A stretch of DNA of 64,000 nucleotides, from NCBI RefSeq assembly GCF_009914755.1, contig NC_060936.1, one strand, 5' to 3'. Source of the DNA: the human T2T-CHM13v2.0 reference genome, Homo sapiens. The position numbers and the translations under genes are program-made. Shown here in pieces: positions 1-64,000 of the stretch. How positions within the stretch are numbered: position 1 is the first letter of the stretch; each line of letters begins with the position of its first letter. The notes beneath the pieces were generated by a model. That model searched no databases, was not told the origin of the DNA, and was given only the letters and a program-made list of their open reading frames with translations.

Positions 1-1
1 C

Positions 2-949
<948 letters not shown>

Positions 950-3470
950 AGGAGAACAAAAATTCAGTATTATACAGATCTAAAACTCGCAAGTGAAAGA
1001 TTGTTTACAAACTTCCTGAATATTATCAATGCAGAACAGCTGTGGAGACTCTAACCTGAAGATCTATACCAAACGTCGTCTGCTTACCACGTAACACAGC
1101 TGCATCTTGAGCAGTGACCTGCCAAGGGCAAAGGACCCCGCTCCCTAGACTTACAGATTTTCTAATGCTTGGGCAGGTGGTTACTGCATGTTCCACATCA
1201 GTCAATGCAACTTAGGACAAAACTAACCAGATACAGAAACAGAAGAGAGGCTGCCGGGACCAGCATATTTCCGTTGCAGCCAAATGGATTTTATTTTTTC
1301 ATTTTATTGATTCTCAGAAGCAGAAAGCATCACTTTAAAAGTTCGTTTGTTCATGCAAACTATATTTGCATTCTTACATTAGTTAAGCTAAGCAGCAAAA
1401 AGAAAACACACACACACACTCACATTTAGCCCATGTCATTTAATTGTCAGTTTCTTTGACATAAAGCGCATCTTCTCCACATGGGCTTCACGTGGTTTGG
1501 AGATGGGTGGGGGAAAACAATCAGGTTTCTTCAGGCTGAGGAGGACTTGCTCAGGCCGATTCCAAACATTGTGCTCGTTCAATGCGTAGAAATGATTTGC
1601 ATGATGGCATGCCGTGATCAGAAGTCATGCATGAGATCCATACACCACAGGACACTACTAATCTAGTCCCTTGCACTGGGTCAGCCTTTGGACAGGACCC
1701 AGCCCTGCACCGTTCACTGTATTTGGAGAAAATGGTAAGAGTTCCATACCGGCTACAATTCTTTGAGTTCTTAAAAGTCCTTCATACACCTTCTGGGTAG
1801 GGAAACAACCAACTAATTGACTAACACCACCAACAACAAAAAACAAACCCAATCCAACAAGCAGATGGATCCGTTGCGTGTATATGTTTAACAGACATCT
1901 CTAACATACAGCCATTGTTGCACATTTTGCAAGATGAACTATTTAATGCTGCTCTGTGTCCAGTACATGGGGGAGACTTTGATCCCAAATGGCTTGTACT
2001 ATTTATGTCACTGTAAAACCAAATCCTAGGGCTAAAAAAAAAATTCATTTGTATCTTGCAATATTTATGACGATCGTTTAGCCTTCATACTGGAGAATTG
2101 ACACTTATTTGGGGTAGAGATAAAAGTGCTTTTCAAAGTAGCACCAGTTATCTCTAGGGGTAATTTGGGGAACTTAAAATGACCTTTCATTGGGAGTTAT
2201 GGGGTGCTCATTTCATTTCGTATCATGTCCTCTGCATTGTGGCTTTCTCCAGGCATGGGTCGATACCGCGAGGGGTTCAGATATTCTGAACTGACCTCTC
2301 TCTTCTGCAGAGGGGTCATCGCATACTCACACACTGCATGGCTCCCCCTGCCTCCATCACATTTCTCCACTGAGCAGGGCTTCCCTTGCCCACAGAGGTG
2401 GGTGAGGGTAGCAGCATTGGGGTTACGGCTGTGGTTTCTTTCACTTATTATTAGAATAATAGTCACTGGTGAGACCTGAGGTAGAGATGGAGCCGCCTCT
2501 GAACCAAGCCCACTTGGTTTCTTTACTGCACTGGTTTTCATGAGAAAGCAATTTAATATTAATTCTTTAGGATGTTCCAGCTTCCCTCAGTGCATTCCCT
2601 TGCAGCCAGTTTTGCTATCTGCTTAGCGACCTGCCCATTGTCATTGAAGTGTGGCTTCTGGGGGAGCGTCATATCTTCCATTCCATCTCCTGCTTTAGGA
2701 AAGACAGTTTTTAGTCCAGGGGTTTCTCACCTAATGACTGGATTTCAAAGCCAAGATGCTGCAGTTGAATGTGTCAGGAAGTCTCTATACAAAGAGTGAA
2801 AAGAGACTTTAGCATGTGAACCAAATCCAAATAAATTCTTCCTGAACCATACACTAGAGGGGGAAGAAGAACCAACCCATAATCAGACACACCGATCTGC
2901 CTTGCAGTAGAAGCACTTTGAAGGTAATTTCACAGTCCACCAGACTAGTTTTGCATAGAACAAACCACAGTAAGTCGGCAAGCAGAGCTTTCTATCTTGT
3001 TGGACCACTAGAAACTGTCCAGCTCTCTTAAGCCTGCTTCTGCAGCAGCATCCGTAGAATTTTTGTACTACACCCAATACCAGACTGGGAAGGCCTATCT
3101 TTCAGTGACCCTGCTAACTGCTAGGATGAATGTATAGTAACATGTACAGGCTACATTGTAAACAGCACAAAACAGAAGCTGACATGTGTGGTTATTCTTT
3201 TTAAGAGAATTATAAATACTGTAATATATAATTTTATTTTATTGGCATGCCTTTTTGTAAATACAAATTATTAACTTATTAAATAGGAAATGGCTTCTGG
3301 CTTATGCCATTGTCATGTTTATTTTTATTTTTTATACTTTTCTTTCTTCTTAGAACTTAGATGCTGTCAGCCAATGTACATCCCCAAACCAGACAGACAG
3401 ACAAAAAATTTTTTATTGCTAATGGTCTTTTCCAAAACAACAAAAAATATATATTTTTGTTCCAATGTGC

Positions 3471-3476
3471 AATAAA
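3471..3476 (+). terminator. Proximal polyadenylation signal (AATAAA) of SCN8A
   Basis: AATAAA at the end of a long U/A-rich block (3190-3470), with TGTA at 3375-3378 upstream and TTGTTCTT downstream. Confidence 0.7.
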
Positions 3477-5769
3477 TTCTAACCACGTCTATGCAAGATT
3501 TGGCTAAACTTAATAATTGTTCTTAGGTCTTGAGATGGGCAACAGAGCTGTAAGATCCCGCCAAGTACACCATGTGCTCATGCTAGTGATGTCATTAAGC
3601 TACTAGGGCATAGTGATGAGATTTTTCTGAGATCTAACCGTTTCCCTCCGCTAGCTCCTGACCCCAGCCCAGCAGGCTGTCTCCTCAGTAACACATGGGC
3701 CTTGGTATCTGGCACCCATCAGCCAGCCTCATAGGAAAGAAGCCACCTCCGCTGTATTTGAAGTTTCACTTTTTAAAAAAAAAATGTTTCCCACCTTTTT
3801 ATCCTTCACCCACTGTCCTTCCACCTGCTCACTCACTCACTCTCTCACCCATCCTGCTCCACACTTCTTTGGTAGTAAATGACACCATCACCAGCAGTTT
3901 ACACCCGCAGTTAACAGGCATCGAACTGAAAGAATCAGTGATGACGTTTTTGTGCATCTTCGCTGAGTGGGTAAGTGGCAACGCTTTGCCAAATATTAAC
4001 GAAGCCAATCAAAGAGCAGCGCAGCCACAGTATCACTGCACATATATATATAGATATATAAATATAATATAAATATTTATTTTTTGTAGCCAGGTCCTTG
4101 GTGCAGTATTTATACTCCACAATCCACCTTTTAAAAAAAGGACAAAAAGCAAAAAGATGTGTGATGCTGTTAATAATTTAAAATGCAGAGCCAAAGCCAC
4201 TGAGCAGCAGCTGACATGGTTGCTGGTTTGTGTGTGAAAAACATTTTCCCCCTCTTCTTTCCTTAACCTCCTTGTTGCTTAGGATGAGGAGACTCTGTAA
4301 TTTAAAGCAGAGGACGAGAGGAGGAAGAAACTTCCATGTTAACATGGCCTACTCTCACTCCTTTCTAAACGAGCCACTTTTGGCGTCAGAAGTTGACTGG
4401 AGAGAGATAAACAAACTCCCAGTCAAAGCCCCTAAAGCGACAGTGCCCAGAGTTCTTTTATTTTTTGCTGCAACCAACGTAAACCTGTAAAAGACCAACA
4501 GTGAAGATTAGTGTATTAGTGAATGCATGGAGGCCAATGCTGCCCTAATGAGACGTGATAAAAAGTCCATCACTCCTCTAAGCCAAAAGGAAACAAAATA
4601 AAAATGACCCTTTTTACTGTACAAGGGAAGCCTGTCTTGGTGTGTTTGTTGCTTGACTATCCCAATTCTTGAGTCCTGGGAGGGGTCTGGGAATTGGGAC
4701 CTTAGCACATTTGGGGAAAGGAGGGGAATAGAGGGAAGAGAAATCAAAGGGGCTCTCGCAAAGTTCTGGCTAAGAAGGAGAGATTGGAAGAAAAGCAAGG
4801 TCCTGACCCCCCCCAGATCCCCACTCACCCATTGCATGTGGCATTCCCCACTACTGGCCGGTGCTTAGAGGCCCATAAAACCTCTCTTCACCTAATCCAC
4901 CTGGCAGAGCCCTCAGAGATGACGTCAGCCAACCCAGCTGGACTGGCCTTACTTCTGCCTTTTTCACCTGTATGTTAAAAAACAAAAACAAAAAAACCCT
5001 ATCCCTGTGCCCCAAAGCTAGGGCATGTGCGATGCCCAACAGCCTCCACTCTGCAAGCTCATACTGGGCCCTGCCCTCCATCGCCCCAGACAGGCCCACA
5101 GACGAGGGCTGGTCTCCTTCACATTTGTGTGGGGGTGGGGGCACGCTTCCTCTTCCTTCTCTCCCTGTCCCCCTTTGGGGACATCCCTCTCTAGGCCTAG
5201 GCCATGTCTCCTGGTTCAGGAACACTCTCTCAGGAGGATCTCGAAGTGCCCACTCTAGTCCGCTCCAGTAGCTCCACTCTGGAGCGAGATGGCTGGTAGG
5301 TCAGTCCCCATCCTCCTCCCCTCGGCCCCCAGCCTCCAGGCCTGCTGTGGAGGTGAGATCGCCATGGGTCATGACTTTGTGACTTGAGTCCTGGGCATCT
5401 TCTGTAATGATGCCTCTTTCTTTTCTCAGATGTTGCCCACAGTTTAGCAAAAAGCTTCGTTCATTTTCAGGTACTCCCCACCCCCTAAAGAATTGGCTGC
5501 AACTTGCCAGCCAGGGGGACATCAGGAGAGAAGAGGAAGTCTGGGTTGGGAGGGGCCCAAGTTTTGCAACAGAGTTTCCATTGTTCAGCTCTGTGCTTTC
5601 TTGGATTCCCTTTCCAAGATTACCAAGATTTCCTCCATTAAAACTCCTGAGGCACCCCCTGCCCCTGCCCCCCACTGCTGTTTGCTGTACATAGAGGCTA
5701 AGTGGGGTGGGGTGGGTGGGTGTGCACATGTGGTGTGTGTGTGTGTGTGTGAAGAATGTATATAGGTAA

Positions 5770-6016
5770 AGGGGAGTGTGGTCCAGTGGTTCCAGAAAAG
5801 GGACAGAACTGTGTTCTGTCCCTAGCTTGACCGCTGGCTCGCTGTGTGGCCTTGGGCAAGTCACTTAACCTCTCTGTGCCTCAGTTTCCCCATCTGTAAA
5901 ATGGGGATAATAATACTGACCTACCTCACAGGGGTGTTGTGAGGCTTTAACTAAATGTTTTGTAAAGCGTTTTGAGATACAGAGGCAAAGGCGCTAGGGA
6001 AGGGCAAAGTATTATT
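5770..6016 (+). mobile_element. Near full-length ancient CORE-SINE (MIR family, MIR1_Amn-like) inside the SCN8A 3'UTR
   Basis: A-box-like TGGTCCAGTGG (5779-5789), then the MIR core GCTGTGTGGCCTTGGGCAAGTCACTTAACCTCTCTGTGCCTCAGTTTCCCCATCTGTAAAATGGGGATAATAATA, then the tail TGTAAAGCGTTTTGAGAT...AAAGGCGCTA...GCAAAGTATTATT. The subfamily is from recall of the consensus. Confidence 0.85.
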
Positions 6017-6349
6017 GGACTTAAGGAAGCTGAAATGGTACCATAAATGCTGCTATTCTGAGAGCCATTTTAAACTGCACTGCTCCAACCACCCCCGCTT
6101 CTCATCACCAGGACAGCAGGTCGAGAAAATGTCTTTCCTTTCACTTGCTTCTGGGGTTTGTGATTATTCAAGACAATTTTTTCCCCTTGCTGTATCTCCT
6201 TCCCTCACCTCCTCGACTTGTTCCCTGTTCTGTTTATGCGGAAATGGCAGAAATGCTTGAGAAATGAGAATGTGTAAGTGGATTGGAAGTTTATAGTATG
6301 AAATTTCAATTTTACTTTGTACTGTACATCTTTTTACTTTAGAATTTGC

Positions 6350-6355
6350 AATAAA
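6350..6355 (+). terminator. Distal polyadenylation signal (AATAAA) of SCN8A
   Basis: Canonical hexamer preceded by tandem TGTA (6318-6321, 6323-6326) and U-rich sequence. A CA lies about 22 nt downstream, followed by U/GU-rich sequence. Confidence 0.85.
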
Positions 6356-6809
6356 GGGTTACGTCAATCTTGTTTTCAACTCTCCTCTTGGACTGGCCTG
6401 TCATTCTGTCATTGCCCTCACACTGAAGCCCAAGGTGGACAGGCACCACCACCTCGCAGGACCCCACTCTGTCCCGTGGCGGGGACAGAAGTCTGCGTAA
6501 GGGCTCACCGCGGCTCAGCCCCTTAGCTGGGCAGGCAGTGCCCTAGCCACTCCCAGGTGTGTGGGAAAGGTTTGGGACTCCACTCAGCATGTCAGGAGGC
6601 CTTGCCTGGCGGGGGGCAGCACCTTGGAGGCGGCGCCCTGCACGTGGGCACACCCCTCTCTAGTGGTGCTGCCTCTGCACACTCCAGCAGAGCCCCAGAG
6701 TAGCCCCGAGGGGGAGCTGCACATCTTGTTCTGGTCCCCATCACGTTTTTCAAGCCCCTTATTGCGCACACACCTTTCCTTCTGGAGCTCAAACTTTCAG
6801 GTCAGACGG

Positions 6810-6975
6810 CCGTAGGTTCGAGAACGTGACTATGCCACTAACTAGCTGTGGCCGAGTTTCCGCATGTGTGATGGAGACAATACCTTCCTCCTTGAGTTTT
6901 GAAGAGTACATCAAATAATGTATGTAACTGGTTAGCATGAGGCCTGGCACACAGTGCGCAATAAGTGGTAACTCT
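6810..6975 (+). mobile_element. Degenerate MIR fragment
   Basis: GGTTCGAG...GCCACTAACTAGCTGTG...GCCTGGCACACAGTGCGCAATAAGTGGTA resembles the MIR head and tail. Confidence 0.6.
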
Positions 6976-7010
6976 TCGTGGAAGAATAATTGCAAGATAA
7001 GAAGGAATCT

Positions 7011-7315
7011 GCCTGGCGCAGTGGCTCACGCCTGTAATCCCAGCACTCTGGGAGGCCCAGGCAGGCGGATCACTTGAGCCCAGGAGTTGGAGACCAACTT
7101 GGCCAACAAGGCGAAACCCCGTCTCTACTAAAAACACAAAAATTAGCGGGGCGTGGCTGCGCACACCTGTAGTCCCAGCTACTCGGGAGGCTGAGGCAGG
7201 AGAATCGCTTGAATCCTTGAACCCCGGAGGCAGAGGTTGCAGTGAGCAGAGATCGCACCACTGCCCTCCAGCCTGGGCAACAGAGCGAGGCTCCTTCTTA
7301 AAAAAAAAAAAAAAA
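7011..7315 (+). mobile_element. Alu, full length
   Basis: GCCTGGCGCAGTGGCTCACGCCTGTAATCCCAGCA start, central A-rich linker and poly(A) tail. Confidence 0.95.
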
Positions 7316-7459
7316 GCTAAGCTGACAAGAATTGGGCGGTGCACCTGCCACCCTGGGAGCCTGGTACCTGAGCCCCTCTTCCACCGGCAGTCCCACGGGC
7401 TTTGCTGCTCCTTTCCAACGGATTAACAAACTCTCTGCTCTTTCGGTATTTCTTAACGT

Positions 7460-8692
<1,233 letters not shown>

Positions 8693-8892
8693 TCAGCCCC
8701 CCAGGAGGCTAGGATTCTGGGCTTTTACATTGTAGCTCCTGCCCTAGGCCTCCTAATAGCCACTAATACCTCAAACTGAACAAGTTACCAACATCTCTTC
8801 TAATTCATGTACTCCCCAACCGTTCCCCTTTACGAAAAGCCCTAGACCCCTTGCTCTCCATTAACTTCGATATTCAATCAATTCCTACATTC

Positions 8893-9025
8893 TCTTTTTT
8901 TATTTTCTTTTGTGCAGATAGGGGTCTTGCTGTGTTGCGCAGGCTGGTCTCCAGCTCCAGCCTCCGCCTCTGCCACCACCTCCCAAAGTGCTGTGATGAC
9001 AGGAATGAGCCACCATGCCTGGCCT
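8893..9025 (-). mobile_element. Alu monomer (FLAM-like)
   Basis: T-rich tail, then ...CTCCCAAAGTGCTG...ATGAGCCACCATGCCTGGCC. Confidence 0.75.
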
Positions 9026-9477
9026 CAATTCCTAAATTCTCCTCTTGTCTACCAAATACTAAAGTTTAGTATTTATTAAATGAATCCATCATCCCATTCT
9101 CCCACTCCAGTGCAAGTCCAGACCCTCCTCCTCTCTTGCTGGTCCTCCAGCCCCCATCCTTGCCCCCCAACACTGGGGCCCTGCCTACCTGCACTTATTC
9201 CATTTCCCCCAAGGAAGCTTGGCTCTGGCTCTCCTTCTGATCGCGGCCTGCACTCCTCCTGCTGTCAGGCGCCTTTGGGAAGCCCTCCCTGACTCCGAGT
9301 CACACCCCTTAGTGGTGTCCCCATTAGGGACTCCTCCTATCTGCCCCACAGCACACTGCAGCTCGGCCTTTTTACTGTCTCCGCCAACTAGACTGCAAGG
9401 TCCATACATTGTCCCCATGGCAACTAGAGCATAATAAGTGTTCAGTAAAGATTTGTTGAGTCAATGTGTGAATTTTT

Positions 9478-9600
9478 TGTTTTTTTAAGAGACAGGGTCT
9501 CCTGCTGCTGCCCAGGCTGGTGTCGGAACTCCTGGGCTCAAGGGATCCTCCTGCCTCAGCCTCCCAAAGCGCAAGGATTACAGGCATGAGCCACAAGGCA
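9478..9600 (-). mobile_element. Alu monomer (FLAM-like) embedded in L2-like sequence
   Basis: GAGACAGGGTCTC...CTCCTGGGCTCAAGGGATCCTCCTGCCTCAGCCTCCCAAAG; flanked by the direct repeat TGTGTGAATT. Confidence 0.75.
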
Positions 9601-9863
9601 GGGCCATTGTGTGAATTCTTAACTTGCAAATCAGTCCTGTCCTCGGCCCCCTAAACTCCCACAAAGGCTTCATCATAGAGCCCCAGCTCCTAGCAGGGCA
9701 TGGAAGGCCCTCCATAGTGAGGTCCCCACTGACTCCTCCAGCCTCACTCCTCCAATTCCTGCCCTCACTATCTTGTAACACAACAAGACTCGTGGCACAG
9801 CACGTAAGATGCAGTTTCCAGCCTCCATACTTGGCCCAGCTATCCCCCTCCCCTCCTGGGTAG

Positions 9864-10247
<384 letters not shown>

Positions 10248-11419
10248 TAACCTGTGCATCCTCCACCAGGGCACTCATCTGGAAATTAGAGGATTTATTC
10301 AAGAAACATGTATTCAATGTCTTGTATGTACCAGATAATTGCACTAGGTGTATGAATATAAAGACTACTTTGATGTGGTCCCCCATCCCCAGCAGCTTTA
10401 TCCAGTTGTATTTTTAAATGATCAATTTCTGAGCTTTTCCCACCTAGACATGGGCTCCAGGAATAGCAGCTGTGCTTGACCCCTTCTGTATCCTCAGTGC
10501 CAGGCCCAATGTCTGCACACAGTAAGGTGCAAAATAGAGGAGTGGGGGCAGGTGGGTCTGGACCTCCAAGGGCTGAGAGGCTTGTGGTAATGGACTCTGG
10601 GGCAGTGCCTTAGAGCCCCCACCTCCAGGCACACTCACATTTGTGTCCTCTTTGCTTTGCAGGGTCTCCCTGATGCTCACGCTGCCTCCTGTATGTGTGC
10701 AGTGAGCCATAGCAGGGAGCCTGGGTGCACTACTCCCCTGTGCTCTTGCGCATGCTCAGCAATCTTGCCTAGAGTATTCAAGGACCTAGGAGCTGTGGGT
10801 CCAAATCTCTCACTGACATCTCTACAGAGCTTGTTCAGCAAGTGTTCCTAGGTTGTTCAGTCTCCCAGTTTACGATGAGCTGTCACAGATAGAGTTAGGG
10901 GACTGATGGATGGGGGGATGGTAGACAAAGGACACCACGTCACCTGAGACATTGGAACTTGGCCGTCTCCACACCCCGCCCTCTATCCACTTTATCTCCA
11001 CTGAGAATGGAATACAAGTATAACCCTAGCTCTATTCAATGAAGGCTGCTGCAGGTTCTGGATGGCTCCTCCCTCTCTTCAGCAACCCCCTTCCTCCATG
11101 CATTCATTTCTTCACTCATTCAACAAACATGTGAGCCCTTCCTTGCCCCCCTATTTTGTGGCTCTGGGGATACAATGAGCCTGCCCCAGTGCTGAATGTC
11201 AGAGCTCAGAACGGCAGGAAGGCCCCTTACCCATGGCTTCTTCCCCATAGCCTCAGTGCCCATTCCTGTAGGTACTCACTGTATCACAGTGAGTCACAGG
11301 AGTCCTTGCTCCTTGTTACTAGGGGATTAGGAACACCCCGCCCAGGGCACCAGCATACACAGGTGTCCAGACATCTCCCAGAGGACTCCCACATCCCACT
11401 GCCCCCGAGAAATCTTCTG

Positions 11420-13977
11420 CAAACCACATGTCATCGCTTTAATACTGTGTAATACTTTCTTTTAAAATACAGTCTCTTCTGAGGTAGACAGACCACAACT
11501 GCAGAGCATCGTCAGACAGGAGATAAATACGTCCATGTACAACACGCAGCAAAATGAGGTAGAAATGGTTACAGCGGGAGGAGAGGATCCCAGCCCCAGT
11601 CTGGGTAGAGGAAGGGGAGAGGCCAGCTCGGAAGTCACCCTCCCCACTCCCTGCCCCTGGATTCTTTGGTATGCCTCCCCCCAACATTACCAGAGCTGGA
11701 CTGGCCCTTCCCCTACCTGCCCCAGAGCCCATGAGGTAGGTGCCACTAGGCTGGGGGCAGTCTCCTTGTGCAAAGCTCCCCAAGCCTGGGGAACAGGAGG
11801 AGCCTAGTAGAGAAAGCGGTGGGGACTCCACCTCCCAGAGCTCCCTGCCTCTTGAAGGGAAGGCTGGGATCCCACCCCAACTTCCCTGACACCCTCCACC
11901 CACCCCCACCCCCCAATACATACACACCTGAGAGAGAACCCCTCACTCCATGCTCCCTCCGAGGGTCTTTTGCAGCCTGCGGCTGTGACCCGGCAGCCCA
12001 CTGCTTCTGAGGCACCAAAGCCCTGTGGGCGGCTGGCTCCAAAGAGGGGGCCAGAAAGCAACGGGGGTGGGGGGGAACAGAGCAGCCTTCTGGTCAGCAC
12101 TCCTAGGCCAGCACAGGCCCTGGGTGCCAGGGCCCCTGAAAGATCCCCCCCAGACACCCTCCCAGCCAGCGGGGAGGCAGTAGACTCTAGGAAATGCACG
12201 GGCAGGCAAGGAACTGCACAGGAGGCTGAGGTGGGAGAGAGAAAAAGTGGTGGTGGGGGGGCGTGTCCCCTGCTTTGGACTAAGATCAGAGTTGTGAAAT
12301 GGGCTGGGGGTGGTGGGAGCAAACTGCTAAAGCCTCATCAAGGGAAAATTGGTGGGAAGGAGAGAAATATGGTTCTTGGAAGGGTTCCAAGCCTAGTGGA
12401 AAGTTCAGGCAGGACTGAGACTAAGCCCCCAAGGTCAGAGAAAACACCCCTGCCCATCTCCCTCACCCTCTCCCAGCCCTGGAGCTCCAGACCTAGGACT
12501 CCGGGGGAATGGGGAAGGCACATTTCCTCACAGAGCCCCCACAAGTGAGGGATGCTCACTCCTCCTCAGAGCCTCCAGCAGAGATGGCTGAGGTCCAGTA
12601 GCTGATTTTGTGGCCAGACTGTCTACCCAGATGGAATCCTCCTAGCATAAGTCACTGGGGACCTCTGCCAAGGCAGGGCCAGGGGACATGACCTTTCTGG
12701 AGACTTTCTGCTTAGGTCACCTTCCCATTTGGGCCCTCCCACCCTACCTTCTGGGTCTCAGGAAGGAATTGGGCAAGGGCATCCTAACTCTGGATAGCCC
12801 TTCACAGAAAACACTCAGCGGAGGGGTTGGGTGGGGCAGGGGGTGGGGAGCAGCAGGAGAGGAATAAGGCCTCCCTTCTCTCAAACCCCACAGCCCACTC
12901 CCCACATTCATGCCTAGGCCTCGGCCCTGGGGAGGAAGCCCTTAGGAATACATTCTGCTTCTGACCAGGAATAGCTGGGGTTTCACTGAGGCCTCTGGGT
13001 CTTCCTCTCCCCTTCCCCGTAAGTCTCATTTTTTGAGTGTCTGGGAGAATTTGGTCCCCTGGATGGAGTGGGGGGGAGGGGGCAGGTGTGAGGGGCACAC
13101 AGGAGAGCAGCCAAAGTCTAACATTCTTTCTGAGGTCAGTTTCTTCCTGAGTTGTCAAAAGAAAAAGAAAAACAGCAAATTCTACACATTTTACAAAAAT
13201 AAGAAGACTAAAATATGAAACAAGCTACATTTCTGGGATCTCCCCTCAAAAACAAACAAAAAATTCCCCTTCTTTGGGGACTTTTTTTCCTTGATCCCCC
13301 TAGACCCTAGGTTTCAGATGGGTAGAGGGGTAACCCTCCTCCTCAGCCCCTGGGCCTCCAGAGCTCCTGCAAAGGGCCACTGCAGTCCAAATAAGAACAG
13401 AAGGCAGGGAAAGGCATTAAAGCTCAGGGACCAAAAGGCCAGGGACGCTGGAGAGCCAGGGATGGAGACAGAAGCACAGAGGGTGAGGGATGGAGAGCTG
13501 GGGAGGGAGGGGCAGGAGAGAAACAGGGCCAGCATGGGGTGGGCAGGGGTGTCAGCGACAAAGCAAAAGGGAGAGAAAACCAAGAGAATGCAGAGAATGG
13601 GATGGAGAGAGTGAGGGAGAAGGAGGGTGCCATTCAGATAGCGAGGAGACAAAAGCGTTGTGGCAAGAGAGCAGGAGTTCTTAAGGCCCCGGGTGCCAGC
13701 CCATGCCGGATCTGCCCGGTCTGCCGGGCGGAGATGGCGAGCTTCCAGTCCACAATAAATAGGAAAAACCTGAGTACACGGCGCATATGGCATCTGCCTG
13801 GCAGAAGCATTTTCCTTCCCACGAAAAAAAAAATATCCACCGGCAGACCCCTCCTGTCCCCGATCCCACATTCACCACTCCAGCCCCTGCCAGCCGGGTT
13901 TAGTCAGTGACATCCCTCCCACGCGGAGGCGGCGGGGACGGAGGGACTGCGGCTCCCGCGGCCTCCCCCGCGCGCCG
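11420..13977 (-). other. FIGNL2: FIGNL2 3'UTR (about 2.55 kb)
   Basis: Repeat-free sequence between the FIGNL2 stop and a minus-strand ATTAAA. Confidence 0.75.
11438..11443 (-). terminator. Polyadenylation signal ATTAAA of FIGNL2
   Basis: TTTAAT on + reads ATTAAA on -. TGTACA at 11536-11541 provides an upstream UGUA. Confidence 0.75.
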
Positions 13978-15939
13978 TCAGTGTCCGGAGCCGTACATTT
14001 TGTCCCACTCCACGAACGAGTCCAGTTCCTTGGCAGAGGCCCTAGGGCCCACCTTGGCCAGCGCCGCCTCCAGGTCCTTGTAGGAGAGGGGGCGCTGCAG
14101 CCCCGGGAGGCCCGCCCCGGCCGCCGCCTGCTGGCACAGCTGCCCCAGCTCGCCCCCAGAGAAGCCCTGCGTGCCCTGCACCAGCGCCGCCAGTTCCCGC
14201 TCACTGAGCGCGCAGCCCTGCTGGGCCAGCGCCCGCTGCAGGATCTGCCCGCGGGCCGGGCTGTCGGGCAGCGCCACGTAGAAGCGGAGAGAGAAGCGCC
14301 GGCGGGTCGCCTCGTCCAGAGCCGCGGGCCGCGAGGTGGTGCCCACAACCAGCACGCCGTCAGCCCCCGCGCCGCAGCCCCCGTCCAGGCAGGCCAGGAG
14401 CGGCACCTGCAGCGCGCCCCCTGCCGCCGCGCCGTCGTCCCGGGCGGGGAGCAGCGCCTCTAGCTCGCTGATGAGGAGTACGGAGGGTGGGCGGCAGCGC
14501 GCGGCCGCGAAGGCGGCCTGGAGGAGGCGCGCGCCCTCGGCGGCGCCGGGCGCAGCCAGGGTCGCGCCGCGCAGGCGCAACAGCGTGGCGCCCAGCTGCG
14601 TGGCGAGGCAGCGGCCCAGCAGCGCTTTGCCCGCGCCCCGCGGCCCAAAGAGCAGGACGGTCCGCGGCGGGCGCAGGCTGCCCGGGTAGGCGGGCGGCCT
14701 GAGCAGGGGCCACACCAGCTCCTCCTCCAGCGCCGCCTTGAGCGCGCCCTGGCCCGCCACATCCGCCCACTGCACCGGGGGCCCGCAGTCCACCATCTTG
14801 CTCGTCACCAGCTCCAGGGCCCCAGGGTCCACGCCTTTGGGAGGCTCCCCCGACGGCACGGCGAACCCCCCACGAGGAGCCGGGGCCCGCTCCGGGAACT
14901 TTTCAAAGGGCTCCAGTTGCGGGCCGTAGACGGGGGAGCCCAGGACCTTGAGGGGGACGCCGCCACCGTACTTGCCCGACGCCTCCTCCGCGGCTCCTGG
15001 CGGCTTGGCCCGGAACCCGTTGCCCCGACATTCGCCGTTGTCCGCGGCGGGGTAGGAGGCTCCGTCAGCCACGGGGGCCTTGGCGGGCTCGTACGCGTAC
15101 TTGCGGTAGCGGCCCTCGGGCCCCTCGTCGGCGGCCTTGCGCTTCAGCGACAGCCCGGATTCGGCACCCGGCGCGGCCGTGGGGAAGCCATAGGCGGTGG
15201 GCGGTGCCGGCGCGGGCAGGGGCGTGGGCGCGGGCAGGCCCGGGGTCAGGTAGGGGGCCGGGGGTGGGCCTGGGGGCGGCGGGAGCGCGCCATAGCCGGG
15301 CTGCGCTGCGTAGCCCCCTGCGGGATAGTTGTACAGCGGCGCTGAGGGCCCGTACCCCGGAGGCGGTGGGGGCTGCAGGAGCGCGGCCGGGGGCGGCGGG
15401 GGCAGCGCGGCGCCCGTCTGCGCGCAGTAACCCGGCGCCAGGTACCCCCCGCCGTAGCCGGCCGCGTACTCGGGCGCCGCCGATGGGCCCCCGCACGCAT
15501 TGCCGGCGTAGAGGGGTTCAGGGAGGTTCCCGGCTAAAACTGGGGAGCCCCCCAGGGCCCCGGAACCGCCGCCACCGCCCGATTTGGTTCCTGGGAGGCC
15601 TTCGTGGAGTGAGGCCAAGGGGTAGGGTGGCTCCGGCCCTGGCCAGGGCTCGGGATCCCCTTTGGCGCCGTTGAGGAAGGAGGCGTCGCTGTACCCGCCC
15701 AGGGCCGGACGCTCGTAGGGAGAATCCAAGACCCCAGAGTACTTCTCTGCATAGCGCTTTAGGAGGTTGGAGGCAGTGAGGGCTGAGATGTCGTCGTGTG
15801 CCCAAGCGTAGTGGCAGCGTTGGCGACCCCCAGGGGGCAACTCCAACTTGTGGGCCGGCGACGGGGTGGTGGAGGAGACGTCCAGGTGCTGCTCTGGCCA
15901 CTGGTTGAGGGGCTGGGCGTGTTCTGGTGTCCAGTGCAT
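13978..15939 (-). CDS. FIGNL2: Fidgetin-like protein 2 (AAA+ family, microtubule-severing clade), 653 aa, whole CDS in one exon
   Basis: Fidgetin-type N-terminus MHWTPEHAQ...WPEQHLDVSSTT...YAWAHDDISALTASNLLKRYAEKYSG, a Pro/Gly/Tyr-rich linker, then an AAA domain (GPRGAGKA, LDEATRRRF) and the end WDKMYGSGH. 1962 nt from ATG 15939 to TGA. Confidence 0.98.
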   Translation of the reverse strand: MHWTPEHAQPLNQWPEQHLDVSSTTPSPAHKLELPPGGRQRCHYAWAHDDISALTASNLLKRYAEKYSGVLDSPYERPALGGYSDASFLNGAKGDPEPWPGPEPPYPLASLHEGLPGTKSGGGGGSGALGGSPVLAGNLPEPLYAGNACGGPSAAPEYAAGYGGGYLAPGYCAQTGAALPPPPPAALLQPPPPPGYGPSAPLYNYPAGGYAAQPGYGALPPPPGPPPAPYLTPGLPAPTPLPAPAPPTAYGFPTAAPGAESGLSLKRKAADEGPEGRYRKYAYEPAKAPVADGASYPAADNGECRGNGFRAKPPGAAEEASGKYGGGVPLKVLGSPVYGPQLEPFEKFPERAPAPRGGFAVPSGEPPKGVDPGALELVTSKMVDCGPPVQWADVAGQGALKAALEEELVWPLLRPPAYPGSLRPPRTVLLFGPRGAGKALLGRCLATQLGATLLRLRGATLAAPGAAEGARLLQAAFAAARCRPPSVLLISELEALLPARDDGAAAGGALQVPLLACLDGGCGAGADGVLVVGTTSRPAALDEATRRRFSLRFYVALPDSPARGQILQRALAQQGCALSERELAALVQGTQGFSGGELGQLCQQAAAGAGLPGLQRPLSYKDLEAALAKVGPRASAKELDSFVEWDKMYGSGH

Positions 15940-15975
15940 CTTCAACAGAGCTGCGGGCAAGAGACAGGAGGTCTG
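15940..15975 (-). other. FIGNL2: Splice acceptor and 11-nt leader of the FIGNL2 coding exon (exon starts at 15950)
   Basis: Minus strand reads CCTCCTGTCTCTTGCCCGCAG|CTCTGTTGAAG-ATG: a polypyrimidine tract plus CAG. Confidence 0.88.
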
Positions 15976-18287
15976 GTGAGGTCTAGCCACCGAGGACCCA
16001 GTGGGCCACTGCTAGCCATAGGCCAGTCCGCCTAGACTGCGGCTTGGACAGGCTGGGCTTCCGGCATCCACCACCTACCGCCCCACTCTCTTGGGGCCCT
16101 CCCTCCAGGCACCAAATACACTTCTTATGTCCCAGGATTAAAGTTGTCTGAAAATATTTTCCTCAGCGCCCAAAGGGGTCTGGAAATGATGTGGTTGGCC
16201 CTAACTTCACCTTGTAGGCAATGGTTATTATTTTTGTCCTGGCCACTCCAGCCATGTCCTTTGCAGGACACGTGATCCTTACTTTCTATGAAGGATCGGA
16301 CAATGGGCGGGACATCCCAGCCCTCGGAATAGTCAAACTCAAGTGAAGCTCGCTCAGTAAGAGATGTTTGTCACCTACCGTGTGCTGGCCACTACAGAGG
16401 CACCAGGGTTATGTAAAGAGTTGTATGAGGCCTGCCCAGAGTCCCTGGCCTAGTGACCCAGAAGTTTGTTATTCCTAAATGCTCTGTTCACCTCAGCCCT
16501 TCCTGAGATTCTGAGATTCCAAGGCCCCGTGTGGGCCTGAGGTCAGAGATGCTGGCGTGTATGGGACTGCCTTATCCATGGGAAACCTCAGTGGCTGACC
16601 CAGAGCATTCATTTCCTTCCCACTTGGTTTTGGCTTCTACCTGATGAAGTCAGAGCACCTGGATTCCAGACCCAGCTGCATGTAATGGCTGTATGCCTGG
16701 GGCAGGTGCTGCCACCTGCTTTATTCCCAATAGGTCTCACCACAATACAAAAATATGTAGAATAAATAGGTCATATGCTGGAGAAGACCGCGGAAAGTTA
16801 ATATACAACAATGCACATCATAGGATGTGGACCACAAATTTGTCTCTGAGCTTCCCAGTAGCCAAATAGGGAGAGGTCATCAGACTCACTGCAAAGTAAA
16901 AAAACACCATTACTCAAAGCAAAAATGTTCCTGTCTTAGAGATCATAGAACTTTTTTTCGTGGTCCTCAGGAAGCAGACCTGTGAGATGTAATAAACAAC
17001 GTCCTTCTTGCCATCCATGCTGTAAACACAGCGGAGATGTTCCTTGGCTGTTCCTGACACCCCCTTAGCACCTCCCAGCGTGAGCCAAACACTCTGGTAA
17101 GGGGATCTGGGGCTTGGGGAATGGTTCTACCCAGGCACAGGGCTCCTGTGGGCCAGCCTGATAAAATATCTCAAAGACTAAGAGGCCCATGGCACACCCA
17201 GCAACAGTCGATGCCGATGATGATTTCTCAAAGCTAAACTTTTGATAAGACAAGTTAACAGGTTCACGTATTCTCATAGGTTCAGTATTCTTTCTTCAAC
17301 GGATTTTTATGGAGCACATTCCAAGTGTTTTGCTAGGCATGGGGAAAGATTGAAAGGTGAATAGGATGGGTCAGTCGGGTGGAGAAGACAGGTAGACAAT
17401 GGCCTCTGTGAAGTGAGAAAACAGGTATGTGCCAAGGGCACTGGGGCTCAGGGCAACTTCCCAAGGAGGTGGTGCCTTTGCTGGACCATGAAAAGTGAGG
17501 GATCAAGTCGACCAGACAGGCTAAAGTGAGCAGGGCATCCCAGATCACAAGAACAACACCTTCAAAGGTGCAGGGCACAGTGCCTTCAGAAAGCCAGGGC
17601 TGCGCTAGCTCACGTACCGTATTCCCTTCCTCAAGGGACTTTACTGCCACCTTCTGGAAAGCTCATAAATCTGGTGTCTGCTGCACTGGAATTGTGAATT
17701 GTGCCCTGTTGGAAAGGCTTGTGGACAACCTACATAACCATCCATATACTTCGAGTCCATAGAGAACACCAAGAAATGTTGGGTCACCAGAGCTTTGAAA
17801 GTGGGTGTATATAGTCGAAGAGGAAGCTGAAGATAACCCGGTGGCTTCTCAGTTCTCCACAGCTGGCCTTCCTAGCAGCAGCTTGTTGACAGCACCCCAC
17901 CCCTGTTGATGCTCTCTACTTCAGGTGACTGTGACCTGACATCAGTGGGAGAAGACATTTGAAAATAAAGCTATTTACTCTCATCCCCACTGCCCTAGGG
18001 AAGGCATGAGCCATAAAAGTGTAGCTTAAAAAGGAAGGTATGTTGAGTTCTTGAGGTTGTCCTGCCCCCATTTGAGAGGTGATGCTGGCCACTGGGCAGG
18101 AGGGAGAGCAGAGTAACAGCTGAGTGCGAGGTCCTTGGGGGCAGATATGCAGCCCTCCAGCTCTTGCCGAGCAGGATCTCCAAAGATCAGAGGCATTACC
18201 TGGTGTGAAAGAGGGTAATTTCCTGGAACATCAGAAATCACAAATGGTTCTGGCTGCAGAGTCTTAGGAGGTAACATCAAAGTTATT

Positions 18288-18590
18288 GGCCAGGCTCAGT
18301 GGCTCATGCCTGTAATCCCAACACTTTAGGAGGCAGAGGCTGGTGGATCACCTGAGGTCAGAAATTCAAGACCAGCTTGGCCAACATGGTGAAACACCGT
18401 CTGTACTAAAAATACAAAAATTAGCCGGGCGTAGTGGCGGGTGCCTGTCATCCCAGCTACTCAGGATGCTGAGGCAGGAGAACCACTTGAACCCGGGTGG
18501 CGGAGGTTACAGTGATCCGAGGTGGCACCACTGCACTCCAGCCTGGGCGACAAGAGTGAGACTCCATCTCAAAACAAACAAACAAACAAA
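18288..18590 (+). mobile_element. Alu (AluS-like)
   Basis: Full dimer with an (AAAC)n tail. Confidence 0.95.
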
Positions 18591-18950
18591 AGTTACACAA
18601 ATGCAAGTATTGTGTTACTATCCAGACCACAAATCTGTTTTTTTTTTTCTATTTACTATTCTGTGCTTTGTTTCCTTACTTAATATGGAAAGAGAGATTT
18701 GACCTTGATGATAGCATTTACCCTGAACATATTAAACTGGACAAGCTGGGGAAAAAGAGTGACATCCTACCCACTAAGGGCACAGACACAGTAAATGAAG
18801 AAGACTCAGATCTGGACTTGTCCACACACATCTTCCCCACCGCCAGCCCCTATGCTCCTAAAGCTGTCAGTGATGTCCCTCATTGCCCAGACTTTTGGGC
18901 CAGGCTCCCTCTCACCAGCCCCTGGCCTGGCCTTCAGCAATCCTTACTGA

Positions 18951-19441
<491 letters not shown>

Positions 19442-19871
19442 GACACTCTTATCTAGACCACCTGATCTCTACTCTCAGTCTTCATTTGGCCCTTCATTAC
19501 CTGGCCCTTCCACTCCAGGTAAATTTCCTCCCATTTTAGCCAGGGCAAAAAATGAAGTCATTGGGCAAAGCTCCCTTACCTCTGGCCCTCTTTTTACCTT
19601 TATCTACATCTGTATCCATCTTGTACCCAGAAGGCCTCAGGGTCCATCCGCCCCAGTTCTCGGCCCCATCAATTATCCCTCCTAGGTGCTGGGCCCGCCC
19701 CCCCACACAGTTAGCTTGATTAATTCTCATCTTCAAAATGACCTCTCTTGACCCTGGGTTCCCCACTAGCTACCAGCTCATCCCTTTTTCCCTTCTTCCT
19801 TCTTTAAGGCATCATTGTCTACATGCAGTGACATGACATCCACTAGAGATCCTTTCAATAATCTAACCAGG

Positions 19872-20221
<350 letters not shown>

Positions 20222-20799
20222 CTAAACTTAGTTCCATAGCGCTACATTTTCCTTTAACCCCTTCCAAGAGAAAGAACTCAGCTGCCAAAGGACCAGCCCC
20301 AACCTAAGGGCGGGAAGAGGGTAGAAGTTTGAGAAGAGTGGGTGAGATTGCCTTACCTGCACACAGGCCCAGAACGATGTCTCACGTGAGTCTGAATACA
20401 CACCAACATGTATGTGCACACCACCAGGGATGTGTACAGATGTGCGCAGCTGCAGGCACATGTGCATATGTTCATGCCTGTGCCTGGCACGCACATGTTT
20501 AAAGTGTGATCTCACTTAGATGCTTCCTGACAGACCCAGGCCTGCCAGGCCTTGCCTTCCTCCCCTAGCCCGCTATAGGTGGAAAATGCTGTCTCCCTGC
20601 CCCCACCCCCAGGCCAGTTACAGCCCTCTTGCTCTGACACAGAGACCCTGGGCCTGCTGCCAGTTTGCCTCCCACAGGAGCCTCAGGAAGGATCTCCCCA
20701 GGACGGGGACCCCATGTCTCCTGTCCAGGTTCACAAGTCACACTCCAATGATCAGTGATGCTGGAGGTGAGGAAAGGCCCTGAGGACATGGGGGAAAGT

Positions 20800-21170
<371 letters not shown>

Positions 21171-23237
21171 TGCCCCAACCTTGCTGAGTGACACTAAACA
21201 AGTAACTTCTCTTTGGGGCTGGGGAAACTTGGTGAATGTTCTGTGAAAAGAGGTTCCTTCCAGTTCTAATATGACGGGCCAGTAGCTGACGCCATTTCCC
21301 CAAAACCCAAGCACTGTGTACAGAACCAGCGCCTGTTCTACGTTTTACATCTCTAATGCAGCCGTCATACCAGCTCTGAGATCAATACTGTTATTGTCAT
21401 CCCCATCGCCTCCCCAGATGAGGAGACTGAGGTACAGAGATTAACACATCTTCAGGGTCACATGGCTGTTACAGAGTGGAGACAGGACTCAAAGCCCAGG
21501 CCCTGAACCACTTGCCTACAAGGGCTCTCTGGCCCAGCCCTTTGTTCTTACAGCCAGAGAATAGCCTGAGTCATTCCACGCTGCACACCTACACTCACCA
21601 ACACTCACTTCCTGGGCCTGTGGAAACAGTGGCTCTGCCCCCGAGTGCTGTGTATTTACCCTTCAGAGCAGGCAGGAGAATTTGTGTCCCCTCCCGGTAA
21701 AACGCCCAAGTAGAGCCTGTCTTTCCCTGTGAAGGGCCATCAGATAACCAGACACACCCCTGGGCTGGGCACACAGTTCCTTATTTGGGTTTTGTGGTTT
21801 TCCCAGGTGGTAGCTGGGACTCTGTGGAGAAAACACTCTCTCTCTCAAACTGCCTGGTTTGGGGAGCAAGGTATTGTTCCTGCGGCAGCTCTTTCTCTGC
21901 AGACCTTGAAGGTGAAGTGCTGCTGTGCACATAGGAAGCTGGAACCCCGCTTGACTCTACCCACAGGACGAAGTCCTTCAAACTCACAGGCAATCAATCA
22001 ATAGTTACGGAAAGAATTACGGGATGGAAGAGTAAAGTCATTCCTAAAACCCCTCCCCTCATTTTTAGGAAGTCTTACAAGGTTCATGAGAGATGATTCA
22101 GCCTTCACAGCTGGCCAGAACACTCAGGCACCTATCTCCCCCGTGGTCCTGCTGCCCTCGGGTCCTGTGGGTGCCTCTCCCATCCCTGAGGACCACAGGC
22201 TCTCCATGCACAGGGCCTGATGCAGGCAGTAGGTATCCCCCCAGGCCACCCTGGCTTCCTGGGGCAGCAAATGCCCTGAGCTGTCACTCTGTGATCATGG
22301 CCAAGACATGAGTTAACCTTACTAAACTCCACTTTCTTCATCTGTCCATTGAGACCGCTGGTTTAGATCAGTGGACCTCTAACCTTCCTTTCTCATTAGA
22401 AACACAAATAAATTTTTTACAGGGTGAGGTAGGAAGAAACCCCAACAACACAGCATCAACACCCTCCTCCAACCCCCGAAGGAGACCCCCAAGATTCCTT
22501 CCGGATCTTCCAGAAATTCTCTGATTCTGGATTCCGTCACCCATAGGGGAGGGAAGGGATTGGACCAAACTGGGCTGGGGGCAGGGTAGGCAAGGAGGGG
22601 CAGCTGTGAGTCGGCTCCAGGCCGGTGTGGAGAAGGGGCCATGCCTCTGGGCAAGCCTCCTCTGAGCTCCATTATCTCAGCCTGGAACAAAGAGGCTGGA
22701 AGGGAGAATCCCATTGTCGGCCTCCCTTATGGAAATCTCATTTATCTATTCACCAAGGCTCCCACAGGCCTTTTGTCCCAGGCTTTTTGTCTGCTGCTTA
22801 CAACGGGTGCCCCAGGGGGTCTCTGGCTGCCTGGCAGAGCTTGAACAGGACTGTGCCCCCTCCTCTAGGCCCTCTCCCTCATGCCAACCCCCCAGTTATT
22901 GCAACAGGAGAGGAGAGGGAGGGGTAACAAGGGGACTCTGGAAGACTGGTCACCTGCCACAGCCCTGGCACCTACCATACAGGAACCTCTTTCCCCAGTT
23001 CTGGGCCAGAGAATAGCCTTCAAAACCTGCCTGGGGGCTGCCCTAGAGCTGGCAAGGGGCCTAGCATGAGTAGGGCTCAACACATGTTTAGGGATGAGCT
23101 AGAGGATGCCATGGGGTGGCTGCATGATTCTTCCTTCCATGATACCTTGAGTGTGCCAGCCACTGTGTGCCAGCTATGACTCCCGGCTTGAGAGGCAAAC
23201 CAGACCACATTGGGACCCATGCCTGCAGACTTGATCA

Positions 23238-23995
<758 letters not shown>

Positions 23996-24011
23996 AATCA
24001 AAATATTGAGT

Positions 24012-24622
24012 TGTTTTTTTTTTTTTTTTTGAGATGGAGTCTCACACTGTCGCATGGGCTGGAGTGCAGTGGTGCGATCTCGGCTCACTGCAACCTCCCC
24101 CTCCTGAGTTCAAGTGATTCTCTTGCCTCAGCCTCCTGAGTAGCTGGGATTACAGGCGCCCACCACTACACCCAGCTAATTTTCTGTATTTTTAGTAGAG
24201 ATGGGGTTTCACCATGTTGGCCAGGCTGGTCTCAAACTCCTGACCTCATGATTCGCCCGCCTTGGCCTCCCAAAGTGCTGGATTACAGGCATGAGCCACC
24301 ACACCCGGCCTACGCTCTTTTTTTCTTGAGACAGAGTCTCACTCTATTGCCCAGGCTGGAGTGCAGTGGCGAGATCACCACAGCCTCAACTTCCCAGGTT
24401 CAAGCGATCCCCCCACCTCAGCCTCCTTAGCAGTTGGGACCACAGGTGCCAGGTACATGCCACCGAGCTTGGCTAATGTTTGTGTTTGTTTGTTTGTTTG
24501 TTTTTGTACAGACAGAGTTTCACCAGGTTGTTCAGGTTGGCCTCAAACTCCGGGGCTCAGGCAGCCCACCCCCTCAGCCTCCCAAAGTGCTGGGATTACA
24601 GGCGTGAGCACAAAACCCAGCC
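24012..24622 (-). mobile_element. Two tandem antisense Alus (AluS-like then AluJ-like)
   Basis: Two consecutive Alu dimers, each with a T-rich tail. Confidence 0.9.
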
Positions 24623-25374
24623 TGTATTACCCTTAAAACAGAGACAACTGTTGATTTTTTGTGCAAATGAAGAATTACAGGAATAAATACAGTTGATAGA
24701 TTAAAAAAATAAGGTCATATAGCTAAAAAAGAAAAAAAGAGGAAAAGAAAGAATGCTGGAGGTTCAGAGACAGCGGAGGTACTTTCGCTAGGGAGTCAGG
24801 AATTCATTTTGCAGCAGTCATGGGGAGCACTGGGGCATGGAGGGGACAGCAGGTCCCAGCTCGGAGGCTCCAGGAGAAAACAAGGAAAGTGCAGAGCTGA
24901 GCAGGGAGTGCTGGCACCCACTCCCCACAGCACCCCAGTTAAGCAGGTATTATTTGCAGATAAAACAGTGCCAGACAGATGTGGCTGGCCCCAGGTCACG
25001 CAATCCTCTGGAGGCCAAGTGGGGACCTGAAAGCAGATCTCCTCCCACTTCCACAGGCTGTGGAAAGGCAAGGATACAAGGCAGGGAGCACACCCCTGAG
25101 CGGGGCATGAGAGCCAAATGCTTTCCTTCCCTGTCCCTAAGCTCACTCCTTGGCGGGAGAGGGGATAGAACAAAGGATGAACCGAGGATGGGTGAGCTGT
25201 CTGAAGTCTCCCTCTTGTGCACTGATCCCACCCTCTTTCAAGAAAGACACTGTTCCCTCGGTTCCCCCTTCTCCTACCTGATCCATTTCCCTCTCTGCTG
25301 GGTCACTCTCATCAGCTCGCAAATATGCTGTTGTAGTTCCCGTTTTAGGAAAAAAAGCCCAAAATATATATACA

Positions 25375-25837
25375 ATTTTGAGACAAGGTCTTGCTCTGTT
25401 GCCCAGGCTACAGTGCAGTAGTGTCCCCATAGCTCACTGCAGCCTCCACCTCCCAGGCTCAAGCATTCCTCCACCCCAGTCTCTTGAGCAGCTGGGACTA
25501 CAGGCACATGCCACCACACCTAGCTAATTTTTAATTTAATTTAATTTATTTATTTTGAGACAGAGTTTTGCTCTGATGCCCAGGCGGAATGCAGTGTCAC
25601 GATCTTGCCTCGCTGCAACCTCTGCCTCCTGGATTTAAGCAATTCTCCTGCCTCAGCCTCCTAAGTAGCTGGGATTACAAGTGCCCACCACCACGCCCAG
25701 CTAATTTTGGCATTTTTAGTAGAGACAGGGTTTCTCTATGTTGGCCAGGCTGGTCTTGAACTCCTGACCTTAGGTGGTCCACCTGCCTTAGCCTCCCAAA
25801 GTGCTGTGATTACAGGCGTGTGCCACTGTGCCCGGCC
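25375..25837 (-). mobile_element. Alu arm plus full Alu, antisense
   Basis: GAGACAAGGTCTTGCTCTGTTGCCCAGGC... and a second dimer ending CCACTGTGCCCGGCC. Confidence 0.9.
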
Positions 25838-25849
25838 CCAAAATAATTT

Positions 25850-27450
<1,601 letters not shown>

Positions 27451-27455
27451 CTACA

Positions 27456-27740
27456 GGATGGATGGACAGACGGACGGATGGATGGATGAATGGACAGACA
27501 AATGGACGGATGGATGGATGAATGGACAGACAAATGGATGGATGGATGGATGGATGGATGGATGAATGGACAGATGGACAGATGGACAGATGGATGAATA
27601 GACAGACGGATGGGTGGATGGATGGATGGATGGATGGATGAATGGACAGATGGACAGATGGACAGATGGATGAATAGACAGACGGATGGGTGGATGGTTG
27701 GATGGATGGATGGATGGATGGATGGATGGATGGATGGATG
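27456..27740 (+). repeat. Compound (GGAT)n/(GGACAGAT)n tandem repeat at the L2 tail
   Basis: Directly visible tetranucleotide array with internal higher-order duplication. Confidence 0.95.
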
Positions 27741-29125
27741 ATCCTAGAGGCTTGAAATGGCCTCTGTGTCCAAATAAAGAAAGCAATCAGGGTGACTAAA
27801 TTTGAGTGTACATGTGATGGTGAGGGTGGCAAGGGGTGAAGCCAGGGGCTCACCTCAGGAATGGATAGGGGAGGGGAGTCCAGAAGGGGCATTTGTGTCT
27901 GTGAACACCAGAGGAAAGTGTCCAGCCCCCAAAGGCACCTATCTCAGCCCCCCAGAGACTCCACAGGGCCTCTTTCTCTTTAAATCTCTCTCCTTCTGTT
28001 ACCCCCCACCCCATTGGGCTTCTGTGGGAGAGGACAAAAGGGGTGCTGGAATTCCCATCAAAGGTCTCTGGACACATGGTAAAGAGATCAGGGCCCTCAG
28101 GATCCTGCTTCCTGGAGGTGCGGAGGCCGCCCCGCCAGTCTGGCTCCTCTCTGGGGTGGGAGATGTGGTGAGGGGTGTGCTCTGGCCCTGGTCTTCTCAT
28201 ATGTCAAATGCCAAACAGCAGGAGGTCGGCCTGGGAGAAGCTGGCCAAGCGGCCCCCATCTGGGCTCTGTGTACGCGTGCACACGCTGACGGGAGGGGAC
28301 AGCACAGATATCCCTGCCTGTGTCCGCGGTCAGGGCCACAGCCAAGCTGTGACCATCTGTTGTTGCTCTGAGAGGCCAGGCCAGGGGCCCAGCACCCTTG
28401 AGGAATGAACCTTCCCTTTCACCCAGCCTTCTAGTGTTTGCAAAGAACTTCATAGTTATCCATCGTTTTCGTCCTCACAATGTCCCTGCCAGATGGGCAT
28501 TATTCTCCCCATTTTATAGAAGAGGAAATGGAGACTCAAGTGTGGAAAGAGATTCTCCCAAGGTCATACAAGCTGTAAGAGGGGAAGTGGGACTCAGCCC
28601 ATGTGTCAACACCTGCCTACCCCAGCCTAGAGGCAGTAAGGCTCTCCAAGGTGCCTCAAAGCACAGGGTCCTCATTTCAAGCTCAAAATAAGCAGATCTC
28701 CAGGGTCAGGCTCTCAGGCACAGCCTCCCACCCATCCCCTGGCTCAACTCCTGCCCAACCCTCCCCCACCACCCCCTCTTCCAGGAAGCCTTCTTGGACT
28801 GACCCCCAAGGAAGTTCCTTAGATGCCTCAAAGTCTAGAGCTCCCTGCAGCCACTTCTTTCCCACTGTGACTGCCATGCTCTCCTTGCATGTTTATCTCC
28901 TCTGTGATCCAGGACCTCTTGAGGGAAGCCCAGTCACCCAAAGGAACAGATGATTCTCTAACTTCAGATGGCCCACACCGCATTCCCCTTCGAGGCAGCC
29001 CAGCAACCTGGGGAAGGAACATAGTGTGGCGGGAAGAGTCCTGCCCAAGGCCACCAGCCCAAAAGGGGCAGAATTGGCACTTGCACTCAAGGACTTTGCT
29101 TCAGCCCTGAACACAGCCTCTAATC

Positions 29126-29330
29126 CTGTACTGTCCAATGACAGGCACTAGCCCCATGTAACTATTTAAATTTGCAGACATTAAAATTTAATAAAATAAA
29201 AATTTTACTTCCTCAGTGGTACTAGCCACATTCCATATGTTCAACAACCGTATGTGGAAGTGGCCACTGTAGTAGACATCACAGACACAGAACCTTTCCA
29301 TCACCATAGAAAGTTCTATCGGACGGAGCT
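29126..29330 (-). mobile_element. MER3-like hAT MITE
   Basis: CTGTACTGTCCAAT...CTAGCCACATT...AGAAAGTTCTATCGGACGGAGCTG, with inverted termini and an AT-rich centre. Confidence 0.7.
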
Positions 29331-29399
29331 GCTCTATCTTGAACTTCTATGGAGTCTCGCTTCTTAAGGTCTTTAGGTAGACTTCCTGCGGATCTAGAC

Positions 29400-29793
<394 letters not shown>

Positions 29794-32700
29794 TGAGTCA
29801 ACTCCCTCCGCCCCAGCCCCGCCTGTCTGCCCTGCCTCAGGAGAGGAGGGACAGGCGGAGGAGGAGGAGAGGAAGGTAGGACAGGGCACTCTGTCATCTG
29901 GCCTTTGGGCTGCGCTGCCCTCCCCCATCAGCTGCTCAACACCCCTCCCCCACCCCGCCCACCATCCTCATCCTCATCCAATCCCAAGGACAGATGGGGG
30001 CCAGTAGAGAGGGAGAAACGTGACCACAGTGAAAGCACTCTCAAGTGGTAACACAGTCCGGGGGTCACAGCTGTGTCCCCCGAGGCCTGGCCAGTCTCTC
30101 ATGTCCAGCCTTGATGTCTGGTCAGGCCTGGGCTAAAGTGAGTCTCTGTTGGTGGGGGGCGGATACTTCAGAATCCTAAGGGGAGATGGAGGAATCTGTT
30201 GGTGCCGGATTATCCCAGCAGACACACCCCAGTTAGAAATGCAGTCACTCTTGTGGTCACTCATCCATCCATCCATTCAACACACATTGAATAAGCCCCC
30301 ACCATGTCACAGTGTAATAGGAGGATGTAGAGGTGGGCAGTGGACTTCCTAACCAGCTTGACCAGGTAGGGACATGGCTGGTGGGCTTAATCCTCGTCCC
30401 AGGCTAGATGAAGGTCCTTTGTCTCTGCCCAGTGGTCTGAGCAGGGTGGACACCCCCAGCCCCCTCCTCCCCTCACACAGGCGCACATGCCGGTGGGTGG
30501 GTGCGCAGACACACACACTCCCAGCTGCTGCCAGAAACCCCCCTCCTGTGGTCTCTCTGGCCAATCACAGCACTGAGGAGTAAGTCCCACTGTCCGGTGG
30601 CCCCCAGGGAGTGTATTAGCACATTTGAACCGCTCAACCTGCAACTGACAAAGCCTGGGGCCTTGGGAGGGGACACAGCAGGAGGGGTGGGGGCCTGTGG
30701 GGAGCTCTCCTCCCGTCTGCCTCTCAGGGGGAAGCTCAAGACTAGATTAAGCATTCTGGGGCACAGAGGAATTTGGGGGCCCCAGCTCCAGCCGTGAATA
30801 AGCGATCCATAAAATCCCAATTTACACACTCACTGATCAAACAGCCCATCTACTACCCCAGGAGGTTGGGGGTGGCTCCTGGGCCTCTCCTGCTCTCAAA
30901 GAAGGTCCGGGGGAGCTGGGAACTGGACATAGGACGCAGGCTCCCAATGTTTTCCCTACAGCCTCAGTCCCATTCCCAATCCCCATGAGGGGTATCCATG
31001 CCAAGGGCGTGGGGCCTGCCGGTACCCCCTGTGACCTGGCTGCCTTGGGATGGGCTGGGGGGCTGCCTCAGTCAGGCAGCCATCTTTGTCCACCCTCTGT
31101 GAATAACAGCTCCTTTTTTCTCTTGTGTTGCCCTGGGGCCGCCAGGCCCGACTGCAACCTCATCAGAGCTGCTAATCACTTTTCCAGCTCTCCTCTCCTC
31201 CCCGCCCCCTTCTTCCCAACAGCCCCTCCACGTTTTCTCTGGACCCTCCACCAAAAGCTGCCCTGGGATGCTCAGGCCACCTTCCTTCCACTGTCTTGTC
31301 TCACCCCAAAGCTAGGCAATATCCAGGAACACAAGGGGCTCCAGGCTGGTGCTCTGTCCCCAGCCCATCTTCTGGGAGAAAGCAGGTAGAGAGAAATAGC
31401 CTTGTTATTACCCTAGTCCCTGCCACCAAAGAAAACACAACGTGTCTCCCTCTTGCCTAGGTGTTGTTTGCTCCCCTTGGTTAGGCTGCCTGCAATTTCA
31501 CCAAGAGAACACCATTCTGGTTAAGAAGGATTCTCTTTTAAACCAAATGGAACTTCTGGGAGGCTCCAGGCTGTCAGCCAGTCACACCTCCAGGAGGATT
31601 AGCAAGGCTGATTCTCCTTCTCCTTCCCACCTGCTCGAGGTGAGCTGCATGGGCCACTAGAAGTGTTCATGGAGGCCGGGGAAAGCGAGTCTTTGGGGCT
31701 GGGAATTGCCCACCACACCACACCCCACTTCTCACTACATGTGAGCTATGTTGGAGCAGGTCAGAGATGGATGTCAGCTCCTGGGCCCTGGGGGAAGAAA
31801 GGAGTAAGGGCTGCCCTGTCTGTGTGCTTCCCAGAGGCCACTGCACACTGGGCTGGGAGCTGGATCTCCATTGTCTCATTCAGTCCCCTCAGCAGGCTGC
31901 TGGGAGGATTGTGGTGTGAGCCTGTTCTACGGTGAGACATACTCCTTCCCTTCTCCCCTTTCTCCACTTCACTGGCTGCTCCAGGTACCCCACCCCAATA
32001 GAGCCTGTACCCATTAGTAACCTGGGTAAGGCAGGTGTCTGAAGGGCAACCTGAAAGACTGACCCACGGCTTGCAGGGGTCTCTGAGCCCACTCTAGCCA
32101 GCCCTTCCCCCTCCCATGACTCAGGTATTGCAGGGAGTGAGCACTGGCCTCAGAGTCAGCCTCTGAGATGTGGGACAATGTCTTGATCTGTTTCCTCCAT
32201 TGTGAAATGGGGGGTGGAGAGGCAGCATCCCCCTCACAGGCTGGCCTGAGGGCAGTGAAGGAGAGGTGGAACTTTCCTGACTAGCTGGAGGGGCCACCCA
32301 TGCAGGACCCAGGGCAGGCTCCAACTCGCTCCTAGAGACTGGCTAGGTGCAGTGGCCTGGGAAAGAGGTGGGGGGGCTGCTCTCCAGGCCCAGAAGGACC
32401 CAACTCATTTGACAGAGGACTCCAAAGAGAAAACATAATCCTGGAGCTGCCTGCGGGGCCCCAGAAGAGCTCTGCCTTGCAGGAATGAGTTCCCTGTCCT
32501 GCCCTGACCAGCTGACCGTCACTGAAAATACAGTCCCAAACCACAGCTTCCCAGGATGTCCTCGCCTGACCCCTGGCTGCTCTGACCTGTGTCCTGGGAC
32601 ATCTGTCACCAGCCTCTCCTCTGCTAATAGAGGGAGGAGCACCAGGGCCCTCCCATGACCCCCCCAGCCCACCCTCTGCCACTTAGAAACTGCCAGGCAA

Positions 32701-33588
32701 GTCTCATACTCCTGCTTCAAGTCCCTCCTGACAGCCCACTGTGCCCAGACGTAACTTGGTCTTGAGCCACATTCTTCACTGTCCCCGGGAATCTTAAGAG
32801 GAGAGGTAGGAATCTAGGTGAGAATCTTAGGACCCTCTGGGAGGGTCCACAGAGACCTCAGACTCAACATGCCCAAGGAAAACATCTCCACCTCCTCTCT
32901 CCCGATTCCATCTCTTCAGCTAGGCTGGAAACCTAGGAGTCCCTGTGTCTGTCTCTCCAGCCGCCACTCATCTAGCTGGCCATGAAGTCAGGTTAACACT
33001 CTCTCTAAAACAACCCACAGCTCTCATGTTCCCCACCACAGCTGGCCCCACCTCTGAATTCTGCCTCTGTTCTCTGCCTTCCTAATCCTTCTTCTGTGTG
33101 GCTGCTAGGGTGGTCTTTCTGTCTAAAACAGACTCAGCCTCCTACCAAGCACAGAGACGATGTTAACCCTTCAGCCTGGCACCAGAGGTGGATGAGTCTG
33201 TCCTTCCTTCCAGCTTCGGGCCCTTTCCAGCTCCTCCAGTCACATCAGCCCATTCTCTCTGAGGCTGTTCCTGTCTCCCTCTTTGGTGCCCCGAAGCATG
33301 TTCCAGGCACTTCTGCCCTTCCACTCCAATGCCCAATTTAGAGGTGACATCACTTGTTAACTGGGTTCCCATTCCCTCCGCTGCTCAGCCAGCCCCTGTC
33401 TGTGAGCCCTGGTACAAGTGGCTCTCTAGCCCTTTCTGCAGCTCTCTCTCTACCCTGACCTGCTCCTTCCCAAAGTCCCCTCCCTCAGAAAACATTCCCT
33501 GACACACAGTGGTAGAAAGAGCAGGGCCACTGGGAACGAGGATGACCTGGACTTTTTAATGATAGTCATGACTTTTTGTCAGCAATTA

Positions 33589-34409
<821 letters not shown>

Positions 34410-36857
34410 CTAGAGTCTCTTGGAGGGCCCCACACTTCCCCTCCCCGTAGCCAGTTTTAGGATCCAAGGTTGACTTGAGTCTGTTTGGGTGGCATGTGGC
34501 CTCCAAAAGGCTTAAGCTTTAAAGTCTGGGTGATCCTGTGTGCCCTAGCCCCAAATATGGCCCCTTCCCGTGCATGGGGGTGGGAGAGAGACATGCCCCC
34601 ACAGGGCCAGGCCTTACCAAAGGCGAGGAAACAGGCCCAGGCAGCCCACCCAGGAGTCCCCAGCAGCTGCCTCAGCCCCTCCTGCCCTCTTCCCAGCCCT
34701 GGGGGGGCTGAGCCGAGTAACTCCAGCTATGCAGCCCGGCCGGTCCACCTGGGTGTGAGTGGGCAGGGCTGTCCTCAAGGGGGTGGCCCCCCACACCTGC
34801 AGGGCCACAGGAACACAGAGGGAAAAAGATACTGGGGGGAGGGTGCTAGGAAAAGACTGAGCAACCACAGCAGCTCCTGTCTGCCTGCTCCCATATGGGA
34901 TTCTCAACACAAGCCAAGTCCGGCCCTGAGTGCTTCACACACATCAGTTCATTTAATCTGAGTGAGGACGTTATTCCCATGTTGCAGGTGAGGAAACTGA
35001 GGCTCGATTAACTTGTCTAAGTCACCAAGCTGGGACAGATGCCACCCCCAGCAGTCTTGCTCCAGATACTTCTCTGCCTGCCACAGCAGATGGTGGTGTT
35101 CCCATCGAACAGCTGAGAAAACTGAGGGAGCAGTTCATTCCCACCCTCTTCCTCAACCTCCCCTGCTCCCCCAGCCCTCCTTTCTTGAACCCCCTCCCAC
35201 ACTTAGCCACCAACCCCGGAGCTTAGCATATCTCAAACTTGTTCTCATGGGACCAGATAAATCCCTGCCCGGGTCTGAGAGGCGCTGGCCTCAAGGCTAG
35301 GACACAGGACTCTGGTTAGGGTCTCAGCCAGACTCTGCAGAGAGTGATCAGAAAGGACTGCAAGGCTGAGACTGTGCCAGAGGAGTGGGGAGGAGAAAGG
35401 CTCCTGAAGACCAGATCTCTGCACGACCGTGGCGGCCCCTGCAGCTCTGCACAGCCCCTCCTCCCCTTTTCCTCAAAAGAAGCAAATCCTCCATGAAAGA
35501 TTTTTGGCTTCACAGAAGGACTTGGCCCCATCTGAGAACACGTGAGCCATCTCTAGAAGTGCTGAGTCCCCATCAGTGGAGGCACTCGGCACCAGAGAAT
35601 GCCTTTCCCGGGAGGGGCACTGCTGGGCAGGTGGAAGGGCTCTCCCCTCCTCTCCCCTCCTCTCTTCTTCTCTGATATCTAATGATCACTACAAACTCAA
35701 CAAGTCCCAGAATGGACTCCTGACCTCCTCCTACCTCAGCCTCCCAGCTGCCTTCCTCATTTTACGCAGCTCCTTTTTTCTCAACAAGGGGCTCAGTCCC
35801 CAAAACTCAGGCCTGAGGAGGGCCACAGTGTGGAAGACGATGGTAAAAGAATGGCCAGCCCATGCCGGACACAGTGTGCCTGGAAAGGAAGCCCCTTCCT
35901 AGAGGAGTGAGGACCCAGCCACTGATGAAATGCTGTCCCTCCAGAGAGCAAGGAGGAAGGTGCAGTTTCTCCTGGTGTCCAGAGAGTTCCCAGGGAGCCC
36001 CTTTGCTCCAGCAGAAGGCAACAGACAGGCTGGGTGGGGAGGGAGCCGCATGATATGAGGGCTGGGGAAGAGGGATCCTTTTTCAGGTATAACCTAAATC
36101 CTACCAGTTTTCTTTCCCCACTGGCCTGGAAAGAACAAACACCTCCAGATTCTTAAGCATCCAAGGGTCAAATAGGGCACTCGGCTGCAGGTGGACCCTC
36201 CCCAAGCAGTGGCCCTTGTCTCACTTTGCTTCTAATGCCCACCGACACAGCCTCCCCCAGGAAAAGGCAATCTGCTCAGGACTCCTCTGAGGCAAGCCCC
36301 TGCTGTCAGATGCTGATCCTCCCCCTTACAGCCTCTGAAACCTGTCCTGTACCCTCGCCATAGCCCAGAGGCTGCCATTCCCCAGCTCACATGCCCTATG
36401 TGGCTTCCTTCTGCTTAGAGAATGCAGGGACAGTGGTCCTAAAAGCATAGCCTGTCCTTTTGCCTCTTCGCTGGTCCCCAACATCTTGTGAGCTCCTTGA
36501 AGGTGGCACCACATCAGAAAATAATGGTTGCTGGATGAATAGCTACCTGGATAAAATATTCAAGGCCTCACAGCCATGATACATGCTAGGCACTTGTGGC
36601 AAAGCAACACCAAAGCTGGGGCCACCCTTGGGCTCTCCCTGGCCATGTGGGAGGCTGCAGGTGGCTAAGGAAGCCAAAGCATAAAAGCCCCAGCTCAGAG
36701 CCTGGTCCATAGGTGTCCACTGCATGTGTGGGGAGGCTCAGGAAGGCCAATCCTGGCTGGACACCCGCGGGAGCAGCTGAGGTTCACCCAGAGCCTTGCA
36801 CAGTACTGGACACAGTGCGTAGGTGCTCAACACAGGTTTGTTAATAGTAAATGAAGT

Positions 36858-37176
<319 letters not shown>

Positions 37177-38593
37177 TCACATCTTCACATCCATCCCTGA
37201 TTAATCACAACACTGGGCTGGGGACCATGTGGCCTGAGTCTGCCCTGGCAGTGAGAGGGGACAGAGGGAGGTATGCTGCTACCTTCCAGATTCCTGCAGG
37301 CATCCATGCTGCCTCTCCTCCCATCTACCTGCCCACCCCCTGTCTGCCCTGACTCCATGTCGGAGGGGGCTTCAAATATGGCCTGGCAGGCTGGTTGCAA
37401 TGGCTCACACCTGTAATCTCAGTACTTTGGGAGGGCAAGATGGGAGGATCACTTGAAGCCAGGAGTTCAAGATCAGCCTGGGCAACATAGTGAGACCACC
37501 GCCTCTACAATTTTTTTTTTTTAAGATGACTTGGGCAAGCACTGCTGTGGGCCAGAACTTTCACACACACATGCCCTTTCCCCATCCTCACTCCTATGCT
37601 AGAAGGTCGTTCTCTGGAGTCCCTGGGCCCCGAGTCACTAAGCGGGTCCCCAAGGTAGGCTTCAGAATCAAAGGGGCAGACTATTTGAAACCAGGGCCAC
37701 ATCACCATCATATGAGGTTCTTATCCCCATTTTAGAAATGATGAAATTGAAACCCAAACAGATGAAGTCACTTGTCCGGAGTTACATCTGATTAGCAGCA
37801 AGGGGTTGCTGAAGCACAAAGCTTGGTCTCTAGGGTAGGGGTCATAACTGGTCATCAAAAATGGGGTTGGGGCTACAGAGGCAGGCCATGGCCACTGCCC
37901 AGCTCTCCCACTCACTAAGAACCCCCACTCTGCCTCCAACCCTGAAGATGAATATTCCAAAGGCTGACACTGTCCATACCTCGGTACTAAAGGAAAAGAC
38001 AGAAGGCACTCAGGGGGTTCGCACTGCAGTCCCCTTTCCTTGGCTAAGCAAACTGGGGAAATGCTGGCCTCAACAGTAACCACAGCCCTGAGCACCTGCA
38101 CCTAGAGTCATTCAAGACTAGGACTCAGGTCTCCCAGCTCTGACTCCTTTCATCCTCACAATATCCTGCTTAGGAGGTGGACACCATTCTTCACTCTATT
38201 TTCTCACCTCACAGATGAGATACAGAGTGTTTAACAAGTGTGTGGAAGCGTTAACTATGATTCATCAAGATGCTTATGAAACTGCTCGGAGAAGAGCAAT
38301 TGCCACTTGTTCCTGGAGACAAGTGGACCCTAAAAAAAAGGCTGGACAGCCTCTCTCCAAGCCACATAGTCAGAGATGAGATGACCAGCCCAGACCCTGA
38401 CCCAGCCAGTGTGAACTCTTCCCACTTAAAGGCTGGCCTAGTGCCTCAATCTCATACCCCTGGTCGCTTGGTTCTGGCGGTCCTACTGCAAGTAATATGG
38501 CCATGGAGTGAGCACTGAGTGGGGAGGTCAGGAAACCCAGGCTGCAGGCATGACTCTGTCCTCAGCACATCAGAGAGGGATGGACTGGGGTGA

Positions 38594-38755
38594 GGGTTTC
38601 TTGACATAAGGTCCCCATGGGCTTCAGGGGATCCAAGAATCCTCTAAAGCAGAATGCAAAGTCTGGTGTCAATTAACGGAAGTGCATTTTTCTGGGGATG
38701 GCTTTCATCAGTGTCTCCAAGGGCTCTGTAAATCAAAAAAAGTTATGGATACCCA
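38594..38755 (+). mobile_element. hAT-Charlie relic (MER117-like)
   Basis: GGGTTTCTTGAC...GGGCTTCAGGGGATCC...TGCATTTTTCTGGGGA...GCTTTCATCAG...AAAAAAGTTA; assignment from recall of the consensus. Confidence 0.5.
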
Positions 38756-40549
38756 GAATGGGTAATCTTGGAGGCTCCTTCCATGCCCTAGTATTCCTGG
38801 GTTATATATGGGTTTAAACGTGAAGTACACTCCCCATCCTTCAAGGCCAATTCAGTGGCTGCTCTGGGAAGCTCTAACAGATTTCTTGCTTCTTTGACTG
38901 CAGGGAAAGGCTGGGAGCCCAACACCACAGAGCCTGGCAGGGTCCCTCTGCCCTGATCTCCCTCACCAGACAGCCAGCTCCCAAAAGGGGGCAGGACCAG
39001 CCCAAGGCTAAGGTAGCAGATGCCAGCACCCCATACTTGACCTCTTGTGGCTCACTGCCCCCCCCCCACAGTCTCTGTCCCCTGAAGGGGGTCTCAGGGC
39101 TGCAGAGCACAGGGGCACTGGGGCCTGGAGTCCACATCTCCCTGCTGCAGCCCTGGAGCTTTGCAGAGCCATGCTCCTTCCAGGAACCTGGTTTTCATTA
39201 AATCGGGTAAAGGAGTCGATAACCGCCAAGTCCAGGAGAGGCAAAGTTCTGCTAGAAGGCACAGGGAAGGTGAGGGAGACCAGCCTGTCTCTTGCCCTCC
39301 CTGGCTGACCGACGGCAGGGGGAGGGGAAGGCAGGGCTCCTAAGGGTCCAGCAATGGCAGCAGTCGGAGCTGGGGGGAGAGTCGGGGGAGTCCTGGCCCA
39401 GATAATAAGCAATTGTTAATGTGATCCATATGGATCCTGACTGGCCTCTCTGTTTAACAGAATGATAATGGCAGGGAAAGAATGCTGGTCTGTGGGGAAG
39501 GGAAGGGGCAAAGTCCTCCCCGGACTTGGGGGGGTGGGGTAGGGTCATGGGGAGGAGAAGGAGGCGAATAAGGGAAAGGGAGAGGAGGAGCCCCACCCAG
39601 GGGTCTCCACCACCCAAGAGCACAGAGCTGTTTACCTGAAGGTGGCCAGATTCCATGCTATGCAGACTGCCTGGCTAAAGGCCCTTACAAAACCCCTTTT
39701 ATTCAGCCAACCAATATTTATGGAGCACCCACAAGGTGTCAAGCCCTGTGGCAAGCCCACTGGGGGCAGGGCCAGGGAGTACATGCTCCATTTCAGTCAA
39801 AGCCCTGAGTGGACCCCGCCACAAAGGCGGAAGGGAGCACAGGTGCAGGCCACGGAGGGAGGAGCAAGTGACAGAAGCTCGGGGCTGGGGAGGTGATGCG
39901 GAGGAGGTGCGCATCCGAGTTGGGCCCTGAAGAATAAGGAGGTTGTGGAAAGACAGGGACAATGAGGAAGGCATTTGGCTGGAGGAACAGCGGGAGCAAA
40001 GGCAGAGAGGCGTGAAATTGCGTGGAGAGAGCCCTAGATCTCAGCAATAAAGCTGCGGCCCAGGCAGGGCAGGGAGGGGAGTCCTGATCCATAAAAAGCT
40101 GTGGCCATGGGTGAGCAGAAGAAAGGCAGGAAAGGGCTCTGCGACGCCACACTCAGTCTGGGTGGCTCTCCCCAGCCTTCGCCCAGGCTGGTACTGGAAT
40201 TGACAGTTACGGGATCCTCAGCCCAGCCCTCAGCCATACCACGGCCAGAGAATCGGGCAGGGCCTCCGAAGCCAAACTCATTTCTGTGTCTCTCAGCCCC
40301 TTCTGTTTCTTCTTCTGGGGCGGGGGTGGGGGCAACAGGAATCCCCCCGAGGAATGCGGGTCCTCTAGGCCTCCCCAGGAGCAACTCCTCTGCCCCACAC
40401 AGCCTAATTCCCTTTGGCCCAAAAGGGCTTCGCCCAGAAGATATTACAGCGAGGACACGAGGGTCGCTCCCGTCTGCCTTGGATGCCAATGGAATCAAGT
40501 GGAAAGAAATGAAATGGTGTTAAACATGGGAAAGGGGATTTACGAGGCC

Positions 40550-43160
40550 TGTCACCCGTCCAGCCCAGCCACCCCAGCAAGCCCCGCCCCTTTCCTCGCC
40601 CACCCCAGGAAGTCCCGCCCCGCCCCCTGCCCGCAGCTCGCGCGGCCGCCCGGTACCCGCGTCCCACAGCTGGGTGGCGGCGGCACCACAGCACCGGGCA
40701 GCCCGGCGCGCCCGTCCTTGGGGGCTCAGGCACAGCGGGGAATGGCGTCGGTTCCGGACTGAGAGGCTCGGGGAGGCTTTAGGAGGATGCTATGGGATTT
40801 CGGGGTAGGCTCCGGGAGGGTCTGGGACTCCCTCTGCAGGGTCAGAGGGTTTCGCACCGTGGCATCTGCGGGCCCAGCCCACTCCAGAGACTGGGCGGCT
40901 CCACAGGGGAGGCCCCACGGCCCAGGAACCGGGAAGCCCACCTGCGCCGTAAGCCCAGAGTTGGGCTGGAACCGGGTCCCCACTCCTCGCTGCCGGGCGG
41001 AAAGCAGGAGACCGCTCCGCCGCCACAGCCCGTGCGGACAACACAAACATTCTTCAGTCCTCTATTCTCCTCCAAATTAGGTATCCATGGAGACAGGGCC
41101 GGCAGCCTGACAGCCCTACGGCCTAATCCTGATTTAGTGACCGTCCCTTTAACAGCCCACCCACCCGTCCACCCACCCCTGCGCTCCGGGCCGCCGCTGG
41201 GCGCAGGGTCCAGGCCGCGCGCTCTCTGCCCCGCGCAGACCCCTTCCCAGGCCTCCTCCTCTGGCGGGGGCAGGGGGACCAGCGGGGCTGGGGAAGGGCA
41301 CCAGCATTTGCTGATCACCTACAGGGTGCTCAGCAATCTGCGAAGGACCCTCTGCAGCGGCGGGGGGGTTGCTAGCATGCGAATCTCTGTGTAGAACAGG
41401 AGAGGGCTCTTGCGGTGGGGAAGTTTGAGGGGCCCTCTCTGGAGAGCTGGGCGCTCCGGGGGTCCCCCTTGTTGCCTGTAGCCCCAGGGTGAAGGTGAGT
41501 ACAGCCTCCTACAACCCCCTGACTCTGAGACGCGGGCTCTGTTCTCCCGGGCCAGAGGAGAAGACATGAAGAGGGTGGGTGTTAGGGGCGCGGGGACCCT
41601 AAGTAGCCTCGGCCTCCTGTCACTGCCCCGTCACCATGCTGGGGAATCTCCGGGCCAGTAACCCAGCCCCCACCCCTCCCACACACACACACACAGGGGC
41701 CGCTGGACAAAGACCTGACGGAGTGGGAGGGGCCTGCGGGCCGGCCCTCGGGCTCCGGACGCTGGATCCTTCTGGGACCCGAACCCGCAAACCTTGGCTC
41801 CCCACCCCCAGGCCAGCAGACGCCCCCGAGCCGGCTGCTCGCTTTCGCTGCAGCCCCCGCACCAGAGGGGGCTGCGAGACGGGTGCCCGTCGGCGGCCGG
41901 GCGGCTATCCCCTGCTCTGCCCGCCCCCTCCCCCCGGGAAGTGACCCTCGGCTCCCACGTACCCGCTAGGGTCTCTCGCCGGCCCTGCCCTCCGACCCCC
42001 GCCGAGCTGAACCCCGCGACTAGCAGCCCCCGCCCTCTCGGCCCTCTCCGGCCCCGGGCCGGCGGACAAAGCTCCGGACACCCTGACCGAACGGTCACCT
42101 CCCCCCGCCCCATCCCGGCCCGCCCGCGGCCCCGTACCTCGGCATCACGGCCGGGTCCTAGGTGAGTGTGCGCGGCCTGGGGGCGCGTCCGGCCCGGGGA
42201 CCGGGGCGGCGGCGCGGGCCGGGGGCGACAGGCCTGGGCTGGGGGGCAGTGGCGCTCACCATCCTGGAGCCGCTGCTGCTGCGGCTGCTGCGGCCGCCGC
42301 GGGCGGGAGCGGGACTGGGCAGTGGGGGTGGCCGGACAAGGGGCGGCCCCGGCTCCCCCCGCAGGAAAGACCCCCACCCCCACCCCCGCCTCCCCTCGCC
42401 CGCCCCCAGGGCCCTCCCTCGCAGGCCCTCCCTCCCCTCCCCTTTCCCTGCTCCTCCCTCTCCTAGTGCCCCTCTCTTCCCCCAGCTCCCGCCCCTTCTC
42501 TGGCCCCTCCACCCCCGGCTTCTTCCCCGCCCTCCCCCACCTCGCCCCCGCCCCGCCCCCACCTCCCCTGGGCTCGCCCAGCCCCTCCTTGCCACCCTCC
42601 CGGCTGGCCCCGCCCCCTCCCGCCCCTGGCTCTAAAATAAATTAGCCACAGAGGGGAAAAAAGAGCAAGTGACCCTCGGTGTGGAGAGTGTCCTTCGCCA
42701 CTCTCAGACCCGTCCGCCCCGCCTCTCCCGGCCGTCGGAGCGGGAAGCTGGGGTTGGGGTGGGGGTCGGGCCGGCGGGTAGGGGTGGGGGACGGCATGGG
42801 GACGGGGCCGAGGCCGGGACTGAGCAGCCCAGCCCGTCGAGCGTGTCCGCTGGATGTGGGCGGCTTCCTGGGTCGAAGGGCAAAGGGGAAGGCAGCCGGC
42901 CTGGGCCCGCCCCGTCCGCGGGCCGCCCCAGACCCCCTTTCCCAGGACTGCCTTGGCCCCCTGGCCCCAGTCTGGAGGACTCTTGCTCACTTCCTCCGCC
43001 CCCAGGTGAGCTGAGAACCCACTGCGCGCGGGACTCTGCTGCGCCTGCCCTCCCGGGCTGCAGAGGGCAGGACGCACCGCCAGGCAAGGCCGCGGCTCTG
43101 CGCTGATGCCACTCCGGGAGCGGGTGGCTGCGGGGGAGGAGGGCGAGCACTGGACGGGGG
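40550..43160. promoter_or_regulatory. CpG island: FIGNL2 promoter / bidirectional promoter
   Basis: Dense CpG, multiple GC boxes (CCCCGCCCC), splice donors on both strands and a CTCF-like CACCAGAGGGGGCTG at about 41860-41874. Confidence 0.85.
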
Positions 43161-46100
43161 CAGCGAAGTGTAGGGTGTGAGATCTAAACAGAGGGCTCCA
43201 CTGGAGGGCTTGCCCAGAAGGCGGCAGTCACACTGGGCCAAGCAGGATGACTGGCAGGAAGAAAAGATGAGGGATGAATCCCAGACCTCTAGTCCACTGA
43301 GAGTGTCCAAAGACATCCGTTCAATAGATACATACTGAGTGTTAACTTTGTGCCAAACATTGGACTGGGCACCAGGGATACCCAAGAGAGTCCAAGAGGC
43401 ACAGCCCTGTCTTCCTGGAGCTCCCAGTCGAAGGGTAGACAGAATTCTGCCCGACACACACACACTCAAGGCTTCATCAGGGATAAAGGCCAGGAACCGG
43501 CTTTGCCCCAGGAGAAGGTAGGAGGAGGGCTGTGCTGATGATGGAGGGTCCAGAGAACCTTCCTGCTGTTGAGCCTCCAGATGTCCCAAGGCAATCCTGT
43601 TTCCACCCAAGGGCAGTGCTTAAGGGTCCTCTCTCCTGAGAGCTTGTTTCCCTTTTGAGTGGCTGCCTAGCCTGAGTGTCAGTAGGGCAAGATTGGCCCT
43701 CACCCACTAGCCTGTAGAACTCCAAACACTACCCCCTCCCTTCTTCTAATGCAGATTCCCCTGCAGGCTCTGGGGTCTGACAGGTCTGGGGCACTCCTTT
43801 AGGTGCCACTCAGGGAAACAGAAGGGGAGGGCCTCAGTAGCTCCCACTTCTTTTCCAGCCCACATTTGGAAGCAACCGGCACCCACGCAGGTTCTGGAAC
43901 TTGCCAAGGTCAGTGTCTTTTCCACCTCCAGAATTATCTCTTCCTTGCCACTCCCCACCCCCAGGGCTCTGCCCTGGCACAGGAGGAGGGACGTGTCAAG
44001 GCTCAGAGTGCTAGAGTAGCCCCTGGCTTCAGAATCAGGCAGGATGAAGGGAGCCACAACCACCATGCTAGGAGACTGGAACCCTTGCTGGAGGAACAAT
44101 CCCAGGATACCAGCTGGAAGGAACTCCTTGGCTATTTCCTTATTGTTGGAGCACTGGAGGCCCAGAGAGGAGAAGTGACACACTTGGGGTCACACAGCAA
44201 AGCTGGATCTAGAATCCACTGCACTTTTTCCACCCCTACCTGTCAGGTTCCCTGAGAGCCAGAGACAGGAACTAAGGGAAAGACTAATATCCTTATGAGC
44301 TGGGTGCCTCAGCCAGCAGGATTAGTGCCAGGAAGCCAAGTCTGGCATTGCCAATGGGGATCCTGCTCCACCATGCTCCAGGGAAGGGGGGATGACAGGA
44401 GTGGGGTTGGACTGAGGCGCTCAGCGTGAAGGAAGGAATTGATCATGCGCTCCCCTGGAGCGGGGATCCGGTTCTCCTTCATCCTCTAGGAGTCCGGGAG
44501 TAAAGGAAGGACAAGCTTAAAGCTAAGGAAGGCCTTGCTAGTGAGATAGTGGAAGACACCAGCCTGCTGGATAAGGCCTTCGCTGGACTCCAGGGGCAAG
44601 ACCAGCAGCTTGGCAGTACTGAGTTGTTTCCAATGGGCGGACTGCTGTGGGTGATATTAAGAGGTTTAGTTAGCAGGTGGGGGTGAGGTTGATCATTTCA
44701 CCCCTCCACCTCCCACCCTGCACCAGTGCTCGGGACGATGAAGTGTGGCTCCCCCTCCCAGAGCTCATTAAAGTCCTGTTAATACATCATCCAGCCTCCT
44801 GGGCTGACAAATACTCTGTTCATCACATCTCTACCTCCTGCCCTCTTGGGCAGGGCCCGAGAGACTGATCTCTGAGGACTCTGGGGTGACCTCACTCCTG
44901 GCTGTCCCCAGTCAAGGGATCTGTGCCCTGAGAGCCCCTGCTGAGGTGGCTGTGATCATCCCCAGGCAGGTCAAGTGCCTGGCAATGGATTGGATAATAA
45001 TAGTGGTAATGATGGTGGTAATGTGTGGCTTCTGCAGAGGGCCCTCCATTCTTTCCCAGATCTTTTGCTAGTATCACACCCAAGGTGGAGAATCCCACCC
45101 CCATCCTGCCCCCAGGGGAGACAGGTGCTATGCTTGGTTGTGTGGCTGAGTGCAGGCACCTGCTGCGGGCGCATGCATGTGGGTGTGCAGCAGAAGTGTG
45201 GGAGTGTGTGACCTTCCTGGTCCAGAGACCTGCAACAAGGGCTTTCTAAAAACATTAAGAAGAAAAATAACTCCGTGGGTCTAGGGAGAATCAGCTCAAA
45301 GGATTTTGGAGGGAGGGGGGAGAGTTAGAGGGAGGAAGTAAAAGCTAGAGAGAGAGGGCGGGAGGAGCAAGTAGGGTGAGGAGGAAGGAAAGAAAAGGGC
45401 CCCGGGTTGGGGGAAGGATGGGGTGGGGGGAGGAAGGGAGAAAGAAATGGAAGAGAGGAAGAGGAAAGGGCGGGGAGGCCTCTTTGTGGTCCTCTGGACT
45501 GGCCACTCAGGAGTCATTATGAGCAGGAAAGGAAGGAAATGTGTCCTGGCTTGGGGATTGGGGTGCGTGCCCAGAGGGCACCACACCCAGCTGGGCTTCC
45601 CCCCAACCACACTTGCCCGGGACTCAGGCTGCTGTCCCCACAAATGGAAACTCTAGCCCTTCTCATTCTTGCTCTTTGCCCATCAAGGCCCAGTTCCCAG
45701 TGCCTCCCCAACCCTGATCAAACCACCCCAAAAACTCTTACTCTTCATGAACGTATACCAGCTTTGCCTTCCCACTGTGCTACAAGCTGTGTCTAGTCTG
45801 GATCCTATCCCCACCCCACATCCAGCCTAGGAGCCCTCGAAAGCCTGTAGGCAAACTAGAAAACATGTTCCTCCCTCTATGCAGCTCAGACTTGGGAGGA
45901 GGAGCTGGGTGGCTATCAGTCTCCGCTAACTCCTTGGGGCCCAACACTTGGGGACGCTGATACCTCGCTTCCAAAATCGTTACCCCACACATGGCCCTGC
46001 TGTTTGTTCTTTGAGCAGAAGCACATCCTGCACCATCCTGCAGCATAGCTCTTCAGCCAGCACCCCAAATTGATCCCACCATGTACCTTACAGTCACACA

Positions 46101-46300
46101 GAAACTCCCACTAAACATGCATACCTTTTTAATACCTCAGAATCTTTCTGCCTGGAATCTCATTTCCCTACTCTGCCTGATGAGCTCCTATTCATCCTTC
46201 AGAACCCAACTCAGGTATGCCCTTCTCTGTAAAGTCTTCCCTATCTGTCCCGCATCCTAGCAGAGCACTTCCAATCTTTTTTTTCCCCTAGGTTCCAGGG
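41800..46300 (+). ncRNA. Probable divergent/antisense lncRNA from the FIGNL2 promoter (FIGNL2-DT region)
   Basis: Strong plus-strand donors TAG|GTGAGT (42161/42162) and CAG|GTGAGC (43005/43006) and no credible ORF. Existence and extent rest partly on recall of the locus annotation. Confidence 0.35.
42138..42320 (-). other. FIGNL2: Probable non-coding first exon of FIGNL2 (donor GAG|GTACGG at 42138/42137; alternative donor ATG|GTGAGC at 42260/42259)
   Basis: Minus-strand donors inside the CpG island; no other comparable island lies between here and the acceptor at 15950. The TSS position is approximate. Confidence 0.6.
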
Positions 46301-47045
46301 GTTGAGCCCACTCCATCCTGTCCAAAGGCAGAAGCCTCCTCCAAGTCCTGCACGATCCGCCCTCTAACATGCAAGCCCATCTGGAACCTCTGGAATCCTA
46401 CTGGGCTTCTTCGCTCCCTAAAGTTTACAGACCCAGGGCAAAATAGGGAACTGCAAATCCAAGTGGCCCAGAGGTCTCTCCACCCCCACTCTGCCCTCTC
46501 TGGGCCTGAGCCTGACAGGAGATTCCCAGCACATCTGGTTGTACTTAAATCATCCAGCACTACTGGAGTAGGTTCCCTGCTTCTCTCCCTTCAGCCCCAG
46601 CCTCCTCCCCTTCCTACACCAGCCTTCCAGGTCTCTCCTCCAGGATGCCTTCCCTAACTCATCCAGCCTCGGTATCTGCACCCCACCCTTGAACCTCCAC
46701 CTCTTTGGGTCTGGAGTCTGCCAGGGTGTGGAAGGGAGGGTGTGTGCTCAGCAAGACTCAGTGTGTAGAATCTCATCCTTCCCGAGCATTGGTCCTAGAT
46801 AGAAACCTTCCCTTCAGGTAAGGAAGGGAGCCAGCCAAGAGCCTCCCCTCTGCTCCCTTGGCCTCAGGGGTGGCTGTCTCCAGTTATGGGTGTGTACAGT
46901 GGGGAGGAACAAGTTCAGATCCAGGCAGAGCCATTCCTTTGGCAACTCTTGCTGTCAGCCATCTTCCAAAGAGCTTTGCAAAATGTTAAAGAACAAAAGA
47001 GAAATAAATACAGAGAATATAGCAAGTATAAAAATGCACAGTCTA

Positions 47046-47355
47046 GGCCAGGCACGGTGGCTCACACCTGTAATCCTAGCACTTTGGGAGGCTGAGGCAG
47101 ATGGATCACTTGAGGTCAGGAATTTGAAACCAGCCTGGCCAAGATGGTGAAACCCCATCTCTACTAAAAATACAAAAATTAGCCAGGTGTGGTGGCGGGC
47201 ACCTGTAGTCCCAGCTATTTGGGAGGCTGAGGCAGAAGAATTACTTGAACCCCGGAAGTGGAGGTTGTAGTGAGCCAAGATCACACCACTGCACCCCAGC
47301 CTGGCTGACAAAGCAAGATTCTGTCTCAAAAAAAAAAAAAAAAAAAAAAAAAAAA
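47046..47355 (+). mobile_element. Alu (AluS-like) with a long poly(A)
   Basis: Full dimer; flanking AATGCAC repeat. Confidence 0.95.
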
Positions 47356-48009
47356 GAATGCACGGACTCTAAAGAACAAGTTTGTAACCTACCATGACCT
47401 GCTCCACCAGGGCTCCAGGTTTGAATGTTCATTCATTCTTTTATTCAATAGCATGTACTGATGCCTGAGTCTACTAAGTTCTAGGAACAGTGACTCAAGT
47501 AAGATCCCAGGGTCAGTGGGGGACAGGAACAGGTGGATGAACAAATGCTGCATGCTGTAATGGACATGAGTCAGGGAGACAGAGGGGTGCCAAGGTTGAA
47601 GGTCAGAGACCCTGGACTGAATCCCACCTCTGTCACTTTCTGCACTGTCTCTGGGGAGCCACTTAATCTTGGGGAGCCTGTCTCCCCACCTGGAAAAGGA
47701 CGATGATGTGACCTCACAGGGTCGTAGTGGGATTCAAATAAGATAATGTGTGTGAAAACGCCTTGCAAAGTGCTAAGTGAGTTGTTGCTATTATGATTAG
47801 GCTCAGGGGCTGCCTATCTGACACTCATTTTTCTAATGCCTCAACAGCTGTCTCTCTTACCCTCCCAGGGCAGGTACCACGTTGGAGAAACTTCTGAGGG
47901 TGAAGGACACCCACCCTAGAGTAGTGGGCAGTTAAGCTGCCCGCATAGACACACACACACACACTTTAGTTACACAAGCAGAACACCTTTTTATAAAAAT
48001 TCGAAAGGC

Positions 48010-49260
<1,251 letters not shown>

Positions 49261-50399
49261 TCATGAACAAACCTGTAACTTCCACCTTTGTGCACGCGTC
49301 TAATTATTGCCTTAGGATAAAGTTCTGGTAACCAGAGGCTAGGAATGCATATTTTTATCTCTGAGGAGCCAGGAGCCCAGGCCTCTGGGCAGTGCTCTCA
49401 CCTCTCCTCCAGGCAGCCCTCCCAGACCTCCAGGGTTGAGTACATCTCCCATGGTCCTTTCCTCTCCAAGTAACTTCATCTCTTAGAGACCTGCCCTGAG
49501 ACCCCTGAAAAATGCTGGGAAAGTCTGGCTGGTGACGGCCAGGAGGGGCCGGGGTGGAGAGCACAAAGCAGGCTTGTCTGGGGCACGGGAAGAGGCCCCG
49601 CCCTCCGTGCTGCTGGTCCAACATTCCTCCTGGACAATGGCTGCCTTGGGAATCCCGGGAATGAAGGAGGCGGGCGGCTTCCCGAACCTGCGCCCTCCAC
49701 CCCCATCAAGTTGCGCCCTTTCCCCAGATGGAAAGCAGGGGCACTTTGCATTGCGGCAGGGTGGGGAGGCCAGCTAGCCTCCATGCCTACAGCCCCCGCC
49801 CCTCCTTTTACCAACACTAATCCACAACGCCCCGCAGCCGAGTCCTGCTCAGCCACCCCATCCCCATGGACCTTGGGCGAGTCCTGCTCCTTCAACTGTA
49901 AAATCAGGAGCTTGGATTCAGTGGTTGCAAAACTCCCCACAGATCTCAAAGGCCGAAATGTAGTGACTAAGGCATGCACAGGCTTTGGAGCCAGGTTGCC
50001 CGAGTTCAAATCCTGGGCTGCCCTTTACCCTGGGAACTTAAGCCCCTGGGTTGCCGGCTTCCCTCTCGCAAAGTGTGTTTGTTGATACAGCTCCACTCCC
50101 TCCCGATGGGAAGGCAAACTCCTCAAAGTCTATAAATCCCGATCCATGTGTAACTCTGCTCAAAACACTAACCAGATCTCCAACCCCAGGCCCCCTCATA
50201 CCCTGTGCGGATTTTGGCCCCTGGACATTTGCCCAACAACTGGCCACACTTCTGGGAGCTGCGACGGGCACCTGATATCCCTGACGAAGCATCCTTCCCC
50301 AGCATGTTTCCATCTTCCCTTGCATCAGTCATAAGGCCGTAAAGCTGTAAATGGTAAAGGCTTACTGGGGCACACAAAAATTTTAAATATAGGAAAACT

Positions 50400-54120
<3,721 letters not shown>

Positions 54121-54184
54121 AGAAAAAAGAGAAAGAAATGTGGTGGAATATTTTGAGTGGAAACCTATTCAGCAATAACAATGA

Positions 54185-55285
<1,101 letters not shown>

Positions 55286-56069
55286 ACGAAAGAAGGAAAG
55301 AAAAAGAAAACCAAACAAACAAGAAACAAAGAAGTACAGAAGTAACCTAGGTCCTTGATAACACTGTTGAGCCACTGACTTCACCAACAGCCTTGGGACT
55401 TCTTGTTTTGTGACATTATAAATGCTGTATAAGCCATTTTTAAGTTGGGTCTCTCATAGCTGGAAGCCCAAAACACCTTTATGTCAAGGGGGAGGAGAGG
55501 CATCCAGAACCAGCCTGGGGAAGTGGGTTTTGAAGAGCAGCTGAGAAGGCAAGAGACTCTGAAGCGCGCTTGATCCGGTGGGGTCTGCTTGCTGCTCCAC
55601 CATCAGGCCCAGTATAGCTGGGGATTTCTTCCCACAGTTCCCCAACCTTCCCCAGCCCATCTGTGAAATGGAGACCCTGGTAATCAAAGGACCTAGTCTT
55701 AGGCTTCTGGAGAGGGCTGATGCAGAGACAATGCCTGAAAGCTCTTAGCACAGAGCCTGGCGCAGACGGAGGTTCAATGTGGTGTACCTCCCCTGGCCCT
55801 GGCAAGGATGACCTGAGCCTGAACCAAGCAGGGGCAGGCAGAGAGGAGGGAACAGAACTTAGAAACCTTTGGGACTGTAAATGATCGATAACGCCAAGCA
55901 CTCGGGCATGGGTGACAATGTGGATGGGATCATTTCTCAGGCTTTTGGCAAAGATTACATGCAGGATCTGTTTTCATCACCAGGTAGGTGCCGGTAAAAG
56001 GAGAGAAGAGATACAGTAGGAGAAACAGGTTTGGGGGGTGAAAAAGTGTAAGTTTGAGGTATCTGTGAG

Positions 56070-56640
56070 CAGTACGGCGTGGTGGACAAGAGCAAGCGTT
56101 CTGCCACCCACTAGCTATGTGATCTGGGTCAAACTACCACCTTTCTCGGAGCCTCAGTATCCTCATCTGTAAAATGGGAATTCTAAAAATACTTAGCTCA
56201 TTGGGTTGCTATAAAGATTACATGAGGTCGGGCACAGTGGCTCATGCCTAAAATCCCAGCACTTTGGGAGGCTGAGGCTGGTGGATCACAAGTTCAGGAA
56301 TTTGGGAGCAGCCTGACAAACATGGTGAAACCCTGTCTCTACTAAAAGTACAAAAATTAGCTGGGCGTGGTTGTGCACATTTTTAATCCCAGCTACTCAG
56401 GAGGCTAAGGAAGGAGAATCACTTGAACCCGGGAGGCAGAGGTTGCAGTGAGCTGAGATCAGCCACTGCACTCCAGCCTGGGCGACAGAGCGAGACTCCG
56501 TCTCAAAACAAAACAAAACAAAACAAAACTTTAGATGAAACATAACAAAAAGAAAAAAACAAGATTAGATGAAACAATATATTGGCAGTGCTTAGCATAG
56601 TGCCTGGCACATAGCAGGTACTCCTTAAACGGTGATAATA
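56070..56640 (+). mobile_element. MIR interrupted by an Alu (56226-56530)
   Basis: CTAGCTATGTGATCTGGG...CCTCAGTATCCTCATCTGTAAAATGGG before the Alu; GTGCTTAGCATAGTGCCTGGCACATAG after it. Confidence 0.8.
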
Positions 56641-57399
56641 AGGTCATCATCCCTTCATCCCTTCACAGCCTGCGTCTTCGGGTTAGGCCTAGGAGGGCAG
56701 CCTCCTGCTGAGCCTCTGCACTAGAATACCAAACTCAGCGTGAGGCTCTTTGGGCTTTCAGCTTACTCTCTCTTGCCTCAAACAGGATGATCCCCTGTGG
56801 AAGATTTCTTCTCCTTTCCTTTTTCCTTGACCCCTTCCCTCCCTCCCTTCCAGTCTCTACTCTGCCCTGCCTCTAACAGGAAGCCTTCCTTGACTAATGT
56901 CTCTCCATTCTCTGCCAACCTCCCCACTGCCTCCGTGTAGGTTCTGGCCTTCCAGCCCAGAGCTCTATCCACCCTACTCCATTGCCCATGCCCCCAGTAC
57001 AAACCGTGGGCTTTCTCCGTGCCAGCTCAAGGGAGGCCTGACCCCATGGGGACGCCTGACTGCAAAGGGAAGGATGCCGCCTTCCACCGCAGCACCACCA
57101 CAGCTCCGTGGACCCGCTGGGAAAGGGGTGGGGCTGGCGAGGAGGAGGCCACCTGCCAGAGTGGCAGCAGACAGGCCAGCTAAATCCTTGACCTATGATT
57201 TAAGAGGTCGGGCATAGTTCAATAGAGCACTCCAGGCTGAGTCCCAGCTCATTCACATAGGTCAGAGGGATGAGGGGCAAGGCGGAGAGGAGGGCCGTCT
57301 CCTCCGAGGGCCCTTGGCTTCCTCCCTAGCCTTCTGGGGCATAATCCAGCCTGAAAACCACAAAAACCCTGAAAACCACCAGCTCCATTCCCATCAGCG

Positions 57400-58260
57400 T
57401 AGATGCCCCCTCTGAGAGGCCGGGGGAGGAGGGCGGGGCCGGGAGGGGGTGGGCAGCAGGGCAGGAAAGTGGAGATTTAGGCAGGCACAGCGCCTGGCAC
57501 ACAGCAAGGGCGGGAAAGGCTCCTCCCTCTGCTAACCGCGGCGCCCTTTGTTAGGTCCCGAGACGCAGCGGAGCTGCCTGGCTTCCAGGTCGGCCCTGGT
57601 CTCTGCTCCCCTCTGTTGCCTTTGGAATTTGCCCTCAGACCTGGACCCTACCAGGGAACAGCGGGATTGTCTGATGGAATTCCACGTGCAAACCGAGAGA
57701 GGTTTTGCCATAAATTCTAGTCCGGCCCCGGGAGGAGGGCCACGCCTGGGCCCCACTCCCCATCACCCTCCCGCCTCCCAGACCCCCGGCACAGGGCCTC
57801 CCCAGGCCGTGCCCCGGGCTGCCCCTGGGAGCGCTATGCAAATGAGATGCAAAGTAGGCCGAGGCAGCCGCAAAGATTGGCTGCCGCAGAGGCTCAGTCC
57901 GCCCAATCCCCGGCCGCCCGCCATCCTGGGCGCCCCCGGCCCGGGGCCCGGTCCCGCCCGTAAATCAGCTCCGTCAGCGTTAATGGCTCCTGACTAATTG
58001 CCTGGACTTGGGCTCCGGGCTCGGGTCGCCAGCATTAAAATTCAATCAGGCCTAGCGCTATGCTATTAAATATTCATTGGGAGAGCTTCCCGAAATCGGG
58101 CTGGGGGATGGGGACGGACTGGGTTGGAGGGACTACCCGAATCCTCAGCTCCAGAGGAGGTGCCGCTCCTCCCCAGCGTGCTGTCAGCTTCTGCAGCGGC
58201 TGCCGGGCTTCCATTCGGCTGGGTCTGATTTCTCTCTGGAGGTCCCTGCGCCCTCTCTAG
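57400..58260. promoter_or_regulatory. Orphan CpG island / candidate developmental enhancer
   Basis: CpG-rich, with octamer, CCAAT, E-box and several TAAT-core motifs. Confidence 0.6.
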
Positions 58261-60079
58261 AGACTTTTGGGAGACTGAGCTGCCCTGCAGAAGGAATGTT
58301 AAGTTATGCCAAGGGGGCTGTGTCTGCTCAACGCCTGGTCACCTCGCCGCACGACCCTTTACCCAGTGCCCACCATGAGCTCCTATTCATGCTGGAACCT
58401 TAGGTCCCACCGGGAGTGGAAGAGCTCCAGGGCACAGAAGGCTTAATCTTTAGAAGAGCCCCTACTTCCCTGGCCCTACTGCCGGGTTTTTATGGAGCTA
58501 CACTGGCCATCCTCAGCGTGGCTAGAGAGAGCATCAGTCTGGGCAGCTCCGGGTGTGTGCTGGAAGGGTGTAGTGGGCTTTGTACAGTCCTCCCCTCCTC
58601 TTCCCTGCCCTCAGGAATGCAGCCTGTCCGAGCTCCTGGGCCCCTGGCCTGATGCTGAGCAGGCTGCCTGGAAGTTCTCAAAGAGGGTACCAAGGGGGAG
58701 GGGGCTGGGCCTGAGGGGGCCCTTGGGAGTGTCAGGGACTTAAGCAGAAACTGCATCCTCCACCCACACACACACACAATAGTCAGAGGGTTATGAAGAG
58801 GGCTTAGCAGATGTGATGACAGCCATGGCTCAAGGACTGGGTGAGCCACTCAAATAAAGACCAAGAGTTTTTCTAGGCCCTCTATGATGTATTGACACAT
58901 CTCTTCACGCGGCAGCTCTAGTCCTCAGACAAGGAGGTATTTGGGTCGGGAGGAAGAGAAAGTCTTGGGAAGTGTGCTAGGAGAGACTCATTTCCCTCCT
59001 CTGGATTTTCAAGGACTCCTCAGGAGCAAACCACCTGTTCACAGGGCTTGTCCCCTGCCCTTTGGACTGCTCCTTGCTCCTAGTGCCTGAGGATGGTGCA
59101 AGGAATTAACCCTGTGGGGCATGGGGGGAGGCTCCGACTGCCAGAGCCACAGAGCACCCGCAGACGCTGCAGGGGAGGGGTGGAGGCTGAGGGTACCGGT
59201 CTCTGCAAGGCCAGAAGCCATCAGGACTCCAAGAGGGTTGTAAATTCAGGGAATACTGTTTTGATGGACACTGGAAGGAACTTCTTGGTCGGCAATCTCT
59301 GAGAGCATCAACCCTTGGCCGTGCAGGAAGCCTGGAATTCCTGCCTGAGGACCCCTACTCCCCCAGGGTGTAGATGATGATCTTACAGCAAGTGGGGTCC
59401 AAGGAGCACCCTCTCTCCAGAAACCAGGCAGGCCCCAGGGCAGAATGCGTCTGGCAGCGATTAGGAGGAGAGCTGGGGCTGGGAGGCCTCAGACTTCAGC
59501 AGGTCAGGAGCGACCCCAGCCAAGTGTCCGATTCCAAAGCCAAACGTCACAGGCAATCCGGGATTCCAAACTCACCCCACGTGTGGTTCCCATTAGGGCT
59601 GGCTGGGGTCTTCCTGAAGGCCAGGCCAGATTCCTGAGCCCCTCCCCCAGGACAACCCCTCCCTCTGCAGGCAGTTTGGAATGTCTTACTAGCCCCATGG
59701 GGTGGCCTGCCAGCACCCACCCTTGGGAATTTCCAGGGGTATCCAACTCTAAATAGGCCTCTCCACCCACTAGATGATGATGTTTTGCAATCCCTCAGAG
59801 GGGACAAAGGGATAGGAGACTTTAAACCTTTAACTTCCCAGGGTGGGCCAATCCCTGAAGATCACTACAGTGTGCCTGGGGAGTCTTCCCCATCTCCCGG
59901 TCAGCCACTTTTGTTCAGGCCTCAGCCCCTCTGGCCTGGACAACTGCAACTGCCCCCATTCACCTTCTGCTACCAGTCCATTCCTCCACACTGCCCCTGA
60001 GCGAGTGTCCTAAAACTCAGGCCTGTTATTCGGATTGTTTCCCTCCTTGCACAACTTTCAATAGCTTTCCAGCAACTCT

Positions 60080-61540
<1,461 letters not shown>

Positions 61541-62379
61541 TGAACTTTTATTTTATTCCTCCCTCCAACCCCAGCCCAGAAGCCACTGACTCTGGGGCAT
61601 CCTCCTGACCCCTGCAGAAGTCAGTTACCCTCAGGTTGTCCAATGGTCCCTGTGATTCCAGAATTCTCACAATGTATCCCCTCCCTATAGTGACAGCCCC
61701 TCCAGGGTTTTGAGGAGGCCTGCTCTCGGCACCCCAAGGCTCACTGTGCTGAGGAGTCAGGCCATCGGACTGGTGGCAGTGACGGTTAGGGGAAGGAGGC
61801 GTAGTTCAGTCCTGCAGGAGCTGGCCTCTGAGACAAACACAGGTTTGTCGGAGTCAGCAAGGCTACAAGAGAGGGAGGCAGCGGGCACCTTCTGTGCCAC
61901 AAGGTGAGGTTTTCTGGGTCCTGGGCAGCACGGCTGTCTGTGTCACCAGCGGACCGGGGTGAGTGGCTTCCTGTACCAGGGCAGTCAGGTGCTCTCTGCT
62001 ACCCTGTGAGTATTCTAGTGAGCAGAAATCCAGAAGAAAAAAAGAGGAGCAAAACATCAGAACTCAGGGTGCTAGGCAAAAGTGTTCTTATGAGAAAAAT
62101 GCGACAGATTATTTGAGACTCTGATAGCCTGGGGGTGATCCATAAACATTCCCGAACTCCTCCAATGCCCCCCAGCACTGTCATCAGACATCTTCACCCT
62201 CTGAAGCCCATGCTGCTGGAGACCCCAGGAAATGGCCTTGATACCAACCTCCCATCCCCAGCCCACACTCCCTCTTCCTGGCCTAACCATTCTCCCACCC
62301 GCAGGTGTTGCTTCCCAGACTGTGGAATCAAATCCTCTGGATGCACCCAAGAAGCAGGTACTGGGTCCCCATTTAACAG

Positions 62380-63290
62380 ATGAGGACACGGCTCTGAGCG
62401 CTGCCCGAGGTTCCCCAGCCGACGATAACTCCAGCCCGCCGGGCCCGAAGAGCAGAGTCCTGCCTCCTCCCCACCGGCTTCAGCCTCGGGCCTCGGCTCT
62501 GCTCCTCCCTCCTACACACACCCCGGACGCGTCTGTCCAGGTCCGAAATCCAGATCCACACGTCCGTATCCCGAGGCGGGCGTGAACTATCCACCCGTGT
62601 GCACGCCAGCCGAGCGAGTGGCCGAGGGACACCCCCGTGCTTCCCAAGGCCTGGCTCCACGAGGAGCAGAACCCCAGCGGTGGGATTCTGTCGCGCAATG
62701 CTGTGTGGCTCCGACTAGGGCCCGCCCTCCAGCAAAGAGATGCTGGTGGGTGCTCTCGGTTCACCCCCGCACTCGCCCCAGGGGGGCTCGCGGGCCACCT
62801 GGAGCTCCCGCCCCTCGGTGGCCAGGGCTGCGCGTGAAAGGGGGACGTTCGGACGCGGGGGCGCGGAGCCAGCGCGCGAGCCTCGGAGCCTCCCCCAGGC
62901 TGTGGGGGAAGAGGAGGGAGGAGGGAGCAGATGGCAGCAATTACCGCTCGGACCCTCCCCCGCCGTAGCCTGGGGCCGGAAGATCGGCTCGGCAGCTCGC
63001 TCCTGCGGGAGGGGCGGCGGCCTCCCCGGCCGGGAACCGGCGGGGAGGGGGTCCGGGAGGGGCGGCTCTGGCCGCCGGGGCGCGGGCATCCCAGCTTCTA
63101 GGGGAGAGTGATGTGAGGGCCCGGTGGAGACACCTCCTTCTCCCGGGACGAGGGCTGAGAGATTCCCTTTGGAAAGGCCGAGTCTCCGGCCGCCCCCACC
63201 CCCAGAGTTGTTTCAGGCCAGGGCCGGCCGCAACCAGCTCCGGGCCTTTAGGTCCTCAAAGTTCCGAAGATTTTCAGGTCGAGCCAGTGG
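62380..63290. promoter_or_regulatory. Second orphan CpG island
   Basis: Dense CpG and GC boxes; no recognisable coding sequence. Confidence 0.7.
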
Positions 63291-64000
63291 CCCAGGCTAG
63301 GGAGAGGGGAGCTGTACGGTTGTGCAGGTTGTGACCTATACAAGGTGGGAGGCGTGGTTGTGGGTGAGTGGGATTCCAAGCTCGGCCTTGGCAGGTGCTG
63401 ACTCGTTCTGAAGGAGGGCAGGGGGCACCGTTTCTCACAAAGGTCTCGGATGAGCCAGCCTGGCCTGCCCTTGATTTAGGGCTGCTGAGGGTAGACACAG
63501 TGGGAGAGCAAATGGCTAGGGTTGGCCCCTGTGGGTCAGGGCCAGGGCTAAAGAGGACAGGGGGACTCTCCTGGCCCAGAGTAGAAACAACTGGATCATC
63601 TGGGCTCCCTGGGCCTTTCTTTCTTCTTGAATTCCTCTCCCACCCTCACCCTGAATCTTGATCCTCTGTCTCTAACATAGTTCCTAAAACAGCCCCTGCC
63701 CCTGCCCCCACTCAACTGCCCAAGCTCCTGTTACTTCCCTGCACAATCGAAAAGACTCCTGTCCGCTCTCCCAGGGTCCCCAACAATCAGTTCACACTGC
63801 AGGCAAAGAGACCTTTAAAAATACAAATCAGGAAAACACCAGGGCATGTGATTCCTCGCTTAACAGCCACCCACAGCTTCCCTGCAAAGGAAGCCCAAAC
63901 CTTTTCCCCCAGCCCCTACCTACACAGACAGACCTCTCTTCCTATCCTTCTCCCCACTGCCCAGACACTGCTTACACTGGCTGCCTTTCTGTTCATTGAA

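What the first reader, a model, noticed from the sequence alone, without database searches (positions are those of the whole stretch)
5770..6016. Unusually well-preserved ancient CORE-SINE in the SCN8A 3'UTR, a candidate exaptation
The core at 5840-5940 reads almost as the consensus, whereas other MIRs in this window (6810, 20800, 21340, 56070) are visibly more decayed. Its tail (GTAAAGCGTTTTGAGAT...AAAGGCGCTA...GCAAAGTATTATT) matches, from memory, the older amniote-wide MIR1_Amn type rather than mammalian MIR. An older element that is less diverged implies purifying selection. It abuts the PRE/G4/UG module and is only in the long isoform.
Basis: partly seen in the sequence, partly recalled or inferred. 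Interest (0 to 1): 0.7.

Follow-up and report, generated by a model that had tools for sequence, protein, structure and literature searches.

The report
Near-pristine ancient SINE core in SCN8A
An old jumping-gene copy in the far end of the sodium-channel mRNA SCN8A has kept its 95-base middle almost unchanged while its neighbours decayed, likely because selection preserves it as an RNA control element that includes the tail region's only predicted let-7 microRNA site.

Summary
Observation confirmed. A sense-strand tRNA-derived CORE-SINE fills 5765-6016 of the SCN8A 3'UTR. Its core matches an independent consensus of 74 local MIRs at 63/66 and 89/94 with no deletion; 50 local copies average 67%, best 85%. 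No other genomic place lies within 3 mismatches of the 66-mer. Preservation is confined to the core: the head is ordinarily decayed, so this is not a mutational cold spot. Core states and tail are of the sauropsid type (alligator MIR1_AMi, 42/60, by eye), but the 33-nt deletion of MIR1_AMi is absent, so 'MIR1_Amn' is only partly supported; this tail type is about 40-fold rarer than the MIR tail. Purifying selection is inferred (about 80%), not shown: no orthologues were available. A let-7 site explains only 8 of 95 preserved bases and is predicted partly occluded. New member of a known kind (exapted CORE-SINE); interest 0.45.

The parts
5765..6016 (+). CORE-SINE (Ther1/MIR superfamily), near full length, sense in the distal SCN8A 3'UTR
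   Evidence: 5' end approximate by a few bases
5765..5849 (+). tRNA-derived head, decayed (32/48 to local consensus); A-box stretch 5772-5791 kept (17/20 to MIR1_AMi, by eye), B box degenerate
5799..5823 (+). perfect 11-bp hairpin with a 3-nt loop, formed from the imperfect head stem and overlapping the B box; one of 2 such hairpins in the window
5850..5944 (+). near-pristine core plus post-core segment (89/94 to local consensus; all five differences are states found in published Ther1, MIR1_AMi or MIR_Testu consensus)
5887..5907 (+). predicted core hairpin H1 (7 bp, pair probability 0.87-1.0), inherited from the SINE consensus
5921..5928 (+). let-7/miR-98 8-mer seed match CTACCTCA, the only 6-, 7- or 8-mer let-7 match in the 5.4-kb UTR
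   Evidence: seed from PMC4188135; miRDB lists SCN8A for let-7a-5p
5924..5944 (+). predicted hairpin H2 (8 bp, pair probability about 0.5) that covers the 3' five bases of the let-7 site
5958..6016 (+). LINE-derived tail of the sauropsid (MIR1_AMi-like) type
5686..5764 (+). adjacent, not SINE-derived: PRE-like 8-mers at 5686 and 5757, G4 pattern 5704-5720, (TG)9 5734-5751
6350..6355 (+). distal AATAAA, 334 nt after the element; transcript end 6384 by the supplied annotation

Best explanation
A sense copy of an old, rare CORE-SINE subfamily sits in the long SCN8A 3'UTR with its 95-base core almost unchanged, likely kept by purifying selection as an RNA-level repressive element whose most likely handle is the predicted let-7/miR-98 8-mer site at 5921-5928. 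Shown: position, orientation, core preservation, head decay, tail type, the seed match and its uniqueness in the UTR. Inferred: insertion in an early amniote or stem mammal; selection; let-7-loaded Argonaute binding that lowers stability or translation of the long isoform only; and a second constraint (the two core hairpins or a protein bound to them) to account for the other 87 bases. The Pol III promoter is likely dead (B box degenerate), so the element would act as part of the SCN8A mRNA, not as its own transcript.
For: Core 63/66 and 89/94 against local mean 67%, max 85%. No other locus within 3 mismatches of the 66-mer; one within 3 of the 47-mer 5898-5944. The 38-mer counts of other loci (1, 9, 54, 196) fit one binomial with 23% divergence almost exactly (0.8, 9.5, 53.5, 196.2), which predicts about 0.01 copies at 1 mismatch in 66 and under 0.005 at none; the element is 65/66 to published Ther1/MIR and its one difference is the MIR1_AMi/MIR_Testu state (by eye). 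The other perfect 38-mer copy and 8 one-mismatch copies fall back to 67-81/94. Head and the nearest MIR (144 of 190 aligned bases) are ordinarily decayed. Of the 5 independent loci among the 7 best hits that were fetched, 3 are sense in mRNA 3' ends: L003 1.2 kb after the HS2ST1 stop, L004 and L007 shown by poly(A)-ended retrocopies L006/L013 and L008; P about 1e-5 to 8e-5 if such sequence is 1-2% of the genome (share recalled). L011 lies 1.6 kb after an OAR exon on the same strand. miRDB lists SCN8A, SCN4B, SCD, PRRX1 and CBX5 for let-7a-5p (PMC8400663 Table 4). Only 2 of 47 local MIRs keep the 8-mer.
Against: No cross-species or population data were available, so selection is not shown. Against the local consensus alone the neutral expectation is 0.04-0.6 copies at 5 or fewer differences in 94, so a lucky survivor is not excluded if the five differences are private. 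The three diagnostic core states co-occur in only 1 of 52 other copies, too few to prove a subfamily. The let-7 site explains 8 bases; it is predicted poorly accessible (8-nt unpaired probability 0.007, 28th percentile of the UTR). The site and hairpins are simply part of the SINE consensus, so their presence is a by-product of preservation. HS2ST1, CACNA1D and TRPS1 are not named in the miRDB table, and the chr8:116.5 Mb copy keeps the tail but has lost the site. One search used a query that contains the site, so its hits are biased towards it. The only let-7 reporter result found for SCN8A concerns let-7g-3p, a different seed (PMC8481550). PUM regulation of SCN8A did not reach the threshold in PMC5758885.
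Confidence: 0.5

Rival explanations
1. The whole core is selected as a structured RNA module (two hairpins bound by a protein, acting on localisation, stability or choice of the distal poly(A) site), with let-7 incidental.
For: All 95 bases are kept, not just 8; H1 is predicted stable and H2 hides the seed match; the best relative, L002 (86/94), lies 820 nt after the stop of CACNA1D exon 42A, identified by a published primer; well-kept copies favour sense 3'UTRs.
Against: Hairpins are consensus features; no covariation can be tested without orthologues; no Rfam family matched; no binding protein identified. L002 lies about 390 nt beyond an AATAAA pair and may be outside the mature RNA.
Confidence: 0.2
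2. A neutral lucky survivor: the extreme tail of the divergence distribution of several hundred thousand MIR-like copies, helped by the generally slower evolution of a constrained 3'UTR.
For: Expected 0.04-0.6 copies genome-wide at 5 or fewer differences in 94 and 0.7-1.9 at 3 or fewer in 66 when measured against the local consensus; the window was picked after seeing it; CpG level is ordinary for this UTR (o/e 0.28).
Against: All five differences are published ancestral states; the subfamily is about 40-fold rarer than MIR (5 matches at 3 loci against 196 matches), which shrinks the number of draws; sharp boundary between kept core and decayed head; rivals picked by a perfect 38-mer regress to the mean.
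Confidence: 0.18
3. A DNA-level enhancer or insulator for SCN8A, TMDD1 or FIGNL2, as described for other MIRs.
For: MIR-derived enhancers and insulators are documented (PMC4090950; PMC9148063); the CORE-SINE-derived POMC enhancer nPE2 is the classic case (PMC2000970); a CpG island begins about 1.4 kb downstream.
Against: The supplied RefSeq functional elements do not cover it (nearest 7963-8042); B box, the part linked to Pol III-type insulation, is degenerate; the sense-3'UTR bias of its best relatives points to RNA.
Confidence: 0.09
4. The perfect head hairpin is a Roquin constitutive decay element and drives the constraint.
For: UGU triloop closed by C-G, as in solved Roquin complexes (PMC6294493); perfect 11-bp stem, one of 2 in 64 kb.
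Against: The consensus needs a 6-8 bp stem and a 9-bp stem was inactive; the hairpin lies outside the preserved core; quasi-palindromes can be perfected by template switching without selection.
Confidence: 0.03

Closest known systems
MIR1_AMi (alligator) / Dfam MIR1_Amn
   Same: tRNA head A-box stretch 17/20, core 64/66, the junction after the core, and a colinear tail 42/60 (by eye, PMC7983390 supplement 2)
   Different: MIR1_AMi has a 33-nt deletion after the core; this copy keeps that segment (which carries the let-7 site). The three human tails are closer to each other (39-46 of 54-55) than to MIR1_AMi. Equivalence of MIR1_AMi and Dfam MIR1_Amn is recalled, not tested.
Ther1/MIR, MIRb, MIRc
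   Same: core 65/66, 63/66, 64/66 (by eye); post-core segment present
   Different: tail differs (42/80 with 3 gaps to the local MIR consensus); spacer in the tail 12 nt against 8 in MIRc
MIR_Testu (turtle)
   Same: shares two diagnostic states in and after the core and the A-box stretch
   Different: core 62/66; different tail
MIR-derived miRNA target sites in 3'UTRs (Spengler, Oakley, Davidson 2014, PMC3943519)
   Same: sense MIR in a 3'UTR giving a let-7 seed match; seen only as a citation in PMC4188135; the let-7-specific result is recalled
   Different: here the entire core is preserved and the element is of a rarer, sauropsid-like subfamily; whether SCN8A is in that paper's lists could not be seen
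nPE2 POMC enhancer and nine conserved CORE-SINE elements (PMC2000970)
   Same: CORE-SINE under apparent purifying selection at a neuronal gene
   Different: nPE2 is a DNA enhancer only 59-71% like its consensus and proven in mice; this one is exonic, near-identical to consensus, untested. Figure 7A with the nine loci could not be seen and might include this one.

Membership tests
CORE-SINE superfamily (Ther1/MIR) | about 65-bp CORE domain | tested here: met
   63/66 to local consensus; 65/66 to published Ther1/MIR by eye
CORE-SINE superfamily (Ther1/MIR) | tRNA-derived head with A and B boxes | tested here: met
   head aligns at 32/48; A-box stretch kept, B box degenerate
CORE-SINE superfamily (Ther1/MIR) | LINE-derived 3' segment ending in a short simple repeat | tested here: met
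   5958-6016 colinear with L2-derived tails in PMC7983390 supplement 2
MIR / MIRb (mammalian expansion) | MIR-type L2 tail | tested here: not met
   42/80 with 3 gaps; separate motif classes
MIR1_AMi / MIR1_Amn | tail type and core states | tested here: met
   tail 42/60, core 64/66, by eye
MIR1_AMi / MIR1_Amn | 33-nt deletion after the core | tested here: not met
   segment 5923-5957 is present
MIR1_AMi / MIR1_Amn | best-scoring Dfam model (also MIR1_Crp, MIR1_Saur, MIR_Aves named in PMC7116210) | not testable with these tools
   no Dfam library; names seen, sequences not seen
exapted transposable element | conservation at the orthologous site in distant species | not testable with these tools
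   no vertebrate genome other than the window's own is held
exapted transposable element | divergence from consensus below the family's neutral range | tested here: met
   strength depends on the consensus used
exapted transposable element | demonstrated function | not testable with these tools
   needs reporter or deletion
canonical let-7 target site | 8-mer seed match in a 3'UTR | tested here: met
   5921-5928
canonical let-7 target site | accessible context | tested here: inconclusive
   AU-rich flanks (0.67, 0.57) and 456 nt from the end, but 28th percentile for accessibility
Roquin CDE | YRN triloop | tested here: met
   loop 5810-5812
Roquin CDE | stem of 6-8 bp | tested here: not met
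   stem is 11 bp

The most novel reading that the evidence does not exclude
The CORE domain itself is a transferable RNA regulatory module: this is the best-preserved CORE in the human genome, from an undescribed long, pre-mammalian subfamily, and it belongs to a small set of selected sense copies in long 3' ends of excitability genes (SCN8A, CACNA1D exon 42A, probably SCN4B) where a structured core gates a let-7 site. That would give the long SCN8A isoform its first function and a direct handle on why CORE domains are conserved.
Probability: 0.2. Interest if true: 0.75.

Novelty: new member of a known kind. Interest (0 to 1): 0.45.

Why it matters
SCN8A dosage matters in epilepsy and neurodevelopmental disease, and its long and short 3'UTR isoforms are equally present in brain with no known function (PMC3809569). 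A 95-base element private to the long isoform, with one predicted miRNA site, is a small, precise target for reporter, CRISPR or antisense site-blocking tests. It is also a clean test case for the old question of why SINE CORE domains are conserved. Exapted MIRs and MIR-derived miRNA sites are known kinds, which caps the novelty.

Tried and rejected
Mutational cold spot: rejected, since the head of the same element and the MIR 770 nt downstream are ordinarily decayed. Recent gene conversion or duplication: rejected, the closest full-length relative is 80% identical. Independent Pol III transcript: unlikely, B box degenerate. Intramolecular duplex with an antisense MIR in the UTR: none found. 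Rfam: only a chance match at E 0.44 over the element. CpG retention as a sign of selection: 4 CpGs, o/e 0.28, same as the rest of the UTR. Target-site duplication: none. Roquin CDE: fails on stem length. A first consensus-building run drifted to Alu because the seed overlapped an Alu, and was redone with Alus masked. Linkage of diagnostic core states was inconclusive (1 of 52, counted by eye). A genome-wide random MIR background could not be fetched, so the background is the local 264 kb plus genome-wide pattern counts. Supplement S3 of PMC2000970 gave names but no sequences. Spengler 2014, Smit and Riggs 1995, Gilbert and Labuda 1999 and Driscoll 2013 were not held.

Full report
What is there. 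The window holds the last SCN8A exon; the stop is at 947-949 and the annotated end at 6384. Between AATAAA signals at 4597 and 6350 lies a sense tRNA-derived CORE-SINE of about 250 nt, 5765-6016. It has a head (5765-5849), a core with the following segment (5850-5944) and a LINE-derived tail (5958-6016). A review states that Scn8a has poly(A) sites 4 and 6.5 kb after the stop, equally used in brain and without known function (PMC3809569, passages, citing Drews 2005, which I did not see). The human spacing here is 3.65 and 5.4 kb, so 'long isoform only' is consistent but not verified for human.

Is the preservation real? I masked the element and Alus and built a consensus from 74 MIR copies in 264 kb of surrounding DNA. 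The element matches at 63/66 (no gap) and 89/94; the 50 of 74 copies spanning the core average 67%, max 85%. With free choice of window, the best 94 columns score 89 against max 77 in 56 copies. Genome-wide, nothing else is within 3 mismatches of the 66-mer, and one locus is within 3 of the 47-mer 5898-5944. The control 38-mer gave 261 matches and recovered known relatives. The 260 other matches fit a binomial with 23% divergence and about 20,000 effective copies. Extrapolated, neutral copies expected genome-wide are 0.7-1.9 at 3 or fewer mismatches in 66, 0.04-0.6 at 5 or fewer in 94, about 0.01 at 1 in 66 and 0.0005-0.005 at 0 in 66. The other perfect 38-mer copy scores 73/94 and eight one-mismatch copies 67-81/94; the ninth, L002, scores 86/94. 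Preservation stops at the core: the head scores 0.4-0.8 per ten columns, like the local mean of about 0.63, and the next MIR is 76% identical with a 31-nt core deletion.

Which subfamily? PMC7983390 supplement 2 prints Ther1/MIR, MIRb, MIRc, MIR1_AMi and MIR_Testu (I saw passages and supplements 1 part 1, 2 and 3). By eye the 66-mer is 65, 63, 64, 64 and 62 of 66 to these. Each of the five differences from my local consensus is a state in Ther1, MIR1_AMi or MIR_Testu, so no base in 5850-5944 needs a private mutation, although no single printed consensus has all of them. The tail is colinear with MIR1_AMi (42/60, one 1-nt gap) and not with MIR (42/80, three gaps). But MIR1_AMi has a 33-nt deletion after the core that this copy lacks. 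A strict motif for this tail finds 5 matches at 3 loci against 196 matches for the equivalent MIR-tail motif (both counts include repeats of one locus at different lengths). The other two loci are an antisense fragment in a PPP2R2A intron (45 of 54 tail bases shared) and a copy 9.2 kb beyond a GATA-finger exon on the same strand of chr8 (TRPS1 and 3'UTR placement recalled). So this is a rare, long, sauropsid-like form; that it is older than MIR/MIRb is inferred from shared states with alligator and turtle families and from scarcity. Other named families (MIR1_Crp, MIR1_Saur, MIR_Aves; PMC7116210 passages) could not be compared. MIR1_Amn appears in 2 papers of the library; the one read uses it only as a test profile.

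Where do the well-kept relatives sit? Seven best non-self hits were fetched (7 of 40). L006 and L013 are poly(A)-ended copies of L004's sequence ending just after its AATAAA, and L008 likewise of L007, so L004 and L007 are mRNA 3' ends (SCD and CBX5 by recalled position). L003 is 1.2 kb after the HS2ST1 stop. L002 follows a short terminal exon and contains the published human CACNA1D exon 42A primer site (PMC2475692 passages), though the SINE is about 390 nt past an AATAAA pair. L005 gave no evidence. That is 3 of 5 independent loci shown sense in 3' ends. Over together, 16 independent loci were inspected: 4 shown (adding L011, 1.6 kb after an OAR exon; PRRX1 recalled), 2 likely (L002; L020, SCN4B recalled), 1 intronic antisense, 9 unplaced. 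Against a 1-2% genomic share (recalled) this is strong enrichment and points to constraint acting on RNA.

How it most likely works. The core contains CTACCTCA at 5921-5928, the complement of the let-7 seed given in PMC4188135 (passages) extended to the 8-mer; it is the only 6-, 7- or 8-mer let-7 match in the UTR. miRDB predictions tabulated in PMC8400663 (passages) list SCN8A, SCN4B, SCD, PRRX1 and CBX5 under let-7a-5p, but not HS2ST1, CACNA1D or TRPS1. That MIRs supply 3'UTR miRNA sites is cited from Spengler 2014 in PMC4188135; the let-7 link in that paper is my recollection, as the paper was not held. Only 2 of 47 local MIRs keep the 8-mer. My reading: the long isoform carries a let-7-responsive element that the short isoform lacks. 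Against it: the site is half hidden in hairpin H2 (28th percentile accessibility), it accounts for 8 of 95 bases, and it is a consensus feature that any pristine core would show. A second constraint, probably the hairpins or a bound protein, is needed, and the adjacent PRE-like motifs make Pumilio-assisted opening a speculation only (PUM2 represses SCN8A per PMC5758885, but it missed that study's threshold; passages). A reporter study found repression of the SCN8A UTR by let-7g-3p, a different seed (PMC8481550, passages).

The head hairpin. A perfect 11-bp stem with a UGU loop at 5799-5823 is one of two in the window. It derives from the imperfect head stem seen in L002 and wrecks the B box. 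It resembles a Roquin CDE in loop but exceeds the 6-8 bp stem (PMC6294493, passages).

Is it in print? Searches (listings only, except the papers named) showed no paper describing this element. The library lacks most subscription papers; Figure 7A of PMC2000970 (nine conserved CORE-SINE loci; passages) and the lists of Spengler 2014 could not be seen and may include it. DNA-level alternatives come from PMC4090950 and PMC9148063 (passages).

Verdict. Real and unusual; probably exapted (about 80%); most likely an RNA element with a let-7 site (about 50%); a new member of a known kind. Interest 0.45, rising to about 0.75 if the whole CORE proves to be the functional unit.

Noticed in passing
L002:661-1740 (G000:C3:53.82 Mb): The second-best-preserved core seen (86/94) lies sense, about 820 nt after the stop of CACNA1D exon 42A; its tail resembles the tuatara tuaMIRa tail. 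Two voltage-gated channel genes thus hold the two best copies examined.
   Followed up: partly
L004, L006, L013 and L007, L008: Parent mRNA 3' ends and their poly(A)-ended retrocopies, each carrying the SINE; parents likely SCD and CBX5 (recalled positions).
   Followed up: partly
L052 (G000:C8:116536500-116536900, minus): Copy with well-kept tail and part of the core but the let-7 segment replaced by AT-rich sequence, 9.2 kb beyond a GATA exon on the same strand; likely TRPS1 3'UTR.
   Followed up: partly
L010:1496-1598 (minus): 5'-truncated fragment with a very well-kept post-core segment and tail, antisense in a PPP2R2A intron about 890 nt after an exon; unexplained.
   Followed up: partly
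L020 (G000:C11:118.15 Mb, minus): UTR-like sequence with two let-7 8-mers, one in a related SINE; likely SCN4B (recalled), a Nav1.6 partner subunit.
   Followed up: no
window 5652-5725: C-rich and G-rich arms (72% complementary, 25 nt) flank the PRE-like motif at 5686 and could compete with the G4 pattern at 5704-5720.
   Followed up: no
window 950-4840: Six TGCATG (RBFOX-type) motifs and three more AATAAA signals (2830, 3471, 4597) in the proximal UTR.
   Followed up: no
window 5295-5305 and 5915-5925: An 11-nt perfect complement to the stretch overlapping the let-7 site lies 609 nt upstream; E 0.6, probably chance.
   Followed up: no
window 11425-42316: The neighbouring gene FIGNL2 is also in the miRDB let-7a-5p list.
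   Followed up: no
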